DNA of 64,000 nt, taken from the sequence record MG655267.1. The stretch is one strand, 5' to 3'. Both the position numbers and the translations under genes were made by a program. Numbering within the stretch: position 1 is the first letter of the stretch; the number at the start of each line of letters is the position of its first letter. Positions 1-64,000 of the stretch are shown here, piece after piece. The notes beneath the pieces were generated by a model. That model worked only from the letters and a program-made list of their open reading frames with translations, was not told the origin of the DNA and searched no databases.

Positions 1-2
1 AA

Positions 3-176
3 CACATGGTAGAGAAGTTCGGGGATGGTGGTTACGCCTGGGAAAGCTACCCGACGTATGCAGCAGTGATGCACGGTGATGCGATCCAACAAGTGAAACA
101 ACAACTGCGCAGTAAAGAAGGAAAGGCGCAGCTCAAAGAGTACGCTGAACTCCACTTTGATGAGTGGGTAGAATAA
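3..176 (+). CDS. Hypothetical protein, 3' part only (runs in from left edge)
   Basis: Open frame from window start (HMVEKFGDGG...HFDEWVE) to TAA at 174-176, followed by a terminator hairpin. Confidence 0.55.
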   Translation, partial: HMVEKFGDGGYAWESYPTYAAVMHGDAIQQVKQQLRSKEGKAQLKEYAELHFDEWVE

Positions 177-184
177 GCTACGTG

Positions 185-213
185 GCCGGAGGTAATCCTC
201 CGGCTGTTATGCC
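185..213 (+). terminator. Hairpin terminator followed by TTATGCC motif
   Basis: GCCGGAG/CTCCGGC stem, TTATGCC at 207-213, T-rich run after. Confidence 0.7.
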
Positions 214-336
214 TGTTCTTTCTTCTTTGTAATTCCCAACACATTCGGTCTTTGTTATACAAAGGCTATAATCTTTGTCCCGAGCTAAGGGTAACGTGAA
301 CAGTTATGCTGGCTTACTTTTTAAAGGTATCTTTTC

Positions 337-867
337 ATGGATGGTTTATTTAATCTCTCCTCATGGCAATCGCTTTTACTTGTGGTAGTCGTACTCCTAC
401 TGTGGGCGTATTACCAACGACTTCAACACCTGCGTCGTAAGTATCATCGTCGTAATGAACGCATGATGGCGCAGAGCGTGGTCATGACATCCCGGCTGTT
501 ACTGAGTACCTTCTCGGAGATTGTGGAACGCGCTAAAGAGGAGGACATCTACCAGCGTGATCCTAACTCCCCGATTGCGGCAGACCGGGCCAGTGCGATG
601 GCCTGCTCCTCCATCTTCAGTGGGTTGTATAACCTGGTTGTGGTGCCCGTCACCACCCTTGATCCGGTGTTCAACGATTTATTGATTACCGGTACTGAGC
701 GGGAAGATGTTGAGGAAGGGGTCTTTGTGTCGTTTTATTTGGGTGAACAGCGTAATGATGTGGTTAGGCATTTTATACCCGACCGGTCGTTACAGGCCTT
801 TATCACCCAAACGCGTGCCTTCAGTGCTTACCTGCGACAGGCTGCGAATACAAAACCACCACAATGA
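337..867 (+). CDS. Single-pass membrane protein, hypothetical
   Basis: 176 aa; N-terminal hydrophobic helix followed by a basic stretch. Confidence 0.75.
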   Translation: MDGLFNLSSWQSLLLVVVVLLLWAYYQRLQHLRRKYHRRNERMMAQSVVMTSRLLLSTFSEIVERAKEEDIYQRDPNSPIAADRASAMACSSIFSGLYNLVVVPVTTLDPVFNDLLITGTEREDVEEGVFVSFYLGEQRNDVVRHFIPDRSLQAFITQTRAFSAYLRQAANTKPPQ

Positions 868-875
868 GGTGACAC

Positions 876-1406
876 ATGACCAATTATGGTTTTCTGCTGA
901 ACACAGTACTTCTGGCTTTTCTTATTTGGTTTGGTTACCGACTGCACACGTTGGTAAACAACAGCGAGAAAGCCACCCTCGCCGCTGATCATAACGCCAA
1001 GCTGCGCTTCCTGACCTATGCAGCCCGGCAGATAATGAGTGACTTGTATACGTCGCTCAATCTTCCGACGCTCACCGGGTGTGCGAAGATGTATCTACGC
1101 GATGACGGCAAGCTTGATAATATTGAAGTCATTATGCGACTCTTCATGAAAACCCATAATGAGATTATTACCAAGCTCTCCGAGGGATTGGTGTCGGATC
1201 ATTTGAAGATCACCGATGTTAAAGTTACCCATGATCTGGTGACCAACGAAGTGCTCATCACACTCTTGTATCCGAATAAAGTCACTGACATCCTGGTCTT
1301 CCATCATAACCACCTGGCGCAGGCGATCTACCAACTGGATCGATTGCAGCATCGGCTCTCAACGTTCCACAAAGCGGTGCCGAACCGCGACCTGTACCAA
1401 CTCTAA
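876..1406 (+). CDS. Single-pass membrane protein, hypothetical (possible paralogue of 337..867)
   Basis: 176 aa; GAGG SD; N-terminal TM helix; same size and architecture as the upstream gene. Confidence 0.75.
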   Translation: MTNYGFLLNTVLLAFLIWFGYRLHTLVNNSEKATLAADHNAKLRFLTYAARQIMSDLYTSLNLPTLTGCAKMYLRDDGKLDNIEVIMRLFMKTHNEIITKLSEGLVSDHLKITDVKVTHDLVTNEVLITLLYPNKVTDILVFHHNHLAQAIYQLDRLQHRLSTFHKAVPNRDLYQL

Positions 1407-1410
1407 ACCA

Positions 1411-1438
1411 AGGGAGGGCTTCGGCTCTCCCTTATGCC
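1411..1438 (+). terminator. UUCG hairpin terminator + TTATGCC
   Basis: AGGGAGGGC-TTCG-GCTCTCCCT then TTATGCC. Confidence 0.75.
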
Positions 1439-1526
1439 ACCCGTTCTTCTTTTTTGGTTATTACTATGAATTGCAAGATTCACCACGTAGTTCGTTTCAC
1501 TTATTAACCCCTAAAGAGGAATAGTC

Positions 1527-3449
1527 ATGACAGATAGCACTACAGCGCAGAGCCCGACCGTGACGTTAGACCAAGTCATCGCGTCAGGCGGCCAGATTGT
1601 CTTCCTGGACAATGGGCAACTGAAAAGCTTTCCTGTCTCTCAGATCACTGACTTACTGAAAAGCGGCATGTCTACTGATGTGTTGGGTCAGGCTGATTCT
1701 CTGAGTATGTTTGGTCAGGTGGAGTCGTTCGAGGCTCTACGTAAGCTTAAGCCACAGAAAGAAGGTGCACGCATCTCTCTTCGTGGTTGGAACAAAGGCA
1801 GTTGTCTGGGTGGTGGTGAGTTCATTGGTCATCTCGTAACCAAAGAGCTTAAAGCCCGTCCAGACGATGGCGGCATGATTGCAGCCGGTAGCGGGTTCTT
1901 CTGGGAACGTGTGTGCTCAGATTGCGGGCAAATGAATGTCACTCACTTCGGTGCGCTTCCTGGCGCAACTGCAGCGACTGATTGCGTGCCAGCAATGACC
2001 GCCATGCTGAACTGGAGTAATGCCAACGCTGTTGGTTTAGGAATTCAATTCCCAGCCGGTACTTTCTTCGCTTCCAGTTTAAAGTTCACCAAAGAGATCG
2101 GGTATTTCCGTATCGCCGGTAATCACATCAACTTTGGTTATTTTGCTAACACGGTATTGGTGAGTGACACTACTGAAAACTTTATGTTGGATGTTGCGGC
2201 CCGTCGGGTTGAGTTGGCAAATATCATCTTCCGCGGTGTGAGTACTACTGAGAAGCCGAATAAGAAAGGGATCTTTAATAACATCGTCATTGGTGGTCAG
2301 TACTTCAACATGACCTGTGTGCGGTTTGAGAAAATCGGCGGGACCTGTGTTAATCTGATCGATACTCTCGATACCAAGATGACACAATGGTACGCGTCAC
2401 AATGTACTGGTGATGTGATCGTTAACAAATGGTCCGATCGTCAGGCAGGTGGCTGGAACCATACCACTGCTGTTGAAATGACCAACTTTAACATCCAGAA
2501 GTGTGTTGGTGGTAAAGTGTTTGACATGCAGCGCTGCGCTCAGTCGTTTATCACTAATGGCTGGATCGAGCACTGTGATGATCCAGGCGACCTGTCTAAT
2601 GGTCAATGGACGGTAAATGGCCTGAGTATCGAAGATTGTAAGAAACCATTGAAGGCCTCTTACGCTCGCTTTATTGAAATTCAGCGTAACCTGCAGTCCG
2701 GGTCACGGATCGACTACTCCATTGACCCAGAGCTCGAAGAGTGGCTGAGTGAATGGGAACGCGGTCGTCTGGATATCGCCAACCACGGTATCTTCATCGA
2801 CGGTACCTTAGAGCCGGGTACGATCATGTCTCGCAACAAGCTGAGCAACAGCAGCGACAAAGCGAAATGGTTCCGGGTCGGTACCTGGTACAGCCCATCT
2901 GAAGGCGACTCCATTGACATCAACTTGGTCGGCACAGGTAACTTCCTGTCGGTCGCACCAAAGCTTGATGATATCGATGGCGTGCGTCAAGGTGGCGGTA
3001 ACACCCTGATCCGTGTGCAGTTGAAGAAAGACTCCGTAGGTGCGACCTTAGAACCACATGGTTCAAGCCCCCTGCAAGCGGCGAAGATTGCCAAAGTCGG
3101 TGCCGGTAAGTTTGTGATCTACGCCCAGCTGAAACCGTATACCCGTAATGTGATCCCGGTGATTGTTGCAACCGGTGCCACGCACTACGAAGCCGGTGTC
3201 TCTTATTACTTCCGTCCGGCGATTGCCTCGATGAGTGATGAAGAGATCGCAGCAGTGCCGGATGCGGTGATGATTGCTGAACAGTGGTCGCTCGGTCAAC
3301 TGGCCGGTGTGGGCGCCACTAACGAAGGTAACCTGATGCTGAAGAGTAAGATCGTTAACGATCACTTGCAGGTACAGGTCATGGTTAGCCAAGCACAATG
3401 GGCGAAACCAGAACTTCGTTATATCGAGCTGAAGAAAGAAGCCAAGTAA
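1527..3449 (+). CDS. Tailspike / exopolysaccharide depolymerase-like protein (probable beta-helix)
   Basis: Tailspike-type N-terminal motifs (GGGEF, DDGG..IA, VTHFGA) followed by a long Asn/Gly/Ile-rich beta-strand region typical of pectin-lyase-like folds. Confidence 0.65.
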   Translation: MTDSTTAQSPTVTLDQVIASGGQIVFLDNGQLKSFPVSQITDLLKSGMSTDVLGQADSLSMFGQVESFEALRKLKPQKEGARISLRGWNKGSCLGGGEFIGHLVTKELKARPDDGGMIAAGSGFFWERVCSDCGQMNVTHFGALPGATAATDCVPAMTAMLNWSNANAVGLGIQFPAGTFFASSLKFTKEIGYFRIAGNHINFGYFANTVLVSDTTENFMLDVAARRVELANIIFRGVSTTEKPNKKGIFNNIVIGGQYFNMTCVRFEKIGGTCVNLIDTLDTKMTQWYASQCTGDVIVNKWSDRQAGGWNHTTAVEMTNFNIQKCVGGKVFDMQRCAQSFITNGWIEHCDDPGDLSNGQWTVNGLSIEDCKKPLKASYARFIEIQRNLQSGSRIDYSIDPELEEWLSEWERGRLDIANHGIFIDGTLEPGTIMSRNKLSNSSDKAKWFRVGTWYSPSEGDSIDINLVGTGNFLSVAPKLDDIDGVRQGGGNTLIRVQLKKDSVGATLEPHGSSPLQAAKIAKVGAGKFVIYAQLKPYTRNVIPVIVATGATHYEAGVSYYFRPAIASMSDEEIAAVPDAVMIAEQWSLGQLAGVGATNEGNLMLKSKIVNDHLQVQVMVSQAQWAKPELRYIELKKEAK

Positions 3450-3474
3450 GGCAAGCGCGTTATACCGCTAACTG

Positions 3475-3503
3475 GAGGAGGGGATTCCCCTCCTCTTTAT
3501 GCC
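3475..3503 (+). terminator. Hairpin terminator + TTATGCC
   Basis: GAGGAGGGG-ATT-CCCCTCCTC then TTATGCC. Confidence 0.75.
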
Positions 3504-3520
3504 GCCCTAGATTTTACCAG

Positions 3521-3540
3521 ACCTATATTACCCTTGTGAT
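3521..3540 (+). promoter_or_regulatory. Putative early (virion RNAP) promoter
   Basis: ACCTATATTAC-CCTT-GTGAT; core matches the phiKZ early consensus TATATTAC; intergenic. Confidence 0.7.
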
Positions 3541-3623
3541 CTCTGTAGAAATAAACGGAATCACCCAGTCTTATAACCCGCTGACCAAACCGAGTGTCGG
3601 CTAAACAAAGAAGAGGAAATACC

Positions 3624-4325
3624 ATGACTACCCGTAAGATTGCCCGCTTAGACAAACTCGCTAAATTTGTGAACGACAATTTTGATCGTGATTACAACCT
3701 GCCCTTTGCGATCGAGATCGAACAGCATGAAGATAAATGGCACGGCACTCGATACAGTCTCAACCTGACTCAGCCAGAGTGTGACGGCAGTCCAGTAAAA
3801 ACGTTATTCCGTTCGAAGGTGTTGCCGGCTGAATTCGTTGGTGATCGGTTTACACGGCTAGAAGGTAGTGTGGCCGGGATGGCGCCCGGGATCGAACTCC
3901 TGGGGCAAGTTGCCTGGTACTGGATGTTATCAGAGGCAAACGACACTGATCGCGAATTGGGCGTGCAGGTGGCGTTGATGGCCTGGGATGCCTGGACACT
4001 GGCAACCGCCATATTTGATGGCTCTAAGGCCCGTGATCTCTTCGAGCGTGACGATTTCCTTTGCCCTGGTGTAACACTGAATCAGCACGTCCTGTGCGAA
4101 AAGTTTGTCAGCATTGACCGCGAAGTATGGCTAAAGCGTCGCACTAAACTGCTCGATAATGCGGTGGTTATTGAAAGTCGCTGGACCTTCGTAAAACAAT
4201 ATATCGGGGCAGGTGGCCTGGGTCATGAAGAGAAACACACTGTCGCCGAGGTTACCAAACGCAGGCAAGCACCGGCGCCTTTTGAAATTATCTTTAAGGC
4301 CAAATCGTCTCCTTTTAATCCATGA
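3624..4325 (+). CDS. Hypothetical protein
   Basis: ORF; start moved to the ATG after the GAGGA SD. Confidence 0.75.
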   Translation: MTTRKIARLDKLAKFVNDNFDRDYNLPFAIEIEQHEDKWHGTRYSLNLTQPECDGSPVKTLFRSKVLPAEFVGDRFTRLEGSVAGMAPGIELLGQVAWYWMLSEANDTDRELGVQVALMAWDAWTLATAIFDGSKARDLFERDDFLCPGVTLNQHVLCEKFVSIDREVWLKRRTKLLDNAVVIESRWTFVKQYIGAGGLGHEEKHTVAEVTKRRQAPAPFEIIFKAKSSPFNP

Positions 4326-4386
4326 GAATGAGGAGGGGGTTTCGACCTCCTCCATTATTGCTATTTTAAGTTGCAGAAAATCTAAC

Positions 4387-4406
4387 GCCTACATTACTAA
4401 TGGGAT
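4387..4406 (+). promoter_or_regulatory. Putative early promoter
   Basis: GCCTACATTAC-TAAT-GGGAT, intergenic. Confidence 0.6.
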
Positions 4407-4442
4407 AGGCCTGATCAACAATTCTAATTAAGGGAATTTGTA

Positions 4443-4913
4443 ATGAGTGAAATCACGTTTAAAGACGCGCGGTATTACGACCTGATTACCAAAGAACAAT
4501 TGCAGCCTGGACACACCATTCTGTTGAGCCTCAAAGGGCAACCAGCGGGCGTCATGACCCCAGCAGTACAGTGGACTAAAGACAACCTGGAAAACGCGGT
4601 CGTGGTGTACGGTACGGTTGACGATCTGCAATCAATCCGTAAAGAGATCAGCAGTTGCGATCAACCGGTAGCTGTGGTCCTTACCGGCGGCTACCACGCA
4701 ACGTATGAACTTACTCACTGGGCGCGGGAAAACCACGTAGTCGTGTTCCTGGCTTCAGATGCCGATGCACCGCGTCCACGTTATGCAGTACTGCTCGGTA
4801 CCTGTCTGATCCAGCTGACTTATGACCAGACTGGTCGGGTGAGCTCTGCTACCGCCATTCGTAATCAAGCAACCGCATCAGGCTGGGTGATCGACTTCAC
4901 CGCTGACGCATAA
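4443..4913 (+). CDS. Hypothetical protein
   Basis: 156-aa ORF, phage-like codon use. Confidence 0.75.
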   Translation: MSEITFKDARYYDLITKEQLQPGHTILLSLKGQPAGVMTPAVQWTKDNLENAVVVYGTVDDLQSIRKEISSCDQPVAVVLTGGYHATYELTHWARENHVVVFLASDADAPRPRYAVLLGTCLIQLTYDQTGRVSSATAIRNQATASGWVIDFTADA

Positions 4914-4952
4914 TCCTTTATTCATCCAATTAATTTAACCTGAGGTAATATC

Positions 4953-5558
4953 ATGCAACTTCATCAATACGTCGCCCTCTTACTCGGTGTGGGTTTAATC
5001 ACGATCATTCTCGTTATGCTGGTCGGCTGGCTCGTGCTTGAGAACCAACGCAAATACGCTGCATTCCAACGGGTGCGTTACGAAAACATGCTGCGCTATC
5101 GCCTGACTGATTTCAGCAACCAGGTGACGGCAGATCTCTCGGCCATGTTCCTGCGCTATTTACTCTCCCCGCGGGTTGGTGGTACTGAGCGGGTGAGTGT
5201 AGAGGCAATAGCCGGTACCGTCCAGGGTATGCTGCAAGCGATCGCTGCTCACCACAACCATGAGTTTAAAAGCTCAGAGGTCGGTGATACGTTACTGGGT
5301 CTGTTGATTAAAGAGGTCTCTTATGAAACACAGAGCGACCGCATCATCTTTACCTTGACACGTCCAGGTGCCACGAACCTCACTTATACTCTGACACACC
5401 CCGAAGCGTACGGTTCGATGCTCTGCTGTGAGCTGGAAGACTATCGCATGCGTCTGCGTGACCGCGCAACCCTGCAGATCAAGCGTGAGCTCGATCAGGC
5501 ACCGCAAACGTATAAAGCCGCCTTCCCTAACTCGGAGCGGATTAATACCACTGCGTAA
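4953..5558 (+). CDS. Single-pass membrane protein, hypothetical
   Basis: GAGGT SD; N-terminal TM helix. Confidence 0.75.
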   Translation: MQLHQYVALLLGVGLITIILVMLVGWLVLENQRKYAAFQRVRYENMLRYRLTDFSNQVTADLSAMFLRYLLSPRVGGTERVSVEAIAGTVQGMLQAIAAHHNHEFKSSEVGDTLLGLLIKEVSYETQSDRIIFTLTRPGATNLTYTLTHPEAYGSMLCCELEDYRMRLRDRATLQIKRELDQAPQTYKAAFPNSERINTTA

Positions 5559-5657
5559 TAAATGGGAGGCTTTGCCTCCCTTTATTTTTTGTCATTGTAG
5601 TAAATGTGTACAACTTAACTAAATCATTTAGTAAACGTAAAAAGGAAAGTCAACATC

Positions 5658-5954
5658 ATGTCAAACGAAGCCATTCTGAAAGCCCTGGAAACCATTGCCA
5701 CTACATACCCAAAAGTTGAGGTGGTGTCGATTGGTGGGATTATCGCCTGCTTCGGCACGATGAAAGATGGAAAGGTAGAAACCACGGTGTTTGGCAATCT
5801 GCCCGAGTTCACTGTCGCCAATGTGAAGAAGCTTTACAACGCGAAGTGGTCACAACGTCAATTGGGTTATATGTACGGTACATCACAGGCCCAGATCGCT
5901 AACTTCATGAAGAACCGTGAGGTTAACGTTCCCAATACGGTAAAAGGTTATTAG
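5658..5954 (+). CDS. Small protein with C-terminal helix-turn-helix
   Basis: WSQRQLGYMYGTSQAQIANFM fits an HTH pattern. Confidence 0.55.
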   Translation: MSNEAILKALETIATTYPKVEVVSIGGIIACFGTMKDGKVETTVFGNLPEFTVANVKKLYNAKWSQRQLGYMYGTSQAQIANFMKNREVNVPNTVKGY

Positions 5955-5955
5955 C

Positions 5956-6246
5956 ATGAAATGGTACGAACGACTGGTCGAGAGCACGGTGCTGCGGTTT
6001 ATGGCAACCTTCCTCTTAGCCTGCTTGTGGTCCCTGCTCCTTTTAAGCCAATGCTCGTTAGCGCTCGATCTCACCTTAAGCGTGATCTCTCTGGTGATCG
6101 TGTATAACCTGCGGGATTTCTTAAAGGACTTGCACCACGGTGTTTCAACCCGTCATGACTTTGCAGGGTGGTTTGTGCTGAACGCTGCTGGTATGGCACT
6201 GCTTTCGGCAATCATTAACGCCCTGTTCATCTTACATAGACTCTAG
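5956..6246 (+). CDS. Small multi-pass membrane protein
   Basis: 96 aa with about three hydrophobic segments. Confidence 0.65.
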   Translation: MKWYERLVESTVLRFMATFLLACLWSLLLLSQCSLALDLTLSVISLVIVYNLRDFLKDLHHGVSTRHDFAGWFVLNAAGMALLSAIINALFILHRL

Positions 6247-6254
6247 GAGCTCTC

Positions 6255-6836
6255 ATGTCAAAGAAACTCGATACCCGTAAAAGTATGTTTCTGGCCTTGG
6301 TGTTACGTCACCGTCCTGAAGAGATCGGAATTACCCTGGATGAGAACGGCTGGGTCAAAGTCAGCGAAGTGATCACTGGGTTCACCTTTACCGGGCGTGG
6401 GCTCTCATTACCTGAGCTTGAGATCATCGTTGAGACGGATGAGAAGAAGCGTTACCAGCTCTCTGACGACAAGTGCTATATCCGGGCCGTGCAGGGGCAT
6501 TCTCACGAGAGCGTGATGAACATGCAGCTGGAAGTGGCGACACCGCCAAAGTACTTGTATCACGGCACCCAACAGATCTCCTGTGAATCGATCGAGCGAC
6601 AAGGGATCTTGCGCCTTAAACGTTTATATGTCCACCTAACGGATGACATCGAAGCGGCTTGGCGCGCAGCAACTCGTAAACGAACAGCCGGTGCAGTCTA
6701 CCGAATCGACACCGAGAAGATGACGCGGATGGGCCATGTGTTCTATCGCGCTGAGAACGGGGTCTGGCTGGCGAAGCGCATTCCTTTCTCAGTCATTGAG
6801 ATGGTTGATGCACATGACGAAGAAACAAGTACCTGA
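6255..6836 (+). CDS. kptA: RNA 2'-phosphotransferase (Tpt1/KptA family)
   Basis: LRH..EIGITLDENGW, IRAVQGHS, YLYHGT, KRLYVHLT, NGVWL motifs. Confidence 0.92.
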   Translation: MSKKLDTRKSMFLALVLRHRPEEIGITLDENGWVKVSEVITGFTFTGRGLSLPELEIIVETDEKKRYQLSDDKCYIRAVQGHSHESVMNMQLEVATPPKYLYHGTQQISCESIERQGILRLKRLYVHLTDDIEAAWRAATRKRTAGAVYRIDTEKMTRMGHVFYRAENGVWLAKRIPFSVIEMVDAHDEETST

Positions 6837-7098
6837 GTGGTGGCACGTCCCCATGTTACCCATTGGGTTCATGATGATTTGGGTAGGATATGTAATAGGT
6901 GGGCAGTTCCTCAGTTTCTGGGGGTGTATCTGTGTCACGTTGATTTGTGGTGGGGTTTCGTACCAGCACTGCATGCGCTCAACCAAGTATCGCAAAAATT
7001 CCGTAAGCTGGTTTATCTGTTGGAATGCTTACGGTATCATCGCGTGTTTGGGTATTGGGTTTATGGTAGCGGCAATTTATCTAGGCGGAGTCAAATAA
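6814..7098 (+). CDS. Small multi-pass membrane protein
   Basis: ATG at 6814; three hydrophobic segments. Confidence 0.65.
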   Translation: MTKKQVPEWWHVPMLPIGFMMIWVGYVIGGQFLSFWGCICVTLICGGVSYQHCMRSTKYRKNSVSWFICWNAYGIIACLGIGFMVAAIYLGGVK

Positions 7099-7371
7099 GT
7101 GAAAAGTAAAACAGGCAGTAAGTTAACACGCACGTTGTTATTTTGTTTTGGTGCTTACATCACGGGGATGTTTGCGTTGATGATGATCCTGTCATCACAA
7201 AGCACTGCAGACATCACTGCAGGGAACTATGACAAAATGAGCGTGGATGACTCGCCTGAGTTTATTTTAACAGATCGCAGTAATGGATGTAGATACGTCT
7301 ATGACTCGGTTACCAAAACAGCCCACACTGCAACAGGCTTCGATTACTGTCTGTCGCTAAGGAAAGAATAA
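7099..7371 (+). CDS. Membrane-anchored/exported hypothetical protein
   Basis: Basic N-terminus + TM helix + small domain with two Cys. Confidence 0.65.
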   Translation: MKSKTGSKLTRTLLFCFGAYITGMFALMMILSSQSTADITAGNYDKMSVDDSPEFILTDRSNGCRYVYDSVTKTAHTATGFDYCLSLRKE

Positions 7372-7443
7372 TGGTTCGTGCGTATCGACACTCTGAGCTG
7401 CTACGATGGCCGCATCCCGCGGCCCGCACTCGGAGTTCGTTCT

Positions 7444-7671
7444 ATGTCTATTGCAGTCAACCGTCACCACGCTAAACGTTTAAAGGCCAAACGTAAACAT
7501 TACTGGAACGTCGGCGGGAAACGCCAGAACAACAAGGCGGTGGGAATTATCTTCCATACCCCGTGTAAATGCAGCTGCACCATGTGCGGTAACCAACGCA
7601 AGCATTGGGGTCGCCCGATCCAGGAAGTGAAACAAGCGGCCCGTTTTAGTGATACGGTCACTGACATTTAA
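7444..7671 (+). CDS. Small basic Cys-rich protein (TPCKCSCTMCGNQRK motif; probable metal binding)
   Basis: GGAG SD at 7432, ATG at 7444; CxCxxC cluster. Confidence 0.7.
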   Translation: MSIAVNRHHAKRLKAKRKHYWNVGGKRQNNKAVGIIFHTPCKCSCTMCGNQRKHWGRPIQEVKQAARFSDTVTDI

Positions 7672-7719
7672 CCATGCAAGGGGAGTTGTTGGCTCCCCTT
7701 CTTTATTTGAGGAATCCGC

Positions 7720-8085
7720 ATGAAACGCGGCTACCCATCAGGCCAGCCGATTGAAGTCGAAGTCGGTGGAGTCATGTACCAATTTAATCCCCTTGAAAAC
7801 ATGCTGGCTGATCTGCGTGCCAATAAGTTGATCATCGTGTGTTGCAGTAATAAGAAGCGTGCCATTACCGATATCTGGATGTGTGATGCCGAGATCGACT
7901 ACTCGACGCAGTCACGCATGGAACACATCTTGGTCAGTGATCGTTGCAAGCAGTTCACCAAAGACTACGCCTTAACGCGAGTGGTGGATGTTGATAGCCG
8001 GTCATTGACGATTGCCGGGCCAGATAAAAAGATGCTGTCGATGGTGATCATGGGGGATACCCTCTACGCCGTTAAGCCAAGTTAA
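7720..8085 (+). CDS. Hypothetical protein
   Basis: GAGGA SD; 121-aa ORF. Confidence 0.7.
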   Translation: MKRGYPSGQPIEVEVGGVMYQFNPLENMLADLRANKLIIVCCSNKKRAITDIWMCDAEIDYSTQSRMEHILVSDRCKQFTKDYALTRVVDVDSRSLTIAGPDKKMLSMVIMGDTLYAVKPS

Positions 8086-8108
8086 CAGAACAGCGGTTGG
8101 GAGCCTCT

Positions 8109-8210
8109 ATGAACAATGTTTGGCTTTTAGTAATGGCCCTTATCTATACAGCAGGGCTTATTGCCGCATGCGTGGTCGCACGCATGGCAGTCTTTCATCA
8201 TGTGATCTAA
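8109..8210 (+). CDS. 33-aa hydrophobic peptide (not in ORF track)
   Basis: GGGAG SD; MNNVWLLVMALIYTAGLIAACVVARMAVFHHVI fills the intergenic gap. Confidence 0.55.
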   Translation: MNNVWLLVMALIYTAGLIAACVVARMAVFHHVI

Positions 8211-8219
8211 AGGGCAATT

Positions 8220-8498
8220 ATGAGTAAAGGTACTTTAAAAGGCCTTGGTATGGTGCTGGCGTGTCTTGTGATTGGCGTATTGCTGTTTGTTTTTGCAACC
8301 GCTGTTCAAGCTGCCGATACACCCATTAATCCCCACTGCGTTGCCATCACCAATGACAGTACAATTACCACCCAGTGTGACGACGGTACCGTGGTCATTA
8401 CCAACACTGCAACCTCGACGGTGATGGTGTGTCATGTAAGTAAAGAAACAAAAGGTCTTCCGCAATGCGTGAAAGACCGGGTTGTCATTTCTAATTAA
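8220..8498 (+). CDS. Secreted/periplasmic small protein
   Basis: Signal peptide ending AVQA; four Cys in the mature part. Confidence 0.7.
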
Positions 8499-8521
8499 CG
8501 TTATTCTTCGGAGCTACACAC

Positions 8522-9655
8522 ATGCAGTACAGTACCTTTAATACCACTAAAAACGATCAGATGGCTGAACCGATGTTCCTGGGTCAGTCGGTTAACGTCT
8601 CACGTTATGATCAGCAGAAGTACCCCGCGTTCGAAAAGCTGATTGAGAAACAACTTTCATTCTTCTGGCGACCTGAAGAGGTGGATGTTTCGCAAGACCG
8701 TATCGACTTCCAGGGGCTGCCAGATCATGAAAAACACATCTTCGTTTCTAACCTGAAATACCAAACCCTGCTGGACTCGATTCAGGGTCGTAGCCCGAAC
8801 GTGGCATTGCTGCCGATCTGTTCTATCCCGGAACTCGAAACCTGGATTGAAACCTGGGCGTTCTCTGAAACGATCCACTCGCGCTCATACACCCACATCA
8901 TCCGTAATATCTTTACTGACCCCTCCATCGTGTTTGATGACATCGTGACCAACGAACACATCAAAGCGCGTGCTGAGTCCGTCACGGAGTATTACGACCA
9001 GCTGATCGAAATGACCATGTACCTCAACTTACTGGGTGAAGGCAGCCATGTAATCAATGGTAAGAAAGTCGTGGTCTCGATGCGTGCTATCAAACGCCTG
9101 GTCTACCTGTGCATCGTGTCAGTCAACGTGTTGGAAGCCATCCGCTTCTATGTCTCCTTTGCCTGCTCGTTTGCCTTTGCTGAACGTGAGCTGATGGAAG
9201 GCAACGCCAAGATCATTAAACTGATCGCCCGTGATGAAGCCCTGCATCTGACCGGCACTCAGCACATGATCATGTTGATGAAGTCCGGTGCTGACGATGC
9301 TGAGATGGCGGAAATCGTTAAAGAGTGTGAAGCAGAAACATACGCACTCTTTAAGGACGCTGCAGAGCAGGAGAAAGACTGGGCGAACTATCTGTTCCAG
9401 GACGGCTCGATGATCGGTCTGAACAAAGAGATCGTCTGCCAGTACATCGAATACATCACCAACATCCGTATTCGCGCCATCGGTTACGATGACATCTACA
9501 CCGGTGTCAAAGCTAACCCAATCCCATGGATCAACTCCTGGTTGGTTTCTGACAACGTGCAACAAGCCCCTCAAGAGTCAGAGATTACCTCGTATTTAGT
9601 AGGTCAGATCGACTCAACTGTCGATGCAGATGCGTTTGATAACTTCGAACTTTAA
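8522..9655 (+). CDS. nrdB: Ribonucleotide reductase class Ia beta subunit
   Basis: [19 protein letters not shown] (radical Tyr), [15 protein letters not shown] di-iron motifs; C-terminal SYLVGQID. Confidence 0.97.
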
Positions 9656-9712
9656 TACGTGATCAGCTTCACTCACGTAGAGGGCTGATCGCTAGCCCTT
9701 TATGGAGAGTGT

Positions 9713-10546
9713 ATGTCTGAGATAAAAGATAACCCGGATAACTGGAAAGTGATTCCGGGTTACTCACGTTATGAGATCAACGAAGTCGGCGTTGTAAGAA
9801 AGATACATAACAAGAAGGTGATGAAACAATGGCTGCGTGGTAATTATACCGCCACTGCTATCACTTCTGATAATAAGTCAACTAGTAGAATAGAATCTAT
9901 TCATATTTTACTGTGCCTTACATTTATTGGTCCAAAGCCCTTACCTGAACCTGGGCACAAACTTGTTACCGCTAACCACAAGGACGGTAACAAACTTAAC
10001 AATGTGAGGTCTAATGTAGAATGGTTATCCAATTCTGGTAATATTCTGCATGCTTACAAGAACCGGCTAAATAAATCATCACAGCACCTGCGTCTAACCA
10101 ATGTGGTCTCTGGTGAAGTTGTCGACCTGCATTCTTACCGCGAATTATCCAAATGGATGGGTAATCCTAACCTGCGCGGAAGAATGGAGTATCTGAAGTA
10201 TCGCAACAAGCTTTATCAAGGTCAGTGGCGAATAGAACTTCTTGGCGAATCAGAGAAGTCTTCAGGGTCTCGTACCAGTAAACAAGTATGCGTAATGGAT
10301 GTGGCTAAACGACTTGGATTGAGGGAGGGTGAGTTTGATACTTTTATCTTTAATTCCATGCATGACGCCGCTGCAGCATTAGGCGTAAGTCGCAAAGGTA
10401 TTGGTCGATCGATTAGTACCAAAGGACGTCATGTTGTAAATGGGTACGCTATATCGCTATCATTTGACGATATGGCTAATATCACTTATGACAAAGCGTA
10501 TGTGGAGATTAGTCTTAAATGGGCGAAACTCAGGGGTCAGAAGTAA
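9713..10546 (+). mobile_element. Free-standing HNH homing endonuclease (NUMOD4-HNH-NUMOD1-like)
   Basis: WKVIPGYSRYEI (NUMOD4), NHKDGNKLNN..SNVEW (HNH), FNSMHDAAAALGVSR (NUMOD1-like); visibly more AT-rich than its neighbours. Confidence 0.9.
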
Positions 10547-10614
10547 GCTCTTATCTGGTCGGTCAGATCGACTCTAAAGTGGACGCCAACGATTTCGACG
10601 ATTTCCAACTGTAA
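10528..10614 (+). pseudogene. nrdB: Stranded second copy of the nrdB 3' end
   Basis: Translates [28 protein letters not shown], versus [28 protein letters not shown] at the end of nrdB; no start codon. Confidence 0.85.
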
Positions 10615-10621
10615 CTGCTAG

Positions 10622-10645
10622 GCATCCATGCTTCGGCGTGGGTGC
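10622..10645 (+). terminator. UUCG hairpin after the stranded nrdB end
   Basis: GCATCCATGC-TTCG-GCGTGGGTGC. Confidence 0.55.
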
Positions 10646-10662
10646 TGTATAAAGGAGGATGT

Positions 10663-11259
10663 ATGGATGTAGGGCAACGCAATGTCCAGATCTCAGATCA
10701 GTATGAGATTATCGGCATGGCGGGTGTAAACTACCTGCCTTTAAAGAAGTCTTCCTCCGATACATACCGCGTGGTGTTGTGTCGGTTGGATGGGTTAGGG
10801 CGTGACAACACTAACTTGCATTATGACATCGATGATGCCTTCACTGACCACTACCGCTTTATCACCCAGCAACTCCCCTTTGCCGAATTTGATGGCAGGG
10901 ATCGTGTCACCACACTCATGCAGAACTGGCAAGGCAAAGCAACCACCGAGATCATTGACAACATCTTTAGTTCAATTGATCCCGACGCAGGTGCCTTTAC
11001 GCTAGAAAGCATCAGTGTGGAAAACGGTTACCTTTATGGCGAGGTCAGATTAGCCAATAGCATTGTGGGAACGAATCTCTCCATGATGCTGAACCATCCA
11101 CGTCCCGATCAGGCGGCCATGATCTTTGGTGTTCGCTACCTGTCGGTCAATACCCGGCTTGACGGACTGCAATATGCTGATGTCAAGAAGATCTGTGCGT
11201 ATGACGTGAATATCGTCAGCGAAACTGAATTAACCCAACGTCGTAACGGCGTGAAATAA
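10663..11259 (+). CDS. Hypothetical protein
   Basis: AAGGAGG SD, ATG at 10663. Confidence 0.75.
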   Translation: MDVGQRNVQISDQYEIIGMAGVNYLPLKKSSSDTYRVVLCRLDGLGRDNTNLHYDIDDAFTDHYRFITQQLPFAEFDGRDRVTTLMQNWQGKATTEIIDNIFSSIDPDAGAFTLESISVENGYLYGEVRLANSIVGTNLSMMLNHPRPDQAAMIFGVRYLSVNTRLDGLQYADVKKICAYDVNIVSETELTQRRNGVK

Positions 11260-11293
11260 TGAACCGTTTAAAAGGTGCTGTGAGAACCTATAA

Positions 11294-11911
11294 ATGAAAA
11301 GAACAAAAAATATAAAGCTTGATCGTTTTCGTAAGGCATGGAAATTTAAGAAGGTTACGCTGGCATTGATGGTGGTAACCGGATCGTTTTACCTGGTGGC
11401 GTGCGATGAGCCGCGTGATCAGCAAGTGCAGATGTATCAGAATGCGGATGACTGTAGTCGAGCTCGCCCGCAAGACAAGCAGCGCTGTTCTGATGCGTAC
11501 AATAACGCTCTGCGTGAATCTGAACGTACCGCCCCGCGTTACGGATCGAAAGGAGATTGTGATGCCGAGTTTGGCTCTGACAATTGCTACCAATCCACGG
11601 CTCATAGCCCGACCTGGATGCCGTATATGGGCGGATACATGTACGGGCGCAACGGGAGTTACGCACAGCCGTTGTATTCCTCACGGGTAACGTCAAGTCC
11701 TGCCTATCACCGCTACGTCGATGCTGGCGGACGTAACTACGGCAGTGCTATCTCTGGACGCTCGATTAATACCACACGCAGCGCGTTAGCGCCCAAGCCT
11801 GTAGTCACTTCAACCATTACCCGTGGCGGGTTCGGTGCAAGCGTGGCACACATGAGTAGTTCTCATTCTTCGTCCAGTCACAGCAGTGGCGGACATTCAT
11901 CTGGCGGTTAA
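11294..11911 (+). CDS. ygiB: YgiB/DUF1190 family lipoprotein
   Basis: MKRTK start, LVAC lipobox, YQNADDCS, AYNNAL.E.ERTAP.Y, WMP.M.GYM.GR, TITRGGFG.SVA match enterobacterial YgiB. Confidence 0.88.
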   Translation: MKRTKNIKLDRFRKAWKFKKVTLALMVVTGSFYLVACDEPRDQQVQMYQNADDCSRARPQDKQRCSDAYNNALRESERTAPRYGSKGDCDAEFGSDNCYQSTAHSPTWMPYMGGYMYGRNGSYAQPLYSSRVTSSPAYHRYVDAGGRNYGSAISGRSINTTRSALAPKPVVTSTITRGGFGASVAHMSSSHSSSSHSSGGHSSGG

Positions 11912-11920
11912 GGAACAGTA

Positions 11921-12442
11921 ATGCAAATCCCCGGTATGCCAACTTCATTTGAAGAGCTGTGCAGTATCATTGTTAAACTCGGGTTAGTTGATGCCTCGGT
12001 TGAAAAGACCACTGAGCTTTTGTGGCAGTCTGTCGAAGACCACGGCTACACCCATCGGTGGGACGACCCAGATCAAGAGATGACGTCAACAGAACGTTGG
12101 TTCAACCGCGCAGAAGAGTTGAAAATGACGTTCCATGGTGATGTTGTCGCCATGCTGGTTGATTGGTCTATTATGACGGGTCGTATGGCTCAGTACCATA
12201 ATGACATTGATTATCAGCAATATTATCGCAACTGGTTGGCTTCGCAGATCAGTGTTAAGCTACAACTCGATGAGGAAGGCGTCACCGAAACGACCTTACA
12301 TCCACCAACCTATCGCTATCTTCAAGGTGGCAAGATCTTTGTCATCAATGCAGCCACTTCTGGTAACGGTGGTGGCATCAACTATTACACCATGTCATTA
12401 GAGGAGTATGTGAAGTACATTAAAACGCAACCGGCTATTTAA
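11921..12442 (+). CDS. Hypothetical protein
   Basis: 173-aa ORF with AAGGA SD. Confidence 0.75.
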   Translation: MQIPGMPTSFEELCSIIVKLGLVDASVEKTTELLWQSVEDHGYTHRWDDPDQEMTSTERWFNRAEELKMTFHGDVVAMLVDWSIMTGRMAQYHNDIDYQQYYRNWLASQISVKLQLDEEGVTETTLHPPTYRYLQGGKIFVINAATSGNGGGINYYTMSLEEYVKYIKTQPAI

Positions 12443-12475
12443 TGTAAGAGCCCGCTATCAGTAGGAGAGTTACGT

Positions 12476-12778
12476 ATGGCGAACAAAAGTGTTATCGGCG
12501 TGATCAAATACAGTCGGGTGGACAACAAAGACACCTGGACAGTCTACCAGCACGGTAAACACGTTGAGCTTTTCCAGAAAGCTTTCCAGCATCCCATCGA
12601 GGCGTTTAAGCTTCGGGATATTTCCAAAGTAGGTCGGCCTGAAGTCAGTCATGCCTCGGGCCATTATCCGATCGTTGATAACCCCAGTATCCGCGTCTTC
12701 TACGAAGATGGCAGTATCGGTGTGGGTGCGGGTGCGTTAATCAACATCATGTTGCAACAGTATCAATTAACGGAGTGA
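12476..12778 (+). CDS. Hypothetical protein
   Basis: AGGAG SD; 100 aa. Confidence 0.7.
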   Translation: MANKSVIGVIKYSRVDNKDTWTVYQHGKHVELFQKAFQHPIEAFKLRDISKVGRPEVSHASGHYPIVDNPSIRVFYEDGSIGVGAGALINIMLQQYQLTE

Positions 12779-12782
12779 CATC

Positions 12783-13073
12783 ATGGGTAAAGTCAAAGAG
12801 ATTTTGTATGGTCGCCGCGGTAGCACGGCCGGTGAGATTCTTAAGTTAGAATACATGGAGCCGTTAAACCTCACCGTCGATGAAACAGCAAAGAAACTGA
12901 AAGTTGCAAAGTCTACCATCAGCCGGATTATTAATGGCCGTTGCCGCTTGAGCAAGCCCCTTGCCACCAAACTTGCCAAAGCGTTCGCCACTACTCCGGA
13001 ATACTGGATGAACTTTGCTGACAACTGCACCAACCCCTATCCAAACTTGCGGGCCAAGGGCTGGTACAGATGA
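12783..13073 (+). CDS. higA: HigA-family antitoxin / XRE HTH protein
   Basis: GEIL..EYMEPLNLT...AK.L.V..STISRIING....S..LA.KLAKAF.TTPEYWMN pattern. Confidence 0.8.
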   Translation: MGKVKEILYGRRGSTAGEILKLEYMEPLNLTVDETAKKLKVAKSTISRIINGRCRLSKPLATKLAKAFATTPEYWMNFADNCTNPYPNLRAKGWYR

Positions 13074-13291
13074 ACATCGCCGAACCCATCTATGAGGTGG
13101 AAGTCGGCAAAACGTATCTGTCACCTTCGGGTTTGCCGTTCGAAGTGTTGTTCTTAGCCGCCCATGGTCAGGACTGCACGGTACCGATGGTGGTATACCG
13201 CAACCTCACCCCGACGTACGACAAACCTGCAGGGCAGATCTGGACCACATCGGAGTCACTCTTTCTAACGCAATTCCGCGTGCCTGCGTGA
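13070..13291 (+). CDS. DUF1653-like small beta-barrel protein
   Basis: GKTY...G..FEVLFLA.H.QD...MVVYRNL....IW......F pattern. Confidence 0.65.
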   Translation: MNIAEPIYEVEVGKTYLSPSGLPFEVLFLAAHGQDCTVPMVVYRNLTPTYDKPAGQIWTTSESLFLTQFRVPA

Positions 13292-13335
13292 TGCTATGGC
13301 GGTAACTGACCGTCCATCACTACAGAGGCAAGCGC

Positions 13336-13641
13336 ATGTCTACGAACGAGAACTTTCATGTATCCGATCAGGCGATTATCGATGCCATCCTGGAATACAC
13401 CCGTAACGGGAAAGAACCAGCTGTAGTCAAGTACGACCCCGATGGCCCTGAAGCAGAACGCATGAGTCAGGAACATCGGATTGTCACCTGGTTTCAAGAC
13501 ATCCGTACCATTGTTGACGCGGTATGTCAACGTCCAGGTTTCTCCGGGCTTAACGTGCTGAAGATCGCAACCCGTGCTATGGAACAGGATATCATAGCAC
13601 AGTCAGCGGGACCGGCATCGCCTATTAACCCTGAACTGTAG
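13336..13641 (+). CDS. Hypothetical protein
   Basis: GAGG SD; 101 aa. Confidence 0.7.
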   Translation: MSTNENFHVSDQAIIDAILEYTRNGKEPAVVKYDPDGPEAERMSQEHRIVTWFQDIRTIVDAVCQRPGFSGLNVLKIATRAMEQDIIAQSAGPASPINPEL

Positions 13642-13662
13642 AAAATAAGAAGACTTTCACAC

Positions 13663-13920
13663 ATGCAATTAAAAGACCTGCTTACCTGCATTCGCCCGGG
13701 TGATGTTATCACCAATACCGCCTGGCCACAGGGACGGACCTTTACCGTCTCAACGGAGTTCATGAAGTTTCATACCGGTCGTGGTACGGATGTTCATGAA
13801 CGCAATTCATGCCCAGATGGTGCGTGGCACGGTTGGTCGGTAGCAAACAAATATGCCACCGTACTTAACCGTCGTGCAGTAGCGCAATCCCACAACCCGA
13901 TTAAAGAGGACGTTTCATGA
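13663..13920 (+). CDS. Hypothetical protein
   Basis: 85 aa; ATGA overlap with the next gene. Confidence 0.65.
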   Translation: MQLKDLLTCIRPGDVITNTAWPQGRTFTVSTEFMKFHTGRGTDVHERNSCPDGAWHGWSVANKYATVLNRRAVAQSHNPIKEDVS

Positions 13921-14318
13921 TTACCATTACGGACATGCACGATGAAGAAGGGTTCACTGACGAAAAGAAAGATGCGTTAGTGAAACTTCTGCCAGAAGAC
14001 AACAACGGTCTTGCACACACCTATCGTTTTACTGATGGTGCTGAAGAGAACCCGTTTGAAGGCTTCCTGATCATCGGCGCCCCAACGCTGGTTTATCACT
14101 TTATCCGCACCGGTAAGAATGACGCGGGTGAAGAAGAAGAGACCTATCTGGGCCAATACGTCCCAACGGTCGATGGCGGTGTAATGCCAGAGAACGGCCT
14201 GGGTCAGAACCTGAGCGACAACGTGGGTACTCGCGTGGCAGAGTTTGAATCTGTTATTCGTAGCTTCCACCGTAAAGTGCTCGAGCGTCTGGGTCAGCCA
14301 GTCCCTGGCGCACGGTAA
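13917..14318 (+). CDS. Hypothetical protein (paralogue of 15335..15733)
   Basis: Shared Y.F.DG...F.GFL.I..P.L.Y and PEN motifs. Confidence 0.75.
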   Translation: MITITDMHDEEGFTDEKKDALVKLLPEDNNGLAHTYRFTDGAEENPFEGFLIIGAPTLVYHFIRTGKNDAGEEEETYLGQYVPTVDGGVMPENGLGQNLSDNVGTRVAEFESVIRSFHRKVLERLGQPVPGAR

Positions 14319-14324
14319 GATGAC

Positions 14325-14353
14325 ACCCGGGGGTTCTCCCCGGGTTTTATGCC
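14325..14353 (+). terminator. Hairpin terminator + TTATGCC
   Basis: ACCCGGGG/CCCCGGGT then TTATGCC and T-runs. Confidence 0.75.
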
Positions 14354-14424
14354 GTCTTTTTATTTTTTGTTACAGATTACATAGATGGTACTTATTATAC
14401 ACCACTACTGAAAAGGAATACATC

Positions 14425-15330
14425 ATGTCTGAGCAAGCCGCTGTAAAACCGAAGAATTATACCAACCTGACTGTCACCATCGCCGGTAATGACCCAGTTG
14501 CTGCCACTGCCGTTGCCAGTGTGTTATCAACGTACCTGAACGAAAAGGGTCTGGCCGGTCGTCGTCTGGGTGAGAATGCTATCGCCCCTGACTTCGCGGT
14601 GCAATCTGTTGAAGGCCTGGCTGCTGACCAGAACAACAGTGTAAACGTTTCTGTTGACACCCTGACCATGGAATCCCTGCAGGGCAAAACCCAAGTCTGG
14701 GATTGGCCAACCTGGGGTGACAGCGAACAACCCTGGACCGCGCTGGTCGGTGACGAACTGCGTAACCTCTGGTCAACGTTCTCCGGTGTGCAGAAGCGCG
14801 CTATCTATAAAAGCCTGGCGGCACTGAACATCGTGGTGGAAGACGATGAGATGACTGAAGAGAAAGCACAGGAGATCATCAACAACTCTGAAGTTTATGT
14901 TGATCTGCGTGATGTGCGTAACGACGGCAGTTATAGACGCGTGCTGATTGACGGCACAGCAACCATTGAAGAACTCGACGCCATCAAGTTCATCTTCCAG
15001 ACCGCACGTGAAGGCAACCCGGTCACCCACGAAGACATCACACTGCAACAGCAGCAGGATGTCAGCAACGGCGCGCATGCAGCGCCTGAACTGCCGGATG
15101 GTCGTGAGACACCAGAGCTGCCGGACACTCTCGAACCGCTGGCCAGTCCGGAATACAACCCGGAAGATTTAGAGCCGGGTACAGGTATCCCCGCGGTAAA
15201 CCCAACTGACCCTTCGCTGGCGCCACAAACCAAACAGCAGGCTGTGTCGTTTGACAACAGCGACAAAGCTACCCTGGCTGCTGCACCTACTTCAGGAACC
15301 GTCCGTCCATCCGACGACATGGGAGACTAA
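14425..15330 (+). CDS. Hypothetical multidomain protein with acidic Pro-rich disordered tail
   Basis: AAGGA SD, ATG at 14425; PELPD repeated twice. Confidence 0.8.
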   Translation: MSEQAAVKPKNYTNLTVTIAGNDPVAATAVASVLSTYLNEKGLAGRRLGENAIAPDFAVQSVEGLAADQNNSVNVSVDTLTMESLQGKTQVWDWPTWGDSEQPWTALVGDELRNLWSTFSGVQKRAIYKSLAALNIVVEDDEMTEEKAQEIINNSEVYVDLRDVRNDGSYRRVLIDGTATIEELDAIKFIFQTAREGNPVTHEDITLQQQQDVSNGAHAAPELPDGRETPELPDTLEPLASPEYNPEDLEPGTGIPAVNPTDPSLAPQTKQQAVSFDNSDKATLAAAPTSGTVRPSDDMGD

Positions 15331-15334
15331 GTCA

Positions 15335-15733
15335 ATGCTACCGAAGTCTGAACCAATCTCCATATTCAGCGTCTCGAGTGTTCAACTGACCGAAGCGTCA
15401 GAAGCGCACTTTCGTAAAGAGCTGAACGAGGCAGATGCCATTCACTCTGTCTACGCCTTTAAAGATGGCTCGCAATTCGGTGCCCGCTTTAATGGCTTTC
15501 TGGTGATCACCGGTCCTATCCTGGCGTACCAGTTATTCCGGGGTAGTGAACTGGAGTCGTCTGAGTTCGTCGGCACCTTTATGTACGGTGAAGGCGGGGA
15601 AGCGATTATCCCAGAGAACGTTAAAACGGTGTTCAGTCAATATGACCGTAACCGAGTGACCCAGTTTAAGGCATTAGCCCAAGCACTGCACTCAGCGGTC
15701 ACTGACCACATCAAAGGGGTACGGCGTGACTGA
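15335..15733 (+). CDS. Hypothetical protein (paralogue of 13917..14318)
   Basis: GGGAG SD, ATG at 15335; shared motifs. Confidence 0.75.
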   Translation: MLPKSEPISIFSVSSVQLTEASEAHFRKELNEADAIHSVYAFKDGSQFGARFNGFLVITGPILAYQLFRGSELESSEFVGTFMYGEGGEAIIPENVKTVFSQYDRNRVTQFKALAQALHSAVTDHIKGVRRD

Positions 15734-16430
15734 CATCACTTCAACACCAGAAGCAGCGGCGGCCCTGCCGGCGTTTAAAGGGATGTTGGGTGAACAGGTA
15801 AAAGGCTTCGGAGCAAGCCAGCTTACCGGCTGGCACATTGTGGTCGCTGATCCGACTGACCTGCCAAAGGGGGTGCAAGAAGGCCTCAGTGCTTTGGTGG
15901 GTCGCTCCAGCATCTTTACCTATCTCGGTGCCCGCTGGGTATTTGACAGTATCGGCACCGGTTACCTGCAACGCACCCGTATGGTCATTGACCCTGACAC
16001 GGTTAACATCGAACAAATTGAAGACCGGTCTGCTCAACACGGTATCGTCCGGGGGAGTGAAGATCGTCGAGAGTGGAACCTGGGTAACTGGGTCGCACAC
16101 CTCGGGGGTCGTATCAACCGTGACAGCTACCTCGAGTTCGGCAGTCTGTATGCGTTAGATCAAATGATCAATCAGATGCATAAATTGATGTTTCGCACCA
16201 AAGATGATGAGCTGAAGATTCACATCGTGGGCGGGTCACCTGATGATCAAAAAGTTATTGCCCTGCTGATTGGCGGTGTCTTGGACGACTACGATGTCAC
16301 CCCGAGCACCAGTCTTGGTAAACTCATTGAAGAGGCATCAGTTAATCCCCCTTCAATGGATAGCCTGAATGACACAGCGGATCATTCGTTGCGTCTTAAA
16401 ATTGAAATTAATATCGTGCCTCGTAACTGA
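15726..16430 (+). CDS. Hypothetical protein
   Basis: 234-aa ORF, GTG start overlapping the previous stop. Confidence 0.7.
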   Translation: MTDITSTPEAAAALPAFKGMLGEQVKGFGASQLTGWHIVVADPTDLPKGVQEGLSALVGRSSIFTYLGARWVFDSIGTGYLQRTRMVIDPDTVNIEQIEDRSAQHGIVRGSEDRREWNLGNWVAHLGGRINRDSYLEFGSLYALDQMINQMHKLMFRTKDDELKIHIVGGSPDDQKVIALLIGGVLDDYDVTPSTSLGKLIEEASVNPPSMDSLNDTADHSLRLKIEINIVPRN

Positions 16431-16459
16431 GGCCTTATTTCTCGTCGAAGGAAAAAGAG

Positions 16460-17107
16460 ATGGCTGACATTAACTATTACGAACTGATTCGCAACTGGGG
16501 TAAAGCCCGTAACATCATCGGTGGTGGCTCTACCCCGATCGATCAGTTTATCAAAGGCACCACGGAAGCGGCAGAGCTCTGGGCCAATGTGTTGGGTAAA
16601 GAACCCGCTAAGCTGAAAGATGACATCGGCGATACGCTGGTCTGTCTGACACAGTCTTACGGTATTGCTGGCAGTGTGGTGATTGAAGACGCGGCATCTC
16701 ATGCTGACCAGTACCTGGCATCACTGCGTAAAGATTACGAAGCCTACGGCGAATGGGCGCTGAAACGCTTTGCCCTGAAAGTGCTGCGCAGCATGTCTGA
16801 CATCTCGACGCAGATTGAACACGCCCAGTTCGACCCTGACCGCCATTGTCCGGACCGTCTGTCTGATGAAACTGCAGAGCTGGTAGCCGTCCTGACGGTG
16901 ATTGCAGAGAACCAGGGCTGGACGCTGGAAGAGTGTCTGGAAGAAGCGTACAACGATATCCGTGACAGAAAAGGCGTGATGTTCAACGGTGGCTTCGTAA
17001 AAGAAGCGAGCCTATCAGTTGAGCGCGCACAAGAGATGCTGGCTTCTGGTACCGTCGGTGGTGTGGGTGCTGAATACCTGAATGACTACATCAGCGCAAA
17101 CAGCTAA
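16460..17107 (+). CDS. MazG-like nucleotide pyrophosphohydrolase
   Basis: W..ARNI, QF.K..EAAEL, DDIGDTLV, LEECLEEAYNDIRDRKG.M.NG.FVKE. Confidence 0.8.
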   Translation: MADINYYELIRNWGKARNIIGGGSTPIDQFIKGTTEAAELWANVLGKEPAKLKDDIGDTLVCLTQSYGIAGSVVIEDAASHADQYLASLRKDYEAYGEWALKRFALKVLRSMSDISTQIEHAQFDPDRHCPDRLSDETAELVAVLTVIAENQGWTLEECLEEAYNDIRDRKGVMFNGGFVKEASLSVERAQEMLASGTVGGVGAEYLNDYISANS

Positions 17108-17123
17108 CTGTAAATAAAGCTAA

Positions 17124-17143
17124 ACCTACATTACCTAAGGGAT
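17124..17143 (+). promoter_or_regulatory. Putative early promoter overlapping a terminator hairpin
   Basis: ACCTACATTAC-CTAA-GGGAT; hairpin 17137-17160 then TTATGCC. Confidence 0.6.
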
Positions 17144-17188
17144 AGTGAAAGCTATCCCTTTTATGCCAATTATAATTGAGGAGTAAAA

Positions 17189-17569
17189 ATGAAACAGGTT
17201 GCTGCTAATGTAAATGTTCTTTCTGTCGATTATCGTTTCGGCGCTAAACAGATGGAGACCTACGCCAAGTTTATCACTGATGCATTAACGGCGGGTCGGA
17301 AAGTCTTTATCTATGCGGATAAAGAAGCGCGGGCAAAAGTGAATGAACTCTTTCCTAAAGTCCTCGGCCAGGAGGTGATGGAGAAGGTGCTTGTTCGTGC
17401 CTACCCCATCAGTGAACTGACTGCGGTTAACGTCGGCCGGGGTATGTCCAATATGTCGGCTATCTTCATCAGTGAAACCGGGCGTTATACCGATCATATC
17501 ACGAAAACGTTTTCAGCCGTTAAAGACCATGATGCATTGATTGTTGAATGCAGCGAAGTGGTGGCGTGA
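17189..17569 (+). CDS. Hypothetical protein
   Basis: GAGGAG SD; 126 aa. Confidence 0.75.
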   Translation: MKQVAANVNVLSVDYRFGAKQMETYAKFITDALTAGRKVFIYADKEARAKVNELFPKVLGQEVMEKVLVRAYPISELTAVNVGRGMSNMSAIFISETGRYTDHITKTFSAVKDHDALIVECSEVVA

Positions 17570-17919
17570 TGTCAAAGGCTAAAGCGGTCTGGGATGATCT
17601 CTCATACGCCCTGCTCATTCTGGGTGCGTGGCTTCTGTATATTGTCTTTGTTGGCTGGCGTGCTTATTTCTTCCCAGAGAAAACTATCATCAAGAACGAT
17701 GAGGATTTGCTGGCGTACCAGGAAGGCGCCGGGCGTTTCAATCGGTTTGTTAACGAAGCATTAGAGACGGTGATTGCTGACACGGAATGTTTATATCCCA
17801 TCACGATCACTAAACGCGGGCATTGGTTCTTTGCCGCAGATATGTTTACTGTTCAGAATGCCAAGTGCATAAGTCAGGTTGGTCTCAATAATAACGTGAC
17901 GACTACCCCGATCAGTTAA
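17569..17919 (+). CDS. Single-pass membrane protein
   Basis: TGATG overlap; TM helix near N-terminus. Confidence 0.7.
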   Translation: MSKAKAVWDDLSYALLILGAWLLYIVFVGWRAYFFPEKTIIKNDEDLLAYQEGAGRFNRFVNEALETVIADTECLYPITITKRGHWFFAADMFTVQNAKCISQVGLNNNVTTTPIS

Positions 17920-17976
17920 GCCTCAAGGGAGGTAATCCCTCCCTATCACTCATTAACCTACTTGTGGAGATTTGCC

Positions 17977-18393
17977 ATGACAACGTCGCGTACTGACTTG
18001 ATTACTAGCCGGATCAAAGAAGCATTGAATGGGGTCCGGGTACAAACCAGTGAGCTGTATCATGAATCGACTGATGTCGCATCGTTCGGTGCGGTAAAAA
18101 CGGTGATGTTCTTTTGGAATGTAGCTGACAATGATTTAACTGCTGAGATGGTTGAGCGTGAAATCCTGGTCCGACTACAGACCGAGAACATTTACGTGGC
18201 CTTTCACAAAACCCGCCGGCGTGAAGGGGAGCGCTTAATCGCGGCCAGTATTGCCTGTAATCCGAATAACCCGAATTACACCTACGGCAACCTGCGGGGC
18301 TTCACCCAGATGTGGCTACAGAAAAGCTTCGGGGCAACAAAAGAACGTCTGCAGCAAAAACAACGTGACAGTAATTTATTTATCCGCCGTTAA
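17977..18393 (+). CDS. Hypothetical protein
   Basis: GGAGA SD, ATG at 17977. Confidence 0.7.
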   Translation: MTTSRTDLITSRIKEALNGVRVQTSELYHESTDVASFGAVKTVMFFWNVADNDLTAEMVEREILVRLQTENIYVAFHKTRRREGERLIAASIACNPNNPNYTYGNLRGFTQMWLQKSFGATKERLQQKQRDSNLFIRR

Positions 18394-18409
18394 TTAAGGA
18401 AAAAAGAAC

Positions 18410-18985
18410 ATGACGCAAGAACAGTTTGAAATAACCAAAGCACAGAACGTCGAAGAACCACAGTACCGTGATGTTATCGTTACTGTTGATGGCCTGAATG
18501 TTCTGAACATTAATCTGCCGGGCATCGGTTCCTGGTCGCCACGTTTCAGCGTGCAACTATCTGGTGACCGGGCGCTGAACGATAATGGTCAACGCCATGT
18601 CTATAATGCCGCTGCTGGTATGCTGCATACATTGATTGTCGGTGACACTGAGCTAACCAACCTGGTACCGCACGCCAATATCAGTCGTGAAGATCTCGAC
18701 AACGATATCCTGCAGGCTCGTGAGCTGGTAGAGAAGGCCGTCAATCAGCTGCGGGATAACCCAGGTGATTTATCGTTGTATTGTCACTCGCTGGCAATCA
18801 CCGTTACCACGGTTGATTTCGACTTAATCGAAAAGCGCATCCTGAGTGATGAAGCAATGGACAAAGTCGAAGCATTGATCGCACAACCTGCTGAAGCGTC
18901 AGAAGCTCTCACCAAGCTAGTGACGGGTCCACGTAAGCATCTTATCCGTGAAGACCTGGGTAATGATGACCAGTCACCAATCTAG
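18410..18985 (+). CDS. Hypothetical protein
   Basis: AAGGA SD; 191 aa. Confidence 0.75.
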   Translation: MTQEQFEITKAQNVEEPQYRDVIVTVDGLNVLNINLPGIGSWSPRFSVQLSGDRALNDNGQRHVYNAAAGMLHTLIVGDTELTNLVPHANISREDLDNDILQARELVEKAVNQLRDNPGDLSLYCHSLAITVTTVDFDLIEKRILSDEAMDKVEALIAQPAEASEALTKLVTGPRKHLIREDLGNDDQSPI

Positions 18986-19154
18986 TAATTAAATACTAGA
19001 CAGTGTAATCATATACGTAAAGGGGTCTGGTGAAAGCCATATCCCTTTTGGTTATGCTGTCTTTTTTTTTGGTTAAGAAATACTAGCCTTCTCCATTATA
19101 TGCAATTTACACGATACACTTTTCTATTTATTACATCAGCAAGAGAGATAAGAC

Positions 19155-19298
19155 ATGAGCGCACCTGAAGAATTTGATATGGACGGCCTGGAATCACTGG
19201 ATCTGGAAGGCGCTGAGAAAGCGGCAGAAGAGAAAGCAGCCGGCGGTGGCGAAGCCCTGTCTGATGGCGAAGCAGATTGCGAAGGTTGCAAGATCTAA
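19155..19298 (+). CDS. 47-aa acidic peptide ending DCEGCKI; resembles a free NrdA C-terminal redox tail (not in ORF track)
   Basis: GAGAG SD-like site; MSAPEEFDMDGLESLDLEGAEKAAEEKAAGGGEALSDGEADCEGCKI*; phage-typical codons; fills an otherwise empty gap. Confidence 0.75.
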   Translation: MSAPEEFDMDGLESLDLEGAEKAAEEKAAGGGEALSDGEADCEGCKI

Positions 19299-19351
19299 AT
19301 GCTGTGATGTGAATCGGGTCTGATATGGGATCAGTTAACCGAGGAAACATC

Positions 19352-19651
19352 ATGAACATCTATCTTGTCCAACGCAAATCAGAGCCCCGTTACACACCGG
19401 ATTCATTTATCGCTGTTGCAACATCGACCGAAGAGGTGCTGATGATTCACCCTAGCTACTTTCAGGGAAAGAACACGCCTGTGAAGTTCGACGAGACAAT
19501 GGCCGCCCTCTGGGCGAATGAGTTATCCGATAGTCCAATGGATCATCAATGGGTTACCGATAAGAACGAGCTCGAGGTCACCTATCTGGGTCAGGCTGCG
19601 ATGGAGTTCACCGACCCCACGATCATTGAGATGTGGTACGGGTACGCCTGA
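19352..19651 (+). CDS. Hypothetical protein
   Basis: GAGGA SD, ATG at 19352. Confidence 0.7.
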   Translation: MNIYLVQRKSEPRYTPDSFIAVATSTEEVLMIHPSYFQGKNTPVKFDETMAALWANELSDSPMDHQWVTDKNELEVTYLGQAAMEFTDPTIIEMWYGYA

Positions 19652-19658
19652 TCATACG

Positions 19659-19684
19659 GGGAGGCTTCGGCCTCCCTTTATGCC
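19659..19684 (+). terminator. UUCG hairpin terminator + TTATGCC
   Basis: GGGAGGC-TTCG-GCCTCCC then TTATGCC. Confidence 0.8.
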
Positions 19685-19728
19685 GGTCGTTATCCTATGA
19701 CTTGTATTTGGCAGGTCTGAGGTGACGT

Positions 19729-20340
19729 ATGTTTAAACGTTTCATGTTCTATCTGTTCAGTAAGTTATTTGACCATAAAGGGGAGTACACCATGTCCGAA
19801 GCAGTGAAAGATCAGCAAAGCAATGATGTTAATGCAACCAACGATGTTGAGGTGCAGCCAACACCTGCTGAGACCTCTGCACCGGAACTGGCATCTAACG
19901 ATGTGGTTGCCGCACCGGAAGCCGCAGGCGATGCCCGTCCTGAAGTCCAGGACGCGGTGGAGTCGACGCCAGTGGTGATTGAACCGGTTGCAGTTGCTGA
20001 ACCATCCGCACCTGTCGTGGCACCTGCTCCTGTTGTTGTACCTGCGGCTGAGCCAGCTCCCGCACCTGTAGCACCGACCACCCCGACCGACAGCGACAAG
20101 ACTGAAGGCGAGCCCGATACCAATCGCTTCGACCATCTGGCCAGTACCCTGAAGAGTTTACTTCAGGTAGCCGGTCATGAGCTCGACGAAGCATTTGACG
20201 ATGCAGTACCTTTGGCAAAACAGATCGCTTCCAGTGACGAAGAGTTCGGTGACAAGCTGAAAGACATCCTTGTGGTTGTCGGCCGTGAATACGGTGAAGC
20301 TTTCCATCATTTCTTCAGCTATGCGAAGAAGCACATCTAA
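19729..20340 (+). CDS. Acidic Pro/Ala-rich protein with helical C-terminal domain
   Basis: Two in-frame starts with SDs (19729, 19792); PAPA-type linker. Confidence 0.75.
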   Translation: MFKRFMFYLFSKLFDHKGEYTMSEAVKDQQSNDVNATNDVEVQPTPAETSAPELASNDVVAAPEAAGDARPEVQDAVESTPVVIEPVAVAEPSAPVVAPAPVVVPAAEPAPAPVAPTTPTDSDKTEGEPDTNRFDHLASTLKSLLQVAGHELDEAFDDAVPLAKQIASSDEEFGDKLKDILVVVGREYGEAFHHFFSYAKKHI

Positions 20341-20418
20341 GAAAACAGGGGGCGGGATTTCCTGCCCCTTTTATGCCGATTATCTTATAACTGACTTACA
20401 TCATTAAAGGGTTTTACC

Positions 20419-21384
20419 ATGACAGTTATTCAGCACGAGGCTATTGGTTATTGCGGGCATGCCATGATGGTGCACCAAATGGAAAAAGATCAAGTAACCA
20501 TTAAGCAATACGCAAAGCAGTTGGAAGGTGCCGGGCTGGAGGCGTTTGATACTCCTTCGCACAAACTGGTACTGCAGGGTATGTCCGCTCGCTACGGCGA
20601 CTACATGAAACTTGGTTCTGGTCAGGAAGGCTTGGGAACAATGGTTCTGTTGGGGGTGGCTATCGGTGGTGGGGTAGCGGCATACAAGAAATTGATGCTG
20701 GCGAAAAACTCTCCGATTACAAAAGATATCAGTGACGTATTGAGTAAGGTCACTGAAACCTATACCCCGAAATGGCTCGAAGGTAAAACATCGGTTAATA
20801 AAGATGTGACTTGCGGAAAACTGAATAAGTTATTCGGTGGGTCTGAGTTGTCAGTACTTGATACTGCAGCCATCAAATACGCCACTCAAGCTGAACGTGA
20901 AGCAAAAGCAGCCGGAGTATATTTGACAGGTGCGTGGGATAAAATAAAACCTCTGTTGGAGCGGTGGAAGAAAGCTGGTGAAGGGGAGGAGGATGAAGTC
21001 ATCGAGCTAATGACTGATCTATACCCAGAGCCACCTTACTCCACCATGCCTGTTATTCACGCCAATACCCCTGGCGGTAAAGGTGAAAAAGTTAAAGCTC
21101 TCTCAGAGGCTGAATACCCTAAAGCAGTTGCGTTATTGAAAGCACTCCTGAAAGCCGCCGAAGAAGTCGACGGGATGTCTTATGATATTGCCAATAGCGT
21201 TGGATTTAAAGATCACTGGTACGAGGGTATCCCGACCGATAAACGTGGCGAGGAGCACGCATTCCAATACGGACACTACCGCTACTACCTTGACCATTAT
21301 GGTGTAAAGACATGGAGTCAACACGAAGCATTGATCAATGCTGCCCGCGGTGTCGAGGAATGGATCACCAAGTCATTTAAGTAA
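20419..21384 (+). CDS. Probable virion (inner head) protein
   Basis: N-terminal AGLE/GQE motifs like phiKZ-type prohead protease sites, followed by a hydrophobic Gly-rich helix. Confidence 0.5.
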   Translation: MTVIQHEAIGYCGHAMMVHQMEKDQVTIKQYAKQLEGAGLEAFDTPSHKLVLQGMSARYGDYMKLGSGQEGLGTMVLLGVAIGGGVAAYKKLMLAKNSPITKDISDVLSKVTETYTPKWLEGKTSVNKDVTCGKLNKLFGGSELSVLDTAAIKYATQAEREAKAAGVYLTGAWDKIKPLLERWKKAGEGEEDEVIELMTDLYPEPPYSTMPVIHANTPGGKGEKVKALSEAEYPKAVALLKALLKAAEEVDGMSYDIANSVGFKDHWYEGIPTDKRGEEHAFQYGHYRYYLDHYGVKTWSQHEALINAARGVEEWITKSFK

Positions 21385-21468
21385 TCGCTACGAGGGGAGG
21401 TGTGATCACTCCCCTTTTATGCCGGGCGAGGAATCGTATAGGTGCTTTTGCCAACGAGGAATCTTATC

Positions 21469-22251
21469 GTGTTTGAAATGCTTTTAGGCGGTAGTCCGAA
21501 CGGGAACTTGCCATTTGGGCAGTTGTTAGCCAAAACAACAACAGACTTTACAGTCCCTGCCGGAGTGACCGATATTTCCGGTGTTGCTATCGGTGGCGGC
21601 GGCGGGAACTCACGCGGCAATACCATTGGTGGGTCAGGGGGTGATTTGCGCTGGCGGAATCACATTGCCGTTATTCCAGGTGAAGTGCTGTCACTTATTA
21701 CCGGTGTGGTAACAGCGGCTGGTAAACCGGGCACCTCCAGTAAGATCATCCGTAAGTCAACCGGCGAAGTATTACTGATCGCTAAAGGCGGTGACTCCAC
21801 TGATGTATCAACACCGATCAATGGAGCTGATATAGGTGGCGGGAACGGTGGTGCTGGTACCAATCCATCAGGTGGTGGTGCTGGCGGGTATACCGGCAAT
21901 GGTGGTAAAGGTGGTTCAGCTGCCGATGTTGACTCTGGCGGTGGTGGCGGTGGTAGCTCTTATACCTTCAGCGGAAACAGTTTTGGTTGTGGTGGTGGGG
22001 GTGTCTACCCTAACGGCAAAGGCGCTGATGGTGGTGCGCCGCCTGTCAATACCGGCAGTCAGGCATTTGGTGGCAGAGGGGGTTCTGGTGGTAATCCTGG
22101 TCAAAACACGAATGGGGGCTTATACGGCGGTGGTGCTGGCGCACCCATTAGGATAACCTATGCAACAACAGGGACTGCTGGCTGCATCCGACTCATTTGG
22201 GGTTCAGGTCGCGCCTTCCCAGCTACGAAGACTGCAGATATTACAGCTTAA
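21469..22251 (+). CDS. Glycine-rich tail fibre/adhesin-like virion protein
   Basis: GTG start after GAGGA; MFEMLL N-terminus; FTVPAGVT.IS.VAIGGGG, poly-Gly loops, G.IRLIWG end. Confidence 0.7.
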   Translation: MFEMLLGGSPNGNLPFGQLLAKTTTDFTVPAGVTDISGVAIGGGGGNSRGNTIGGSGGDLRWRNHIAVIPGEVLSLITGVVTAAGKPGTSSKIIRKSTGEVLLIAKGGDSTDVSTPINGADIGGGNGGAGTNPSGGGAGGYTGNGGKGGSAADVDSGGGGGGSSYTFSGNSFGCGGGGVYPNGKGADGGAPPVNTGSQAFGGRGGSGGNPGQNTNGGLYGGGAGAPIRITYATTGTAGCIRLIWGSGRAFPATKTADITA

Positions 22252-22260
22252 GGACTGATC

Positions 22261-22866
22261 ATGTTTGAAATGTTATTTTGCGGCAAGCCAGCATCAGTTG
22301 GCGGCCAACAACTCTTCACTACTGCCGGTACCTTTAGCTTTGTAGTCCCGGCGGGGATTACTGAGCTCGACGCCTATACTCAAGGTGGTGGCGGTGGTGG
22401 CGGTAATGGTAACCCAGGTGTATACAAAGGAGCGTCAGGCGGCTCTGGCAAAGTAGGTGCTAACGGTTATCTGAACAATATTTCAGTTACACCCGGTGAA
22501 ACACTGACCGTTATTGTTGGTGCTGCAGGTGCGGCATTAAAAGCTGGGGAGGCGACCCAATTACTTCGTGGCAGTAACGTGTTACTTGCTGTAGCGGGTG
22601 GGGCCGCAGGTGTTACAGCAACTGGCACAAGCAGTTCTGAGAACAACCTAGGCACTAGCGGTACCGCGGCACCAACGATTCCAGGTAATACCACAACCTA
22701 CCCTGCTGCAAACAAACGCCCTGGAAGTGGTGGTAACGGTGGTGCGGGGCGTTACAACGGCGGGGGTGGCATAGTGACCGGACCAGGTATCGCAGGTGGC
22801 TGCCGCCTGATGTGGGGTAAAGATCGCGATTACCCATCAACAGGCGTAGCTGACGTCAAGATGTAA
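22261..22866 (+). CDS. Glycine-rich tail fibre/adhesin-like virion protein (paralogue)
   Basis: MFEMLF start; FVVPAGIT, GGGGGGG, G.CRLMWG. Confidence 0.7.
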   Translation: MFEMLFCGKPASVGGQQLFTTAGTFSFVVPAGITELDAYTQGGGGGGGNGNPGVYKGASGGSGKVGANGYLNNISVTPGETLTVIVGAAGAALKAGEATQLLRGSNVLLAVAGGAAGVTATGTSSSENNLGTSGTAAPTIPGNTTTYPAANKRPGSGGNGGAGRYNGGGGIVTGPGIAGGCRLMWGKDRDYPSTGVADVKM

Positions 22867-22918
22867 ATATGTAAATACTCGCTTTCTTATATAACCCTTC
22901 CCTCATTGAGATTGAATT

Positions 22919-23497
22919 ATGGCCAAGATGACTTTCTATTACGCTTCGATGAACGCCGGAAAATCCACCGCATGCATCCAAGCAGGTTACAACTATTTAG
23001 AACGCGGACTGCGGGCCTTGATGATCAAGCCTGAAGTTGATAACCGCGATGACACAGATAAAGTCAGCTCGCGTGTCGGTCTCAGTGCGAAGGCGGTTGT
23101 TTTTGACAGTGAGGTTAATCTAACCGAACTGGTATTACACCAGATGAAGACTTCCAAGGTCTCGGTGGTATTGGTTGATGAAGCGCAGTTCCTGACACCG
23201 GATCAAGTCAAAGAGCTCAGTGACATCGCCGACTTCGAAGACATCCCCGTGGTCTGCTATGGTTTGCGTACCGATTTCCAAGGTGAACTCTTTCCTGGGT
23301 CTGCAGCCTTAATGGCTCGCTCAGATCGCCTTAAAGAACTGATCGGTGTTTGCCATTGTGGCAAGACAGCTCACTTCGTACTGCGTCGTGATGACAAAGG
23401 TCAGGTGGTGAAAGAAGGCGAGCAAATCCTGATTGGCGGGAATGACCGCTATGAAGCAGTGTGTCGCAAGCACCATCGCGTGGCCATGCTGAGTTAA
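22919..23497 (+). CDS. tdk: Thymidine kinase
   Basis: YASMNAGKST P-loop, VLVDEAQF, YGLRTDF, C-terminal Zn ligands and GGNDRYEAVCRKH. Confidence 0.96.
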   Translation: MAKMTFYYASMNAGKSTACIQAGYNYLERGLRALMIKPEVDNRDDTDKVSSRVGLSAKAVVFDSEVNLTELVLHQMKTSKVSVVLVDEAQFLTPDQVKELSDIADFEDIPVVCYGLRTDFQGELFPGSAALMARSDRLKELIGVCHCGKTAHFVLRRDDKGQVVKEGEQILIGGNDRYEAVCRKHHRVAMLS

Positions 23498-23512
23498 GCC
23501 TAAGAGGTAGGT

Positions 23513-24229
23513 ATGTTAGAAATGATAATGGCGATGCCAAAGGCGTTGATACCTAAAGCCGGTCAGCCGCTGATGGGATTTAACTTTGACCAGGCTAAAA
23601 GTATTAGCGCACCGAGTGCAACAGCATACTCCGGCGGGACGATTGAAACACTTAGCGCCAGTAACGCCCTTGCGGGATATAACCGTAGCTTGCGTTGTAA
23701 TGGTACGGTGACCAACGTTACCCCGCTGAGCGCATTATCAACCCTCGGGCTGGGTGATTTCGCCTTAGAGTGTTACGCCTGGATGACCACAATTCCCAGT
23801 ACCTATTTCCAACTCTTCCTGCTTCAGTTCGCTAACGGCAAATATCTCACCATCCGTGTGGGTGATGGCGGGTACGGTCAGCGCATGCAGGTGGGGATCG
23901 ATTTAGGCAATGGCGGTAACTACTGCAGTAGCAAGACTGGCCCTTCATTGCGTAACGGCTGGCATCATTATGCTTTTGTGCGTAAAGCCGGGAAGTGTCG
24001 CTTCTTCATTGATGGCCAGCTTCAGTTACTGGCGCTGGGTACTAGCACCACCTTTAACCTCACTGAGTTTAACGGGAACTTTGATCTGTCGGGTAATTTG
24101 AGTTCGTTCGCTATTGGTAAAGCCAACTCCGGCGCGGGTGATATGTATATGCCGGAATTCCTCTTGTCCAATACCGCACGCTATCAAGAAACCTTTACAC
24201 CACCTCCCGGCCCTATCTACCGCCCGTGA
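23513..24229 (+). CDS. LamG/concanavalin-A-like domain virion protein
   Basis: GDFALECYAW, NGWHHYAFVRKAG..RFFIDG, IG, E..LS..ARY..TFTPP. Confidence 0.75.
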   Translation: MLEMIMAMPKALIPKAGQPLMGFNFDQAKSISAPSATAYSGGTIETLSASNALAGYNRSLRCNGTVTNVTPLSALSTLGLGDFALECYAWMTTIPSTYFQLFLLQFANGKYLTIRVGDGGYGQRMQVGIDLGNGGNYCSSKTGPSLRNGWHHYAFVRKAGKCRFFIDGQLQLLALGTSTTFNLTEFNGNFDLSGNLSSFAIGKANSGAGDMYMPEFLLSNTARYQETFTPPPGPIYRP

Positions 24230-24278
24230 CATTCTGCCAGGGTTTGTCCCTGGCTTTATGCCGTCCAAAGTATCTCAG

Positions 24279-24298
24279 TCCTACATTACCCTTGTGTA
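24279..24298 (+). promoter_or_regulatory. Putative early promoter
   Basis: TCCTACATTAC-CCTT-GTGTA after a terminator. Confidence 0.6.
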
Positions 24299-24351
24299 GA
24301 AAACAACATTGTTAACTTAACCTATAGTGTTTTAGCTGGGAGGTTTTTAAG

Positions 24352-24714
24352 ATGAATCACTTATTATTGGATGTGACAGAGAACGTCGCACCGATCACTC
24401 GCCAGTTTACCAACACTGATTGGGATGGCATCTTGCGTGATGTTAGCTTGTACATCATGCGCCTTTACTGTGCCTCCCAAGTACTTGGCGAACATATTCC
24501 TCATAACCCTGCGGCGCACTTAAAGGACATTCAGTGGCGCTATGGCTTTGACCCGAATGACGGGTCGGTCTCGGTAGAGTTTGTGAAACTGTATAAATGC
24601 CTGAGTGATACCATCGGGCTTTATGTGACACAGACCAACCCCACTAAACTGTTAACCGTAGTACGTGTTTCAACGGCTAACAATATTTTTCAACTGCACT
24701 TAGGATATGCCTGA
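24352..24714 (+). CDS. Hypothetical protein
   Basis: GGGAGG SD; 120 aa. Confidence 0.7.
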   Translation: MNHLLLDVTENVAPITRQFTNTDWDGILRDVSLYIMRLYCASQVLGEHIPHNPAAHLKDIQWRYGFDPNDGSVSVEFVKLYKCLSDTIGLYVTQTNPTKLLTVVRVSTANNIFQLHLGYA

Positions 24715-26423
24715 TGTCATCATTAACCACCAATGAAGTTGTTGAGCATTTAGACCAGTATGTTATTGGTCAGCTGGATGCCAAACGGGCGATCGCACTG
24801 GCGTATCGTGAACGAAGCTTGAAAGCGGAAAACAGCGGAGAAGGCTGGCGTTACATTACCCCCTCTAACATCATGATGGTCGGGCCGTCAGGCAGCGGTA
24901 AGACGGAACTGGCTAAGCAGTTAGCGGACATGACCAACTCACCTTTTGTGAAGTGCGAAATCACCGAGTTCACACAAGTCGGTTACTACGGGCGTGACGT
25001 TAAAACCATTCTGACTGATCTGTTGAAAGAGGCCATTCGGATTGCCCCGGAGATCTGGCGGAAAGAAAACAAACCAAAACTCAGTAAAGCGAACCGCGAC
25101 CTGTTGGCACTGATGCTCAAAGACCCGGAAACGTTGGATGCCTTTGCTAAAGCGTTGAACATCACTGCTGATAAATGCACCGTGCCGTTTGTGGAAGAGA
25201 AACTCCTCAACGGCACCACCCTGCGTAAGCTCAATGTGCGTTATGGTTGGCGGGCAAATCCTTTATTGGCAGCCATCGATAAGCGGGCGGATAAACCGGA
25301 GAAGGGAGAAGAAGAGCCCCCAATGGAAGATGCAGCGGCGTGGACACAGTGGTATGTCCGCACCAAGATGAACTTTAGCAAGCTCGGGTATTCAGGCACT
25401 GAAGACAGCCTGGTGAAAGAAGCCGCTCGCGTGTTAGAAGCGATTCCTATTAAGGATAAGATGGAACCGGTGCTGATTGAGGTGATTGGCGAAACCCTTA
25501 ATGAGAAACGCAAAAAGATCATCGCTGCCCGTGGTGCCAGTCAACCGAAACTGATTCGTCTGTTGCTGGATGAGAAAGACTACAAAGCCCTGTGCCGTAA
25601 GCTACTGGAAACAATGGGTTCCCGACTATGGATGAAGCTTGACACTATCATCGATATCGGTGATGCGCTGAATCAAAGCAAGAACCCACCGCCGGACTTC
25701 ATTGTTAAACTGGTTGAAGAACGTGGCATTGTCTTCATTGATGAGTTCGACAAGATCTTCCTCGACAGCCGGGGCGAGAACGTCGGTAACATGGGTGTAG
25801 TGCGTGACCTGATGCCTTACCTTGATGGGGTCGTGACTGAAGTCTCTACGGTCAATGAACGTGAACGGGGTGGTGGGTTATTTGGTGAACGGAACGAGAA
25901 GTACATCATCAATACCGCTAATATCCTCTGGATCGCATCAGGTGCGTTTCATCTCGCTAAGGTGAGTGATGTGCCCGCTGAGATCTTAGGACGTCTCCCT
26001 GTGCATGTGAAGCTCAATCGCTTGACTGCAGACGATCTGGAAAAGGTACTCATCAAACCCCACGGGTCGATCATTGCGGGCGTCACGCTACTGATGTCAG
26101 CGGAAGGGGCTGAGTTCGTTATTGATGCTGCTGCGATTCGTGCCATTGCTGATCTGGCCTATGAGTGCAATACCGTCGGTGAGGATACCGGGGCACGTCG
26201 TCTGAAAGGCGTCTGCTTTGAGTTGTTCCGCGACATGCTCTATGGCGCATCCAACCTATTACCTGACCAAAAGAAAGTGCACTTCACCGCAGAGCAAGTA
26301 ATGGCTGAGCGTGAACGCATTCTGGCGACTGTTGAACGCCGTAAAGAAAAACCCAAAGAAACCGACCCTGCTCAGCGCTTTGCAAAAGCCATGAAAGAGC
26401 TTGGGGCTTTGGTTAACAATTAA
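24714..26423 (+). CDS. hslU: HslU-like AAA+ ATPase
   Basis: LDQYVIGQ..AKRAIA, NIMMVGPSGSGKTE, IVFIDEFDKI, ILWIASGAFH, GRLPV, TGARRL. Confidence 0.9.
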   Translation: MSSLTTNEVVEHLDQYVIGQLDAKRAIALAYRERSLKAENSGEGWRYITPSNIMMVGPSGSGKTELAKQLADMTNSPFVKCEITEFTQVGYYGRDVKTILTDLLKEAIRIAPEIWRKENKPKLSKANRDLLALMLKDPETLDAFAKALNITADKCTVPFVEEKLLNGTTLRKLNVRYGWRANPLLAAIDKRADKPEKGEEEPPMEDAAAWTQWYVRTKMNFSKLGYSGTEDSLVKEAARVLEAIPIKDKMEPVLIEVIGETLNEKRKKIIAARGASQPKLIRLLLDEKDYKALCRKLLETMGSRLWMKLDTIIDIGDALNQSKNPPPDFIVKLVEERGIVFIDEFDKIFLDSRGENVGNMGVVRDLMPYLDGVVTEVSTVNERERGGGLFGERNEKYIINTANILWIASGAFHLAKVSDVPAEILGRLPVHVKLNRLTADDLEKVLIKPHGSIIAGVTLLMSAEGAEFVIDAAAIRAIADLAYECNTVGEDTGARRLKGVCFELFRDMLYGASNLLPDQKKVHFTAEQVMAERERILATVERRKEKPKETDPAQRFAKAMKELGALVNN

Positions 26424-26438
26424 CCCTCTGGAGTTGTC

Positions 26439-26978
26439 ATGGACCACAATACCGCTCTTTGTACGTTAAACCCGAAAGTCTTGATTCAGAATGAGTTGTA
26501 TCGCTTCATTCGTCTGTACGCTTTGTTTAATGGCTTGGATGTCCACGATGTGAAAGCAATAACCAAGAAGATCAATTCTGGCGATTGTGGTCTGGCGGCA
26601 ATTACCGTGCACCACCTGCTAAAAGAAAAGTACAAACTGGATACGGATATCCTGATGTGTCGTAATCACTGCTGGCTGGCTTATCACGAAGGTGAATACG
26701 ACACGGCCTTTCCCAGCGGCTACACGAAACGGGTGGTGGAGGTCTGGGATGGAAGCCCGGATGAGCCTGTCCACTATTTAACCTTTCAGGAAGCGTGTGA
26801 TGAATGGATGCCGATGGATGTCAAAGGGGCTTACATTGTGAAAGCCTTCTGTGCCATCACGTGGACACAGTTTCCCAAAGAGCTTCAGCATTGCTTAGAC
26901 AATGCGGACGAATATGAGATGCCGGGTATTGCAGCGCAGTACGAGGCGAAATGTAAATTTGTCACTGACAACATGTAG
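26439..26978 (+). CDS. Hypothetical protein with possible Cys-His-Asp catalytic triad
   Basis: NSGDCGLAA, NHCWL, YDT spacing. Confidence 0.6.
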   Translation: MDHNTALCTLNPKVLIQNELYRFIRLYALFNGLDVHDVKAITKKINSGDCGLAAITVHHLLKEKYKLDTDILMCRNHCWLAYHEGEYDTAFPSGYTKRVVEVWDGSPDEPVHYLTFQEACDEWMPMDVKGAYIVKAFCAITWTQFPKELQHCLDNADEYEMPGIAAQYEAKCKFVTDNM

Positions 26979-26985
26979 GTGGATT

Positions 26986-27525
26986 ATGTCTGACGTTATC
27001 GTTATTCCTCGTTTAAGTGTAGTAAAAGGCGGATCGTATCAGCAGGTCAGTGGCGGTGTGTTGGCGCAGCTGCGACTTATCCTTGGGCCGGATATCCGCA
27101 ACGTTATACTGCATGGCGCCCAGCGCAGTCATGCTAAGTTGTTAGTGGATGCACTGCGGGCAGAGTACGAGCCCTTTGGTGTGACGCTGCAGTTCAATGC
27201 CAAGCCGTTGTACGACACGCTGGATATCAGTTGGCCAGACAGTGATGCGGTGACGATCCTAACCCTTCGCCCTGAAGAGTTTGATGTCGAAGCGCCGTTA
27301 CGTCTGAGCCACGACACACACATCGTGGTTATCAGCACCAAACCGATCATGACCACCCAACTGCTCAATCTCTACGACCATGCCGTTATGAGCGGTGTGC
27401 ACGTTACACTGTTCACCACTGGGTATGTTCCGGCCGGGATCGTGTTGCTTGAACCGTTGGAAGGGTTTGTTTATCAGCCGATGATTGACAACGTTATCAA
27501 GACACGGGCGATGGCACACGTGTAA
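26986..27525 (+). CDS. Hypothetical protein
   Basis: ATG at 26986 after AGGTGG. Confidence 0.7.
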   Translation: MSDVIVIPRLSVVKGGSYQQVSGGVLAQLRLILGPDIRNVILHGAQRSHAKLLVDALRAEYEPFGVTLQFNAKPLYDTLDISWPDSDAVTILTLRPEEFDVEAPLRLSHDTHIVVISTKPIMTTQLLNLYDHAVMSGVHVTLFTTGYVPAGIVLLEPLEGFVYQPMIDNVIKTRAMAHV

Positions 27526-27618
27526 TTGGCGACATAATCTGCTGTTTATATGTTAACCGGCCTCCTGGTTATTCCGGGAGGCTTTTATAGCAGCATTCAT
27601 TTTTTATCGAGGTTGGGT

Positions 27619-27969
27619 ATGGTTGGTATTGGCTTATCTATCTGCTTTCGTTTACGTGCAGAAGAAGTCGACCCTTTCTTGGTGGGGGTGTGTAATTACG
27701 ATGTCCTGATCACCGAGGAGCGGGTGCCCAGTTTATTGAAAGAGCTGGAGGGGATGTTTAAGCGGGTGATGTATCGTTACGATCATCAGTGTGATTTCAA
27801 ACTGGAAGGTAACCTGCTGGAGATCGTGTTGCCATTTCACCCTAACCCGTTTGAAGGAAAGCTTGCACCGGCAATCACCGTACGCATCCCTAAAGATGTG
27901 AACTATGCGGTGAACGGCTGTATGAAAGAAACCCATGAAGTGTTGTATCCGCTGACCAAAGCAGCTTAA
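27619..27969 (+). CDS. Hypothetical protein
   Basis: GAGGT SD, ATG at 27619; terminator hairpin upstream. Confidence 0.65.
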   Translation: MVGIGLSICFRLRAEEVDPFLVGVCNYDVLITEERVPSLLKELEGMFKRVMYRYDHQCDFKLEGNLLEIVLPFHPNPFEGKLAPAITVRIPKDVNYAVNGCMKETHEVLYPLTKAA

Positions 27970-27980
27970 AGAATTTATAA

Positions 27981-28000
27981 ACCTACATTACTCTCGTGAT
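27981..28000 (+). promoter_or_regulatory. Putative early promoter
   Basis: ACCTACATTAC-TCTC-GTGAT. Confidence 0.7.
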
Positions 28001-28028
28001 GTAAGATAATTAACTAAGTGGGTGCATT

Positions 28029-28646
28029 ATGGCCTGGAATGGGTATGTCCTGGAATTCTTGGGCAATGACCTCGGGAAGTATTACCTGGGAATCAGTAAC
28101 ATCGATGCTAAGCAGCAAGATGAGTTGATGCTTGCAGCATTGCGTGCCGGTGGTCCTGCGCTACCAGTAGAGATCCAAACAGCCTATAAACAGATGGCTG
28201 AGAAAGAAGTCTTGCTGTTTACTCATGTTCCGTTTAATGCGGAGTATGCGGTTGTGGAAGCCTGGCAGAATGATCACATTCATGCACAGTCTCTGAAAGC
28301 ACGTCGGTTTCGATTCCCGAGTCATCGACGAGAGACACTGTTCCAATGTATCAATGCCGAACAGATTGTCAGTAAGATAAAGCAATTGCGCAGTCGAGTG
28401 ACCGTGCAAGCCGGTATCCGCTTTGATGGCTTTTATCATCCACAGCTGATGATGACTGACCAACAATGGGCGCAGGAGCTGGAGATGCTCAATCAACTGC
28501 AATCGCTTTATTATTATCTGGGCGATTTCATTGAGTTCTTTGATGAAGAGTTCAAGGAGTTCAAAGGCACCGAAAGTGTCAAGGCGTTACCGTACCGCAA
28601 TCCGTATTTCATCAACTTAGGATTGCAGTTAAGTCAGATGTGTTAA
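28029..28646 (+). CDS. Hypothetical protein
   Basis: 205-aa ORF. Confidence 0.75.
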   Translation: MAWNGYVLEFLGNDLGKYYLGISNIDAKQQDELMLAALRAGGPALPVEIQTAYKQMAEKEVLLFTHVPFNAEYAVVEAWQNDHIHAQSLKARRFRFPSHRRETLFQCINAEQIVSKIKQLRSRVTVQAGIRFDGFYHPQLMMTDQQWAQELEMLNQLQSLYYYLGDFIEFFDEEFKEFKGTESVKALPYRNPYFINLGLQLSQMC

Positions 28647-28698
28647 CCCTCCTACCTTGGCCTATCATGGCCGCTTACTAAAGCAAAGAGAGATTACC

Positions 28699-29328
28699 AT
28701 GAATATCATCAACACCGTATGTGAACTGACCAACATCTCCATCGCCATCAGCATCACCCATGATGAGGAGACGAACTCCACCCTGGTGGCATTGGATATC
28801 AACAATGTCCCGTTCTTCAGCTACCAGTGGGGTCAGGTAACCAAAGGTCAGCGTAAAGTCCAGCTGGGTGCTACAAGCCACGGGCTGAGTGCGTTGTATC
28901 TGCACCTACATCACAATGTCATCGACAGCCGTAACACCGACATTGCCCAGTGCTATCTCACCAACCGGGATGAGATCTTAGCCGTCGTGCGAGACCTGGG
29001 TGTGATCTTCAATGGCACTGAGTGGATTGAGAAACTCGATATCTCGCATTACCGTCTGGCAATCGAAGAGCAGTTCCCAGGAGAAACCAAAGCAGTGATG
29101 GTGCTGACCAGCAAGGGTGATGAACACCGCGCGGCGTACACTTTCACTGCTAACAATTTAGGTGACCTTATGGGGACAGGGATCAAGCGGGGTGAGACGG
29201 TGGTGTTAAGCGGACATAACAGTCGGTTTGTTCACGACTACGCATCCACTGTAGTGCCGCCTCAGATCAGCGACGTCATCAGCAGTCATGCCGATACATT
29301 GAAAGCCCGTTTTCCGGCGTTAGTTTAA
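28699..29328 (+). CDS. Hypothetical protein
   Basis: GAGAG SD, ATG at 28699. Confidence 0.7.
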   Translation: MNIINTVCELTNISIAISITHDEETNSTLVALDINNVPFFSYQWGQVTKGQRKVQLGATSHGLSALYLHLHHNVIDSRNTDIAQCYLTNRDEILAVVRDLGVIFNGTEWIEKLDISHYRLAIEEQFPGETKAVMVLTSKGDEHRAAYTFTANNLGDLMGTGIKRGETVVLSGHNSRFVHDYASTVVPPQISDVISSHADTLKARFPALV

Positions 29329-29361
29329 TCTCCCCTTTTCCTTCTATTTAGAGAAACCGTT

Positions 29362-30975
29362 ATGCACATTCAAGATATGACCTTCCGCATTCACACAACT
29401 ATAAGTTCACGTGACGATCTGGATAACGTTGTTCGCCTGCTCAATCAAAATGATGAGGTGATTATTGAACACGCACTTCATGACACCATGCTGCCTGTCG
29501 TTTATCAAAATGATAAACTGGCTGCTGCGTATTTGGCGGTGGTTTACATGTACACCCGTGACATGCCAGAAGGACAAGGTGCGGCAAGCTATGACTTCCA
29601 TCGTACGGCCGGCATTATCCTGGATCAGTTTGTAGAAGACAGTAACCTGGGTGAATTCGAAGCAGATGACTGGGGTCAGGTTGAAGTGATGGTACCCAAC
29701 CTACCAGAAGGGGTGCGGGCCTTTGTGCATACCACCGATGGGTCTGATGTGAACATCCGTATCTATCGCCAAGACCGCGGTCTGGTGAATGAGCGTCTGT
29801 TTACCTACAGCGATGAAGAGACGGTTCCTTCTATTGAAGAGATGCTTGCGCAGTGGGATGCTGATGTCGCTCCTACCGCCGATCCGGTACAGGAAAACGC
29901 AGCCAGCATCTCGTTTGGCGACGTCTCCTTTATTTACACCCTGGACATGAGCAAGGAAGGGCGCGAGCAACGTAAAGCTATCATGCAGGTGGTAATTGGT
30001 GATCGCCTGGTGGCACAGCAGAAAGTCCATGAGAACACCCAACCGCTCATGTATTACATGATGGAAGTGTTCAACATGTTGGCGCTGCGCATGACCGTGG
30101 GTCCGGTAGAAGGCATTAATGCTCAAGACCGGGTAACCTTACTGACGGCTATCAGCGGGTTTGTGGGTGGGCATTTAGCGATGCCAGATCAGGTGCAAAT
30201 CGCAGAAGGCATGCAGTACATGCACGAAGGTGCGATCAGTGATGAGGTAACCTACATGGTTTCACATCAGCTGATTGCGGACAACCATCTGCGGGCGACC
30301 TACCAGTTCAATACCGTGGTCGATGAAACGATGCGTCGTTCAATCACCATGTGTGATGAAGTGAGCTACCTGGAAAACCCGATGAACCCACAGGCATTCT
30401 TCAATACGTATCAGGCAGACCTCAGCCGTGAGCTGAAACTGTCTCGGGTGTTTGACATCGCAATGATTGCGGCCATCGATCGGGGTCAGGGTCTCGGTAA
30501 AGATAACGAACTGCTGTACCGTATCAAAGAAGACATGAAGTACTTCAAAGAGATGACACTGCATTCGCCGGTGATCATGGGACGGAAAACGTATGAGTCG
30601 TTACCGAACCCGTTGGTAGATCGCCTGAACATCGTTATCACTACTGCTCCGACCAACACCTATACCACCCGCTCAGGTGTGGTGTTCGTCAACAGCAAAG
30701 AAGAAGCCCTGCTGCACGCGAAGGGTTATCTGGCTGAACACGGTGGTGACAAGATCTGGATCATCGGGGGTGCGAGTATCTATGCTGCATTCCTGCCAGA
30801 TGCCAAAGAGATCCACCTGACCACCATCGGCACTGAACGTGAAGATGCCGATACATTCTTCCCGGAAGTTGATCTGCGTCAGTTTAACGCTGCACGTCAG
30901 TTTGAGGAAGACCAGGTGTTTGAGCGTGAAGGTGAAACCTTTGGCTACAACCGCGTCATCCTGACCCGTAAGTAA
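29362..30975 (+). CDS. folA: Dihydrofolate reductase fused behind a ~360-aa unknown N-terminal region
   Basis: C-terminal domain from ~30451: MIAAID..GLG..N.L...IKEDMKYFK, VIMGRKTYESL, LVDRLNIVIT, IWIIGGASIY, DADTFFP. Confidence 0.9.
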   Translation: MHIQDMTFRIHTTISSRDDLDNVVRLLNQNDEVIIEHALHDTMLPVVYQNDKLAAAYLAVVYMYTRDMPEGQGAASYDFHRTAGIILDQFVEDSNLGEFEADDWGQVEVMVPNLPEGVRAFVHTTDGSDVNIRIYRQDRGLVNERLFTYSDEETVPSIEEMLAQWDADVAPTADPVQENAASISFGDVSFIYTLDMSKEGREQRKAIMQVVIGDRLVAQQKVHENTQPLMYYMMEVFNMLALRMTVGPVEGINAQDRVTLLTAISGFVGGHLAMPDQVQIAEGMQYMHEGAISDEVTYMVSHQLIADNHLRATYQFNTVVDETMRRSITMCDEVSYLENPMNPQAFFNTYQADLSRELKLSRVFDIAMIAAIDRGQGLGKDNELLYRIKEDMKYFKEMTLHSPVIMGRKTYESLPNPLVDRLNIVITTAPTNTYTTRSGVVFVNSKEEALLHAKGYLAEHGGDKIWIIGGASIYAAFLPDAKEIHLTTIGTEREDADTFFPEVDLRQFNAARQFEEDQVFEREGETFGYNRVILTRK

Positions 30976-31029
30976 TTTAACCCCTGGGGAGGCAACTCCC
31001 CATTCTTGTCTATAAAGGAAACATTCCCC

Positions 31030-31662
31030 ATGGCGATTGAAAAAGCAGCAGTACCGGCAAACGTAGTTGAGATCACTGGCAAGACCCTGGAGCAAGCCCG
31101 CGGTGATATCCCGAACGCTATCATGTTACTGGACAGCAATACGGTCGATGTGCGCTACACTCCGGCATTCAATAAACTGCCTGCTGATCTGCAACATGTC
31201 ATCCTGGTTGCACAGACCAGTAACCCAGTGATCTCATTAGAGCGCCCACTGGATGCGACCGGAAAGGTTGATGCGACCAACCCGAACATGGTGATTGCCG
31301 CGGCAGTCCAGCAAGATGGTCAGCCACTAGGGATCTATCATCCAGCCTTGATGGGTCGTCTGCGTCAAATTCCAAATGGTTATCTGCTTTATACCCACTA
31401 TCACACTAACAGCAATGCAGACTTCTCTTATCCGGCGTTTGAGAAAGCCTTGGCGGAATATTGCATGCTGGCGTTTGCGTTAGGTACGAAAGAGCAACCG
31501 GTGGTAATCAACATGCCCGGTCTGCAATGTGCCAATAGCTTCGTCTGGGAAGAGGTCAACGGTGAACGTGTCCCAACACTGAGCCCGCGTCATCTTGAAC
31601 GTGTGAAAGAAGTGATTGCTAACACCATGTTCGCCGGGTCAACGGTTTATCTGGTGCTGTGA
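31030..31662 (+). CDS. Hypothetical protein, possible degenerate macrodomain
   Basis: C-terminal FSYPAFEKAL...INMPGLQC....WEEV....V..VI pattern resembles macrodomain ends. Confidence 0.45.
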   Translation: MAIEKAAVPANVVEITGKTLEQARGDIPNAIMLLDSNTVDVRYTPAFNKLPADLQHVILVAQTSNPVISLERPLDATGKVDATNPNMVIAAAVQQDGQPLGIYHPALMGRLRQIPNGYLLYTHYHTNSNADFSYPAFEKALAEYCMLAFALGTKEQPVVINMPGLQCANSFVWEEVNGERVPTLSPRHLERVKEVIANTMFAGSTVYLVL

Positions 31663-31853
31663 TGAAAGCGTGTCCGCTCTGTGCTTCATCGGCTAAGACC
31701 TACAAATACGCGTTAGTGTTCTGGGGTGTGCGTTGTACCAGCTGTATGCTGTTCCTCAAAGATATGAACACCTCTGAGGCAGCGGCTATTCGTCAGTGGG
31801 ATACACGCATTACCCCCGAAGAGAAAGCAGCAAAGAAACGCAAGAAAGCTTAA
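31659..31853 (+). CDS. Lar-like (restriction alleviation) zinc-finger protein
   Basis: KACPLC...VRCTSC...EAAAIRQWDTR. Confidence 0.65.
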   Translation: MMKACPLCASSAKTYKYALVFWGVRCTSCMLFLKDMNTSEAAAIRQWDTRITPEEKAAKKRKKA

Positions 31854-31874
31854 CCCCTGGATAAAGGAGTCGTC

Positions 31875-32189
31875 GTGCTGAAAAGAACAGTACTGAGTTT
31901 GGTCACCTGCTTTATGCTATCGGGCTGCGGAATGGCAGAATCCGAAGATGTACCGGTCAAATCGGTTGAGGGTGTTGTGATCAGCGATGAGGTCTGTCAA
32001 GTCGGTCAAAAGTGTGAGGCAGTGATTGCCCGCGATCAAACCGCCTGGACATACCAGATTGCAGAAGGGCCTTTTAAGAAAGGCACGGTGCTTTATAAAG
32101 CGTGTGCATATCACCGTACACACGAGCGCTGCAGTTCGGTCTGGTCACCCACTCCTGATCGGTTTATTCCGCCGGAGTCAAAGAACTAA
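31875..32189 (+). CDS. Lipoprotein, hypothetical
   Basis: Signal peptide with LSGC lipobox. Confidence 0.7.
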   Translation: MLKRTVLSLVTCFMLSGCGMAESEDVPVKSVEGVVISDEVCQVGQKCEAVIARDQTAWTYQIAEGPFKKGTVLYKACAYHRTHERCSSVWSPTPDRFIPPESKN

Positions 32190-32249
32190 GTTGTAACCAC
32201 GGCGTGTCATGCGCCGTTTTAATTTAACCCTGCTGTAAGGTAATTCACC

Positions 32250-33338
32250 ATGAAAGACTCAGAACACCAAGATACTACAATTGATAATGTCTCTCCGTAT
32301 GCGGGGGAACTGGCGGACCTGATTGAAGAGTTTGTGGCAGACCGATTTACCTTAATGGATGATGCGGTTCTTGAATCCCTTTATGCCGACTTACCCGATG
32401 TCACCTATTTGAAAGGTGTGGTGAAAGGCTTACGTCGAAACCTGATGCGACAGGCAGCGTCGATCAATGTCGAAGACGCATACCCGAAAGTTATAATGTT
32501 TAAAGAACAACCGCTAACTGCGGAGAATGTCAGAGAGATTATCCAGACTGATTGTCCGGACATGCCGGCGGATGAAGTTACACAAACCGTAACAGAGATC
32601 ATCACAGCAACTGATGAAGACGAAGACGACGATAACAGCGAAGCGCTGCGTCTACGGGAAAGCAACAAACCGGAACATATCCCAAGCCTTGATGAACTGA
32701 TGCAAGCGGATGGGAAAGGTTGGGGTTCAGTGAGTGCGGTGACCACACCCCCACCAGTCATTGAACCTGCTCGTCCTGCAAGGCCCTCGCGTGCTGAACG
32801 TTTTGGTACCTCAAACGTTGAGTTAGCTGAATTACTGAGTCAGGCCAAGCCAGGTAGCGTGTTCTCTGTTGACACCATTAAATCTGCAAAAGATAAAAGC
32901 CTGGTGTTGGTGAAATCCCCCGAGACAAAACACTTTGAACCTCTGCGTTTGTTAGAACGTTCTGATCCGCAATATTACCAATACATGTGGCCAGCTTTAT
33001 TCGAAGCCCTGGAAGCGGTGTTGAATGACACAAGCTTAACGGTGAATCGGATGCGTCGTCTGGATGAAGAGATGCTTGCGCGCTTTGGTGATACCTTAGC
33101 TGCCGCGGTCACGACTATCCTGAGTATTGGTAATCACGATCTGTTGATTAAAGAGAACGTCAACTATTTCATGCAGCAGTGTAATGACCGTGGACTGGAT
33201 ATCAAACTCTATATGGGTGCTAAGGTTTATAAGCAAGGTCGCTGGACTAACACTTGGATCGACGCAGCATTACAAACCCCTAAAGGCAAGTTTATCTTTG
33301 GTACCCCGGAGGTGGATGTGGTATGGCAAGCGAAATGA
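32250..33338 (+). CDS. Hypothetical acidic protein
   Basis: 362-aa ORF. Confidence 0.8.
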   Translation: MKDSEHQDTTIDNVSPYAGELADLIEEFVADRFTLMDDAVLESLYADLPDVTYLKGVVKGLRRNLMRQAASINVEDAYPKVIMFKEQPLTAENVREIIQTDCPDMPADEVTQTVTEIITATDEDEDDDNSEALRLRESNKPEHIPSLDELMQADGKGWGSVSAVTTPPPVIEPARPARPSRAERFGTSNVELAELLSQAKPGSVFSVDTIKSAKDKSLVLVKSPETKHFEPLRLLERSDPQYYQYMWPALFEALEAVLNDTSLTVNRMRRLDEEMLARFGDTLAAAVTTILSIGNHDLLIKENVNYFMQQCNDRGLDIKLYMGAKVYKQGRWTNTWIDAALQTPKGKFIFGTPEVDVVWQAK

Positions 33339-33640
33339 TTGAATGGGAAAAGCTCTTTAACTCACTAAAGGCGATTGAACAAAGCGACCAGGTCTGTGAC
33401 TTACCGACGCGCAATCTGTCGGTTATGGTGGCACAGCGGCGCCTCAAGGCTGGATTGCAACGCGCAGTGAAACGGGTGGATGCGATCATGAGCGCACAGG
33501 TACAAACCGACGAAGCGTACGATGAACTGATGCATCGACTGCAAGTGCTGGCATTGCCTGTCACTGTGACGCGCTTTACCGGTGGGAAGTGGAATCATGG
33601 AGTGATCAGAACCAAGAAAGGTACGATCATGTATGGTTAG
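33323..33640 (+). CDS. Hypothetical protein
   Basis: GGAGGT SD; 105 aa. Confidence 0.7.
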   Translation: MASEMIEWEKLFNSLKAIEQSDQVCDLPTRNLSVMVAQRRLKAGLQRAVKRVDAIMSAQVQTDEAYDELMHRLQVLALPVTVTRFTGGKWNHGVIRTKKGTIMYG

Positions 33641-33953
33641 AAATAACGTTGTCTCTATTTATAAACCGACGTTTCGTAAACGTCTCGCTGTCGACCCGAT
33701 GGTAGTCATCACCGAGTTGCAGCATGTCTTTACAGTGATCGAACTGTGTAAAGCATCTAACAAATATGACCATCGTGTGTATGGTAAATTGCTGAAAGAT
33801 GAGGTACAATTAGTTCGTGACTGTGCAGCGGTGCTTGTACGACATGTGCAGACACCATCCATCGTGCAGATGTTGCAAACTGCAATTACCCACGAGAAGC
33901 CGGTTGAGTTGATTGCAGCCCGACACGGTGAGTTTTTACAATTGATAAATTAA
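33633..33953 (+). CDS. Hypothetical protein
   Basis: 106 aa; overlaps the previous stop. Confidence 0.65.
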   Translation: MVRNNVVSIYKPTFRKRLAVDPMVVITELQHVFTVIELCKASNKYDHRVYGKLLKDEVQLVRDCAAVLVRHVQTPSIVQMLQTAITHEKPVELIAARHGEFLQLIN

Positions 33954-33979
33954 CCCCTGAGTATAAGGAAAATAAAAAT

Positions 33980-34270
33980 ATGGCTAAGAAGATTACCGCA
34001 GCAGCTTTAGAGAAAGACATCTTTGATCACGAAGGCATCCGTGTCATCTTCCGTGTACCAACTGGTAAGCGCATTGCTGAACAGAAATACACTGAAGTCT
34101 TCACGAATCGTTCGCCAAAGAACTACACGTTAAAAACCTTACGCGAACGCATCGTCCGTGTGGTGGGTGAGAACATTGAATTCTCCATCATCACAGGCGG
34201 CGGTGAGATCGCAAACGGTAATTACAAGATCGGTAACTTACGCACCACCTACGAAGTAATCGAAGAGTAA
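33980..34270 (+). CDS. Hypothetical protein
   Basis: AAGGA SD; strong codon bias. Confidence 0.75.
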   Translation: MAKKITAAALEKDIFDHEGIRVIFRVPTGKRIAEQKYTEVFTNRSPKNYTLKTLRERIVRVVGENIEFSIITGGGEIANGNYKIGNLRTTYEVIEE

Positions 34271-34275
34271 TAGAC

Positions 34276-34316
34276 GGCATAAGAGGAGGAGCAAACGCTC
34301 CTCCTCTGTTTATGCT
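34276..34316. terminator. Bidirectional terminator flanked by GGCATAA / TTATGCT
   Basis: 11-bp stem AGAGGAGGAGC/GCTCCTCCTCT between convergent genes. Confidence 0.8.
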
Positions 34317-34326
34317 GCTTTTTTTT

Positions 34327-35166
34327 TTATCCCGCGACTACAGTCTGGTCGGCAGTTAATGCAGAAGGGAAGCTTCGACCTTTACCCCAGATGATACGAA
34401 TCCCGCCTGTACCTGGTGTGTAACCAGAACCCATCCCGGCGCCACCCCCGTATCGTCCACCGGTACCACCATTTGCGTTTGTACCGGCAGACCCGGCCTT
34501 ACCAAACTGTGTAATTGTACCGCCTGCTCCGGACGTGCTACCGATTGAGATATCCCCACTGGCACCTTCGCCGTAGAGACCAACACCCCCACCGCCAGCG
34601 CCATAACGGTTACCGTTGTAAGACCAACCAGCACCACCGCCACCGCCACCTCCTTTACCGGCCTGACCGTCCACTGTAGGGCAACCACCCATTCCGCCAT
34701 CACCGGAGTAGCCACCTGCGCCACCGCCACCGTTATTGGTGCCGGCAGTCTGCCCACCCAACCCACCGTTTCCACCACCGAGAAGAGGTAGACTAATGGG
34801 AGTGCTGGTGCTGGTCGAATCACCACCTCTGGCTAACAACAAGACCGTATTACCCCTTAGCAGTTTACTGTCGTTGCCGGTCATGTCACCAACGATCAGG
34901 GTCAGAACTTCACCCGGAGTCACTTTCAAACGGTTCACATAACGTAGATCACCACCACGCGCACCGATATGAGGCGTACCAGTAAGTCCTTTGCCACCCG
35001 AGCCAACCGCCACAGCACAGATATCAAACACACCGGCAGGTACCGTCCAAGAGGTGGTCCCGCTGGTTGCAAATATCTGCTGACCTACCGCAGTGGTGTC
35101 ACTATCCGGTAACGGACCTCCCCCGGATACTGGTCGGTAACTTGAGTTCAGTAACAGTTCAAACAC
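34327..35166 (-). CDS. Glycine-rich tail fibre/adhesin-like virion protein (paralogue)
   Basis: MFELLL start; WTVPAGV..I.AVAVG.GG, GGDLRY, poly-Gly, GGIRIIWG. Confidence 0.72.
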   Translation of the reverse strand: MFELLLNSSYRPVSGGGPLPDSDTTAVGQQIFATSGTTSWTVPAGVFDICAVAVGSGGKGLTGTPHIGARGGDLRYVNRLKVTPGEVLTLIVGDMTGNDSKLLRGNTVLLLARGGDSTSTSTPISLPLLGGGNGGLGGQTAGTNNGGGGAGGYSGDGGMGGCPTVDGQAGKGGGGGGGAGWSYNGNRYGAGGGGVGLYGEGASGDISIGSTSGAGGTITQFGKAGSAGTNANGGTGGRYGGGAGMGSGYTPGTGGIRIIWGKGRSFPSALTADQTVVAG

Positions 35167-35175
35167 GGTAACTCC

Positions 35176-37299
35176 TTACCAGCTAAATGCTTTATTGGCA
35201 CGTGGCATAGTCACTTCCATTGGGATATCTTCCGTGACGAGCTCTTGGCTTTCCAGATCGTCTAACCACGCTTCCATTCCCGCTGAGAGGAACTGGTGCT
35301 CGTGTGCACTTTCTTCAAACGATTCCAGCCCTACTGCTTCAGCGATCTCTTCAACTTCAACGTTCGAACCATAACGGTCCAAGCCCATCAGTGCATCGAC
35401 CTGAGACTTCGACCAGGCCATGATGTCTTCTGAGCGAGTTGAGATGTTCGGCATGGCACCGGTATCCAATACGAAGTTAAAGATGTACACTTCGTCTTCC
35501 TGACCAATACGGTGCATACGTGAAACAGCCTGCTCGTAGTGGTGGAAGCGGAAAGGTTTATTCAGCATCAACCCACAGTTCGCTTCAGTCAGGGGTACGG
35601 CTTCTGCCAGTGAGCGGAAGGTGGCGATCCCGGGGTTAACGTCTTCAGAAGCACGGAACGACTTCACCATCTCGACCAGGTCTTTGTTGGTATCGCCGTA
35701 AACCACGACGGGCTTATACCCCAGGCCCCGACAGATCAACGCCATGGTTTCCAACGCGGGCACAAAGTCAGTGAAGATCAGGGTCTTCTTCTTGGCGTTG
35801 TCAATGTAGGTACCGAACGGAATCGCCTCAGCAAGCTCTACGTGACACATGGTGCGTTCTTTACCCAACACCCTACCCAGACACTCCCCTTTGATCTTCA
35901 AATCCACATACTTGATTACAGAGCGGGCATCTTTGAACGGCTTACGCATGTGGTCCGGGATCACCGGGATGATACGCTTGAGTTCGTACTCGTTACAATA
36001 CTGACTCATGTAGGCCATCGAGTAGGGATCAAACCCCTGGGTGACAAACGTGTTCACATATTGGTTGTAGAGTTTGAAGTCCTCTTTCTCTTTGGGGGAG
36101 TGCAAGGTCTTCTCATACCACCCCAGTGCATCGTCGTAGATTTTCTGGTAGGCCGGCTTGTTGTCGGTGTAGAATTTAAACCGCTCTTGAATGAATGCCA
36201 TCATGATCCGTTGGATGTTATCCAGGGTGTAATGCGCGCCATTCTTGATCTTGATCTTCACCGTCATCTCGATCGGCTTGGTGGTCATGAACTTCGACTT
36301 CGGTACTGAGAAGCTCACAATCCCCAATCGGTTCGCCAGGATGTCGTTGGCTTTGGTGGCGGTTTTGCCCCAGATCTTACGCATCGCTAATTCAACATCA
36401 TTAGTGAAACCGGGGATCAGGGTACGGAACAACGGTACAGCTTCAGTACCCATTGCGGTCAGCGCAGTACCGGAAGCCCAGACGATATCCTGCGACCCTG
36501 AGACCTGGCAGAGTTCCACAAACAGGTTGGTGCGAATCGACTCTTTGGTTTTCTGGTTTAAGTTGTGCGACTCATCGAGGATAATTCCGACGTTAGGTAG
36601 ACGCAGCTCTTTCACCATCTTCACCACTTCATCCAATCGCTCGTAGTGCGCAACGATCCATTTGGTGCCTTTACGGTATGGCTGGTCATACTCCGCAACC
36701 CAGACCGACTCCTCTGTCGTAAGTTCTGTGGTGATCGTGCGCTCCCAAACATCGCGTGTGGCTTTCTTGGGGGCAATGACAATCACGTAATCTTTCTTAC
36801 GACAGAGCATGGTCATGATACTGCAGAGCGTCTTACCGGCACCGGGGGCGGCAGAGAGTAAAGCACCGCGCAGGCCGTAGCGTGGGATCACGGTGTTGTA
36901 GTAGTTCAGCCAGTTGCGTTGTTCAGGTAGTGGGGTCTTTTTAACATATTTCAACTGGTTCAGGTCGATGATATCTTCATACTGCTCCTCGAGGTTGCGC
37001 ATCCAGGTGTTCTTGCGCAGCAGCTCCAGGATCTTACCCAGACCGCGGCGATCTGACCAGGTCTTATCGTGCTCGTAGAGTTGCTTTAAGATGTACTCGA
37101 CTTCGATGGCAAAGAAACTGTTAAAGCTGATCTTGTTCTGGGTTACCTCTCGAAAGAGATAGCCGGCAATTTTACTGGTCTTCCAGACCTTGAGGATGTC
37201 GCGTGTTGCCAGTGGGGCATTAAAGCCAGTGATGGTGATGATATCGTTTTTCTCTTCGACGTTAATGAACCCTAACGCCCGACGCAGGTAGTCAAACAT
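35176..37299 (-). CDS. SF2 (SNF2/DEAD-like) helicase, phiKZ-type
   Basis: APGAGKT, IILDESH, SGT, EQAVSRMHRIGQ motifs. Confidence 0.88.
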   Translation of the reverse strand: MFDYLRRALGFINVEEKNDIITITGFNAPLATRDILKVWKTSKIAGYLFREVTQNKISFNSFFAIEVEYILKQLYEHDKTWSDRRGLGKILELLRKNTWMRNLEEQYEDIIDLNQLKYVKKTPLPEQRNWLNYYNTVIPRYGLRGALLSAAPGAGKTLCSIMTMLCRKKDYVIVIAPKKATRDVWERTITTELTTEESVWVAEYDQPYRKGTKWIVAHYERLDEVVKMVKELRLPNVGIILDESHNLNQKTKESIRTNLFVELCQVSGSQDIVWASGTALTAMGTEAVPLFRTLIPGFTNDVELAMRKIWGKTATKANDILANRLGIVSFSVPKSKFMTTKPIEMTVKIKIKNGAHYTLDNIQRIMMAFIQERFKFYTDNKPAYQKIYDDALGWYEKTLHSPKEKEDFKLYNQYVNTFVTQGFDPYSMAYMSQYCNEYELKRIIPVIPDHMRKPFKDARSVIKYVDLKIKGECLGRVLGKERTMCHVELAEAIPFGTYIDNAKKKTLIFTDFVPALETMALICRGLGYKPVVVYGDTNKDLVEMVKSFRASEDVNPGIATFRSLAEAVPLTEANCGLMLNKPFRFHHYEQAVSRMHRIGQEDEVYIFNFVLDTGAMPNISTRSEDIMAWSKSQVDALMGLDRYGSNVEVEEIAEAVGLESFEESAHEHQFLSAGMEAWLDDLESQELVTEDIPMEVTMPRANKAFSW

Positions 37300-37377
37300 A
37301 AATGCCCCTTAGGAAAGTTAAATCATACTAATGTGATCTATAAAATAACGTGCGATATAGAATCTATATTTTTACAT

Positions 37378-37397
37378 ACCTACATTACGGTAGTGAT
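37378..37397 (+). promoter_or_regulatory. Putative early promoter
   Basis: ACCTACATTAC-GGTA-GTGAT. Confidence 0.7.
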
Positions 37398-37504
37398 ATG
37401 TTGTACAACATAAAACATATTAGTTGGGTATACTAAAGTTTTATTAGATCCACTACACTTTCGAATAGTGTTTTAGTATACAACCAACAACTTGGAGGTC
37501 CACT

Positions 37505-37576
37505 ATGGATCGTTTAATCATTTTCACCGGGGTAATCGTTACATTCGTCATTAGCATTGCAATGACTGTGACGTAA
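37505..37576 (+). CDS. 23-aa hydrophobic peptide (not in ORF track)
   Basis: Perfect GGAGGT SD; MDRLIIFTGVIVTFVISIAMTVT*. Confidence 0.6.
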   Translation: MDRLIIFTGVIVTFVISIAMTVT

Positions 37577-37592
37577 CACAAAGGAGAGGGTT

Positions 37593-38006
37593 ATGAATCG
37601 CCCTACATTGACCGTTCGCGGCATGATCGATGAGCTATTAGCCGCTGCAAAAGCGCAACACCCAGATATAACTCGACTGGCAATAAAGGTCGCATATATT
37701 CAGAATGAAAAAATTAAGTACATTGTGAATATCACCACCGCTACAGGAGTGATACCATTCACGGATGAAAGTCAGATGGATGTTATGGGAGTTGTCGAGC
37801 ATGAGGTGGCAAAGATCACCGAACGCGAACGCAATAGACCCAACGTAGGCGAATTAGACATAGCCAGTAACACCACAATAAACCTGTATACGAAGTTTAG
37901 GCGCATCTTTGGGCCTCGACCCATTATCACAGTGAAATTGGGTTATCTTGATCCCGTCACCCCTAACGTCAACAGGGTTACCGTGGAATTAGACTACACT
38001 TACTAA
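37593..38006 (+). CDS. Hypothetical early protein
   Basis: AGGAG SD; 137 aa. Confidence 0.7.
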   Translation: MNRPTLTVRGMIDELLAAAKAQHPDITRLAIKVAYIQNEKIKYIVNITTATGVIPFTDESQMDVMGVVEHEVAKITERERNRPNVGELDIASNTTINLYTKFRRIFGPRPIITVKLGYLDPVTPNVNRVTVELDYTY

Positions 38007-38020
38007 AGGGTTTGACAATA

Positions 38021-38596
38021 ATGTTAAACAAAATCATTACTGAGAATGTTGGACGCATCTCACTGAAGGTCTGGGATAACTGCGAAGATTATTTGCTTCG
38101 CGTTACTCAGGGGATTAAACGTGACATCATGCGGGAAATCAAAACGCATGGTGGTCGCACGCAATTCCGCGTCACTGTCCGTAACTCACTCGGCTATAAC
38201 AAGGCCGAGGGGATCTTTCACGATCTGCAAGTGGTGGTCACCTGTCTGGCCACTTCCAAAGAACTGAAAGAGACCGTGCGTCTGCCTGTCAGCAAAGACA
38301 ATCCCCTGGCTGTTATTAAGGGTACGTTGATGCATGCGGCGATCAAAGCCAACGCAGTGCGCAGCTATACCTCGATGAACTCACGGGCTGATGAAGTCCG
38401 TAAGACACTGAAGAGCAACCTGGATGACATGCTGAAAACGCACTCCACGGTCATCTCAGTGCATCAACACAAATCTGGCCATCCTGAAATTGCTGCGGAA
38501 TTCATTCAAACTGACGGTCCTTCCATGGCCGCCTTATTTGAGAAACTTGCGCAGCACTCCCCATTGGGTGGTCTCTCAACACAACCTTCCATGTAA
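38021..38596 (+). CDS. Hypothetical early protein
   Basis: ORF; ATG at 38021. Confidence 0.7.
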   Translation: MLNKIITENVGRISLKVWDNCEDYLLRVTQGIKRDIMREIKTHGGRTQFRVTVRNSLGYNKAEGIFHDLQVVVTCLATSKELKETVRLPVSKDNPLAVIKGTLMHAAIKANAVRSYTSMNSRADEVRKTLKSNLDDMLKTHSTVISVHQHKSGHPEIAAEFIQTDGPSMAALFEKLAQHSPLGGLSTQPSM

Positions 38597-38653
38597 GTTC
38601 TCGTAATCGGCTGGGCGGGTGAGTATCACCGCCTGGCTTTCCAGGAGTCTATT

Positions 38654-39154
38654 ATGAGCGCCTTGCTTACAGAACTCCTCTCTGGACCCGCAATTCCTTT
38701 CGGGTTGGTAATTGGTATACTCGTTTGGTTATTGCATGTGAAGCTGTCAAACAAATCACATCAGCATGTTTACGATGTGGTCGGTCATCAATTGGTTAAT
38801 GATATCGAACACCTGTGCCGGGAGCTAGCCAGCCCATCGGATCATCGGCGTTACATCAAAACCGATCTTCCACCACAAGGTGATCAGATTAACTACCTGC
38901 GTAAGCACATCGAATCGCACCTTAAAGCGCGTGTAACTAAATACATCGATGCTGCTTGTTATAACGACAGGGCAGCCCGTAGACCTCGGGCGAAGTTACA
39001 CGTCAAGGTGGTTAACCTGGCACATATGGGGCAAGGGCTTGAGATAAGTTTTAAACTAGGCCGAGGGATCTTTACTGATCACCGTACCTATTTTAAACCA
39101 TCCACCTATGCCCATGTCAGTCTCTTCTTTAAAGATGAAGTTCTTTCCAAATAA
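38654..39154 (+). CDS. Single-pass membrane protein
   Basis: AGGAG SD; N-terminal TM helix. Confidence 0.7.
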   Translation: MSALLTELLSGPAIPFGLVIGILVWLLHVKLSNKSHQHVYDVVGHQLVNDIEHLCRELASPSDHRRYIKTDLPPQGDQINYLRKHIESHLKARVTKYIDAACYNDRAARRPRAKLHVKVVNLAHMGQGLEISFKLGRGIFTDHRTYFKPSTYAHVSLFFKDEVLSK

Positions 39155-39166
39155 AGGAATCAGTAG

Positions 39167-40483
39167 ATGTCAAGCAAAAAAGCAGCCAAAGTCAATCCAA
39201 AGAAACAACACAAACAAGCTGTTGCGCAGCAGACGCAGCAGGTTAACGGTGACCTGGAATGGGCCCGTGGTATCTTTAGCCATATCGACAGCTATTTTGT
39301 TCAGCAGGTGAACAACCTGGTGCACCGTCGTTATAAAGGCAGCGACAACTATCCGAAACATTTCGGTGCCCGTGTTGAGATCAATGAAAAGCACGGTCGC
39401 TACGACATCCTGAAATTCCTGAGCTGGGATGAAGCCGGCGTGCTGGATGACTTCGGTAACCAGACCGGTGAGTTCGAACTCGGCTATGTGCATTTCCATC
39501 GCCTGAAAGAGATCTCGCAGGATGCACACAAAAACAACCGTCCGGTGGATATCGGCTGGGCGTATGTACCGCACGTTGATTTCGAACACTCCGTTGATGC
39601 AGCCATGAAAGCGGCAGCAAAACATGATCACTTCGAAGCGGCGGTGCGTGCACATCTGCAAGGCGCACTGGATGTCTATGCGACACTGGTCGATGAACTC
39701 AAAGCTGAATACCAGTCTGAGAACGCAGACGGCCAATACGTTGGCGTGTGTTTCTACTTCAACCCAGAAACCAACGTATTGGAATACGTGATGCAGAAAC
39801 ACGGCGTAACCGATCTGATCGACGGCAAAGCCTCTGAGCGTGACTTCCGTGATCTGCCGGCTGGCGCAGAAGTTACTGGCCCAATCGTGGTGGATGGCGA
39901 TACGGACTTCCGTAACTACAACTCCTGCATGCTGCGTCTGGTCAGTGAAGTGGCGCGTTGGGAACGTATCAGTAAACCAAACAAAGAGTGCATGGAAACT
40001 GCAGCAACGGATCTGGTTGGTCGCATGATCACCAATGCCGAAGCGGCGTTTGAGAAAGCCAAAGAGAAAGCCGCTGCTGAAGGTATCACAGCAGATCTCT
40101 CTCTGCGTTACAATGGTCTGCGTGGCCTGCTGGAAGTGGTCTACAAAGATGAGCTGGGTAATACCGCGCTGGTTGATATCGGTATGGACGCAGCCGCTGT
40201 GCTGTTGATCATGACCCGTATCGAACCGGATCTACAGATGTACGTCACCCCACGTTTCAACAAAGCCTTTGTTGAGCGTTTCGGCTCAGGTGACCAGCAC
40301 GTCAAAAATGACAACGGTGATGTGATCGCCACCGAAGTCCCGGCGCGTGGCCTGACTGCTGACTTCCTCGCTTTTGATGAACTCGCTGTCACTGGTCAGG
40401 CGTCACCGGTACAGGAGCTGGATGATGCGTTTGATAAAGACGACGAACCGGCTGCTGATGAAAACTACGCCCTAAAGGCGTAA
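39167..40483 (+). CDS. Hypothetical protein, probably highly expressed
   Basis: 438 aa; strong codon bias; followed by a terminator. Confidence 0.85.
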   Translation: MSSKKAAKVNPKKQHKQAVAQQTQQVNGDLEWARGIFSHIDSYFVQQVNNLVHRRYKGSDNYPKHFGARVEINEKHGRYDILKFLSWDEAGVLDDFGNQTGEFELGYVHFHRLKEISQDAHKNNRPVDIGWAYVPHVDFEHSVDAAMKAAAKHDHFEAAVRAHLQGALDVYATLVDELKAEYQSENADGQYVGVCFYFNPETNVLEYVMQKHGVTDLIDGKASERDFRDLPAGAEVTGPIVVDGDTDFRNYNSCMLRLVSEVARWERISKPNKECMETAATDLVGRMITNAEAAFEKAKEKAAAEGITADLSLRYNGLRGLLEVVYKDELGNTALVDIGMDAAAVLLIMTRIEPDLQMYVTPRFNKAFVERFGSGDQHVKNDNGDVIATEVPARGLTADFLAFDELAVTGQASPVQELDDAFDKDDEPAADENYALKA

Positions 40484-40570
40484 GTTCGGTTATGGGGGAG
40501 GGCTTCTGCTCTCCCTTTTAACAGTTATCTTTCTTTTTTATTTGATTTTTTACAATGCAGATTTTTTCAG

Positions 40571-40590
40571 ACCTATATGACGGAAGTGAA
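40571..40590 (+). promoter_or_regulatory. Putative early promoter (variant)
   Basis: ACCTATATGAC-GGAA-GTGAA. Confidence 0.55.
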
Positions 40591-40644
40591 TAGAGCCAGT
40601 AGTCACTGACTCGACAATCTTAATTCACTTATGGAGTATAGACT

Positions 40645-41082
40645 ATGAAACTGAATAAACTGCGTTATGTTCTTTCTAAGGGATTCATTTCTCTTTGTGC
40701 CGACAACATCGAAGCCATGGGCATGGAAAGAGTTATCCGTATGGCCGAACGTCGTTACATGTTCGCTAACCCAAAAGCTGACGAAGTCGAAATCGACGAG
40801 TCTGATGTTAACCGTGCTCTTAGCATCGCTAAGAACAAAGATGCACGCTATGACCGTATTGCTAACCTGTACTCTTGGTTGGTACGTAACATCTCTGGTG
40901 CTCGTAACACTGCGGCGTTAAACCGTGATGTAATGAAAAGCCTGTGGATGAGCTACCGCGGTTATATCACTGCAAACGCTCTGGAAGAACTGTGGGTGGT
41001 TACTAAGGTGTATGACAATGGTACTGACCTCGAAGTTGAGTTCAGTGAAGTTTGTGCCCTGATTGCCAACAGCGAAGTATAA
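40645..41082 (+). CDS. Hypothetical early protein
   Basis: GGAG SD; strongly biased codons. Confidence 0.8.
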   Translation: MKLNKLRYVLSKGFISLCADNIEAMGMERVIRMAERRYMFANPKADEVEIDESDVNRALSIAKNKDARYDRIANLYSWLVRNISGARNTAALNRDVMKSLWMSYRGYITANALEELWVVTKVYDNGTDLEVEFSEVCALIANSEV

Positions 41083-41092
41083 GGAGCACATT

Positions 41093-41578
41093 ATGTCAAA
41101 CGGGGTAATGTGGATGATGCTAGCGGCCTGTATCGCTATCGGCTTCAAGATTATCGGTACGGCCTTATCTTCCCCGGCCTCGACCGTTGCAGATCTAAAA
41201 CGCTGGGCTTCTATTAAGACACCAGATTTCATTGATGCGGCTTTCACCGGGGAAACGATGTATTGCATTACTGAGCGTACTGCGAAACGCCATTTGGAAC
41301 TTTATGGTCCAGACGGTATCGTGGGTATGTACAGTGATGTGTTTGATGAACTTAGACAATGTACCACTATGGACGGGTGGTTAATCGACGGTAGGATTGT
41401 CGACAATAAAAACGGAGCAGTACAGATCGCCTTGACCATGACCCGCAACGAAGTGGTTCTCAATAAAGCATACGTTGTCCCATACTTGCAAATCCTGCGA
41501 GTCACCGACACGTTCTCTCCTGAGATTCTCCGTCGTTCTGTTCGTGATGTTCAGGTTATTAATGCAAATGTTGTTTGA
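41093..41578 (+). CDS. Single-pass membrane protein
   Basis: AAGGAG SD, ATG at 41093; N-terminal TM helix. Confidence 0.75.
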   Translation: MSNGVMWMMLAACIAIGFKIIGTALSSPASTVADLKRWASIKTPDFIDAAFTGETMYCITERTAKRHLELYGPDGIVGMYSDVFDELRQCTTMDGWLIDGRIVDNKNGAVQIALTMTRNEVVLNKAYVVPYLQILRVTDTFSPEILRRSVRDVQVINANVV

Positions 41579-41592
41579 TCCCTCCGAATTTT

Positions 41593-41621
41593 AGGCCAGG
41601 TGCAAACCTGGCCTTTATGCC
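41593..41621 (+). terminator. Hairpin terminator + TTATGCC
   Basis: AGGCCAGGT-GCAA-ACCTGGCCT then TTATGCC; a second TTATGCC at 41641. Confidence 0.75.
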
Positions 41622-41793
41622 GGCCTGGGAATGGTACCCGTTATGCCACTATCAATTAACCAAAATGTAGAAATGGTAGATTGGCCTAACCAAGGGCCAA
41701 CTACCTAGCCGTCATACTGCGCTGGGGGTTCGATGTAACCCCCAGGCAACCCTTATCTATTTAACCTAATTTAACACCAGGGAATTTACTAAA

Positions 41794-41958
41794 ATGGCTT
41801 TTATCAAATCACTGTTCCATAAAGCGTCTTCTACTACTCCTGTTAACATCAGTGTAATCGAAGCCCAGCTGGAAGAGACCCAACGTATCCTGAACCGTTT
41901 AAACAAACATCAGGCATCAGCCGTCCGTGGCGAACGTACTCGCCACAATCACCACTGA
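41794..41958 (+). CDS. 54-aa hypothetical protein (not in ORF track)
   Basis: AGGGA SD-like; MAFIKSLFHKASSTTPVNISVIEAQLEETQRILNRLNKHQASAVRGERTRHNHH*. Confidence 0.55.
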   Translation: MAFIKSLFHKASSTTPVNISVIEAQLEETQRILNRLNKHQASAVRGERTRHNHH

Positions 41959-42003
41959 GTGGTGTGTACGAAAGCAAGAAAAGTGTAGTGCAGAAAATCT
42001 CAC

Positions 42004-42023
42004 ACCTATATAACCTGGGTGAT
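42004..42023 (+). promoter_or_regulatory. Putative early promoter (variant)
   Basis: ACCTATATAAC-CTGG-GTGAT. Confidence 0.6.
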
Positions 42024-42083
42024 ATACAGTAGTAAATCAATTGCAGTAACCAACTTAACCTAATTGTCTTGTGAGGTATTATC

Positions 42084-42713
42084 ATGTCAAACGTACTCGA
42101 ACTGAACACAACTCCTTCTAACCCGGCAATGGCTGAAGCTTTCCGTAAAGCAGCAACCAAGGATCTCTCGCCGGAACTGGGCGGTGATACCTTACAAGCC
42201 GAATTAGCGAACATGGAACGTGCAAAAACTGAGCCTGAATCAAACACCGCACGTCTGGCCAAAACCTTAGCGGGCATGACTTCTTCTGTGAAGGACATGA
42301 ACGAGACGCTGCACGAAGCAGCAGGAGAGAACACCATGCATCACACTGATGGCGCTGATAACATGTTCAGCGAAGTAGAAGAAATGATCGAGCCTGAATT
42401 CACTGGCAGTCATGGTCGTGTCAAAGCCATGGCGCTGCTGTCAGCGGGTTCATTGATTGCGACTACTGCTACTGCTGCGTTATTCACACGTAACAGCAAG
42501 ACTGTCAAATCAGTCGCAGTAACGGGCCTGTTAACCAGCAGCATGCTGATCGGCATGGAAGCGATTCAGGCTAAGCGTAATCCGTCTGTGGCGGATCGTC
42601 TGGTCATGGGCAAGAAACGTGCCGCCAAGTTACTGGGCGGTGGTCTGGCAATCGGTGCGGCAACCATGTCAATCGGTTTAACTGTAGGTCGTATCTTTAA
42701 CTCCGGAGAGTAA
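42084..42713 (+). CDS. Membrane-helix protein, paralogue family member A
   Basis: GAGGT SD; MFSEVEEMIEP then three Ala/Gly-rich hydrophobic helices. Confidence 0.75.
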   Translation: MSNVLELNTTPSNPAMAEAFRKAATKDLSPELGGDTLQAELANMERAKTEPESNTARLAKTLAGMTSSVKDMNETLHEAAGENTMHHTDGADNMFSEVEEMIEPEFTGSHGRVKAMALLSAGSLIATTATAALFTRNSKTVKSVAVTGLLTSSMLIGMEAIQAKRNPSVADRLVMGKKRAAKLLGGGLAIGAATMSIGLTVGRIFNSGE

Positions 42714-42714
42714 C

Positions 42715-43095
42715 ATGAGCCAGTTATTCGAGAACATCGATGACGTCATCGAACCAGTAGTCGATCTGAATGTGGCGAAACGTACCCTGATGTTAGCATC
42801 CGGGGTACGAGCTGTAGCACTGGCAGTGGGTGTCGGTGTCGGCGCAGCTGCCATGAAGATCAAACCTTCAACTGCGGTGAAAGCCGCAGTGATCCCAGCG
42901 GTGATCGAACTCGGTGCAACTTACCTCGGGGTGAGTCGTGCCAGCGAAGTCGAGATCCTGGATAAAGAAGCAACTGTCAGCAACAAATCACACCTCAACG
43001 ATGCAGCCGTCAATTTCATTGCCGGTGCCGTTGCCATTGTAGGCGGTGCAGTGATTGCCCGTGTACTCAAAGGGCCGGAAACACCGGCTGAATAA
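42715..43095 (+). CDS. Membrane-helix protein, paralogue family member B
   Basis: LFENIDDVIEP, AKRTLM, three Ala/Gly/Val-rich helices. Confidence 0.75.
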   Translation: MSQLFENIDDVIEPVVDLNVAKRTLMLASGVRAVALAVGVGVGAAAMKIKPSTAVKAAVIPAVIELGATYLGVSRASEVEILDKEATVSNKSHLNDAAVNFIAGAVAIVGGAVIARVLKGPETPAE

Positions 43096-43110
43096 TCCCA
43101 GTAAAGGAAC

Positions 43111-43305
43111 ATGACCATGTTTAACAAAACCTGCGAACAGAAAGAGCCAGCTTGTGAAGTCACCATCAATCTTAACGTACAGATCGTAGGCATGGCCGTG
43201 GGTTGTGTTCTTGCGCAGAGTGAGAACACCATGGTCAAAGCCGGTGGTGTGGGCTTGGTAGCCGCGTCCTTCCTGGGCATGATTAAGAAACTGTCTAAAC
43301 TGTAA
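43111..43305 (+). CDS. Membrane-helix protein, paralogue family member C
   Basis: AAGGA SD; MFNKTCEQKEP, two hydrophobic helices. Confidence 0.65.
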   Translation: MTMFNKTCEQKEPACEVTINLNVQIVGMAVGCVLAQSENTMVKAGGVGLVAASFLGMIKKLSKL

Positions 43306-43371
43306 TTCCTTGTAGTAACCAAACCCAATCAAACTCACTGTAATTAACCTAACTGTAAAAGAGAGAATATC

Positions 43372-43671
43372 ATGGAAAACATCAACGCATCTGCAATCAA
43401 CGAAACTGCTAAAACTGCCGGCGCTACTGTTGAAGGTATCGTAAAAGAAACCATGTTCGCGAAAGTGGCAGAAGCTGTCGAACCAACTGTTGCGAAGAAG
43501 ATCGCCAAACGCACCCTGATGGCAGGCGGCGTGTTAGCGCTCTGTGGTCTGGGTTACTTCGGCTACCGTGCGCTGAAGAAAACCAAAGCAGTCGTAATCA
43601 TCACCGAAGGCGATGCAGCTAACGAAACCACCACTGACACCACCGTGGTAGCAGACGACACTGCTGCGTAA
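43372..43671 (+). CDS. Membrane-helix protein, paralogue family member D
   Basis: MFAKVAEAVEP, AKRTLM, one TM helix. Confidence 0.75.
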   Translation: MENINASAINETAKTAGATVEGIVKETMFAKVAEAVEPTVAKKIAKRTLMAGGVLALCGLGYFGYRALKKTKAVVIITEGDAANETTTDTTVVADDTAA

Positions 43672-43743
43672 TTTTGTGAGGGCTAGGATATCCTAGCCCT
43701 TTCCTTTCTCACTCTTTTTTTTTTTGTTAAAGTAGGGACGCCC

Positions 43744-44214
43744 ATGCATGCAATCACAACCGGTACCGTCGCTATTCTGATCTTCATCACCTTCTTGTTT
43801 ATTTCAGAATGGCGATTAAAGGTAAGTAAGAACCTTATCTTCAAAGAAGTCACCCGAATCGCGTACTCGATTATTCGCTATACCGACGTCAAGCAGATCA
43901 CCCCGGAGATCTACCTTATTGCGGCTGAACTACAAAACCGCATGGTGAAGGTGGGGAACTTCAGTGTGACCGAGAAGGACCGGGAAGTCGCCATGACCAT
44001 CGCCAAGTACATTTCAATTTTTGGCAACCAGCGGGTACGTGATCCGGTTATCCTGTTGCACGTGATCGCCAGACGGTTAAATGAGTTCGATGGGATATCG
44101 GCTAAATCGCTGGTCTCCACCAATGGCCGCCTGGAACTCGTTATAGGGCGTGATGACGCCACAGACTATGATCGGGTCATCTATCGCTTCAACTCTCCGC
44201 AGACGCTCTTCTAG
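43744..44214 (+). CDS. Single-pass membrane protein
   Basis: N-terminal TM helix. Confidence 0.7.
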   Translation: MHAITTGTVAILIFITFLFISEWRLKVSKNLIFKEVTRIAYSIIRYTDVKQITPEIYLIAAELQNRMVKVGNFSVTEKDREVAMTIAKYISIFGNQRVRDPVILLHVIARRLNEFDGISAKSLVSTNGRLELVIGRDDATDYDRVIYRFNSPQTLF

Positions 44215-44250
44215 GCCGGCATAAGGGGCAGGGTTTCCCCCGCCCACTTA

Positions 44251-44889
44251 TTAACTGGTTAACCGTGCTTCGTAATCCGCAATGATCGTGCGTAACTGGG
44301 CAATGGTGGCATTGGCTTCCAGCAGTTGTGCGTGTTCCGTTGTCCGGCGTTTAATGGCGTTCAAACGGTTCTGCTCAGCCAGCCGATATTGCTCAGCAGT
44401 CACGGCATTCGTAGAAGGGGCCACCGCAATCGCAATGGTAGGTTCTATCCCAATCAAATCACTGATCGCTGCTTTAATCACATCTTGTGTTTGTTGCAAT
44501 TGATCAATGATCGCCGACGGCACCGCACCCAGCGACATCGACATGACAATGTACTGATATTGAATTGCCGAGTCATCAGGGAACTGGGTGATGTACGTAC
44601 TGGGGATATAGATCGGGGTACGACCTACCGCGCTTAAGGTGATGATGTTTGCCGCTACCAATACATCCGCATCCATGTCCGCTTGCTTTAACCCCACCGG
44701 GGTATAGACACGCGCCAGAATGTCCACGCCTAAAGCCTGGAGCTCCTGGAAGGTACGGATGGCTTGCACGGTATAGATTACACCTGGATCAACCCGAGCA
44801 AAATCCGTGATGTTGGCAGCACCCATATACGGGGTGGCGACTTTGAACAACCCCTTCGTTAGAATGGGTGGGGTTAATGACGTTGCCAT
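44251..44889 (-). CDS. Probable virion structural protein
   Basis: AAGGAG SD; core-gene context; C-terminal coiled coil. Confidence 0.55.
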   Translation of the reverse strand: MATSLTPPILTKGLFKVATPYMGAANITDFARVDPGVIYTVQAIRTFQELQALGVDILARVYTPVGLKQADMDADVLVAANIITLSAVGRTPIYIPSTYITQFPDDSAIQYQYIVMSMSLGAVPSAIIDQLQQTQDVIKAAISDLIGIEPTIAIAVAPSTNAVTAEQYRLAEQNRLNAIKRRTTEHAQLLEANATIAQLRTIIADYEARLTS

Positions 44890-44899
44890 GGACTACTCC

Positions 44900-46213
44900 T
44901 TATGTGTACAGTGACTCAACATAAGGTTTCGCCACGACTAAAAACTTAATGCCATTAACAGACTTCGCGGCACAGATTACACCGTCACGCACCACGCGGG
45001 AGATCTCTGACGGTAACTCACTGAATTCCGACATGGTCTCAGCTGCATTCAGCATCTGTTGCATGGCAAAGATAAACGCCTGGGTGTCTGGTGAGATACG
45101 GTCAAACTCCACATCGTCAGACGGCAGCAAGGCATAATCCGGATAGAGCTCTTTCAGCTTGATCTGGCCACCGCGGTTAGTCGGTTTCGCCACGCTGTAG
45201 AGCGCCAGGGATTTGTGCAATGCCGGGAAGACCTGCAGTGATGCTTTGATGTGATCGGCCGGATACCACTTCATTACCTTGGTCGGCATCTCCAGCATTG
45301 TTTCATAATCCACAACCGGAGAGTTGGTGCCCGCTTCGGTGGTTTTGTTAGGAATGCTATAGGAGCGCCAGTCAGGTGCAATGACATACTCGATCGGGTT
45401 AAAAAGATCAGGGATGACCAACGCCCACTCATCTTCACCGAACTGTGAGTTCGCCAGGATATCGGCTTTCAGCAATTCATAGATCGCATCATCGTTGTTA
45501 CCGTTCTTACCGTAACCGACAATGGTGAAATATCCCGTCTGCCATTTACTGGTATTCTCTTTGTCGTAGATCTTGAATTCAATATCACGGACAAAGGTCG
45601 GCGGATTAATGCCCATGATGGCATTAATGTTCTTGGCGATATCGCCTTTCGTTACCGAATCGATTGCAGTTTTTGCTGTTGCGTAATCTTCGTGCAACAC
45701 ATCAATTTGGCTCAATGGGACAGGATAGTCAGCAAAGAGTTCATAGCGCGGGTAGCTCAGCTCGAACGACTCATCAGATAACCAAATCTTGATGGTGTTG
45801 TCATCGCTGCCACTCAGTTTACCTGAGACCCATTCAGGCGCCCAGTACTTACCGTCAGTGATCATGTCACCGATTGCTAAGTTTTCCCATGACGTATCGA
45901 AGTCTGCTTTGATCTGCTGCAGCGCAATCGTCTTGTCATTGGTGAAACGACCATCAGCAATACGCACGAGCATCCACGCCTGCAAACTAAGGATTGCCAG
46001 ACTGTAAGTATTCGCTAATTGGAACGCTACGTTATTCTCATCAACTGCTGTGAAAACAAGTAGAGCAGTACCTGGTTTATCCGTGTTAGTGTACGTCCCA
46101 ATATCCCGTGAAAAAGACATTGAGAGTTGCGATATTTCGCCAATGGGGTTAGTAACACCTTTCTGGTTGTTATTCAGTGACGGATACACCGAAAACCCTA
46201 AGATCGTTTTCAT
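44900..46213 (-). CDS. Probable virion structural protein
   Basis: Start at MKTILGF; co-oriented with the downstream gene; core region. Confidence 0.55.
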   Translation of the reverse strand: MKTILGFSVYPSLNNNQKGVTNPIGEISQLSMSFSRDIGTYTNTDKPGTALLVFTAVDENNVAFQLANTYSLAILSLQAWMLVRIADGRFTNDKTIALQQIKADFDTSWENLAIGDMITDGKYWAPEWVSGKLSGSDDNTIKIWLSDESFELSYPRYELFADYPVPLSQIDVLHEDYATAKTAIDSVTKGDIAKNINAIMGINPPTFVRDIEFKIYDKENTSKWQTGYFTIVGYGKNGNNDDAIYELLKADILANSQFGEDEWALVIPDLFNPIEYVIAPDWRSYSIPNKTTEAGTNSPVVDYETMLEMPTKVMKWYPADHIKASLQVFPALHKSLALYSVAKPTNRGGQIKLKELYPDYALLPSDDVEFDRISPDTQAFIFAMQQMLNAAETMSEFSELPSEISRVVRDGVICAAKSVNGIKFLVVAKPYVESLYT

Positions 46214-46291
46214 AGCTCGCCCTTTACATGGGATGGGATTAAGATACATAACATTTAACACAGTGTACGAGGGCCTGTAGGGAGACGAGAC

Positions 46292-46699
46292 GTGTTGTGG
46301 TTAAAGCTATTCTTTTGGAGTCTTCCTTTCATAAAAAAGCGGTCAAAGACTTTCATGGCCGATGGAGCGACTCGTTATAATGCATCGAAAAAAGCACGGG
46401 GTTGGTTCTACGCTATTTCGATGTCATTCTTTCTATTCCTTGGCATCCTTACCTGGGGCTACCGCCAGTATGACTACCTGTCCAAACAGAACCGTCATAT
46501 GACTGAAGAGATCTCCCAGCTTAAAGGTCGCATCAACATCTACCCTACTCTTTCTGATACAATTGAACAGAACCGTTTGTTATTGACACAAAACCATGAT
46601 CTTGCAGAGGAACTCATTAAAACTCGTCAAAACAATAACGAGTTATATAAAGAGAACCAAAAACTGCAAAGTCAGCTTGAAAAAGCATTAGGTAAATGA
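46292..46699 (+). CDS. Membrane protein with C-terminal coiled coil
   Basis: TM helix around residues 40-57 followed by heptad repeats. Confidence 0.65.
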   Translation: MLWLKLFFWSLPFIKKRSKTFMADGATRYNASKKARGWFYAISMSFFLFLGILTWGYRQYDYLSKQNRHMTEEISQLKGRINIYPTLSDTIEQNRLLLTQNHDLAEELIKTRQNNNELYKENQKLQSQLEKALGK

Positions 46700-46773
46700 T
46701 GAACACCCGTTTTGGTAATTTATTACGTAGTTGATCAATTATAAGAGAGATATTGTTTATTCGAGGGTGTTTC

Positions 46774-48294
46774 ATGGACAAGTTACCAAGTACCGCACTG
46801 CCAAAGGTGTCAATGGTTTTATACACCGATGGCGGTTGTCGTCAAAACATCGGAGGCTGGGGAATACATGGTTATTCCTGGCTGGTTGAAGACGATGACA
46901 AAAAGAAAAAGAAAAAGCCGGCGCGTGACGTCCCGTCAACGACTGGCTACATTGTAAAAGACGATCCGAAACTCGACAGTCGTGAAGTGGTCAGGCCCCA
47001 CGAAGTGATTGAAGGGTTTGGTGGGATTTTACCTAACACCACGAATAACGTTGCGGAACTCACAGCAACTATTAATGGTATTGACTTAGCACTACAGCAG
47101 AACACAGAAAAGCTCCTCGTCATCTCCGATTCCAAATATGTCGGCGACAATGCAAAGAATCAATTGCATCGTTGGATGAAAGCCGGCTGGAAGAAAGCGG
47201 ATGGCGGGGATGTTGCCAACAAAGAGCTGTGGGAAACCCTCAGCAGCAAACTTGATGAGCTGAAGTATCGCGGCATCTCGTTTGACATCGAATGGCTGAA
47301 AGGGCATGCGGGTCACCGTGGAAATCAGTTCGCTGACTACATGGCAACCCGTGGTGTCTTTAAAGGCCGTGTTGGTGACGCTACCCCGTATTATCAGATC
47401 CAGGATGCTGGTGAGTACGATAAGTACAAAACCGAACGTCCGCGCTTTGTCACGCACTCGCGCTGGTACTTCACGTTACAGACTGAAAAGTTGATGAACA
47501 AGAATGAACAGGGCTTGTACGAGTATTGCTTTGGCCACCCAAGTAAAGGGGATGCTGATCAGCAGTACTTAGGCAAAGCGTTAGCCGACACCGCCTTTAG
47601 TGTGGTGTGGTTGAAAGCACCTGAAGAGTGTTTGGATCTGGTTTATTCACGCACCAAAGAGATCGCTACCGACGTTTACGGTAACGCCTTCATTGGTCGC
47701 CTGGATAACATTTACAACTCATTCATTCACAAAGAGATCATGGACTACGGCGGGTCGTTATTGCAACGTGCGAATAAGTACAACAATGACATCACCAACT
47801 GTACCGATGCTCAAGTGGTGCGTGAGTGTAACCCGCCAGGTATCTCTTACCGGGCACTGTCGAATTTAGGACAGCTTAGTAAGATCCTGAATGAATTTGT
47901 CAGCGACAGTTTACCTGCGACAACCAGGGTGGTAGAGATTACTGACAAAATCTACCAGACCGTGAAAGGTAAGAAAGAAGATAAGCTGGCATTGCTCGGT
48001 TCGATTCGTCAAACCGACAAAGCGCTCAAGTTCGATGTACCGTGTGATGTACTCGACAAAGCGATCTCCGTCGAAGTTACAGCCACGCTTGGATTGACCT
48101 TACCCAACCGTAATACGTTAAACGGTCTTACGGAACTCAATCCAAAGGTATACCTGTTCTTGACAAAAGAGTCCGACATTGCATTTCGCTACGGATCGAT
48201 TGTGGTATGCGATGAAGGGTATTGCATCATGGCCAACGTATACGCTGACCTGCGTACGCTGTCAAAAAAGGATCTGGAGCGTTGCGGGCAGTAA
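46774..48294 (+). CDS. rnhA: Ribonuclease HI with long C-terminal extension (phiKZ-type)
   Basis: YTDGGC, TNNVAELTA, SDSKYV, V.NKELW, EWLKGHAGHRGNQFADYMA. Confidence 0.92.
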   Translation: MDKLPSTALPKVSMVLYTDGGCRQNIGGWGIHGYSWLVEDDDKKKKKKPARDVPSTTGYIVKDDPKLDSREVVRPHEVIEGFGGILPNTTNNVAELTATINGIDLALQQNTEKLLVISDSKYVGDNAKNQLHRWMKAGWKKADGGDVANKELWETLSSKLDELKYRGISFDIEWLKGHAGHRGNQFADYMATRGVFKGRVGDATPYYQIQDAGEYDKYKTERPRFVTHSRWYFTLQTEKLMNKNEQGLYEYCFGHPSKGDADQQYLGKALADTAFSVVWLKAPEECLDLVYSRTKEIATDVYGNAFIGRLDNIYNSFIHKEIMDYGGSLLQRANKYNNDITNCTDAQVVRECNPPGISYRALSNLGQLSKILNEFVSDSLPATTRVVEITDKIYQTVKGKKEDKLALLGSIRQTDKALKFDVPCDVLDKAISVEVTATLGLTLPNRNTLNGLTELNPKVYLFLTKESDIAFRYGSIVVCDEGYCIMANVYADLRTLSKKDLERCGQ

Positions 48295-48304
48295 AGGGTG
48301 ACTT

Positions 48305-48661
48305 GTGACCACGTTATTCGCCGGTGCACCAACCAAGCTTCCGATGATGGACCTGTCTGCGATCATTGATCCAGATAAGGATATCGAGTCTCGGCTTAAA
48401 CGGAAACTGTTACTAACTTTCGTTTGTCATTGTCGACGTCCTCGTGCGAGTGCAGATGAGCTTAACCGCACACATGCACTATGCGAGGACTCGGCAGACG
48501 TTGAGCAGTGTCTTGATTACATCTCGCGCATGGGTCCTGAGTTCAGTGAAGCTTACGATGGTGTTGATCTTGAATGTGTGATGGATATCATCGGGCGTAC
48601 GCCTGAATGGCTCCGTTACGGATCTGCTATTGAAATGTGGACAGACCTCAAGCAGTTGTAG
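48305..48661 (+). CDS. Hypothetical protein
   Basis: 118-aa ORF; exact start uncertain. Confidence 0.6.
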   Translation: MTTLFAGAPTKLPMMDLSAIIDPDKDIESRLKRKLLLTFVCHCRRPRASADELNRTHALCEDSADVEQCLDYISRMGPEFSEAYDGVDLECVMDIIGRTPEWLRYGSAIEMWTDLKQL

Positions 48662-48701
48662 GGCATAAGAGGAGGGCTCACGCCCTCCTCTACTTTATGC
48701 T
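48662..48701. terminator. Bidirectional terminator flanked by GGCATAA / TTATGCT
   Basis: AGAGGAGGGC/GCCCTCCTCT stem between convergent genes. Confidence 0.8.
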
Positions 48702-48710
48702 GCTTTTTTT

Positions 48711-49508
48711 TTATTTGACTTCTTTTGCCAACTTCACTGCAGTGTTGTTCAGTGCCGTTCCTGTTGAAATGAACAGGGTATGACAAACACTATAGAGATC
48801 AGCCGCACGGGCCGTAGACAGCAGCGTCTTCGCCAGGTTGTCGATATCGGCCTTGCTGAGTACCAGTTCACCAGACTCAATCTGACTGAAGACCAGATCA
48901 GACAGTTCCGCCACGCGTTTCACCGCCAGGTTGAAATTGTAGATCTGCCCACGCTTTAACATCGCCACGAGCTTATTAAAGTCCGTGTAGACGTTGGTGA
49001 ATTCCGTCAGGTTCGGGAAGCGGGCGGCGAAGCTGATATCGGTGACATCTTTTCCACCCAGCGATTTACCCAACATTGCTTCCACTTTACCCAGGATAGC
49101 CTTGTCCACGTTCGGGGCGTACGCCACACTGGCATTACCCGCAGAGACACCCGCGAGCCAAGAGTGCAGCTTACTGATGTGGGTCGACTCCAGCATGGTG
49201 CAGAAAGCCCGGGCGGTTGCCAGGTTCTCAACCCATTCCTGATAGCTGACATTCAGGCGCGCCGGTTGATAGATCATGCGATCCATGAAGTCGGTGTAGT
49301 TGTGCGATGCCAGCGCTTTGGATAACGGGCTGAGGTCAGCGGTGATCAGATCCTGTGCAGTGCCATACGCACGATCGCTGAAGAACTTCTTAATACCATC
49401 AAAGAAGTTGCGGATGGGGGCAATAATGTTTAATGCTTCGAGGCCGGCACCGGTTGACTCACGCAGTTCCTGGTAGTCGGCTTCGAGGTTTTCAATGTTG
49501 TACGACAT
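48711..49508 (-). CDS. Probable virion head protein with cleavable propeptide
   Basis: Acidic N-terminus ending GAGLEAL; sits between RNase H and UvsX as in phiKZ-like genomes. Confidence 0.55.
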   Translation of the reverse strand: MSYNIENLEADYQELRESTGAGLEALNIIAPIRNFFDGIKKFFSDRAYGTAQDLITADLSPLSKALASHNYTDFMDRMIYQPARLNVSYQEWVENLATARAFCTMLESTHISKLHSWLAGVSAGNASVAYAPNVDKAILGKVEAMLGKSLGGKDVTDISFAARFPNLTEFTNVYTDFNKLVAMLKRGQIYNFNLAVKRVAELSDLVFSQIESGELVLSKADIDNLAKTLLSTARAADLYSVCHTLFISTGTALNNTAVKLAKEVK

Positions 49509-49589
49509 ATGTACTCCGTGAGATAAAAGTAATCTGTTACATAAGATGACTTATTATGAAGGTATTATTAATTAAAAGGACCGCACACA

Positions 49590-50975
49590 ATGTTGTCATT
49601 CGGTGAATTTGTTGAGAAGTCACGCCCTATTCGACCTTTCTTGAATATCGGCGCGGGCTTTGATATCCCAACCGGTAGCTATCGTTTCGGTAAGCACGGT
49701 GAATCTATTCTTAATGGTGGTCTGGCGCCATTCATTGCGATTGTTGGTAAAGGCAACACCTTTAAAACAGCGATCGGTTGTTTCATGATGACCCGCGTGC
49801 TGGAGCGCTACAATAACTCTAACGGCCTGCACTACGATACCGAGTGTACGTTCAGTGCTGATCGTCTTACCAGTCTTACCAGTCGTCTGGGTCCGAATGC
49901 TGCTGCAGAGTGGCTGGCCAACGAACGTATCTACCTGACTGATGACTCCATCATTAAAGGTAACCAGTGGTTTAAGAAATCGGTGCAGGAATACTCCGAA
50001 GCGAAGAAGAAAGCCAAAATGGGTACGCTGCCGTTTGTGGATAAAGATGGGAACCTGATCCCGTACCCATACCCGACAGTCAACTTTGGCGATTCCATGT
50101 CTGAGATGAAATTCGACGATCTGGAAAAGAACTACGCCAAGATGGAAATCGGCCAGGGTGAAATGCAAACGGAAGCCATGCGTGTGTCGAATGCCAAACG
50201 CATGTTAATCGAAAAGACCCAGGGTTACGCCAACGCCGGCGGCATGTATGTCATCATGACAGCGCACTTAGGTAAAGAGCTGAACATGGACGGCAAACCA
50301 CAAGAGAAGAAAACCACCTTTATGAAACAAGGTGACAAAATCTCTAAGGTGCCTTCACAGATCCTCTCTCTGCCAAACAACGCCTGGGAGATCTCTACCG
50401 GTACGGTGTTGATCGATAAGAACACCAAAGAGTGGATGTACCCGAAACAGGGTCGCAATGACGTGGATACCAATGGTAACCCGGACATGATCACTCTGGT
50501 GGCGAAGAACCTGCGCGGGAAGAATGGCCCGTCTGGTGTGCCGTGGGAGTTCGTGATGTCACAGTCTGAAGGCTTGCTGCCATCCCTGACTGAGTTCCAC
50601 TACATTAAGAACAACGGCCGTTATGGCCTGGGCGGTAATGACCGTAATTATTATGTTGAATTGTGCCCAGATATCAAGCTGCAGCGCACCACCGTGCGTG
50701 ATCGCATCGACGATAACCCTGAGTTACGTCGGGCATTAGAGATCACCATGGAGATGTGTCAGATGCGTTTCCTGTGGCATACCCGCGATCCAAAGTACAA
50801 CATGACTCCTCAGGAACTGCGCGAAGGCCTGGAGAAGAAAGGGTACAAATGGGATCAGCTACTCAACACCCGTGGGTTCTGGACGTTTGAAGAAGACAAC
50901 CATCCATTACCATTCTTAAGCACAATGGATCTACTCCGCATGTATCATGATGAGTATCGCCCATACTGGCTGTAA
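49590..50975 (+). CDS. uvsX: UvsX/RecA-like recombinase (phiKZ-type)
   Basis: AIVGKGNTFKT P-loop, YDTE, NFGDSMSE Walker B-like, KNLRGKNGPSG; phiKZ-like synteny. Confidence 0.8.
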   Translation: MLSFGEFVEKSRPIRPFLNIGAGFDIPTGSYRFGKHGESILNGGLAPFIAIVGKGNTFKTAIGCFMMTRVLERYNNSNGLHYDTECTFSADRLTSLTSRLGPNAAAEWLANERIYLTDDSIIKGNQWFKKSVQEYSEAKKKAKMGTLPFVDKDGNLIPYPYPTVNFGDSMSEMKFDDLEKNYAKMEIGQGEMQTEAMRVSNAKRMLIEKTQGYANAGGMYVIMTAHLGKELNMDGKPQEKKTTFMKQGDKISKVPSQILSLPNNAWEISTGTVLIDKNTKEWMYPKQGRNDVDTNGNPDMITLVAKNLRGKNGPSGVPWEFVMSQSEGLLPSLTEFHYIKNNGRYGLGGNDRNYYVELCPDIKLQRTTVRDRIDDNPELRRALEITMEMCQMRFLWHTRDPKYNMTPQELREGLEKKGYKWDQLLNTRGFWTFEEDNHPLPFLSTMDLLRMYHDEYRPYWL

Positions 50976-51055
50976 GTGTACCCACTGTGGGAGAGGGTTA
51001 TCCCTCTCCTTCTTATACCGTCAGTAGAGGGAAATAAGCTAATAGGAAGCAGTAT

Positions 51056-51475
51056 ATGCTTAACAAAGAAATACGCATTGTCGTTGCGTCGACTAAAGGT
51101 TTCAACGACGCAGAGCGTTTAAAACTGACTATTGACGGCCTCCTGGAAGATATCTACTACCTCAACGAAGGGGTGGGCGATGAGGACGAGGAGTTGATCA
51201 CTGATGCCAAGATCGTTTTCATCACCAATGGCGAACACAAAACAGCGGCTGAGTTGCTGCCTGGTGTGTTGGGTGATCGGAACATCGACATCGAAGTGAT
51301 CAAGGTTGATTGGTCAAAAGGTAAGAAAGCGTTTTTTGATAACTGCGCTGTATTGGGTGCGAAGTCGACCCACGGCGTCATTTTTACGGACAGCAAAGAT
51401 GACGGGATGCAGACACTGCTGAAAGCATGTCTCGATGCCGGCTCACGCGTTCGTACTTATAGCTCTGCTATTTGA
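51056..51475 (+). CDS. Degenerate YspA-like SLOG domain protein
   Basis: IRIVVASTKGFND...IEVIKVDW.KGKKA...GVIFTDSKDDGM follows the YspA/DUF2493 pattern with key glycines lost. Confidence 0.55.
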   Translation: MLNKEIRIVVASTKGFNDAERLKLTIDGLLEDIYYLNEGVGDEDEELITDAKIVFITNGEHKTAAELLPGVLGDRNIDIEVIKVDWSKGKKAFFDNCAVLGAKSTHGVIFTDSKDDGMQTLLKACLDAGSRVRTYSSAI

Positions 51476-51488
51476 GAAAGGTAACCCC

Positions 51489-51935
51489 ATGATAGCCTCA
51501 GAAGCTCACGTTAGTATACTTGACGTTAATGTCACCCACGTTATATGCACAGTTAATTGCGAAGGGCATATGGGTCGTGGCATAGCCTTGTATCTGCGTA
51601 AGTGTATTCCGGGGCTATATGAGCGGTATAAACACCTGTGCAGTTTAGGGATCATCACGGTAGACAAACTCTGGATCTACCCATCACACCCCCGTCAGAT
51701 TCTCTGCTTTCCAACCAAAGATAAAACCTGGGAAGACAGCAAGCTTGAATGGATCGAAGCCAATCTCATAAAGCTTCGTGACAACTACAAAACAAAAGGC
51801 ATTGTCTCTGTGGCGATGCCTCCTCTTGGATGTGGAAACGGTAACCTAAAGTGGGATGAGGTGCGGAGCCTCATTTATGCCATCTTGGGTGATTGTGACC
51901 TTGAAGTCCACATCTGTTTAGGTAAACCGAAGTGA
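51489..51935 (+). CDS. Macrodomain ADP-ribose hydrolase (DarG/Poa1p-like)
   Basis: TVNCEGHMGRGIA, ILCFPTKD.W, I.SVAMPPLGCGNGNLKWDEV. Confidence 0.88.
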   Translation: MIASEAHVSILDVNVTHVICTVNCEGHMGRGIALYLRKCIPGLYERYKHLCSLGIITVDKLWIYPSHPRQILCFPTKDKTWEDSKLEWIEANLIKLRDNYKTKGIVSVAMPPLGCGNGNLKWDEVRSLIYAILGDCDLEVHICLGKPK

Positions 51936-51964
51936 GGGAAACACCCTGAATAGGAGCCAGTATT

Positions 51965-52846
51965 ATGTCTGATAACGCACACGTTTTACCCGATCCACGC
52001 GAAGATGGCAAGACGCATATCAACGTCTATAGCCGTGGCGCTACGTGGTTAGGACAGCAGCTTTCTAATATGTCCTACTACGACTTCGCACATCCACGCT
52101 ACGGCGTGTTCGCCTCGTTGGAGGGCTTCTGGTATTGGTTGTCTACGGGCAAGCAACACGAGGAGTTACGGAAGCTTGCCGGGGTCAAAGCGAAAATGAC
52201 TGGCCGGGAGTTCGAGACGATCCCAGATGACAACTTTGAAGAAGAGTTCAAAGAAGCCATGCGCCTGCGTCTGGAACAACACCCGATCATCGCCAATGCC
52301 CTGGCCGAATCCTTACTGCCGTTAAAGCACTACTATTGTTACGGCGGGAAAGTGGTCGACTTGTATGACCGCCACAAATGGCAGATGGACTTCTACGAGG
52401 AGTGGCGTAAAGCCAATGCTCCCGAAGACACCACCTTGGTGCTGTTGATCTCTGGTTCACGTAAAGAGAAAGACTACGACGCCTTTAAGCACATCGTGAT
52501 GACCTACCTGCAACCGTATATCGACAAGGTAAAGGACACGTACAAGATCACCCTGCTCTCGGGGCTCGCCTGGGAAGGTCCTGATGACATGGCAATTCGT
52601 CTGTGTCGGGAAGAAGGCTTCATGTTGATTGGCCTACCGGCGAAGTGGAAAGAGCAAGGCAAAGCCGCAGGCATGATCCGCAATGGTGCCATGGGGCGGT
52701 TGTGTAACAAAGCTCTGGTGTTCTGGGACGGTGAATCACCGGGGACAAAAGGGATGATTGATTACCTGAAGAAAAATACTATAGACCATCTTGTGTATTT
52801 ACACGGTAAACATGAACCTGACTGGAAAGCCCCGGAGACATCATGA
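51965..52846 (+). CDS. NADAR-like domain fused to YspA-like SLOG domain
   Basis: N-half HINVYS..LG..LSN, FASLEGFWYWL, A.G..AK..GR; C-half LLISGSR, LLSGLA.EGPD, PAKW..GKAAGMIRN, VFWDGESPGTKGMI. Confidence 0.72.
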   Translation: MSDNAHVLPDPREDGKTHINVYSRGATWLGQQLSNMSYYDFAHPRYGVFASLEGFWYWLSTGKQHEELRKLAGVKAKMTGREFETIPDDNFEEEFKEAMRLRLEQHPIIANALAESLLPLKHYYCYGGKVVDLYDRHKWQMDFYEEWRKANAPEDTTLVLLISGSRKEKDYDAFKHIVMTYLQPYIDKVKDTYKITLLSGLAWEGPDDMAIRLCREEGFMLIGLPAKWKEQGKAAGMIRNGAMGRLCNKALVFWDGESPGTKGMIDYLKKNTIDHLVYLHGKHEPDWKAPETS

Positions 52847-53517
52847 CCCCAGCACGCGAACAGACCCAGCAATTTGTGATCGAGGCTATTGCTGAGATTC
52901 TACCCGGTTCTAAGAACCGGGATATCTATATCGACTTCTTCTCGCGGTTGAGCGATGAGGCGTTTGATGCCCTGATGCAACGGATGGATGAAGACCAGGA
53001 GATCTTCCCCTTCTACCATCCGAACTTTACCGGCACGGTAATTGATGTTGAACGTGTGATCAAGTTAATTGAAAAGCACGGCGACACCATCATGGAGCAG
53101 CTCTGGGATATCGACCCGGAAACCGGGTTGCAGTACCTGACTCCATTGAAGTATCCGGTGCTGTTACTTCCGCTGCGTATTCAGCAGCAGAAGCTGCAGA
53201 AGAAGATGTCGATTCCCAAAGACAACAACCACATCGACGATCTGACTAACCAACCCACCACCGAATCCAAAGGAGCTTCCTTGTCTTACCCGGAAGTGCA
53301 GATCATCTATGCCATGGGTGGTGACAAGATCCTGGAAGAGACCATGAAGGTTCGTGGTGGTGATGAGAAGGCGTTTCGTGATTACAATAACGAAATCATT
53401 GCAAGCGGCGGTGTCACCATTGGCGCAATCAGCAGCAGCAAGACCAAAGTGAAGTCCACCAAAACCGTGCAAGTGATTCTTGAGGCCATGCACCTGAGCA
53501 ACAACCTGGCCAGTTAA
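52843..53517 (+). CDS. RNA polymerase beta subunit, C-terminal fragment (split phiKZ-type, probably virion RNAP)
   Basis: LTNQP..SKG.SLSYPEVQ..YAMG..KILEETMKVRGGD parallels the RpoB C-terminus (VTQQP..GKA..GEMEVWALEAYG..LQEMLTVKSDD); synteny with uvsX. Confidence 0.8.
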   Translation: MTPAREQTQQFVIEAIAEILPGSKNRDIYIDFFSRLSDEAFDALMQRMDEDQEIFPFYHPNFTGTVIDVERVIKLIEKHGDTIMEQLWDIDPETGLQYLTPLKYPVLLLPLRIQQQKLQKKMSIPKDNNHIDDLTNQPTTESKGASLSYPEVQIIYAMGGDKILEETMKVRGGDEKAFRDYNNEIIASGGVTIGAISSSKTKVKSTKTVQVILEAMHLSNNLAS

Positions 53518-53526
53518 GGATGCAAC

Positions 53527-54087
53527 ATGAGTAGCTTGATAAACAACCTGACCGGTAAAAACAAAGTTGAGTTCAGCCCGATTGATCTTGACAGTGAAGT
53601 CGAGCGGGTTGTCTCTGAGTATGTCGGTACATACTTACGTAACCGTATCTTTCTGGCGGCGCAATCGAAGATACCGGTGAATGAAGACCCGGGGTATCTG
53701 CAGATCGTAAACTTCTTAGCGTTGGTGAACATGGAGTTCAACCATATGCGCATGTGGTCTACGTCCGACATGACCAATACCGTCTGGCCACAGATCGTTG
53801 AAGATGAGTATGTGTTGCGCTTTGTGTTTAAAGGCACCACTCATGTCAGCGTGCGGTGCTTTGATGGCGATGTGCCTTTTCAGAAACTGGTTGACCATGT
53901 GGCCGGTTCCCTGAGTTGCATGTCGCACGGTGGAAATGAAATCATCGCTGCGGCGTTAACCCAGGTCCTGCCACGCAATGACGAACTGGTTGAGCTCTTT
54001 ACCGGTAACCAATGGTCGTTGTTCATTTATTACCTGACGCGCATTAACATCATTGAGATTGTGACCAATTCGGGAGGTAGTGTATAA
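53527..54087 (+). CDS. Hypothetical core-region protein
   Basis: 186-aa ORF with AAGGA SD. Confidence 0.75.
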   Translation: MSSLINNLTGKNKVEFSPIDLDSEVERVVSEYVGTYLRNRIFLAAQSKIPVNEDPGYLQIVNFLALVNMEFNHMRMWSTSDMTNTVWPQIVEDEYVLRFVFKGTTHVSVRCFDGDVPFQKLVDHVAGSLSCMSHGGNEIIAAALTQVLPRNDELVELFTGNQWSLFIYYLTRINIIEIVTNSGGSV

Positions 54088-54815
54088 TGGTGGGCGGAGA
54101 TCGTATTGGGTGTTACGTCCCCCTGGATGCTTTGTTGGATACCCGTATCGGGGTCATTGACCAAGTGGCCGGGGAAGTAGGATTGGAGTTGGTTAAGTCA
54201 TGGTACCATACTCGCACGGCTGATCGTTTTGACCGAAAAGGCACACCGTTAACGCAGGCGGCATATCAGGCAGCCTGGGCCGCCCGCAGTGAAGAGACCT
54301 TAAAGCGTACACGCATGACCTTTGTGCCGATGTACCTGATGAACCTGATCAGTCGCTTTAACACCTCACACGGCATGCCGATCATGGCCGCGACCTACAA
54401 CATCACGGTGAACACGTATCCGTATCGGTTATCCGATGAGCGCAAAGAGCAGCTGCAAAAGATCATCGAAACGTACACGTCGGGCATTGCTGAAATCACC
54501 ATTGATTACATCAGTCCAGCAGACCTGACTGTCGAGTACGTGAAGGCGAACTACTCCGTGTGCATCATGTATGAGTTTGATGAGTGGTTGATGCTGCATA
54601 AAGACGAGTTCAGCCAGACCCAGATGCCCGGGACCGTAATCCTGGCACCTAAGTTGTATCTGGCGGATGTGGGGGAAGATGTGATTAAGCGGGCAGAGCA
54701 GACCGATGGCTTTGCAGGCCTGAGCCTGGCACTCTGTGCATTGGTGACAGTGGTGTTCCTGGATGTAAGGTTGTTCTCTTATGTCACAGACACACCACCG
54801 AATCTGGATGAGTGA
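54087..54815 (+). CDS. Hypothetical core-region protein
   Basis: GGAGGT SD; LDALLDTRIG motif. Confidence 0.75.
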   Translation: MVGGDRIGCYVPLDALLDTRIGVIDQVAGEVGLELVKSWYHTRTADRFDRKGTPLTQAAYQAAWAARSEETLKRTRMTFVPMYLMNLISRFNTSHGMPIMAATYNITVNTYPYRLSDERKEQLQKIIETYTSGIAEITIDYISPADLTVEYVKANYSVCIMYEFDEWLMLHKDEFSQTQMPGTVILAPKLYLADVGEDVIKRAEQTDGFAGLSLALCALVTVVFLDVRLFSYVTDTPPNLDE

Positions 54816-55274
54816 TTACTTCTTTTCGCCGCCTGGGTTCATGATATCATCGTACTCGATGTGTTCACTGCCTTGACGGGTCTCACCTGTTTTAAACTCC
54901 GGTACCGGTAACTGACTGGCATCCGGGGTTGGAGCAGGGGCAGCGGCAATCGAGGTATCTGCACCTTCACCACGCAGGGCAAAACCACCGGCAGCCAACA
55001 CTTGCTTAACTGCACCGATGATAACAGCACCTTGCGCTTCATCGTTCTCTTGGGCTTTCTGCTCAAGGTCAAGACGTTGACGGTTAATGATGGATTTGTC
55101 GATATCGCCCATCGCGGTCAGGGCGATCTTCAGCATCTTCGGGTCTTGTAGGTTAGCCTTAACGGGTGCGCCGGACTGTTCATCCTTCGCGTCAAGGATA
55201 TCTTCAACAATCCCTAACCGTCGCATTTGCATACGACGCATCAAGGCCGCATCGTCTAATTCATAATCAGCCAT
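54816..55274 (-). CDS. Hypothetical protein
   Basis: GGAGG SD, start MADYELDD at 55274. Confidence 0.75.
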   Translation of the reverse strand: MADYELDDAALMRRMQMRRLGIVEDILDAKDEQSGAPVKANLQDPKMLKIALTAMGDIDKSIINRQRLDLEQKAQENDEAQGAVIIGAVKQVLAAGGFALRGEGADTSIAAAPAPTPDASQLPVPEFKTGETRQGSEHIEYDDIMNPGGEKK

Positions 55275-55295
55275 GAGGCCTCCAGAATAATTCAC

Positions 55296-55315
55296 ACCTA
55301 CATTATCTAGGTGAT
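55296..55315 (+). promoter_or_regulatory. Putative early promoter (variant)
   Basis: ACCTACATTAT-CTAG-GTGAT in a divergent intergenic gap. Confidence 0.6.
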
Positions 55316-55339
55316 CGTAGTGTATTAAAAGGAATCGTT

Positions 55340-55870
55340 ATGCGCTTTTTTAAAAAGCTTGCACTCAAACGATGCATGGCGATGTTGCGTGATGCGAAGC
55401 ACGATACCTTCACCGCGCAAGAAAGCATGAACGTTCTACATGTGCTTGATACCGTGATTTCCACGGACGGCATCATAAAATATTTCGATGTTCGGGTTTC
55501 GCTCTCCATATTGATGGAAACACAACTCCCCAATGCGATGGCGATGCTGGACTTGATCACCGAAATAAACAAACACATTCAAAAGGATTTGGATGCCACG
55601 TTACCGGATCACGGGACACTATTTGCTGAGTTTCGTGATCTGCGAGTCTTAAGCTTATATGACTGGTTATCTGATAGCGCGGGTCGAGTAGTAGATGCAC
55701 CACACTTTTACCAACTGTTCATTGATCAGTTGAACCAATTAATTACCGTTATAGTGAACTGTGAAGACCAGGCAACCCAACAGTATTATCTGCGTAGATT
55801 GCAACCACTCTACAACGAATTACTGGGAACAGTGTATGCGGCGTTACACTGCGGAATGCTGAGTCTCTAA
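55340..55870 (+). CDS. Hypothetical protein
   Basis: AAGGA SD; 176 aa. Confidence 0.75.
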   Translation: MRFFKKLALKRCMAMLRDAKHDTFTAQESMNVLHVLDTVISTDGIIKYFDVRVSLSILMETQLPNAMAMLDLITEINKHIQKDLDATLPDHGTLFAEFRDLRVLSLYDWLSDSAGRVVDAPHFYQLFIDQLNQLITVIVNCEDQATQQYYLRRLQPLYNELLGTVYAALHCGMLSL

Positions 55871-55881
55871 GGAGTTATCAG

Positions 55882-56346
55882 GTGTCTGACAAGAAAAAAC
55901 CAAGGGATCAATTGACGGAGATGTTAACCGATCCGACAAAGCGGTCACGGCAGACCGCGCATCCGTTGGTGAGGCTCTGGCGACAATTCATGGCACGGGA
56001 GCTCATCACTCCTTCCAAATGGGGTGCCTTGATTGCCGAGCACATCACTCGATTGCGACAATACAAAGAAATGGATGTCCAGGCTGTTGGTACCGAACGG
56101 GGTAATTTAAAGAAAGCGTTTATTGAAAAGAACACCATGTCTTTTTCGGCGTTTCAACGTGGCTTACGTTTCCTGGGTTTTGCCAAGGTCACGATCATCG
56201 TCATTGCAGAGCGACCTAATGGTGAGAAGGTTGAAGAGCGTGTCGAGATTGAATTAATTAAGCGTATGTTTACAGCAGGAACACCGCCAGCCACACCGCC
56301 GACAGAGAAAGATAAACCCGATTCTGATAAACCGCCTGAGAAGTAA
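55882..56346 (+). CDS. Hypothetical basic protein
   Basis: AAGGAG SD, GTG start. Confidence 0.75.
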   Translation: MSDKKKPRDQLTEMLTDPTKRSRQTAHPLVRLWRQFMARELITPSKWGALIAEHITRLRQYKEMDVQAVGTERGNLKKAFIEKNTMSFSAFQRGLRFLGFAKVTIIVIAERPNGEKVEERVEIELIKRMFTAGTPPATPPTEKDKPDSDKPPEK

Positions 56347-56418
56347 AGACGATACTATAGAAGATGGGACTTCGGTCCCATCGCTATTCCCTTCTTTTTT
56401 TTTTGTTGAGGTTTGATC

Positions 56419-57489
56419 ATGGCTGGAGTGGATATTGGGCAATCGATTCAAAACTCGATTAAGGCAGCAGGTTCAGTAACAACCAACGCCGTGAACAAAG
56501 TTCAATCAACTTTTGTCGGAGGCGTGAAAGAAGACCTGGCATTAATCGATGCCAAAGCGAAGTCAGCGGTACAAACCCTGAACTCGTTTAAAGATACCCA
56601 GATTGGTGCGATCGATGGCTTTATCAAGAAAGTCTCCGGGGGTGCACTCAGCATCTCTGAACTCTCGAGCATCATCGACGTACGCAATGGCATCAGCATT
56701 GACTACCAGCGCCTCTATCGTCGCTTAGGGGACGCGGCGGGTTTCCCGATGGATTCAATCATTGGGATGACAGCTGATCTTAAAATGGAAGTGGCGAATC
56801 TCCTTGATGCCTATTCCAGCAAGAACTACACCTACCTGCTTAATAAAGCCGGGGTGAAGATCGGGGTCAATGACTCAAGCTATCAAGCGGCACAGTTGAT
56901 TGCTGGCGTGATCAGTAAGATGTCCAAGTCGGACTCTGACTTTAATACCATGGTGGATGAAGCAGCGCAACTGGCACTATTGAATGTCATGGTGCGTAAT
57001 GCGGTGCAGGTCGGACTCTGGTCAGGGATTGATACCTTACTGGGTCAGTACACTGATAAAGCAGCCGGGATCACCAATCTGGCGACCTGTGCCCAGATCT
57101 CGATTCGGGGCGGCGATGTCTTTACCACCAAGTACATCATTGACACCGTCGGGATTGCGCGGGTCACTGCACTGAACACCGATTTCCTGACTGACATGTT
57201 ACGCTACTTTAAGTTCAAGAGTGATGTGACTGCGGATCAGTACGCGAACTACCTGGCAACGTTGACTTACTGCTTACAACAGGCCGAAGCGGATTGGGCA
57301 TATATGCAGTTCGGGACAGTGCGGGCATTGCGGTTAAAGCCGTTCACCAATGCGTCAACGGATGCGATCACTCTGTTCCAGCATACTGACGAATACCGTC
57401 AGCACGTCATGATTGCCCGGACTTATCCACCCCGTGATCTGATGGATTTACTGAAACAGAATTACCCGTACATGGCTGTCGTGCAATAA
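56419..57489 (+). CDS. Probable virion structural protein
   Basis: GAGGT SD, ATG at 56419; tail/baseplate context. Confidence 0.55.
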   Translation: MAGVDIGQSIQNSIKAAGSVTTNAVNKVQSTFVGGVKEDLALIDAKAKSAVQTLNSFKDTQIGAIDGFIKKVSGGALSISELSSIIDVRNGISIDYQRLYRRLGDAAGFPMDSIIGMTADLKMEVANLLDAYSSKNYTYLLNKAGVKIGVNDSSYQAAQLIAGVISKMSKSDSDFNTMVDEAAQLALLNVMVRNAVQVGLWSGIDTLLGQYTDKAAGITNLATCAQISIRGGDVFTTKYIIDTVGIARVTALNTDFLTDMLRYFKFKSDVTADQYANYLATLTYCLQQAEADWAYMQFGTVRALRLKPFTNASTDAITLFQHTDEYRQHVMIARTYPPRDLMDLLKQNYPYMAVVQ

Positions 57490-57497
57490 CCAACATA

Positions 57498-57546
57498 AGG
57501 AGAGGGCCAGCGCCCTCTCCTCTATGCCGTCTTTCTTTTTTATGCC
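57498..57546. terminator. Bidirectional terminator with CTATGCC and TTATGCC downstream
   Basis: AGGAGAGGGC/GCCCTCTCCT stem between convergent genes. Confidence 0.75.
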
Positions 57547-58256
57547 GACCCTATTAGCTCTAACACTGGGCGCCAATGCATATTGCTAGCGGTATAATTT
57601 TTGTTAGTATTACCGCTTTTGGTAACAGCGCTGTACGGTCCAATGTTGTTACTTGTGACGTTGACTTGTGTTTCCTGACACTGTATAAGTGTCGAGGATA
57701 CAGCTAAGTTGATCGAAGCCCACTTTTCCCCTGACTCAGTTTGCGCGGCAGTAGTCTCGCTGGCAATATGGAACATGGTGCGACCCCATTCTGATGTTTT
57801 CTCAATCGCATTAGGGGGGTAGGCCAATGGGTCTGCTAAACCACATTTTGGTAATCGTACCAGAAACTTATAACCAAGAAAGGTGATGGTCTTATTCTGC
57901 GGCACTAATGGCGTTGCTGGGTATGGGTATTTGCCCGGCCCTGCGATGCCATACACCATCCCTTTGGCATACAGCTGCTCCCAACTACACGAATTTATCA
58001 TAGTGGCAGTAGGAATGAACAAGATTTTACCATCAACAACAAACTTCGCCCATGTGACGCCGCTGTTATATACGGTCCCATTGTTAAAACCGGTTAAGGA
58101 GCGTAGCGTTGCAGTATCTATAAACTGGCTAGGTGGGATCGTGCCGTAATATCCGGTTTCATACCCTGGACTGGGATTGTAATAGTTGAGTAGGGTTGCT
58201 GGACCCGGTCCAGTACCCACTAACTTTTTCCCACCAAAAAATAACATTTCTAACAT
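57540..58256 (-). CDS. Tail fibre-associated virion protein (phiKZ gp131-like style)
   Basis: MLEMLF start; GYYG.I...FI, WAKF..DGKILFIP, SWEQLY..G.VYG, WRPVLELI. Confidence 0.6.
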   Translation of the reverse strand: MLEMLFFGGKKLVGTGPGPATLLNYYNPSPGYETGYYGTIPPSQFIDTATLRSLTGFNNGTVYNSGVTWAKFVVDGKILFIPTATMINSCSWEQLYAKGMVYGIAGPGKYPYPATPLVPQNKTITFLGYKFLVRLPKCGLADPLAYPPNAIEKTSEWGRTMFHIASETTAAQTESGEKWASINLAVSSTLIQCQETQVNVTSNNIGPYSAVTKSGNTNKNYTASNMHWRPVLELIGSA

Positions 58257-58381
58257 AGCGTTAACCTTGGTTAAAGACGTTCATAGAATCTACAGGAAGT
58301 CTAGGTCATGCACCGAGAATAAGGTGAGGGAGTGGCGTTTGCCACTCCCTTCCACCTATGCTGTTTTTTTTTGTTGAAGGA

Positions 58382-60370
58382 TCAGTTGCGGTACGTACCC
58401 TCGACAAAGGCGCTGATAGCTTGCCCGACCAGCGAGGACGAGAAGGTTGCAGCCATTTGGGTTGGGGACACCCACTGTTTCACATCAAGCTGGGTCTTGG
58501 CTAACACGCGTGCCAATTTGTCTGAACGGTAGATCTGTTCATTCAATCCCATACCAGACAGCACCGCCAGGTAGTCGGAGTAGTTGTTGTCATCGGTCAT
58601 GAGCTTAGCCGCTGCACGGGCCGGGTTGGTTAAGTCACCCGGGTTCAACGCAGGATCGATCGGTGCATGCAGCATTGGTGACATATCGGCCACCGAGAAC
58701 GTCACGTCAATCCCCAAAGGATGTTTGTCTTTGTTCCAGCCCACGTTACCCACACCACGTTGAATACTCATTGAGTCGATCATCCCTAAACGGGTTTGTG
58801 AGCGACCTTTTGAATACGCTTCGACTAAGAACGGTGAGGTATAGGCCTGAGCGCCCACAGAACGCGGCAGGACCATGTTTAACAAACAAACCAAGGGAAT
58901 GATCAGGTTCTGGATGCGTGCCACTGGGTGACCGTACGGAGAGCGTAGATTGATGGTGTACGTTTCCCGGGGTAGTGACGCAGTCGAGCCTGTCCAGTGT
59001 TGTGGGATCTCAATATAACCTTGGCCCAGCATCAGGTTAACAATCCCACCAAGACTGGTGCCGGATGCATAACCTTGGACTACCTGCATACTGGAGTCAA
59101 TCAAGGCATCGATCGGTGCAAAGCCAGTCTTACCGCCGCCGGCCATGAAGCGAGCATCCTGTGCTGCAGTAGACGCGCCGTTCAGTATTCCGGTTAACTG
59201 GTTCTCACCAAACGAACTCTGGAAGGATTCTCCGATCGCGCCGTTATGGTTCACCTTGAAACCAATAAAGGAACCGCCATCCCGCAACTCCGATTCCATG
59301 TGGTCGAGTACACTGTTAAAGAACCCAGTGGATTTCTCCACATCTGTGACCGACGCAGCATCACCGGTGGCAGTTGGTGCAGTTACTCCGGTATCGCCAT
59401 CAGCATCCGTGGTGTAGTTCCCCGCCCCTTCCATCCCGGTACCAGACGGATCTTTCACCTGACCCAATCCCGAACTGAAGTAGGATTGCAGATACGTGGT
59501 CAGATTAGACTCTGGGCTGTCGCCAGCCGGATCGGTCCATTCGTTACCGTGTTTGTTAATCGCCCGGATCGCACTGTTACGTTCCGTTACCGAAGAGGAC
59601 TCGATACGCTGGGCCAGTGCTTTCTGCCAACGAATGTGTTTACGGTTTGCACGGTTAGCAAGATAGAAAAGGTCAACAGAACCATCAGCACGCCACAAAC
59701 CAGGCAACATGTTCGCAAGCAGTTTACGCTCGTTCGGTGTGTAAGCAGAGAAGTCAAACGTTTGTTCCTTAGCCTGAGCATGACGTGTACGGAATGCCGG
59801 TGGGATAATCCCCATGTTGATCATGATGGCGTTCAACATATTGGTGCAGGATTTCCAATAGAGCGGCATCGCGTTTTTGGAGTAATAGAACTTGGATTTC
59901 GGAATCCCCATCAGCCAGGTAACTGTGGTATAGGTGACCGAGATGGCCTGCAGTGGCCAGTGCACAATCGCTGACGCCGCTTCGGCAAAGTGGAACAACC
60001 AACCCGGGGCACGACCAGTACGCGCCAGGTAGGCGGCATTGGCATCAAACATGTTGGCCAGGAAACTGAAGATCCCGTTGAACTCCGGCACCCCCATACG
60101 GAAATAGACCACATCGGCATTGTCATCAATGTTAGCACTATAGTCCGACCCCATTCCACCAAACTGATCATTCCACCAACGACTGGCACGAATGTCACAG
60201 CTCGGCGACCACTGAGGCGGTGGGTTAATCCAGAAGTTACCACCCGGGGTTGTGTCTGTGAATTTGTTTCGGGCCTTCTGATATTGCCTACGGTCTTTTA
60301 ACCCGTCATCAATATTTACACCAGAAAGCATAAATGCCTGTTGTAAATAATCATGGTCTTTAATGTTCAT
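58382..60370 (-). CDS. Probable baseplate/tail structural protein
   Basis: 662 aa, downstream of the tail lysin gene; FRMGVPEFN, GMIDSMSIQRG, GIDVTFSVADM hub/tube-like beta motifs. Confidence 0.55.
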   Translation of the reverse strand: MNIKDHDYLQQAFMLSGVNIDDGLKDRRQYQKARNKFTDTTPGGNFWINPPPQWSPSCDIRASRWWNDQFGGMGSDYSANIDDNADVVYFRMGVPEFNGIFSFLANMFDANAAYLARTGRAPGWLFHFAEAASAIVHWPLQAISVTYTTVTWLMGIPKSKFYYSKNAMPLYWKSCTNMLNAIMINMGIIPPAFRTRHAQAKEQTFDFSAYTPNERKLLANMLPGLWRADGSVDLFYLANRANRKHIRWQKALAQRIESSSVTERNSAIRAINKHGNEWTDPAGDSPESNLTTYLQSYFSSGLGQVKDPSGTGMEGAGNYTTDADGDTGVTAPTATGDAASVTDVEKSTGFFNSVLDHMESELRDGGSFIGFKVNHNGAIGESFQSSFGENQLTGILNGASTAAQDARFMAGGGKTGFAPIDALIDSSMQVVQGYASGTSLGGIVNLMLGQGYIEIPQHWTGSTASLPRETYTINLRSPYGHPVARIQNLIIPLVCLLNMVLPRSVGAQAYTSPFLVEAYSKGRSQTRLGMIDSMSIQRGVGNVGWNKDKHPLGIDVTFSVADMSPMLHAPIDPALNPGDLTNPARAAAKLMTDDNNYSDYLAVLSGMGLNEQIYRSDKLARVLAKTQLDVKQWVSPTQMAATFSSSLVGQAISAFVEGTYRN

Positions 60371-60432
60371 TCACCAACTCCGAATGATTAAGAATAAGAA
60401 GGCGGGGCATGACCCCCGCCTGATGTTACTGA

Positions 60433-63400
60433 CTAGCCATTACCGTATTTGCGAGCAAAGCTCACCGGTGGTGTACCAGCACCACTGGCAGGTGCTTGTA
60501 GTGCCGCCGGTGCAGGTTTGTTCAACATCTGGGTTTGCACCGCAATGAACTGCTTCATGATCTCAACCAACGAGTTCATGTTATTGTCGATGTTCGCCAG
60601 GTGGTCTTTACTGCCAGAGATCGCCGCAGCAGACTCTTTCGGTAAGACCGGTACGGGTGCCGGTGCAGGGGTAACTGTCGTGACCTGCGGGGCATTAGGA
60701 ACCTGCCCTTGGGTCGGTTGCATGCGAGGAGGTGTGTTAAGGGTTGGGGTGGTTGGTGTTGGCGTAGACGCATCAGCGGCTGCTTGCTTATCGATAGCCG
60801 ATGCCGTGGAGTCTTTGGCATTCGGTGTCGATGAACCTGCAGAAACGGCTGCTGCTACACTTGGTCCGCTTGTTGACTTCAATGCTGGCGCATCGCCCTG
60901 GCCCGGAGGTGGTGCTACGGCATTAACCGCAGATGCACCCGGTGCAGTCAGCTCAGCTGCCGTCTTCGCACCCGACAATGCCGGAGTAGAAGGTCCGCTC
61001 TGTGCTTGACCGGATGCCAAGGTTTGTGCCTGGTTATCTTCAGCTGCATCACCTTGTGGGCCAGCAGACTGATCTTTACCCGAGAGAATGTCATCAAACT
61101 TCCCAGTCCCCATTAGATCCGTATACTGTTTGAACAACTGACCACGTTCAGCTAAACCGTGTGTCCCGCCGTTGACCAATTTGGTAACAGTATTCAGATC
61201 CCCTTTCTTCGCAGCTTCCTCAATCCCATTACGCGACTTCCAATACCACAGTGCTGACTTCGCAGCCATGGTTGGGTCAGTCGAGATTTTATCGGGATCG
61301 GACACCAGGTCAACGCCAAGGCCTTTACTGGCGGCTGTGTAGTTGGCTTTACCGGTCAGCTGCATGAAGCCACGTCCACGGTACTTCCAACCATCACCTG
61401 GTTTGTCGTTCCCCATACGACCGCCGTAGATCGAGTTGGCAATCGCCACTGGACCCGCTGTCGCTAACTGCTGCGCAGCTGCCAGGGTGGGGAAGCGGTT
61501 AGGCCAGAGCCTCATCAGAGTCTCTGCTTTATAACGCAGGTTCTCTTCGAGTTTGCTAAAGCCTCCGGACTCCAGGTGAGTCTGGGCCAAGAGCATGGCG
61601 AGTTCTTGTTTATCCGTAATGCCGGACTTCATGGCTTCACGAATCAAGATACGCGCACCCTCTTCAGCACCTGGACCTAACTTAATCGGCCCAACCTTCC
61701 CGGTGTTGTCAATCCCCCCACCTGCACCTGCCGCACCACCTGCCGCACCGCCACCATAGGCTGTCTCGATACGTCCCGTTTCCGGGTTGTATGTTGTTAC
61801 CTGACGCTGAGAGGTATAGACTTGACCGGTGCTCGTCTTCACCTGGTTGTTCACCATGTTACCGGACGAGTCCTTACGCCAATCTTTCTCAGTAGTGCCA
61901 TCGGCCCGTTGTTGCACACCGCCTTTTACCGCTTCAGCAGAATACTGCGCTTGTTTGACTTGTGCCTTCAGGTTATTCAGGTGGTTTTGAACAACAGAGG
62001 CATCATCATTAAGTTCACCGGTTGACCACGGCGAGGTCTTAATGGTCCAAACAGAGATCGCATTCACGCCATCGCTGTATTTGGCATTGGTCATCGCTGT
62101 CGCTGCAGCGAACTTCAACTCAGGTGGCATCTTCGGTACAGCAAGCGTCGGTCGACTGTCTCCGGTCTGGGTATAGACCGTGCTGGCAAACGCTAAGTAC
62201 GCCGGTAAGAAGCGACGAGTAAACCATGGCTCCCATGATTTGTAAGACCACTGGTTGGATGGACTCAAGCCAAAGCTTGCAGCAACAACCCGGTAGATGT
62301 CTGAGGCTTTACCGTCAAACGTCGCACCATTATCTGCAAACTTGATCTTGTTCGCCATCACCAGTTCCAACTGCAGGAGTGTCGACACACGATCAACATC
62401 CAACGTTGGCAGGCCATACACTTTCATACGCAGCGCAGTGAGATCATCCATCGGCTGACCGGCTTTAGGTAGTAAGCCACCTAAGAGATCCCCGGCACTG
62501 ACCACAGTACGATCACCGGTAAACCACGACGACTCTTTATGTCCAACCGTTTTCAGCTCAGGGATATCACCATTTGGATTAATGGCTTTGACCATGTCAC
62601 TGCTGAGTTCACGGCTGGAGGCAACCTTATCCATCCCGGTTGCAAAGACCGACGCTGATTTCCCCGTGGTCATCTTCTGAGCTTTGTTGCGCAGACGATC
62701 CAGCACATCTTTTACCAGCGCTTCGGTCTGTTTGCGATCAGTTGCATTCAGATCCGGGAAGATACGACCAGTAAACATGTACGGGTGATCAGATGACTCA
62801 TCGAACTGTTGTGCGCGTTTGGCGATCTCGTACTTTGCCGCTTCATCCGTCGACTTATCCAGATCCATGAAGGCCTGGCTTGGGAGGACTTGTTTCGCCA
62901 CGGCTTTGTGGGTCAGGTAAACCGGTTTGAAGCGATGCAGGAACCAACCCGCGAATTGCTCCACTTGCTCACGGTCATTCGGGTCATCAACAAACAATGA
63001 ACCGAGTTGGGCGATTGGGGCTTTCGGGTCGAGTGAGGCATAGCCATCATCGGTGGTTTTGACATACGGCTCTAACGCTGCTTCCAACTTCAGGATGGCC
63101 GAGACATGACTGGAGTCATTATCCGGAACACCATACTGACGCAGACGCATCTGCTGCAGTAAACCCGGGTCATTAAACCAAGTGTATAAAGAACGACCGA
63201 TAGCACCGCCCCCTAATGCACCAATGGCCCCGCCAGCAATAGCACCAATGGCTGTACCGACAACTGGCACGACTGAACCGATAGCCGCACCCATCGCCGC
63301 ACCGCCCAGAATACCACCAATACCGGAGCCAGCTGCTTCTGCCACACCTGCATTGTCACCTGCCTTGTACGAATCCCACGCTTCCAGTGCTGAGACCCCG

Positions 63401-64000
63401 GCTGTGACAATCCCGCCACCTTTAACCAATAGTTTCAGGTTACCGGCAACACCCCGGCCCAGCATACCGCCTGTACGACCGACGATACCCCGACCCAGAC
63501 CACGGACACCACGGGCAGCTTTGCCGGCTAAGCGACTAATCAACCCACCACGTGGGCGAGGACCACCACCGCCGCGATTACGACGCCCACCCCGACGTCT
63601 CCGCCGCCTGCGACCGCCTTCCTCTTCACCGCCCTCATCATCACCGAGCGCATCGCTGAGTTCATCCATGACGCCTTTGCCGCCGGAGATCACACTACCG
63701 ATCCCTTTGACAATATCACCGATCCAACCCAGTCCTAAGAACTTGGCCAGCCCACCGAGGATACCGAACTCCTTGATACCGGAGACCAGACCAGTAACGG
63801 AGGAGAACAACCCCGCCACCAATCCAAACAATGTGGTGGGTTTCTCCTTGTCTTTGGCGTGGTCGTCAGAGTCATGTGCGTGTTGGGCTTCTTCACGTTC
63901 TTTCTTCTGTTGAGCACGGCGACGAATCAGATCAGCAACCGAGTTATTACGCACCCCATCGTGATCCGGGTCACTGGCATCTTCCCGTTTCTTATCACGT
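60433..64000 (-). CDS. Large tail-associated protein with GH19 (chitinase/lysozyme-like) peptidoglycan hydrolase domain; 5' end beyond window
   Basis: Frame stays open to position 64000; GH19 at ~61130-61650 (AQTHLESGGF..LEENL, DGWKYRGRGFMQLTGKANY, TKLVNGGTHGL..R); Gly/Ala-rich helices and Pro-rich tail. Confidence 0.8.
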   Translation of the reverse strand, partial: RDKKREDASDPDHDGVRNNSVADLIRRRAQQKKEREEAQHAHDSDDHAKDKEKPTTLFGLVAGLFSSVTGLVSGIKEFGILGGLAKFLGLGWIGDIVKGIGSVISGGKGVMDELSDALGDDEGGEEEGGRRRRRRRGGRRNRGGGGPRPRGGLISRLAGKAARGVRGLGRGIVGRTGGMLGRGVAGNLKLLVKGGGIVTAGVSALEAWDSYKAGDNAGVAEAAGSGIGGILGGAAMGAAIGSVVPVVGTAIGAIAGGAIGALGGGAIGRSLYTWFNDPGLLQQMRLRQYGVPDNDSSHVSAILKLEAALEPYVKTTDDGYASLDPKAPIAQLGSLFVDDPNDREQVEQFAGWFLHRFKPVYLTHKAVAKQVLPSQAFMDLDKSTDEAAKYEIAKRAQQFDESSDHPYMFTGRIFPDLNATDRKQTEALVKDVLDRLRNKAQKMTTGKSASVFATGMDKVASSRELSSDMVKAINPNGDIPELKTVGHKESSWFTGDRTVVSAGDLLGGLLPKAGQPMDDLTALRMKVYGLPTLDVDRVSTLLQLELVMANKIKFADNGATFDGKASDIYRVVAASFGLSPSNQWSYKSWEPWFTRRFLPAYLAFASTVYTQTGDSRPTLAVPKMPPELKFAAATAMTNAKYSDGVNAISVWTIKTSPWSTGELNDDASVVQNHLNNLKAQVKQAQYSAEAVKGGVQQRADGTTEKDWRKDSSGNMVNNQVKTSTGQVYTSQRQVTTYNPETGRIETAYGGGAAGGAAGAGGGIDNTGKVGPIKLGPGAEEGARILIREAMKSGITDKQELAMLLAQTHLESGGFSKLEENLRYKAETLMRLWPNRFPTLAAAQQLATAGPVAIANSIYGGRMGNDKPGDGWKYRGRGFMQLTGKANYTAASKGLGVDLVSDPDKISTDPTMAAKSALWYWKSRNGIEEAAKKGDLNTVTKLVNGGTHGLAERGQLFKQYTDLMGTGKFDDILSGKDQSAGPQGDAAEDNQAQTLASGQAQSGPSTPALSGAKTAAELTAPGASAVNAVAPPPGQGDAPALKSTSGPSVAAAVSAGSSTPNAKDSTASAIDKQAAADASTPTPTTPTLNTPPRMQPTQGQVPNAPQVTTVTPAPAPVPVLPKESAAAISGSKDHLANIDNNMNSLVEIMKQFIAVQTQMLNKPAPAALQAPASGAGTPPVSFARKYGNG

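Follow-up and report, generated by a model that had tools for sequence, protein, structure and literature searches.

In HNH-bearing Agricanvirus phages, nrdB is a hybrid gene that joins a native body to a foreign end, and its own former end lies stranded behind an adjacent homing endonuclease gene. The window analyzed here, a 64,000-nucleotide stretch of record MG655267, matches the jumbo phage Erwinia phage Bosolaphorus (Agricanvirus) at 100%. The whole arrangement is probably explained by homing without an intron, in which a foreign tail and an HNH gene entered nrdB and the native tail was left behind. The relevant features are as follows.

8522-9655, + strand: nrdB, class Ia ribonucleotide reductase beta subunit; open reading frame of 377 aa, hybrid of native body and foreign tail
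8522-9563, + strand: native part of nrdB (Agricanvirus backbone), in a block of 96% BLAST identity with Ea35-70
9564-9655, + strand: foreign replacement tail of nrdB, in use; diverges from Ea35-70 starting at 9564
9656-9712, + strand: intergenic spacer that moves with HNH; folds, and is identical in five isolates
9713-10546, + strand: HNH homing endonuclease gene, I-HmuI-like (NUMOD4 and HNH_3 in its N-terminal part); open reading frame of 277 aa
10519-10614, + strand: 31-codon ATG open reading frame enclosing the remnant, from the reading-frame list and also a gene call on Logan contigs
10540-10614, + strand: ancestral nrdB tail left stranded, with 24 codons and a stop
10621-10646, + strand: native post-nrdB hairpin with an 11-bp stem and a UUCG loop, from folding
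10663-11259, + strand: gp91, PHROG 11672, of unknown function; right backbone flank, 97-98% to Ea35-70 and MadMel

The two ends of nrdB

The nrdB product matches Pfam Ribonuc_red_sm (E=7e-53), and its alignment with E. coli R2 (7ai8) runs end to end over residues 1-377 (E=1e-200). The Tyr of the tail motif SSYLVGQ pairs with Tyr357 of the 7ai8 chain, which is Y356 in mature numbering, as the original prediction had placed it. The protein thus has both the full-length R2 fold and the C-terminal tail with the Y356-equivalent Tyr that characterize class Ia NrdB. In this phage family, mass spectrometry has picked up NrdB (PMC6690015).

The sister phage Ea35-70 matches the window at 97.8% with the insert missing. 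In a site-by-site alignment the two nrdB genes are identical through 9563 and divergent beyond, and homology restarts at 10540; relative to Ea35-70, 9564-10539 is an insertion comprising the foreign nrdB tail, a hairpin spacer and the HNH gene. The replacement tail includes the Y356-equivalent Tyr and the NrdA-binding end. Over its last 75 nt it shares 65 positions with the metagenomic relative L009 and 58 with phage AH06, but only 49 with the native end of Ea35-70. The original prediction took this tail for a synonymous recoding, whereas it differs from the native version at 7 of 25 positions; judged by these identities, it is a natural foreign allele, closest to L009. Donor flank brought in by co-conversion is the simplest reading of the tail, and no purpose-built part is needed. 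An exchange of the interface peptide, also proposed, did take place in the literal sense, but it is conservative, and the changed positions vary among the working tails of relatives as well.

The downstream copy is real and ends at 10614 as predicted, but its homology begins at about 10540 rather than 10528, the leading 'TQGS' being the HNH 3' end in another frame by comparison with L009. It matches the working tail of Ea35-70 at 72/75 nt and is a single 5' truncation, severed from the gene body and overlapping the HNH stop codon. A tblastn search with the nrdB tail against the 2.5 kb downstream recovers it at E=1e-10, and over the last 25 codons, stop included, the two copies agree at 51/75 nt and 18/25 positions. 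The predicted difference in codon usage was also borne out, though the sample is small: the in-use tail and HNH have GC3 values of 41.7% and 40.1%, whereas the remnant and the nrdB body reach 58.3% and 64.8%. The GenBank record carries no annotation for 10540-10614, which is an unannotated gene fragment. Contrary to the claim that this copy has no start, an in-frame ATG at 10519 opens a reading frame of 31 codons. This frame contains one in-frame stop in phage RAY, a ribosome-binding site is not evident, and it is probably not a gene.

As anticipated, a UUCG hairpin stands behind the downstream copy, where it retains its original placement relative to the remnant; the same hairpin lies directly 3' of the nrdB stop in Ea35-70, MadMel and AH06. 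The nrdB of HNH-less Ea35-70 ends like the downstream copy, which identifies that copy as ancestral and the upstream one as the replacement. This was the outcome that the original prediction had named as its own test. Eight records have the full arrangement. It is common to five colinear isolates and two metagenomic contigs, and is therefore not an assembly artefact. HNH is present in five Agricanvirus isolates and in contig L007 and missing at the same place in Ea35-70 and AH06; this presence/absence polymorphism at one locus is accompanied by co-conversion of the flanking sequence.

Further insight comes from L009, which is colinear with the window over 8523-10547 at ~80% identity and then continues directly into a gp91 homologue. 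Its HNH C-terminus is alike, yet no nrdB remnant follows. Since L009 has the tail and HNH without a downstream copy, it must be the upstream tail that functions, with no requirement for splicing. Overall, the proposed invasion without splicing agrees with an empty Rfam search, a stop codon proper to nrdB, a ribosome-binding site proper to HNH, and the state of L009. Similarly, members of the HNH family stand free 3' of nrdB, with no remnant, in L010, L011 and L182, and relaxed searches for decayed remnants 3' of HNH in L009, L010 and L011 found none. The L009 state may be derived, through loss of remnant and hairpin from a remnant-bearing form, or the remnant-free form may have come first.

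The HNH gene and its spacer

The HNH protein matches PHROG 59 'HNH endonuclease' (E=2.9e-32), and the sole solved structure matched by sequence is I-HmuI of Bacillus phage SPO1 (PDB 1u3e; E=3.9e-5, residues 10-121). The alignment spans the HNH (beta-beta-alpha-metal) motif, with its catalytic His and with Asn residues in structural and metal-binding roles; this motif is shared together with the N-terminal strands, the last His being replaced by Asn. I-HmuI is a 174-aa enzyme encoded by an intron in a DNA polymerase gene, whereas the protein described here is free-standing, has 277 aa and carries extra C-terminal modules. In Pfam, NUMOD4 (18.7 bits, cut-off 23.4) and HNH_3 (17.4 bits, cut-off 24.8) both score below gathering. 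Residues N88, H89, G92, N93, K94, N101, E103, W104 and N110 are invariant across seven HNH homologues. An AlphaFold model from a six-sequence alignment was set aside (pLDDT 62.7, catalytic domain below 50); with it, Foldseek returned only a weak match to I-HmuI (E=0.025). With a dN/dS of 0.09 against L009 and a reading frame unbroken in seven genomes, the gene looks active and is under strong purifying selection.

All close homologues of HNH adjoin nrdB. They form just four clusters among 1.84 billion representative proteins, and beyond them bit scores fall from 257 to 153, with those next matches not beside nrdB. HNH belongs, in short, to a small I-HmuI-like subfamily that always adjoins phage nrdB. 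Profile-guided locus searches of IMG/VR and metagenome contigs returned only distant HNH genes sharing the N-terminal domain, and no nrdB-like tail motif was found at those loci.

The spacer precedes HNH, which has a ribosome-binding site and start codon of its own. The two local hairpins described in the original prediction do fold (9656-9679 and 9680-9700; -17.8 kcal/mol, z -3.6), but a different fold becomes the best one when the sequence folded extends through the ribosome-binding site and AUG. The alternative consists of a 12-bp stem at 9676-9704 with outer helices (-28 kcal/mol, z -3.5), and it pairs both the ribosome-binding site GGAGAG (9704-9709) and the AUG (9713-9715). Compared with L009 and L007, the spacer is 93-96% conserved, against 74-86% for the coding DNA on its flanks. 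RNAalifold detected no compensatory changes among three spacer alleles, so the argument for a regulatory fold draws on energy and conservation. A scan for consensus promoters and terminators, with a consensus that does not cover jumbo-phage promoters, gave none above shuffled expectation, and an exact search of IMG/VR for the conserved spacer matched phage RAY only. By analogy with endonuclease genes of T4 and Aeh1, the hairpin spacer probably limits HNH expression.

Junctions, proposed history and alternatives

Three independent junctions fall at one position of nrdB, three codons ahead of the Y356-equivalent Tyr. In the Agricanvirus phages the remnant begins at the boundary E/VSSY. Klebsiella phage N1M2 and contig L183 show a second tail duplication, of independent origin and with the copy fused to HNH in frame, and there the remnant, joined ~30 codons inside the HNH gene, begins at the same Val codon; the downstream copy of N1M2 is the native one, as its hairpin and flank match the HNH-less phage Yubaba. 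The remaining junction belongs to MadMel-type phages, which have a foreign nrdB body with a 43%-identical HNH paralogue upstream of it, and in which identity to Ea35-70 rises from 55-88% to 98-100% immediately past the codons EITS, at the Tyr. We predict from these coincident junctions that the enzyme targets the codons immediately ahead of the Tyr that serves NrdB in radical transfer. The left-hand boundary of the converted tract is common to Bosolaphorus, Mortimer and RAY, and Special G, Simmy50 and L007 each have one of their own; these left-hand tracts are nested and have one right-hand anchor in common. Nested tracts with a shared anchor typify break-initiated conversion, not random crossovers. 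In L007, a mosaic cassette allele sits within a 97% identical backbone, and AH06 is possibly a cured, chimeric allele. What has been described as a 'reversed gene order' in Deimos-Minion, Desertfox and MadMel (PMC6690015) in fact reflects two distinct endonuclease genes, which lie to either side of nrdB.

In the history that we propose, the enzyme would break an HNH-less nrdB a few bases from the codon boundary E/VSSY, a site deduced from the recombination junctions. The broken left end would then have invaded a diverged, L009-like donor with HNH directly after nrdB, copying the donor tail, spacer and HNH. The right end would have been sealed through 4-8 nt of microhomology at the HNH stop codon (..AAGTAAG..), a length left uncertain by L009 being only ~80% identical to the window. 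Such one-sided, illegitimate repair of breaks at microhomologies is known in T4 (PMC2988022), and here it would have left the recipient's own tail stranded. Later spread could have relied on ordinary homologous repair, in which the nrdB body provides the left arm of homology and the remnant, together with the DNA beyond it, the right arm; this would explain the nested, variable left tracts and the mostly synonymous variation of the remnant. NrdB would function with its foreign tail, splicing playing no part. In the junction region the in-use and native alleles differ at 14 of 33 nt; these differences would protect the restored gene from recutting, and the occupied allele may accordingly resist cleavage, as had been proposed. 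At the level of the peptide, rules of immunity are not simple, since in L011 a 44%-identical HNH accompanies an nrdB gene encoding the 'sensitive-looking' VEVSSY.

The same locus could be a frozen accident, with an HNH that does not or never did work here, a single origin, and patchiness produced by ordinary recombination in co-infection. Agricanvirus phages share 97-98% identity and recombination among them is clear, the L007 allele is a mosaic, and MadMel and Special G, one species by classification, are nevertheless different at nrdB/HNH. This account is unlikely in view of the low dN/dS of HNH, its intact frame in 7/7 genomes and its preserved catalytic motif, to which the coincidence of three independent junctions and the nesting of left tracts on one right anchor must be added. 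A quite improbable proposal holds that the downstream tail was kept because it is translated, as a 31-residue peptide or as the HNH C-terminus in N1M2 and L183, and might bind NrdA. In these two the remnants are in frame with HNH although the HNH bodies are 71% identical, and they differ by 9 synonymous and 9 non-synonymous changes (dN/dS ~0.2, P=0.013 versus neutrality); the differences among Agricanvirus remnants are all synonymous. However, the latter comprise only about three variable sites, the 31-codon frame has its stop in RAY and no clear ribosome-binding site, and L009, L010, L011 and L182 manage without a remnant. The same pattern would arise, with no function needed, if every round of homing renewed the remnant from a working native tail, and the Ser codon switch AGT/TCT occurs among native tails as well. 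If, against these odds, the stranded R2 tail were not inert but a selected part of the element with an NrdA-docking product, that product could tether the endonuclease to the nucleotide-synthesis machinery or compete with NrdB.

Directly oriented copies ~0.9 kb apart could also stem from a local tandem duplication in which the phage copied its own nrdB tail, followed by divergence of the upstream copy and, as an unrelated event, insertion of an HNH gene between the two. The pattern of identities contradicts this, and we rejected it as very improbable: the upstream copy is nearer to L009 (65/75) than to its neighbour (51/75), whereas elsewhere the locus shares 96-98% identity with Ea35-70, and L009 has tail, spacer and HNH as one colinear block. 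Finally, an intron or an HNH intein between the copies would give a mature product ending in the downstream tail; HNH genes often lie within group I introns, and T4 nrdB contains one (PMC2790892). We give this reading next to no credence, and no signal of either element was detected. The in-frame nrdB stop lies at 9653-9655, HNH has a frame different from that of the remnant along with its separate ribosome-binding site and start, and L009 lacks the downstream exon-like copy. The intron was rejected on finding no Rfam family at E<=1 within 8300-11300, and no match at gathering scores in L182, L015, L004 and L183.

Related systems and significance

Replacement of the end of the invaded gene has a close parallel in fungal mitochondrial open reading frames (Allomyces macrogynus atp6; Glomus atp6, atp9, cox2 and nad3; PMC3630166), of which the original prediction aptly cited atp6. 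Both have a gene body, an in-phase foreign C-terminus, an endonuclease open reading frame and the native C-terminus, with no intron, and in both the native copy is much closer to a sister taxon than the inserted one is. By this measure nrdB is a gene hybrid of the fungal type, the remnant matching Ea35-70 at 72 of 75 positions and the in-use tail at 49. The fungal endonucleases are LAGLIDADG or GIY-YIG enzymes of organelles, whereas here a phage encodes an HNH enzyme, whose gene has a ribosome-binding site of its own and a spacer with hairpins. The likeness is one of analogy, not homology.

T4 MobE, which nicks T2 nrdB (PMC2790892), is likewise encoded by a free-standing HNH gene adjoining nrdB. 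It targets the nrdB of MobE-less phages and co-converts flanking nrdB sequence, and its expression requires upstream transcription and is limited by RNA structure, traits that the present gene may share. In contrast, the MobE gene lies in the nrdA-nrdB interval and its product nicks nrdB in the 5' region, whereas the site proposed here lies in the last 25 codons and a fragment of the target is duplicated. MobE was never a named match in our searches, and homology beyond the HNH superfamily is not indicated. Aeh1 mobE in nrdA and T4 mobA in a topoisomerase gene (PMC2988022) are also insertions free of intron and intein after which an essential gene still works. Those insertions split the gene into two reassembling polypeptides; here the gene stays whole, a replacement end being supplied and the old one discarded.

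Islands of endonuclease genes in ICP1 and other phages, described by Barth, Dunham and Seed (PMC10055350), similarly lie at exchange boundaries by essential genes. Gene fragments adjoin these endonuclease genes, and such adjacent fragments of essential 'cargo' genes have been proposed as recombination substrates, a likeness to the nrdB remnant. Their description is general, whereas the present case resolves donor-like and recipient states, the two junctions and a further independent event at the level of single bases.

The kind of mechanism is thus already known from fungal mitochondrial reading frames, T4 MobE and phage endonuclease-gene islands; what is new is a clear phage case with unusually informative comparative detail. 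It affords a base-level view of a free-standing homing endonuclease entering an essential phage coding sequence without intron or intein, in which the donor's gene end takes over and the recipient's is abandoned. A single genus displays four states of the locus: empty (Ea35-70), occupied (five isolates and L007), possibly cured and chimeric (AH06), and the MadMel type, with the paralogue occupying the other side of nrdB. Together with the remnant-free, donor-like L009, these states form a compact natural series for the cycle of element gain and loss, and the three independent junctions yield a specific target prediction for the HNH enzyme.

The nrdB locus and its duplicated tail

Over positions 8400-11300, the window shows 100% identity to the genome of Erwinia phage vB_EamM_Bosolaphorus (MG655267, Agricanvirus, 272 kb), with window positions equal to record positions minus 62000. 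The GenBank annotation places gp89 (nrdB), gp90 (HNH endonuclease) and then gp91 at this locus, with no annotation for a second nrdB tail. The relevant features are:

8522-9655: nrdB, 377 aa, Pfam Ribonuc_red_sm (E=7e-53)
9713-10546: HNH ORF
~10540-10614: second nrdB tail (the remnant), with homology from ~10540
10621-10646: 11-bp UUCG hairpin, 3' of the second tail

The nrdB product can be aligned with E. coli R2 over its whole length, which puts the Tyr of its SSYLVGQ motif opposite Tyr357 of the E. coli R2 chain; Tyr357 is Y356 in the usual numbering. Y356 is part of the radical-transfer path in class Ia reductases. A duplicated nrdB tail flanking the HNH gene, the core of the original observation, is indeed present: the in-use tail (9564-9655) recovered a second copy from the next 2.5 kb (tblastn, E=1e-10), and within the final 25 codons, stop included, 51/75 nt and 18/25 positions agree between the copies. 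Third-position G+C of the in-use tail (41.7%) is close to that of the HNH gene (40.1%), while the remnant (58.3%) is closer to the nrdB body (64.8%). The downstream copy had been placed at 10528-10614; its end stands, but true homology begins only at ~10540. What comes before it, 'TQGS', is a product of reading the HNH 3' end in another frame, because metagenomic contig L009 (Logan SRR28387224) has the same HNH C-terminus without a remnant behind it. Nor does the downstream copy strictly lack a start, as had been stated, since an in-frame ATG exists at 10519.

The longest gp91 ORF (10642-11259) opens with a GTG at 10642, where the native hairpin has its tail; a likelier start is the annotated ATG at 10663, preceded by an AAGGAGG ribosome-binding site. 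A few genes upstream of nrdB, 6255-6836 encodes a Tpt1/KptA-family RNA 2'-phosphotransferase (Pfam PF01885, E=1.7e-39) that is conserved in AH06 and MadMel-type phages.

Origin of the two tails

Comparison with the HNH-less sister phage Ea35-70, whose flanks are 97.8% identical to the window and whose nrdB locus has no HNH gene, identified the ancestral copy. Its nrdB ends in a downstream-type tail followed by the same hairpin, as predicted for such a relative, and this working tail matches the remnant at 72/75 nt versus 49/75 nt for the in-use tail. The window is identical to Ea35-70 through 9563, diverges from 9564 and regains homology at 10540; relative to Ea35-70, it thus carries an insertion at 9564-10539. 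The in-use tail represents a naturally occurring foreign allele, agreeing with L009 at 65/75 nt and with that of Erwinia phage AH06 at 58/75 nt. Because 7/25 of its positions depart from the native tail, it is not the synonymous recoding originally envisaged. L009 is colinear with window 8523-10547 at ~80% across nrdB, the same spacer and HNH; its gp91 homologue starts 9 nt beyond this block, and both remnant and hairpin are absent behind HNH. A free-standing endonuclease gene right behind nrdB would be the state expected of a donor.

Every close HNH homologue adjoins an nrdB, as listed below.

HNH homologues: identity to the window protein, position relative to nrdB, and tail remnant
L007 and L008 (contigs): 87%; after nrdB; remnant present
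L009 (contig): 82%; after nrdB; no remnant
L010: 48%; after nrdB; no remnant
L182: 46%; after nrdB; no remnant
L011-L013: 44%; after nrdB; no remnant
Klebsiella phage N1M2 and L183 (contig): 47%; after nrdB; remnant present, fused in frame
MadMel, Desertfox, Deimos-Minion and Rebecca: 43%; before nrdB; no remnant

When 1.84 billion representative proteins were searched with a profile, only four clusters belonged to this HNH subfamily; beyond them, scores drop from 257 to 153 bits and the proteins are not beside nrdB. The HNH protein matches I-HmuI (1u3e, E=3.9e-5) and PHROG 59 (E=2.9e-32), and its Pfam scores fall under gathering thresholds. HNH-motif residues are invariant among homologues, and dN/dS versus L009 is similar for HNH (0.09) and nrdB (0.07). 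The predicted HNH structure was too poor and was left out of the argument.

Several other arrangements were considered and rejected. No Rfam family matches 8300-11300 at E<=1, nrdB is closed by a stop of its own, HNH opens with a separate start in a frame unlike that of the remnant, and L009 works without any downstream copy; these observations led us to reject an intron, an intein and a local tandem duplication, and L009 likewise disposes of the downstream copy as a needed end of nrdB. The proposal that no splicing is needed thus stands. A translated and useful remnant is retained as an alternative of low probability; the 31-codon ORF carries one stop in RAY and four lineages are without any remnant.

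Junctions, movement and a proposed mechanism

The Agricanvirus remnant begins at the Val codon of E|VSSY, a codon boundary of nrdB. Remnants of N1M2 and L183 begin at the same Val codon, with a different HNH-side junction. The foreign tract of MadMel-type phages takes in the upstream HNH plus nearly the whole of nrdB, ending right behind codons EITS; identity to Ea35-70 is 55-88% before this point and 98-100% once the Tyr codon is reached. Mainly because these three junctions converge there, we infer a break site within a few bases of E|VSSY, three codons before the Y356-equivalent. Phage NrdB and E. coli NrdB (PDB 7ai8) align over their full length with very few differences. The 15-residue native peptide around the inferred target is the same in E. 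coli R2, and host nrdB genes may therefore carry a very similar site.

In MadMel (L002, MG655269, 1100-3045), as in Desertfox, Deimos-Minion and Rebecca (L187-L190), the HNH paralogue lies upstream of nrdB in the 23-nt gap behind gp89. The genus paper describes HNH and the reductase gene only as being in 'reversed order' (PMC6690015); given the paralogue and the foreign nrdB, this order represents a second, different cassette on the other side of nrdB.

The N1M2-type tail duplication is a second event, independent of the Agricanvirus one. The N1M2 HNH ORF is without its last ~30 codons and continues in frame into the second nrdB tail; L183 has the same fusion junction and an HNH body 71% identical to that of N1M2. 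The protein predicted from either ORF (N1M2, L004 2498-3295; L183, 3001-3786) thereby carries the NrdA-binding peptide, within an in-frame nrdB tail remnant of 24 residues at its end. N1M2 NrdB shares 92% identity with its counterpart in Serratia phage Yubaba, which is HNH-less, and the N1M2 downstream tail, hairpin and following spacer align with the Yubaba native end, which identifies the downstream copy as ancestral here too. The N1M2 and L183 remnants differ by 9 synonymous and 9 non-synonymous changes (P=0.013 against neutrality, dN/dS ~0.2).

Signs of repeated movement are found among the five Agricanvirus isolates with HNH after nrdB, which are colinear with zero indels but vary in the left edge of donor-type sequence. 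The longest tract is common to Bosolaphorus, Mortimer and RAY, and tracts start progressively nearer the junction in Special G, Simmy50 and L007, the last at the junction itself. Break-initiated co-conversion produces tracts that are nested in this way and share one fixed end. L007 holds a mosaic cassette allele inside a 97% identical backbone: the tail is 74% identical and the HNH 5' half divergent, while the 3' 300 nt of HNH and the junction are identical. HNH-less AH06 (L003 4170-4300) has a chimeric nrdB tail, identical over 40 consecutive nt to the L007 cassette tail and then over 21 consecutive nt to the native end, with the native hairpin 3' of it. Insert loss via recombination between the two tail copies would leave just such a pattern, a lead rather than proof. 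Elsewhere, nrdB of Serratia phage Sureiya (L015 22-2116) is split into two CDS with a winged-helix gene between, and L182 (2-1548) has a different HNH_3 gene between nrdB fragments. Neither nrdB region matches an Rfam intron at gathering score, and nrdB is therefore a repeated target of mobile endonuclease genes.

The right junction falls at the HNH stop codon, where ..AAGTAAG.. / ..TAAG.. is common to the product, native nrdB and, in part, L009. When exon homology is limited, T4 intron homing is documented to combine one-sided invasion with microhomology joining (PMC2988022, section 5). We propose that one-sided homologous invasion would account for the left side and microhomology joining for the right; such one-sided repair would strand the recipient's tail exactly as observed. 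The remnant could afterwards act as right homology arm, renewable from a working native tail at each new homing event. Agricanvirus remnants show few differences, all synonymous; renewal from native tails would explain these as well as the 9/9 changes between N1M2 and L183.

Spacer structure and comparison with known systems

All five isolates have one and the same spacer sequence (9656-9712), which is 93-96% conserved with L009 and L007, versus 74-86% for the coding flanks. Folded alone, 9653-9700 forms the two hairpins predicted ahead of HNH; when the start region is included, the best fold (-28 kcal/mol, z -3.5) pairs the GGAGAG ribosome-binding site and AUG. A strong hairpin likewise separates the nrdB stop from the HNH start in N1M2, L183, L010 and L011, and the L182 spacer folds no better than shuffles (z -0.7). 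RNAalifold showed no compensatory changes among three spacer alleles. RNA-structure control is known for I-TevI, SegB and Aeh1 mobE (PMC2988022), which the spacer structure appears to resemble. An inverted repeat within the spacer, GATCAGC...GCTGATC, could serve as a protein-binding site instead of or besides RNA structure.

The suggested parallel with fungal mitochondrial atp6 extends to architecture: endonuclease ORFs with carried C-termini occur in Allomyces atp6 and in Glomus atp6, atp9, cox2 and nad3 (PMC3630166), although enzyme class and host are unrelated. The nearest phage relatives in behavior are T4 MobE, which nicks T2 nrdB (PMC2790892), and the coding-region insertions Aeh1 mobE and T4 mobA (PMC2988022). 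Barth and colleagues remarked in general terms that homing endonuclease genes of phages have gene fragments next to them (PMC10055350). Overall, the phage nrdB locus is a well-resolved case that yields a target-site prediction open to testing and includes one odd variant, in which HNH is fused to the tail.

What the first reader, a model, noticed from the sequence alone, without database searches (positions are those of the whole stretch)
19155..19298. Free-standing minigene that looks like the redox tail of ribonucleotide reductase NrdA
Seen: a 47-aa ORF below the ORF-track cutoff, with an SD-like site and phage-typical codons, encoding a very acidic flexible chain that ends ...DGEADCEGCKI-stop. 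Established: class Ia NrdA ends in an acidic flexible arm with a terminal Cys pair (E. coli ...DDGCESGACKI, C754/C759; CxxC in T4 and yeast). This arm carries reducing equivalents from thioredoxin/glutaredoxin to the active site, and in yeast Rnr1 it can act in trans between subunits. Inference: the phage expresses the arm as a separate diffusible peptide. It could be the missing piece of a split NrdA, a booster shuttle for phage or host RNR, or a decoy capturing host thioredoxin/glutaredoxin. nrdB lies ~9.5 kb upstream; nrdA is not in this window. I know of no description of such a stand-alone RNR tail.
Basis: partly seen in the sequence, partly recalled or inferred. Interest (0 to 1): 0.85.

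Follow-up and report, generated by a model that had tools for sequence, protein, structure and literature searches.

The report
Stand-alone ribonucleotide-reductase tail peptide
A jumbo phage that has no gene for the large subunit of ribonucleotide reductase makes a 47-residue acidic protein ending in that subunit's cysteine-pair tail, and the same tail turns out to be a portable tag on many unrelated phage proteins and on a small gene in the iron-sulfur operon of Neisseria.

Summary
The ORF is real. It is gp108 of Erwinia phage Bosolaphorus (Agricanvirus): 47 aa, pI 4.05, dN/dS 0.18-0.39 against relatives.

Its last seven residues, DCEGCKI-stop, are the same as the end of NrdA in large phage contigs. 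Its relatives end in CE[SG]G[AG]CKI, the exact end of enterobacterial NrdA (checked against tool-fetched E. coli, Erwinia, Serratia and Proteus sequences).

It is not a piece of a split nrdA. The whole genome has a host-like nrdB (76% identical to E. coli NrdB) but no nrdA. Serratia phage PCH45 shows the same pattern, and Yersinia phage fHe-Yen9-02 has neither gene.

The family is large and unnamed: 245 clusters of free 41-93-aa proteins, all labelled 'hypothetical'.

- In phages the tail is either free, behind an acidic helical head, or fused to unrelated domains, including the Acb4 (PF13876) family.
- In Neisseriaceae a free copy sits between iscS and iscU.

Best reading (confidence about 0.45): a tail acting in trans that plugs into the thioredoxin/glutaredoxin-NrdA thiol relay of the host. 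Rival readings are a docking tag or decoy, and an iron-sulfur-linked role. Function is inferred, not shown.

The parts
19155..19298 (+). gp108 minigene: 47 codons plus TAA. It encodes a small acidic protein of the 'NrdA-tail-only' family.
   Evidence: ORF and translation; annotated CDS AUG85895.1; phrog_10239 at E 9e-30; homologs; dN/dS 0.18-0.39.
19155..19241 (+). Acidic head, residues 1-29, with the recurrent motif [DE]-F-[DN]-[LM]-D-x-L-x-x-L-D-L. Predicted to be helical.
   Evidence: AlphaFold2 with the family alignment gives helices 9-13 and 17-29, pLDDT 68-77. The motif is kept in phage and Neisseria relatives and recurs in other free tip-bearing peptides.
19242..19250 (+). Gly-Gly-Gly hinge, residues 30-32.
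   Evidence: The two glycines at residues 31 and 32 are invariant across the phage and Neisseria members in alignment A4. The model becomes disordered from this point.
19251..19295 (+). Flexible acidic arm, residues 33-47, ending in the tip D-C-E-G-C-K-I (19275-19295). This is the NrdA-type C-terminal cysteine pair.
   Evidence: pLDDT about 50. The tip is identical to the NrdA ends ...AEDCEGCKI-stop in viral contigs L157, L199 and L244. Relatives carry the Cx4C tips of bacterial NrdA.
19142..19147 (+). Shine-Dalgarno-like AGAGAG, 7 nt before the ATG.
   Evidence: Read from the sequence. The stretch AGCAAGAGAGATAAG is identical in AH06. Translation itself is not shown.
18998..19070 (+). Long hairpin (18998-19062) followed by nine T: an intrinsic-terminator-like element between gp107 and the minigene. 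The minigene therefore probably starts its own transcript.
   Evidence: RNA fold gives -30.8 kcal/mol, z -5.4, with 0 of 200 shuffles as stable. The element is almost invariant between Bosolaphorus and AH06, although the flanks diverge. The simple terminator scan missed it because the stem is too long.
8522..9655 (+). nrdB, the class Ia RNR small subunit. It is the only RNR gene of the phage and the context for the proposed function.
   Evidence: Pfam PF00268 at E 7e-53. It is 76% identical to E. coli NrdB over its full length, including the C-terminal tail that binds NrdA. No nrdA is found in the genome.

Best explanation
gp108 is a genuine small protein built from three parts: an acidic helical head, a Gly-Gly-Gly hinge, and a disordered acidic arm. 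The arm's last residues copy the C-terminal cysteine-pair tip of the class Ia ribonucleotide reductase large subunit (NrdA).

The phage has no NrdA of its own. It brings a host-like NrdB and must use the host's NrdA (inferred).

In NrdA the tip swings between the active site, where it reduces the disulfide left by each turnover, and thioredoxin or glutaredoxin, which reduce the tip again (established knowledge; a solved complex of glutaredoxin-1 with this 25-residue tail is PDB 1QFN).

I propose that the free peptide enters the same relay in trans. Host thioredoxin/glutaredoxin take it as a substrate, and it can reach the NrdA active site while NrdA's own tail is away being re-reduced. That would support dNTP supply for a phage that provides only the small subunit.

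Shown: the gene, its conservation, the identity of the tip, the absence of nrdA, and the wide distribution of the module. Inferred: every step of the chemistry, and the partner of the acidic head.
For: - The gene is real and under purifying selection.
- The tip DCEGCKI-stop also ends NrdA in 5 viral contigs.
- Family members end in CESGAC.I, CEGGACKI or CEGGGCKI.
- Proteus, Xenorhabdus and Photorhabdus NrdA tails read ...EEVVE[SA].DSDCEGGACKI. The Klebsiella phage Miami peptide reads ...GGGEVVEASDECEGGACKI.
- A PDB search with the Neisseria member returns only NrdA C-termini (13 of 13 hits). The top hit is 1qfn_B, the R1 tail peptide bound to glutaredoxin-1.
- There is no nrdA in Bosolaphorus, PCH45 or fHe-Yen9-02. 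Host-like nrdB (76-80% identity, NrdA-binding tail kept) is present in the first two.
- The arm is predicted to be disordered.
- A small dithiol acting on the RNR active site adds to the activity given by the tail route (PMC4078304). This makes a helper acting in trans plausible.
Against: - No evidence of translation and no biochemical evidence exists.
- Profile searches with the phage peptides do not retrieve NrdA from the PDB or from 1.84 billion proteins. The likeness rests on the last 8-17 residues.
- The window's own tip is CxxC, whereas its host Erwinia has Cx4C. Tips do not track host NrdA tips in the four phage-host pairs compared.
- fHe-Yen9-02 carries the peptide without nrdB.
- The same tip sits on proteins with no link to RNR, such as the Acb4/PF13876 family. 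In Neisseriaceae the free gene lies in the isc operon although NrdA keeps its own tail. Both facts fit a more general docking or redox tag at least as well.
- The conserved acidic head has no assigned partner.
Confidence: 0.45

Rival explanations
1. Docking tag or decoy. The tip, with the hydrophobic-acidic stretch before it, is a portable short linear motif that binds whatever normally binds the NrdA tail (thioredoxin, glutaredoxin, or the NrdA active-site channel). Phages append it to various proteins to recruit or occupy that partner. The tail-only minigene then acts as a competitor that holds back host RNR re-reduction or sequesters thioredoxin/glutaredoxin, rather than as a helper.
For: - In viral contigs 38 of 70 matches to the Cx4C tip are not on NrdA, and the same holds for roughly 25 of 92 matches to the CxxC tip. 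They sit on free peptides with several head types, on Acb4-family (PF13876) proteins (4 confirmed by Pfam, E 6e-15 to 9e-28), and on other unrelated domains.
- At least four unrelated N-terminal domain classes carry the full head+hinge+tip module.
- The same kind of tail copying is described for a phage protein ending in a tip like that of E. coli SSB (bioRxiv 10.64898/2026.10.27.754916).
Against: A phage that brings its own nrdB (Bosolaphorus, PCH45) is unlikely to want RNR throttled. No binding data exist. This reading does not explain why both cysteines are invariant if docking alone is needed.
Confidence: 0.25
2. Iron-sulfur or metal-handling peptide. The acidic head binds a component of the Fe-S assembly machinery or iron. 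The cysteine pair then accepts sulfur or a metal, or delivers electrons to a persulfide. In phages it would serve iron loading of NrdB or phage Fe-S enzymes.
For: - In six Neisseria-type loci (five Neisseria records and one short mislabelled contig) and in Eikenella the free gene lies about 70 nt upstream of iscU. In the loci that reach far enough the order is iscR-iscS-minigene-iscU.
- A radical-SAM gene lies three genes downstream of the peptide gene in fHe-Yen9-02.
- NrdB needs a di-iron centre (established knowledge).
Against: - The phage genomes examined show no isc genes near the minigene.
- The Moraxella copy is not in an isc operon.
- The tip is the NrdA tip to the residue, which a generic metal site would not require.
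- No Pfam or NCBIfam match to IscX, CyaY or other Fe-S accessory proteins.
- The weak cysteine-desulfurase match of P0025 is far below cutoff.
Confidence: 0.12
3. The missing C-terminal piece of a split or tail-less phage NrdA (genes in pieces, as in Aeromonas phage Aeh1).
For: Only the tail likeness itself, and the fact that RNR genes of this phage are visited by a homing endonuclease (HNH gene right after nrdB). The precedent is PMC3045599.
Against: A tblastn search of E. coli NrdA against the complete genome gives no hit (best E 1.7). The same is true for PCH45 and fHe-Yen9-02. No NrdA is annotated in any of the 321 features. The Neisseria and phage free forms coexist with NrdA proteins that keep their own tails.
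Confidence: 0.01
4. Precursor of a ribosomally made, modified peptide: an acidic leader, a Gly-Gly cleavage site, and a Cys-containing core.
For: The layout looks superficially like a leader, a double glycine and a short Cys-bearing core.
Against: No modifying enzyme, peptidase-transporter or immunity gene lies next to it in Bosolaphorus, AH06, PCH45, Miami or Neisseria. The module also occurs at the end of larger cytoplasmic proteins. The core is identical to an enzyme's tail.
Confidence: 0.03
5. A chance or decaying ORF without function.
For: It is short. The bare C-x(2-4)-C-x-x-stop pattern occurs by chance in 11 of 3100 ORFs of this genome.
Against: dN/dS is 0.18-0.39, length and tip are conserved across genera, and there are 245 clusters of relatives.
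Confidence: 0.02

Closest known systems
C-terminal redox tail of class Ia ribonucleotide reductase NrdA (E. coli R1; the tail peptide bound to glutaredoxin-1 is PDB 1QFN)
   Same: It has an acidic flexible stretch ending in two cysteines followed by Lys-Ile-stop. Family members carry the identical eight residues CESGACKI, CEGGACKI or CEGGGCKI.
   Different: It is not attached to an NrdA catalytic domain. Instead it is preceded by its own conserved acidic helical head and a Gly hinge. The window's own copy has two residues between the cysteines instead of four.
NrdA of large (T4-like-size) phage contigs ending ...DGAGEEEAEDCEGCKI
   Same: The last seven residues, DCEGCKI-stop, are identical to those of gp108.
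   Different: Those are full-length NrdA proteins of about 750 aa. gp108 is 47 aa, in a genome without nrdA.
Genes-in-pieces nrdA of Aeromonas phage Aeh1 (PMC3045599)
   Same: It is a phage RNR large-subunit function spread over separate polypeptides, in a genome where homing endonucleases visit RNR genes.
   Different: There both halves of NrdA are present and reassemble. Here no NrdA body exists in the phage.
Redox partner fused to RNR: the glutaredoxin domain on NrdB of Facklamia ignava (PMC6187632, listed)
   Same: It is another natural rearrangement of the RNR electron-delivery chain.
   Different: That case fuses the reductant to the enzyme. Here the enzyme's own acceptor arm is detached and made portable.
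Copied C-terminal tips of hub proteins, such as the SSB-like acidic tail on a phage protein (bioRxiv 10.64898/2026.10.27.754916)
   Same: It is an acidic disordered tail with a short conserved tip, reused on unrelated phage proteins.
   Different: The tip and presumed partners differ. The NrdA-type tip carries a redox-capable cysteine pair.
Acb4 / PF13876 family of phage cyclic-nucleotide sponges (bioRxiv 10.1101/2024.12.30.630793)
   Same: Some PF13876 proteins in viral contigs end in the same tip (...DDCEGCKI or ...DDNCEGGGCKI).
   Different: gp108 has no PF13876 domain. The link is only the shared tail.

Membership tests
NrdA (class Ia RNR large subunit) C-terminal redox tail | A cysteine pair within the last 10 residues, followed by two residues and the stop codon. 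| tested here: met
   The protein ends ...D-C-E-G-C-K-I-stop. Both Cys, the Glu after the first Cys and the final Ile are invariant or nearly invariant in the family.
NrdA (class Ia RNR large subunit) C-terminal redox tail | Tip sequence as found in real NrdA proteins. | tested here: met
   DCEGCKI-stop ends NrdA in 5 viral contigs. Relatives carry CESGAC.I, CEGGACKI or CEGGGCKI, as in 111 of 120 sampled bacterial nrdA ends.
NrdA (class Ia RNR large subunit) C-terminal redox tail | The tail is the end of a protein with the NrdA catalytic barrel. | tested here: not met
   The protein is 47 aa with no Pfam match. No NrdA-like sequence occurs anywhere in the genome.
NrdA (class Ia RNR large subunit) C-terminal redox tail | An acidic, flexible linker before the cysteines. 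| tested here: met
   15 of 47 residues are acidic. Residues 30-47 are modelled without secondary structure, pLDDT about 50.
NrdA (class Ia RNR large subunit) C-terminal redox tail | Thiol-disulfide exchange with thioredoxin/glutaredoxin and with the NrdA active site. | not testable with these tools
   No complex prediction or assay was available. There is only the precedent of 1QFN for the authentic tail.
Split (genes-in-pieces) NrdA | The remaining NrdA fragment(s) are encoded elsewhere in the same genome. | tested here: not met
   A tblastn search of E. coli NrdA against all 272 kb gives a best E of 1.7. The annotation lists only the beta subunit.
phrog_10239 (phage protein family of unknown function) | A full-length match to the family profile. 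| tested here: met
   E 9.3e-30, residues 1-47 on profile positions 1-47. The fused relatives match it with their C-terminal 40-47 residues.
Double-glycine-leader modified peptides (RiPP precursors) | Neighbouring modification, cleavage or export genes. | tested here: not met
   Neighbours gp107, gp109 and gp110 have no such Pfam domains. None appear in the AH06, PCH45, Miami or Neisseria contexts.
Fe-S assembly accessory proteins (IscX, CyaY and the like) | Sequence membership in a known accessory family. | tested here: not met
   No Pfam or NCBIfam match for the phage or Neisseria peptides. Only gene position in Neisseriaceae points that way.

The most novel reading that the evidence does not exclude
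The C-terminal tip of NrdA is a portable short motif. With it, phages of Proteobacteria (and Neisseriaceae themselves) connect arbitrary proteins to the thioredoxin/glutaredoxin-RNR thiol relay. The tail-only minigenes would be diffusible arms that let a phage without its own large subunit tune the host enzyme's re-reduction step. The tagged proteins (Acb4-family sponges and others) would use the same docking site for recruitment or redox control.
Probability: 0.35. Interest if true: 0.85.

Novelty: new variant of a known kind. Interest (0 to 1): 0.72.

Why it matters
The re-reduction of RNR by its own C-terminal arm is textbook chemistry, but the arm has been treated as part of the enzyme. 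Here it appears in three new settings:

- as a free gene product in phages that lack the enzyme's large subunit;
- as a tag on unrelated phage proteins, including a family known to counter CBASS immunity;
- as a conserved small gene inside the Fe-S assembly operon of Neisseriaceae.

If the arm works in trans, this is a new way for viruses to steer host dNTP synthesis. It would also be a new class of small protein acting on the thioredoxin/glutaredoxin system.

It also gives a concrete sequence handle, the tip plus the stop codon, for finding such proteins. Gene callers and family databases currently leave them as 'hypothetical'.

Tried and rejected
- Pfam, NCBIfam and PDB sequence searches with the phage peptide or its profile gave no match.
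- The profile search of 1.84 billion proteins found more family members but no NrdA.
- BLASTP of gp108 against E. coli NrdA does align the two C-termini, but at E 0.29.
- The search for related loci on viral contigs returned only 5 loci.
- A search for homologs of gp43, the weak free counterpart of one fused N-domain, returned only itself.
- The AlphaFold model of the fused protein P0012 gave a moderate N-domain with no informative PDB fold match (best E 0.035).
I used A3 instead and did not resend those rows.
- The conserved upstream box CCATTATATGCAATTTACAC is not repeated in the window, so no promoter class could be assigned.
- The simple promoter/terminator scan saw nothing near the gene.
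- Literature searches for the tip strings and for the Neisseria isc operon gave nothing on these peptides. The paper on Erwinia phage RAY does not mention the gene or RNR.
- Host-matching of tips was considered and rejected: tips do not follow the host's NrdA tip.
- About 60 of the 92 DCEGCKI matches in viral contigs belong to a single non-acidic prophage ORF family, up to 134 aa as read stop to stop (...TYLDCEGCKI). I regard it as unrelated.
- A likeness of the acidic head to the NrdB C-terminal tail was considered but could not be tested. It is left as speculation.

Full report
**What is there.** The window is part of Erwinia phage vB_EamM_Bosolaphorus (MG655267.1, genus Agricanvirus; window position = record position - 62000).
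- At 19155-19298 (+) lies a 47-codon ORF that ends ...DGEADCEGCKI-stop. It is already annotated as gp108, 'hypothetical protein'.
- The product is very acidic: 15 Asp+Glu, 3 Lys+Arg, pI 4.05, 4.8 kDa.
- An AGAGAG stretch lies 7 nt before the ATG.
- Upstream, a long hairpin (18998-19062, -30.8 kcal/mol, z -5.4) followed by nine T looks like the terminator of gp107.
- The whole intergenic stretch is almost invariant between Bosolaphorus and the divergent phage AH06.

**Is it a gene?** Yes.
- All Agricanvirus records carry it at the same length. AH06 has a 74%-identical copy.
- Metagenomic relatives at 83-89% identity keep the frame and the end.
- Pairwise dN/dS is 0.18-0.39.
- It matches phrog_10239 from first to last residue.
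- The bare pattern 'two cysteines near the end' is not significant on its own: 11 of 3100 six-frame ORFs of this genome have it. The argument rests on the specific tip.

**Is the end really the NrdA tail?** I fetched comparators with tools only. The phage nrdB DNA found E. coli nrdB, and the neighbouring nrdA gave the E. coli tail ...SIQDDGCESGACKI-stop.
- *Family ends.* A profile of the peptide family searched against 1.84 billion proteins found 17 proteins. Besides CEGCKI, their ends read CEGGGCKI, CEGGACKI, CESGACSI, CESGGCMI and CGGACSI. Serratia phage PCH45 has CESGACEI and Klebsiella phage Miami has CEGGACKI.
- *Bacterial scan.* I scanned one genome per bacterial species for CE-x-G-[AG]-CKI-stop. 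The output was limited to 120 loci.
  - 111 loci are the 3' ends of nrdA. They include Erwinia, Pantoea, Yersinia, Serratia, Klebsiella, Proteus, Vibrio, Shewanella and Alcaligenaceae.
  - 7 are small free-standing ORFs of the Neisseria type: six in Neisseria records and one on a 778-nt contig filed as Terrabacter.
  - 2 look like chance matches.
- *A longer match.* NrdA tails of Proteus, Xenorhabdus and Photorhabdus read ...EEVVE[SA].DSDCEGGACKI. The Miami peptide reads ...GGGEVVEASDECEGGACKI, so the likeness can extend over about 17 residues.
- *The window's own CxxC version.* A scan of viral contigs for DCEGCKI-stop found five NrdA proteins ending ...AEDCEGCKI or ...PDDCEGCKI.
- *PDB.* A search with the Neisseria member returned 13 hits. 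All are NrdA C-termini aligned end to end, and the best is 1qfn_B, the R1 tail peptide solved in complex with glutaredoxin-1.
- *Against.* Searches with the phage peptides alone do not pull out NrdA, and BLASTP of gp108 against E. coli NrdA gives E 0.29. The relationship is limited to the tail.

**Is it a piece of a split NrdA?** No.
- A tblastn search of E. coli NrdA against the whole 272-kb genome gives nothing (best E 1.7). NrdB is found at 76% identity, including the C-terminal residues that bind NrdA. The annotation lists only the beta subunit.
- Serratia phage PCH45, a distant nucleus-forming relative with the peptide, shows the same pattern: NrdB 80% identical to E. coli's and no NrdA.
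- Yersinia phage fHe-Yen9-02, an unrelated jumbo phage with the peptide, has neither gene.
- So three of three examined carriers lack nrdA. The peptide can only meet a host NrdA.

**Anatomy of the module.** Alignment of phage and bacterial members shows four parts:
- an acidic head with hydrophobic residues in a helical rhythm ([DE]-F-[DN]-[LM]-D-x-L-x-x-L-D-L);
- two invariant glycines;
- an acidic arm;
- the tip.

AlphaFold2 with the family alignment gives helices at residues 9-13 and 17-29 and no structure after the glycines (mean pLDDT 64).

**Distribution.** A profile search restricted to small proteins found 245 clusters of 41-93 aa, every one labelled 'hypothetical' where it is labelled at all.
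- *Phage members.* They come from jumbo phages of Erwinia, Klebsiella, Dickeya, Serratia, Yersinia, Salmonella and Proteus.
- *Full module on larger proteins.* The module also ends proteins of 127-296 aa with at least four unrelated N-terminal domains. One of these domains has a weak free counterpart in Bosolaphorus, gp43.
- *Tip alone.* It is even more widespread. In viral contigs 38 of 70 Cx4C-tip matches are not on NrdA, and the same holds for about 25 of 92 CxxC-tip matches.
  - Some sit on free peptides with other heads.
  - Some sit on proteins of the PF13876 family. A recent preprint identifies that family as Acb4 cyclic-nucleotide sponges that block CBASS.
  - Others sit on further unrelated proteins.
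- *Neisseriaceae.* The free gene lies about 70 nt upstream of iscU. In the loci that reach far enough the order is iscR-iscS-minigene-iscU (five Neisseria records, one short mislabelled contig, and Eikenella). Neisseria NrdA keeps its own tail. Moraxella has a copy elsewhere.

**How it most likely works.**
- *From a paper.* A small dithiol acting directly on the active site adds to the activity delivered through the tail, because the tail must leave to be re-reduced (PMC4078304).
- *Inference.* A free copy of the arm could be charged by the host reductants and serve host NrdA in trans. That would suit phages that bring only the small subunit or no RNR at all.
- *Confidence.* I give this about 0.45.
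  - The portability of the tip and the isc context fit a wider role as a docking or redox tag (0.25).
  - They also fit a role tied to Fe-S assembly (0.12).
  - The partner of the conserved head is unknown.

**Novelty.** Searches of the paper library for the tip strings, for phage RNR tails and for the Neisseria isc operon found no description of such proteins. The family databases carry no name for them. The motif itself is known. Its detachment and reuse are not, so I file this as a new variant of a known kind.

- a few letters of the E. coli NrdA C-terminus;
- short C-terminal peptides of a mammalian small subunit;
- short C-terminal peptides of a herpesvirus small subunit.

Every comparison above uses sequences returned by tools.

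Noticed in passing
window 9713-10546 (HNH gene gp90) and 10531-10611: Right after nrdB sits an HNH/NUMOD4 homing-endonuclease gene. It is followed, in another frame, by a second copy of the last 27 codons of nrdB (70% identical to E. coli NrdB residues 350-376). Relatives without the HNH gene (Ea35-70, Deimos-Minion, Desertfox, MadMel, Rebecca) use that second copy as the real end of nrdB. The cassette therefore brought its own replacement end, which is a homing footprint.
   Followed up: partly
L123:885-1022 (-), L106:5054-5191 (+), L029, L039, L109, L147:5001-5147: Neisseria species and Eikenella carry a free gene of about 42-48 aa (...LDLDNLDNLLEDFDG.TVEGG...DDGCEGGACKI). It lies about 70 nt upstream of iscU, and where the locus reaches far enough it sits between iscS and iscU. 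It is annotated 'hypothetical' or not called at all.
   Followed up: partly
L193:1913-2266 (-), L234:5055-5408 (+), L224:441-758 (+), L184:1753-2106 (+); also L287, L297, L307, L311, L313, L317: Proteins of the PF13876 family (Acb4 anti-CBASS sponges) in several viral contigs end in the NrdA-type tip (...DDCEGCKI or ...DDNCEGGGCKI).
   Followed up: partly
window 18998-19112: The intergenic stretch before the minigene is almost identical in the divergent phage AH06, while the coding flanks differ. It holds a very stable hairpin plus T9, and a box CCATTATATGCAATTTACAC that occurs only once in the window.
   Followed up: partly
L004:11344-11655 (record MG655267.1 41343-41657, gp43; outside the window): gp43 of the same phage is a weak homolog (E 2.5e-4, 28% identity) of the N-terminal domain that is fused to the tail module in the metagenomic proteins P0012 and P0018. 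This may be a 'Rosetta stone' partner of unknown function.
   Followed up: partly
L160 and about 60 other viral-contig loci: A non-acidic ORF (up to 134 aa stop to stop; 69 aa from the first ATG in L160) that recurs in many 20-50-kb prophage-like contigs also ends ...TYLDCEGCKI. It looks unrelated to the acidic family and may be a spurious reading frame.
   Followed up: no
window 6255-6836: There is a Tpt1/KptA RNA 2'-phosphotransferase gene (PF01885, E 2e-39). An RtcB-like ligase gene lies elsewhere in the genome. In Yersinia phage fHe-Yen9-02 the tail peptide gene lies two genes before a Tpt1 gene.
   Followed up: no
L146:4786-5153: In Moraxella nasibovis the 50-aa family member overlaps by 4 nt the end of a 72-aa ORF of unknown function, which suggests translational coupling. 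A DsbC-like thioredoxin-fold gene lies 1.5 kb away.
   Followed up: no

Follow-up and report, generated by a model that had tools for sequence, protein, structure and literature searches.

The stretch of DNA that was analyzed (the window, 64 kb of record MG655267.1) is from an Erwinia Agricanvirus jumbo phage; it is 100% identical to Erwinia phage Bosolaphorus and 98% identical to phage RAY. As a reading of the sequence alone had proposed, three consecutive genes lie between a UvsX-like recombinase gene and a gene for a piece of the virion RNA polymerase beta subunit, the two flanks being assigned by the PHROG matches in Table 1. The three genes, ORF1, ORF2 and ORF3, run in the same direction, and their counterparts in RAY are gp151, gp152 and gp153, respectively. 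The recombinase gene, whose RAY product is nuclear (PMC10299810), is an upstream neighbor outside the cassette. The downstream gene (ORF4) is labeled 'vRNAP beta subunit 2' in RAY, and its product had no match in a sequence search of the PDB. The cassette is an accessory insertion flanked by two conserved genes. The stop codon of ORF3 does overlap the ORF4 start in an ATGA (positions 52843-52846), but the proposal that the cassette is coupled to the RNA polymerase gene read too much into this. In phage AH06, a small gene intervenes at this point and in other relatives there is a short gap, so functional coupling is rejected and the overlap is ordinary gene packing.

Both ORF1 and ORF3 are preceded by a copy of a leader element that occurs only twice in the window. 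A separate transcription unit may begin at the hairpin directly downstream of uvsX; the pattern scan that detects this hairpin returned 10 sites where 5.2 were expected, which lends it weak support. For ORF2, the start at 51489 is preferred over the longest-ORF start at 51435 because it has a GAGAAAGG ribosome-binding site and agrees with the annotation of RAY gp152.

Table 1. Features of the cassette and its flanks (positions are those of the window).
Feature	Position	Strand	Evidence
UvsX-like recombinase gene (RAY gp150)	49590..50975	+	phrog_97, E 1.8e-56; RAY annotation
Terminator-like hairpin and T-rich tail, directly 3' of uvsX	50993..51008	+	consensus scan, sequence
Leader element copy 1: GAGGGAAA, 7 bases, AATAGGAAGCAGTAT, ORF1 ATG	51027..51055	+	
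ORF1, predicted SLOG (YAcAr-related) paralogue, 139 aa (RAY gp151)	51056..51475	+	hhalign, PHROG, Pfam matches of orthologues
ORF2, predicted DarG2-type macrodomain, 148 aa (RAY gp152)	51489..51935	+	PF01661, NCBIfam, PADLOC, PDB, PHIKZ104 homology
Leader element copy 2: GAGGGAAA, 8 bases, AATAGGAGCCAGTAT, one T, ORF3 ATG	51934..51963	+	
ORF3, predicted NADAR fold and SLOG, 293 aa (RAY gp153)	51965..52846	+	fold search, PHROG, motifs
ORF3 N-domain, residues 1-155, predicted NADAR fold of gp30.3/AdfN type	51965..52429	+	VIA-align, phrog_652, hhalign
ORF3 C-domain, residues 156-293, predicted YAcAr/YpsA-type SLOG	52430..52846	+	fold Z, motifs, PF10686
Virion RNA polymerase beta-subunit piece (RAY gp154)	52843..53517	+	phrog_3233, E 1.7e-99

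The ORF2 protein matches Pfam Macro (PF01661) with 38.3 bits (cut-off 22) over profile positions 3-117 of 118, and it matches the DarG profiles of NCBIfam (E 1.2e-37) and PADLOC (E 8.6e-41) as well as DarG macrodomains in the PDB (5m3i, E 1e-22; 5m31, E 8e-21). It is 38% identical to PHIKZ104, which is gp104 of PhiKZ (E 1.4e-17), and 36% identical to Asesino gp217. Two residues, N23 and K77 (the lysine of the PTK motif), are invariant in an alignment with these two proteins and with AH06. N23 is the residue mutated in PhiKZ N23A, and K77 is presumably the DarG catalytic lysine, after the T. aquaticus enzyme. The DarG C-terminal DarT-binding domain is absent, as ORF2 covers positions 8-145 of the 338 in the NCBIfam DarG model, and its score there, 129.9 bits, falls short of the equivalog cut-off of 250. 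ORF2 is a DarG2-type macrodomain and a homologue of PhiKZ gp104, which is AdfM, a nuclear anti-DarT2 enzyme that removes the DarT2 marks (Morgan et al. 2026; PMC13309987). Like AdfM, ORF2 stands alone as a macrodomain, about 150 aa long, with the asparagine and the PTK lysine kept, and is encoded by a nucleus-forming jumbo phage. Unlike AdfM, it belongs to a cassette that also encodes a NADAR and two SLOG domains, is fused to them in sister phages, and has an activity that is predicted here.

ORF3 has two domains. In the fold model (pLDDT 89.6), the N-domain (residues 9-155) matches three solved NADARs in a VIA-align search: PnNADAR with ADP-ribose (8bau; Z 11.0, rmsd 3.4, 138 residues aligned), YbiA (2b3w; Z 9.8, 140 aligned) and the G. 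lovleyi NADAR (8bat; Z 9.4, 139 aligned). No other match to this domain is present in the top 50 of the search, and Foldseek with the ORF3 model also lists 2b3w and 8bau. ORF3 matches phrog_652 (E 5.2e-36), as does T4 gp30.3 (E 9.2e-51), and hhalign aligns the N-domain to both T4 gp30.3 and E. coli YbiA (each 83%, E 8.6e-6); the identity to gp30.3 is about 25%. At E <= 0.1, ORF3 has no match to Pfam NADAR (PF08719) or Phage_30_3 (PF08010). Only one of 19 ORF3 homologues matches PF08719 (E 0.077), the Pfam NADAR model found nothing in the RAY genome, and T4 gp30.3 itself matches PF08010 with an E value of 4.6e-71. Searches of the PDB sequences with ORF3 and with its family profile gave nothing useful, and the solved NADARs were found by fold comparison only.

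The NADAR catalytic glutamate is E43 in PnNADAR and E36 in T4 gp30.3, and the phosphate-binding lysine is K50 and K43, respectively (PMC11543638, PMC11125620, PMC11825919). ORF3 E53 is part of an LEG motif and corresponds in the alignments to T4 E36 and to the glutamate of the YbiA SEH motif; at least 90% of the 19 homologues keep it. A histidine in the last strand that replaces a YbiA glutamate or a BC4488 aspartate is a signature of phage NADARs (PMC11543638, PMC11125620). The nearly invariant H122 of ORF3, which directly precedes the final beta-hairpin in the model (strands 123-126 and 129-132), aligns with the histidine of the T4 LKH motif. As for the lysine, hhalign places ORF3 K63 no more than one position from T4 K43, but several homologues have Q, C or a different residue there, and the family has no conserved equivalent. 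These observations suggest that the N-domain is a NADAR fold of the gp30.3/AdfN type, distant from the NADARs that have been assayed.

T4 gp30.3 is AdfN, an anti-DarT1 protein that reverses guanine ADP-ribosylation (PMC11825919, PMC11125620). ORF3 shares with it phrog_652, the NADAR fold, the catalytic glutamate and the phage-type histidine in place of the YbiA glutamate. It differs from AdfN in the low identity, the lack of a Pfam match, the lysine and the fusion to a SLOG domain, as well as in an additional conserved N-terminal motif, HINxYS, that is shared with YbiA (IINFYS). T4 AdfN requires the T-even infection context for full activity (PMC11825919), and therefore activity of the ORF3 NADAR is not guaranteed. 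The catalytic domains of the cassette are also homologous to parts of the bacterial DarG antitoxins, namely, the DarG2 macrodomain and the DarG1 NADAR. The cassette differs from these systems in that it has no DarT partner gene, and ORF2, like AdfM, is without the C-terminal region of DarG2 that binds DarT. A DarG1-type N-terminal extension has been described, and phage NADARs do not have it (PMC11825919).

The C-domain of ORF3 (pI 8.5) has intact SLOG motifs: GSR, SGLAWEGPDD, IRN and WDGESPGT correspond to the canonical GSR, SGxAxGxD, RN and WDGxSxGT. ORF3 matches YAcAr (PF10686) over residues 160-229 with 22 bits (E 1.4e-4), which is below the cut-off of 28.2, and 12 ORF3 homologues match the same family (best E 7e-11). 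The closest fold is YpsA (2nx2; Z 12.5, rmsd 2.7, 125 aligned), whereas ShosA (Z 10.8), DprA structures (Z 10.1-10.5), the ThsA SLOG (7uxs; Z 9.8, no better than other SLOGs) and LOG enzymes together span Z 8.9-10.8. We predict that this domain is a YAcAr/YpsA-type SLOG. The RAY counterpart, gp153, is annotated as 'DprA-like' and, under the name "DprA", its GFP fusion co-localizes with the phage's DNA inside the phage nucleus (PMC10299810). ORF3 has the same fold and the same GSR and SGxAxGxD loops as DprA/Smf and YpsA, but it contains no further DprA domains and has no match to PF02481 (DprA) at E <= 0.1. With a NADAR as its N-terminal half, ORF3 is rejected as a member of the DprA/Smf family, and the 'DprA' label reflects the SLOG fold only.

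ORF1 is an acidic protein (pI 4.8) that has no Pfam match of its own and found nothing useful in a sequence search of the PDB. Its orthologues match YAcAr below threshold (E 3.4e-5 and 1.8e-4), the ORF1 family aligns with the SLOG half of ORF3 (hhalign 95.4%, E 1.7e-8, 113 columns), and ORF1 matches phrog_289 (E 1.6e-6), which is common to it and the ORF3 SLOG. YAcAr clusters account for 13 of its 30 matches in an Atlas feature search. The fold model has low confidence (pLDDT 66), and a search with it returned only generic Rossmann-like, CARF and USP matches (Z <= 9), which speak neither for nor against a SLOG. A motif comparison found none of the four canonical SLOG loop motifs in ORF1; in their place are ASTKG, NGEHKT, FDNC and FTDSKDDGM, which are invariant across 14 homologues. 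The sequence-only reading had described ORF1 as a degenerate SLOG. The SLOG assignment stands; degenerate is the wrong word because the gene is under purifying selection (dN/dS 0.12 against AH06), and this value together with the invariant replacement motifs rules out a decaying pseudogene. ORF1 is a divergent stand-alone SLOG paralogue. The other domain calls of that reading, a DarG-like macrodomain and a NADAR-like domain fused to an intact SLOG, hold up as well in profile searches and structure prediction, though the Pfam NADAR model misses the N-domain of ORF3.

The presence and arrangement of these domains in related phages display several patterns. Macro, NADAR and SLOG form a single protein of 422-429 aa in pEa_SNUABM_37 and in a metagenomic contig. 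Salmonella phage SA002 has a Macro-NADAR gene followed by a NADAR-SLOG gene, and Proteus phage 10 has a Macro-SLOG without the NADAR. Some ORF3 homologues carry the NADAR-SLOG unit in fusion with DUF4326, which is predicted to be a phosphatase. The gene immediately upstream of the fused or reshuffled genes always encodes an ORF1-type SLOG, and the dN/dS values for all three cassette genes are 0.05-0.12. The fusions and reshuffling imply that the Macro, NADAR and SLOG parts are tied together. Neither phrog_652 nor YAcAr was found in PhiKZ. The T4 gp30.2 gene, which adjoins AdfN, was considered as a SLOG helper and rejected, as it gave no SLOG signal and T4 has no YAcAr match.

Iyer, Burroughs, Anantharaman and Aravind (2021, 2022) had earlier compiled fusions of SLOG, Macro and NADAR domains from jumbo phages, and the cassette is a variant of these. 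In the accessible parts of these papers, a YAcAr SLOG is likewise fused or adjacent to Macro and NADAR domains, in some cases with DUF4326, but the predicted function is the processing of soluble signals, and the papers predate AdfM and AdfN; those same parts contain no mention of the Agricanvirus cassette, the diverged ORF1-type SLOG or nuclear localization (PMC7824862, PMC9503650). Iyer et al. argue that the phage combinations mainly process soluble ADP-ribose derivatives and not DNA adducts (PMC9503650).

The explanation that we consider best, with a probability of roughly 0.6, is that the cassette is a de-ADP-ribosylation module for phage DNA, as predicted from the sequences, the folds and the published precedents. 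It would be an accessory counter-defense of a nucleus-forming (chimallivirus) Erwinia jumbo phage, removing the ADP-ribose that host DarT-type toxins put on phage single-stranded DNA, and it would probably act in the phage nucleus. ORF2 would be the AdfM of this phage, a stand-alone DarG2-type macrodomain hydrolyzing thymine-linked ADP-ribose, and the ORF3 NADAR is predicted to hydrolyze guanine-linked ADP-ribose. We infer that the ORF3 SLOG either tethers the enzyme to its substrate, DNA that is single-stranded or ADP-ribosylated, or binds ligands of the ADP-ribose type, and that the acidic ORF1 probably serves the SLOG-bearing enzyme as a non-canonical partner or as a regulator, perhaps through contact with ORF3. 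The earlier suggestion that one locus could reverse both thymine and guanine ADP-ribosylation finds published precedents in AdfM (PMC13309987) and AdfN (PMC11825919); the NADAR is distant from T4 gp30.3 and escapes the Pfam model. A defense survey reports DarTG in some E. amylovora genomes and gives no genome count; because DarTG is perfectly correlated with two other systems in it, we infer that DarTG is rare in this species (PMC13480210).

A further, doubtful elaboration would make the intact SLOG of gp153 and the acidic SLOG of gp151 an active unit that either recognizes ADP-ribosylated single-stranded DNA and passes it to the attached hydrolase or works on the released ADP-ribose as a ligand gate or a third enzyme. 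Handing DNA to the attached hydrolase would explain why the SLOG is fused to Macro, NADAR or both. If such a unit exists, the cassette would be a machine for DNA de-ADP-ribosylation in the phage nucleus that is modular, SLOG-targeted and of dual specificity, and it could hint at the nature of the missing helper required by T4 AdfN for full activity.

It is also conceivable, but unlikely in our judgment, that the cassette degrades or captures NAD-derived small molecules of host immunity, for example, cyclic ADP-ribose isomers from TIR/Thoeris, ADP-ribose-1''-phosphate and similar compounds. Each of the three domain types (Macro, NADAR and SLOG) would cleave or bind its own bond, with ORF1 as a sponge. 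The intact SxPGT loop of the ORF3 SLOG, which we take to resemble the phosphate-binding loop of LOG enzymes, is consistent with such a role, as are the likeness to the ThsA SLOG bound to 3'cADPR and the DUF4326 fusions. The reading of Iyer et al. also favors it (PMC9503650, PMC7824862). However, the cassette's macrodomain resembles DarG2 and AdfM specifically and its NADAR belongs to the AdfN type, and both AdfM and AdfN work on DNA. RAY gp153 concentrates in the phage nucleus, away from the host cytoplasm, where these signals are produced and detected, and Thoeris is absent from the text of the E. amylovora survey (PMC13480210). The more specific claim, sensing or sequestration of the Thoeris signal by the SLOG, gained no support, as the domain is nearest YpsA, ShosA and DprA, with ThsA slightly lower, and the RAY orthologue is nuclear.

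More improbable still is that ORF3, and perhaps ORF1, are DprA-like single-stranded-DNA-binding loaders for the adjacent UvsX, which is how RAY gp153 has been annotated and discussed. All of the examined relatives have the ORF3 counterpart two genes downstream of uvsX, gp153 is nuclear as is UvsX, the fold resembles DprA structures, and PF02481 is weakly matched by six of the 19 homologues (best E 7e-5); Iyer et al. propose DprA/Smf as an additional single-strand binder in jumbo phages (PMC7824862). Against this, YAcAr is the better family match and YpsA the better fold match, half of ORF3 is a NADAR, the fusions in relatives to a DarG-type macrodomain or DUF4326 fit ADP-ribose chemistry and not RecA loading, and the acidity of ORF1 makes it poorly suited to DNA binding. 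A role as recombination mediator is partly compatible with de-ADP-ribosylation of phage DNA if the SLOG merely supplies DNA binding. We give very little credence to a clean-up role in RNA repair, with the macrodomain ('phosphatase / Appr-1-p processing') and NADAR removing ADP-ribose-phosphate by-products of tRNA repair or reversing RNA ADP-ribosylation, since the 'phosphatase' annotation of RAY gp152, the ORF2 match to phrog_335, its weaker likeness to TARG1/OARD1-type macrodomains in the PDB search (E 3e-6) and NADARs and macrodomains that reverse RNA ADP-ribosylation, as reported in the accessible parts of two papers (PMC11833690, PMC13036486), are set against DarG matches that are about 16 orders of magnitude better, flanking genes for UvsX and a piece of virion RNA polymerase, with no gene for an RNA ligase, Tpt1 or RtcB nearby, and the co-localization of gp153 with DNA in the nucleus.

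The 2026 study found that AdfM is required alongside the phage nucleus for DarTG2 resistance (PMC13309987). If the cassette is a de-ADP-ribosylation module for phage DNA, it suggests that some chimalliviruses also have an AdfN-type enzyme against guanine ADP-ribosylation, one that was already known in the nucleus as RAY gp153 under the misleading name 'DprA', and that both hydrolases are evolutionarily tied to SLOG domains. The domain assignments correct the annotations of RAY gp152 ('phosphatase') and gp153 ('DprA'). A DefenseFinder survey of anti-defense genes in Erwinia phages did not list the cassette (PMC13480210). In mass spectrometry data from RAY and Deimos-Minion lysates, gp154 is listed and gp151-153 are not, at a shallow coverage that is not evidence of their absence (PMC6690015). 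The natural fusion series, in which Macro is separate from NADAR-SLOG, joined in Macro-NADAR-SLOG or present as Macro-SLOG, offers ready constructs for asking what the SLOG contributes.

Over the region containing the three genes (50900-53600), the DNA matches Erwinia phage vB_EamM_Bosolaphorus at 100% identity; identity to the Agricanvirus jumbo phages Ea35-70, RAY and others (~272 kb) is ~98%. RAY has been characterised and is nucleus-forming (chimallivirus); in it, the genes are flanked by gp150 (UvsX-like) on one side and gp154 ('vRNAP beta subunit 2'; ORF4 here) on the other, and gp152 and gp153 are labelled 'putative phosphatase' and 'putative DprA-like protein'. The intergenic gaps between uvsX and ORF1, ORF1 and ORF2, and ORF2 and ORF3 are 80, 13 and 29 nt, respectively. 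The ORF2 start is preferred over the longest-ORF start at 51435 because it has a ribosome-binding site, GAGAAAGG, and agrees with RAY gp152. The dN/dS values against phage AH06 (0.12, 0.08 and 0.06 for ORF1, ORF2 and ORF3) indicate purifying selection on all three genes.

Coordinates of the cassette, its surroundings and comparison loci (L numbers, local coordinates)
Feature	Position	Strand	Description
phrog_3265 'ribonuclease'	46753-48294	+	513 aa
Terminator-like hairpin	50993-51008	+	just after uvsX
Leader, ~30 nt	51027-51055		before ORF1
ORF1	51056-51475	+	139 aa; RAY gp151
ORF2	start 51489	+	148 aa; RAY gp152
Leader, ~30 nt	51934-51963		before ORF3
ORF3	51965-52846	+	293 aa; RAY gp153
ATGA overlap	52843-52846		ORF3 stop/ORF4 start
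phrog_10888 and phrog_3328	53527-54815	+	186 aa and 242 aa
AH06, two additional small genes	L002 5042-5389 and 6274-6558		within the cassette
Asesino phrog_652 protein	L009 1279-2157		292 aa
SA002 gene pair	L016 3927-5803		290 aa, then 326 aa
Proteus phage 10 fusion	L017 3927-4757		Macro-SLOG

The DarG-like macrodomain that the sequence-only reading had proposed for ORF2 is borne out by HMM profiles and by solved DarG relatives. ORF2 scores 38.3 bits against Pfam Macro (cut-off 22) and matches both the PADLOC DarG profile (E 8.6e-41) and the NCBIfam DarG profile (E 1.2e-37, covering the macro half alone). Among solved structures it comes closest to two DarG macrodomains, 5m3i (E 1e-22) and 5m31 (E 8e-21); the match to TARG1/OARD1 is far weaker (E 3e-6). 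Among phage proteins, ORF2 is 38% identical to PhiKZ gp104 (PHIKZ104; E 1.4e-17) and 36% identical to Asesino gp217. Morgan et al. (2026) reported that PhiKZ gp104, which they named AdfM, strips DarT2-made ADP-ribose off DNA, rescues DarT2-poisoned cells, enters the phage nucleus by import and is required for DarTG2 resistance; the Asesino AdfM is likewise nuclear (PMC13309987). N23, the asparagine mutated in the PhiKZ gp104 work, and the lysine of the PTK motif are invariant in the alignment of ORF2 and its homologues. By these matches and conserved residues, ORF2 is an AdfM-type macrodomain and so a new member of the family published in 2026, and the 'phosphatase' label of RAY gp152 is outdated.

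The NADAR-like domain suggested for the N-terminal part of ORF3 agrees with its fold and with phrog_652, but Pfam NADAR does not find it: ORF3 has no match, and only one of 19 homologues reaches E 0.077. The AlphaFold model built with 19 homologues is confident (pLDDT 89.6). Within the top 50 of a Foldseek-independent search through 48,161 chains, residues 9-155 were matched by the three solved NADARs and nothing else: the Phytophthora NADAR with bound ADP-ribose (Z 11.0), YbiA of E. coli (Z 9.8) and the DarG1 NADAR of Geobacter lovleyi (Z 9.4); Foldseek concurs. The domain shares phrog_652 (E 5.2e-36) with T4 gp30.3 (E 9.2e-51), and the ORF3 family profile aligns with those of T4 gp30.3 and YbiA at 83% probability (E 8.6e-6) in both cases. 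E53 (LEG motif) pairs with T4 E36 and with the glutamate of the YbiA SEH motif, and H122 (LKH) pairs with the histidine of the T4 LKH motif; the T4 K43 lysine position is not conserved in the ORF3 family. A histidine in the last strand is the defining mark of 'phage NADARs', the YbiA type having Glu and the DarG1 type Asp (PMC11543638, PMC11125620). Together, sequence and model identify the domain as a putative NADAR of the phage gp30.3/AdfN type. T4 gp30.3 is active in vitro (PMC11125620) and, as AdfN, takes off the guanine ADP-ribose made by DarT1; for T-even phages to resist DarTG1 it is both necessary and sufficient (PMC11825919).

The C-terminal domain of ORF3 is an intact SLOG, as had been proposed, of the YAcAr/YpsA type and with the canonical GSR, SGxAxGxD, RN and WDGxSxGT loops. 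Its fold matches B. subtilis YpsA (Z 12.5), ShosA (Z 10.8), DprA (Z 10.5) and the ThsA SLOG with 3'cADPR (Z 9.8). The match to PF10686 (YAcAr) is sub-threshold for ORF3 itself (E 1.4e-4); 12 homologues match it, the best at 7e-11.

We consider, at a probability of roughly 60%, that the cassette is best read as a module for DNA de-ADP-ribosylation whose probable site of action is the phage nucleus. The AdfM orthologue (ORF2) would deal with thymine adducts and the distant, SLOG-fused AdfN-type NADAR (ORF3) with guanine adducts. The DarT enzymes act on single-stranded DNA. Phage NADARs do not have DarG1's N-terminal extension, and T4 AdfN requires a helper (PMC11825919); substrate binding could plausibly be supplied by the basic ORF3 SLOG (pI 8.5) with its DprA-like fold and loops. 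As to location, Prichard et al. (2023) found tagged RAY gp153 with the phage DNA in the nucleus, classed it as accessory rather than core, and read it as the recombination protein DprA (PMC10299810). Since this nuclear 'DprA' is a NADAR-SLOG by our analysis, RAY gp153 is likely a second nuclear anti-DarT factor alongside AdfM. The neighbouring gp154 behaves as a virion protein (PMC10299810, PMC6690015); gp151-153 are missing among the proteins detected by lysate mass spectrometry, whose coverage was shallow (PMC6690015). In E. amylovora, DarTG is presumably rare, since the defence survey of that species gives no genome count and reports it solely through a perfect correlation with two other systems; Thoeris is not mentioned there (PMC13480210).

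Among the alternatives, processing of a soluble signal, the view of Iyer et al. (PMC9503650, PMC7824862), seems unlikely to us. A DprA-like recombination mediator would be less probable still. The ORF3 SLOG has its fold in common with DprA, as well as the GSR and SGxAxGxD loops; ORF3 has no match to PF02481 (the DprA family), and the RAY label mirrors the SLOG fold alone. Clean-up during RNA repair is very improbable.

ORF1, itself without a Pfam match, is a diverged SLOG paralogue: its family aligns with the ORF3 SLOG by profile (95.4%, E 1.7e-8, 113 columns), both share phrog_289, orthologues in pEa_SNUABM_37 (E 3.4e-5) and SA002 (E 1.8e-4) match YAcAr, and a protein-atlas feature search leads to YAcAr clusters. 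The model of its fold, poor at pLDDT 66, matches generic Rossmann-like folds alone; the protein is acidic (pI 4.8). The canonical loop motifs are all substituted (ASTKG, NGEHKT, FDNC, FTDSKDDGM), and these substitutes are invariant across 14 homologues, down to 52% identity. The description 'degenerate' therefore fits the canonical site, which is lost, but not a decaying gene, as the dN/dS also indicates.

Just 21 phage records contain genes of the ORF1 type (Agricanvirus, pEa_SNUABM_37/48, Salmonella phage SA002 and Proteus phage 10). Canonical SLOG and NADAR domains are each widespread, in 489 and 535 phage records, respectively. In all contexts examined, the ORF1-type gene lies directly 3' of uvsX; a Macro-bearing gene comes next, then a ~222-aa RNA polymerase piece. 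The parts between are joined differently: Macro and NADAR-SLOG are separate in Agricanvirus, fused as Macro-NADAR-SLOG in pEa_SNUABM_37 and a 68-kb metagenomic contig (429/422 aa), arranged as Macro-NADAR and macro remnant-NADAR-SLOG in SA002, and reduced to Macro joined directly to SLOG, with no NADAR, in Proteus phage 10. These varying architectures show that the constant core is diverged SLOG, Macro and SLOG, with NADAR as an optional extra hydrolase, and the comparative evidence binds the parts of the cassette together. Some ORF3 homologues carry DUF4326 ahead of NADAR-SLOG, and the N-domain also occurs alone. AdfM is accompanied by neither phrog_652 nor YAcAr in PhiKZ, and in Asesino by a phrog_652 protein encoded elsewhere in the genome.

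A catalogue of jumbo-phage fusions joining YAcAr SLOGs with Macro, NADAR and DUF4326 dates from 2021-2022 (PMC7824862, PMC9503650). In the literature consulted on phage Macro/NADAR/SLOG proteins, we found no assignment of ORF3-type NADARs to the AdfN branch and no description of the RAY nuclear 'DprA' as a NADAR-SLOG, of the conserved diverged SLOG partner or of the natural fusion/fission series.

The second SA002 protein begins with a ~35-residue remnant of the macrodomain C-terminus, and the pair resembles a partial tandem duplication. The Asesino phrog_652 protein (E 2.4e-95 to the PHROG), encoded ~22 kb from the AdfM gene, has a long N-terminal extension, a large insertion, no Pfam match and no SLOG. 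Of the additional AH06 genes, one (a 115-aa ORF without a PHROG match) separates the macro gene from NADAR-SLOG; the other, a 94-aa phrog_625 gene annotated 'RNA binding protein', separates NADAR-SLOG from the RNA polymerase gene.

ORF3 does overlap the RNA polymerase gene by ATGA, but the coupling named in the sequence-only reading goes too far; given the intervening 94-aa gene in AH06 and gaps of 4-23 nt in relatives, it is ordinary operon packing.

The leader before ORF1 and ORF3 consists of GAGGGAAA, 7-8 bases, AATAGGA[A/G][G/C]CAGTAT and then ATG, and has no further copy in the 64-kb window. None of 100 shuffles had any match to the two-part pattern, which was derived from the same two sites. 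RAY has both copies, AH06 the ORF1 copy alone, and the leader is absent from pEa_SNUABM_37, SA002 and Proteus phage 10, in all of which Macro is fused to the next part (NADAR-SLOG, NADAR or SLOG). It looks like a copied element that arrived with the Macro / NADAR-SLOG split, and it may even out translation of the two SLOG-bearing genes.

Further out, the phrog_3265 protein has a recognisable RNase H domain at residues 93-202 only, with ~300 C-terminal residues beyond. The phrog_10888 and phrog_3328 genes, 3' of the RNA polymerase piece, are conserved, and genes of similar size occupy their positions in RAY, AH06, pEa_SNUABM_37, SA002 and Proteus phage 10, as judged by size and position.
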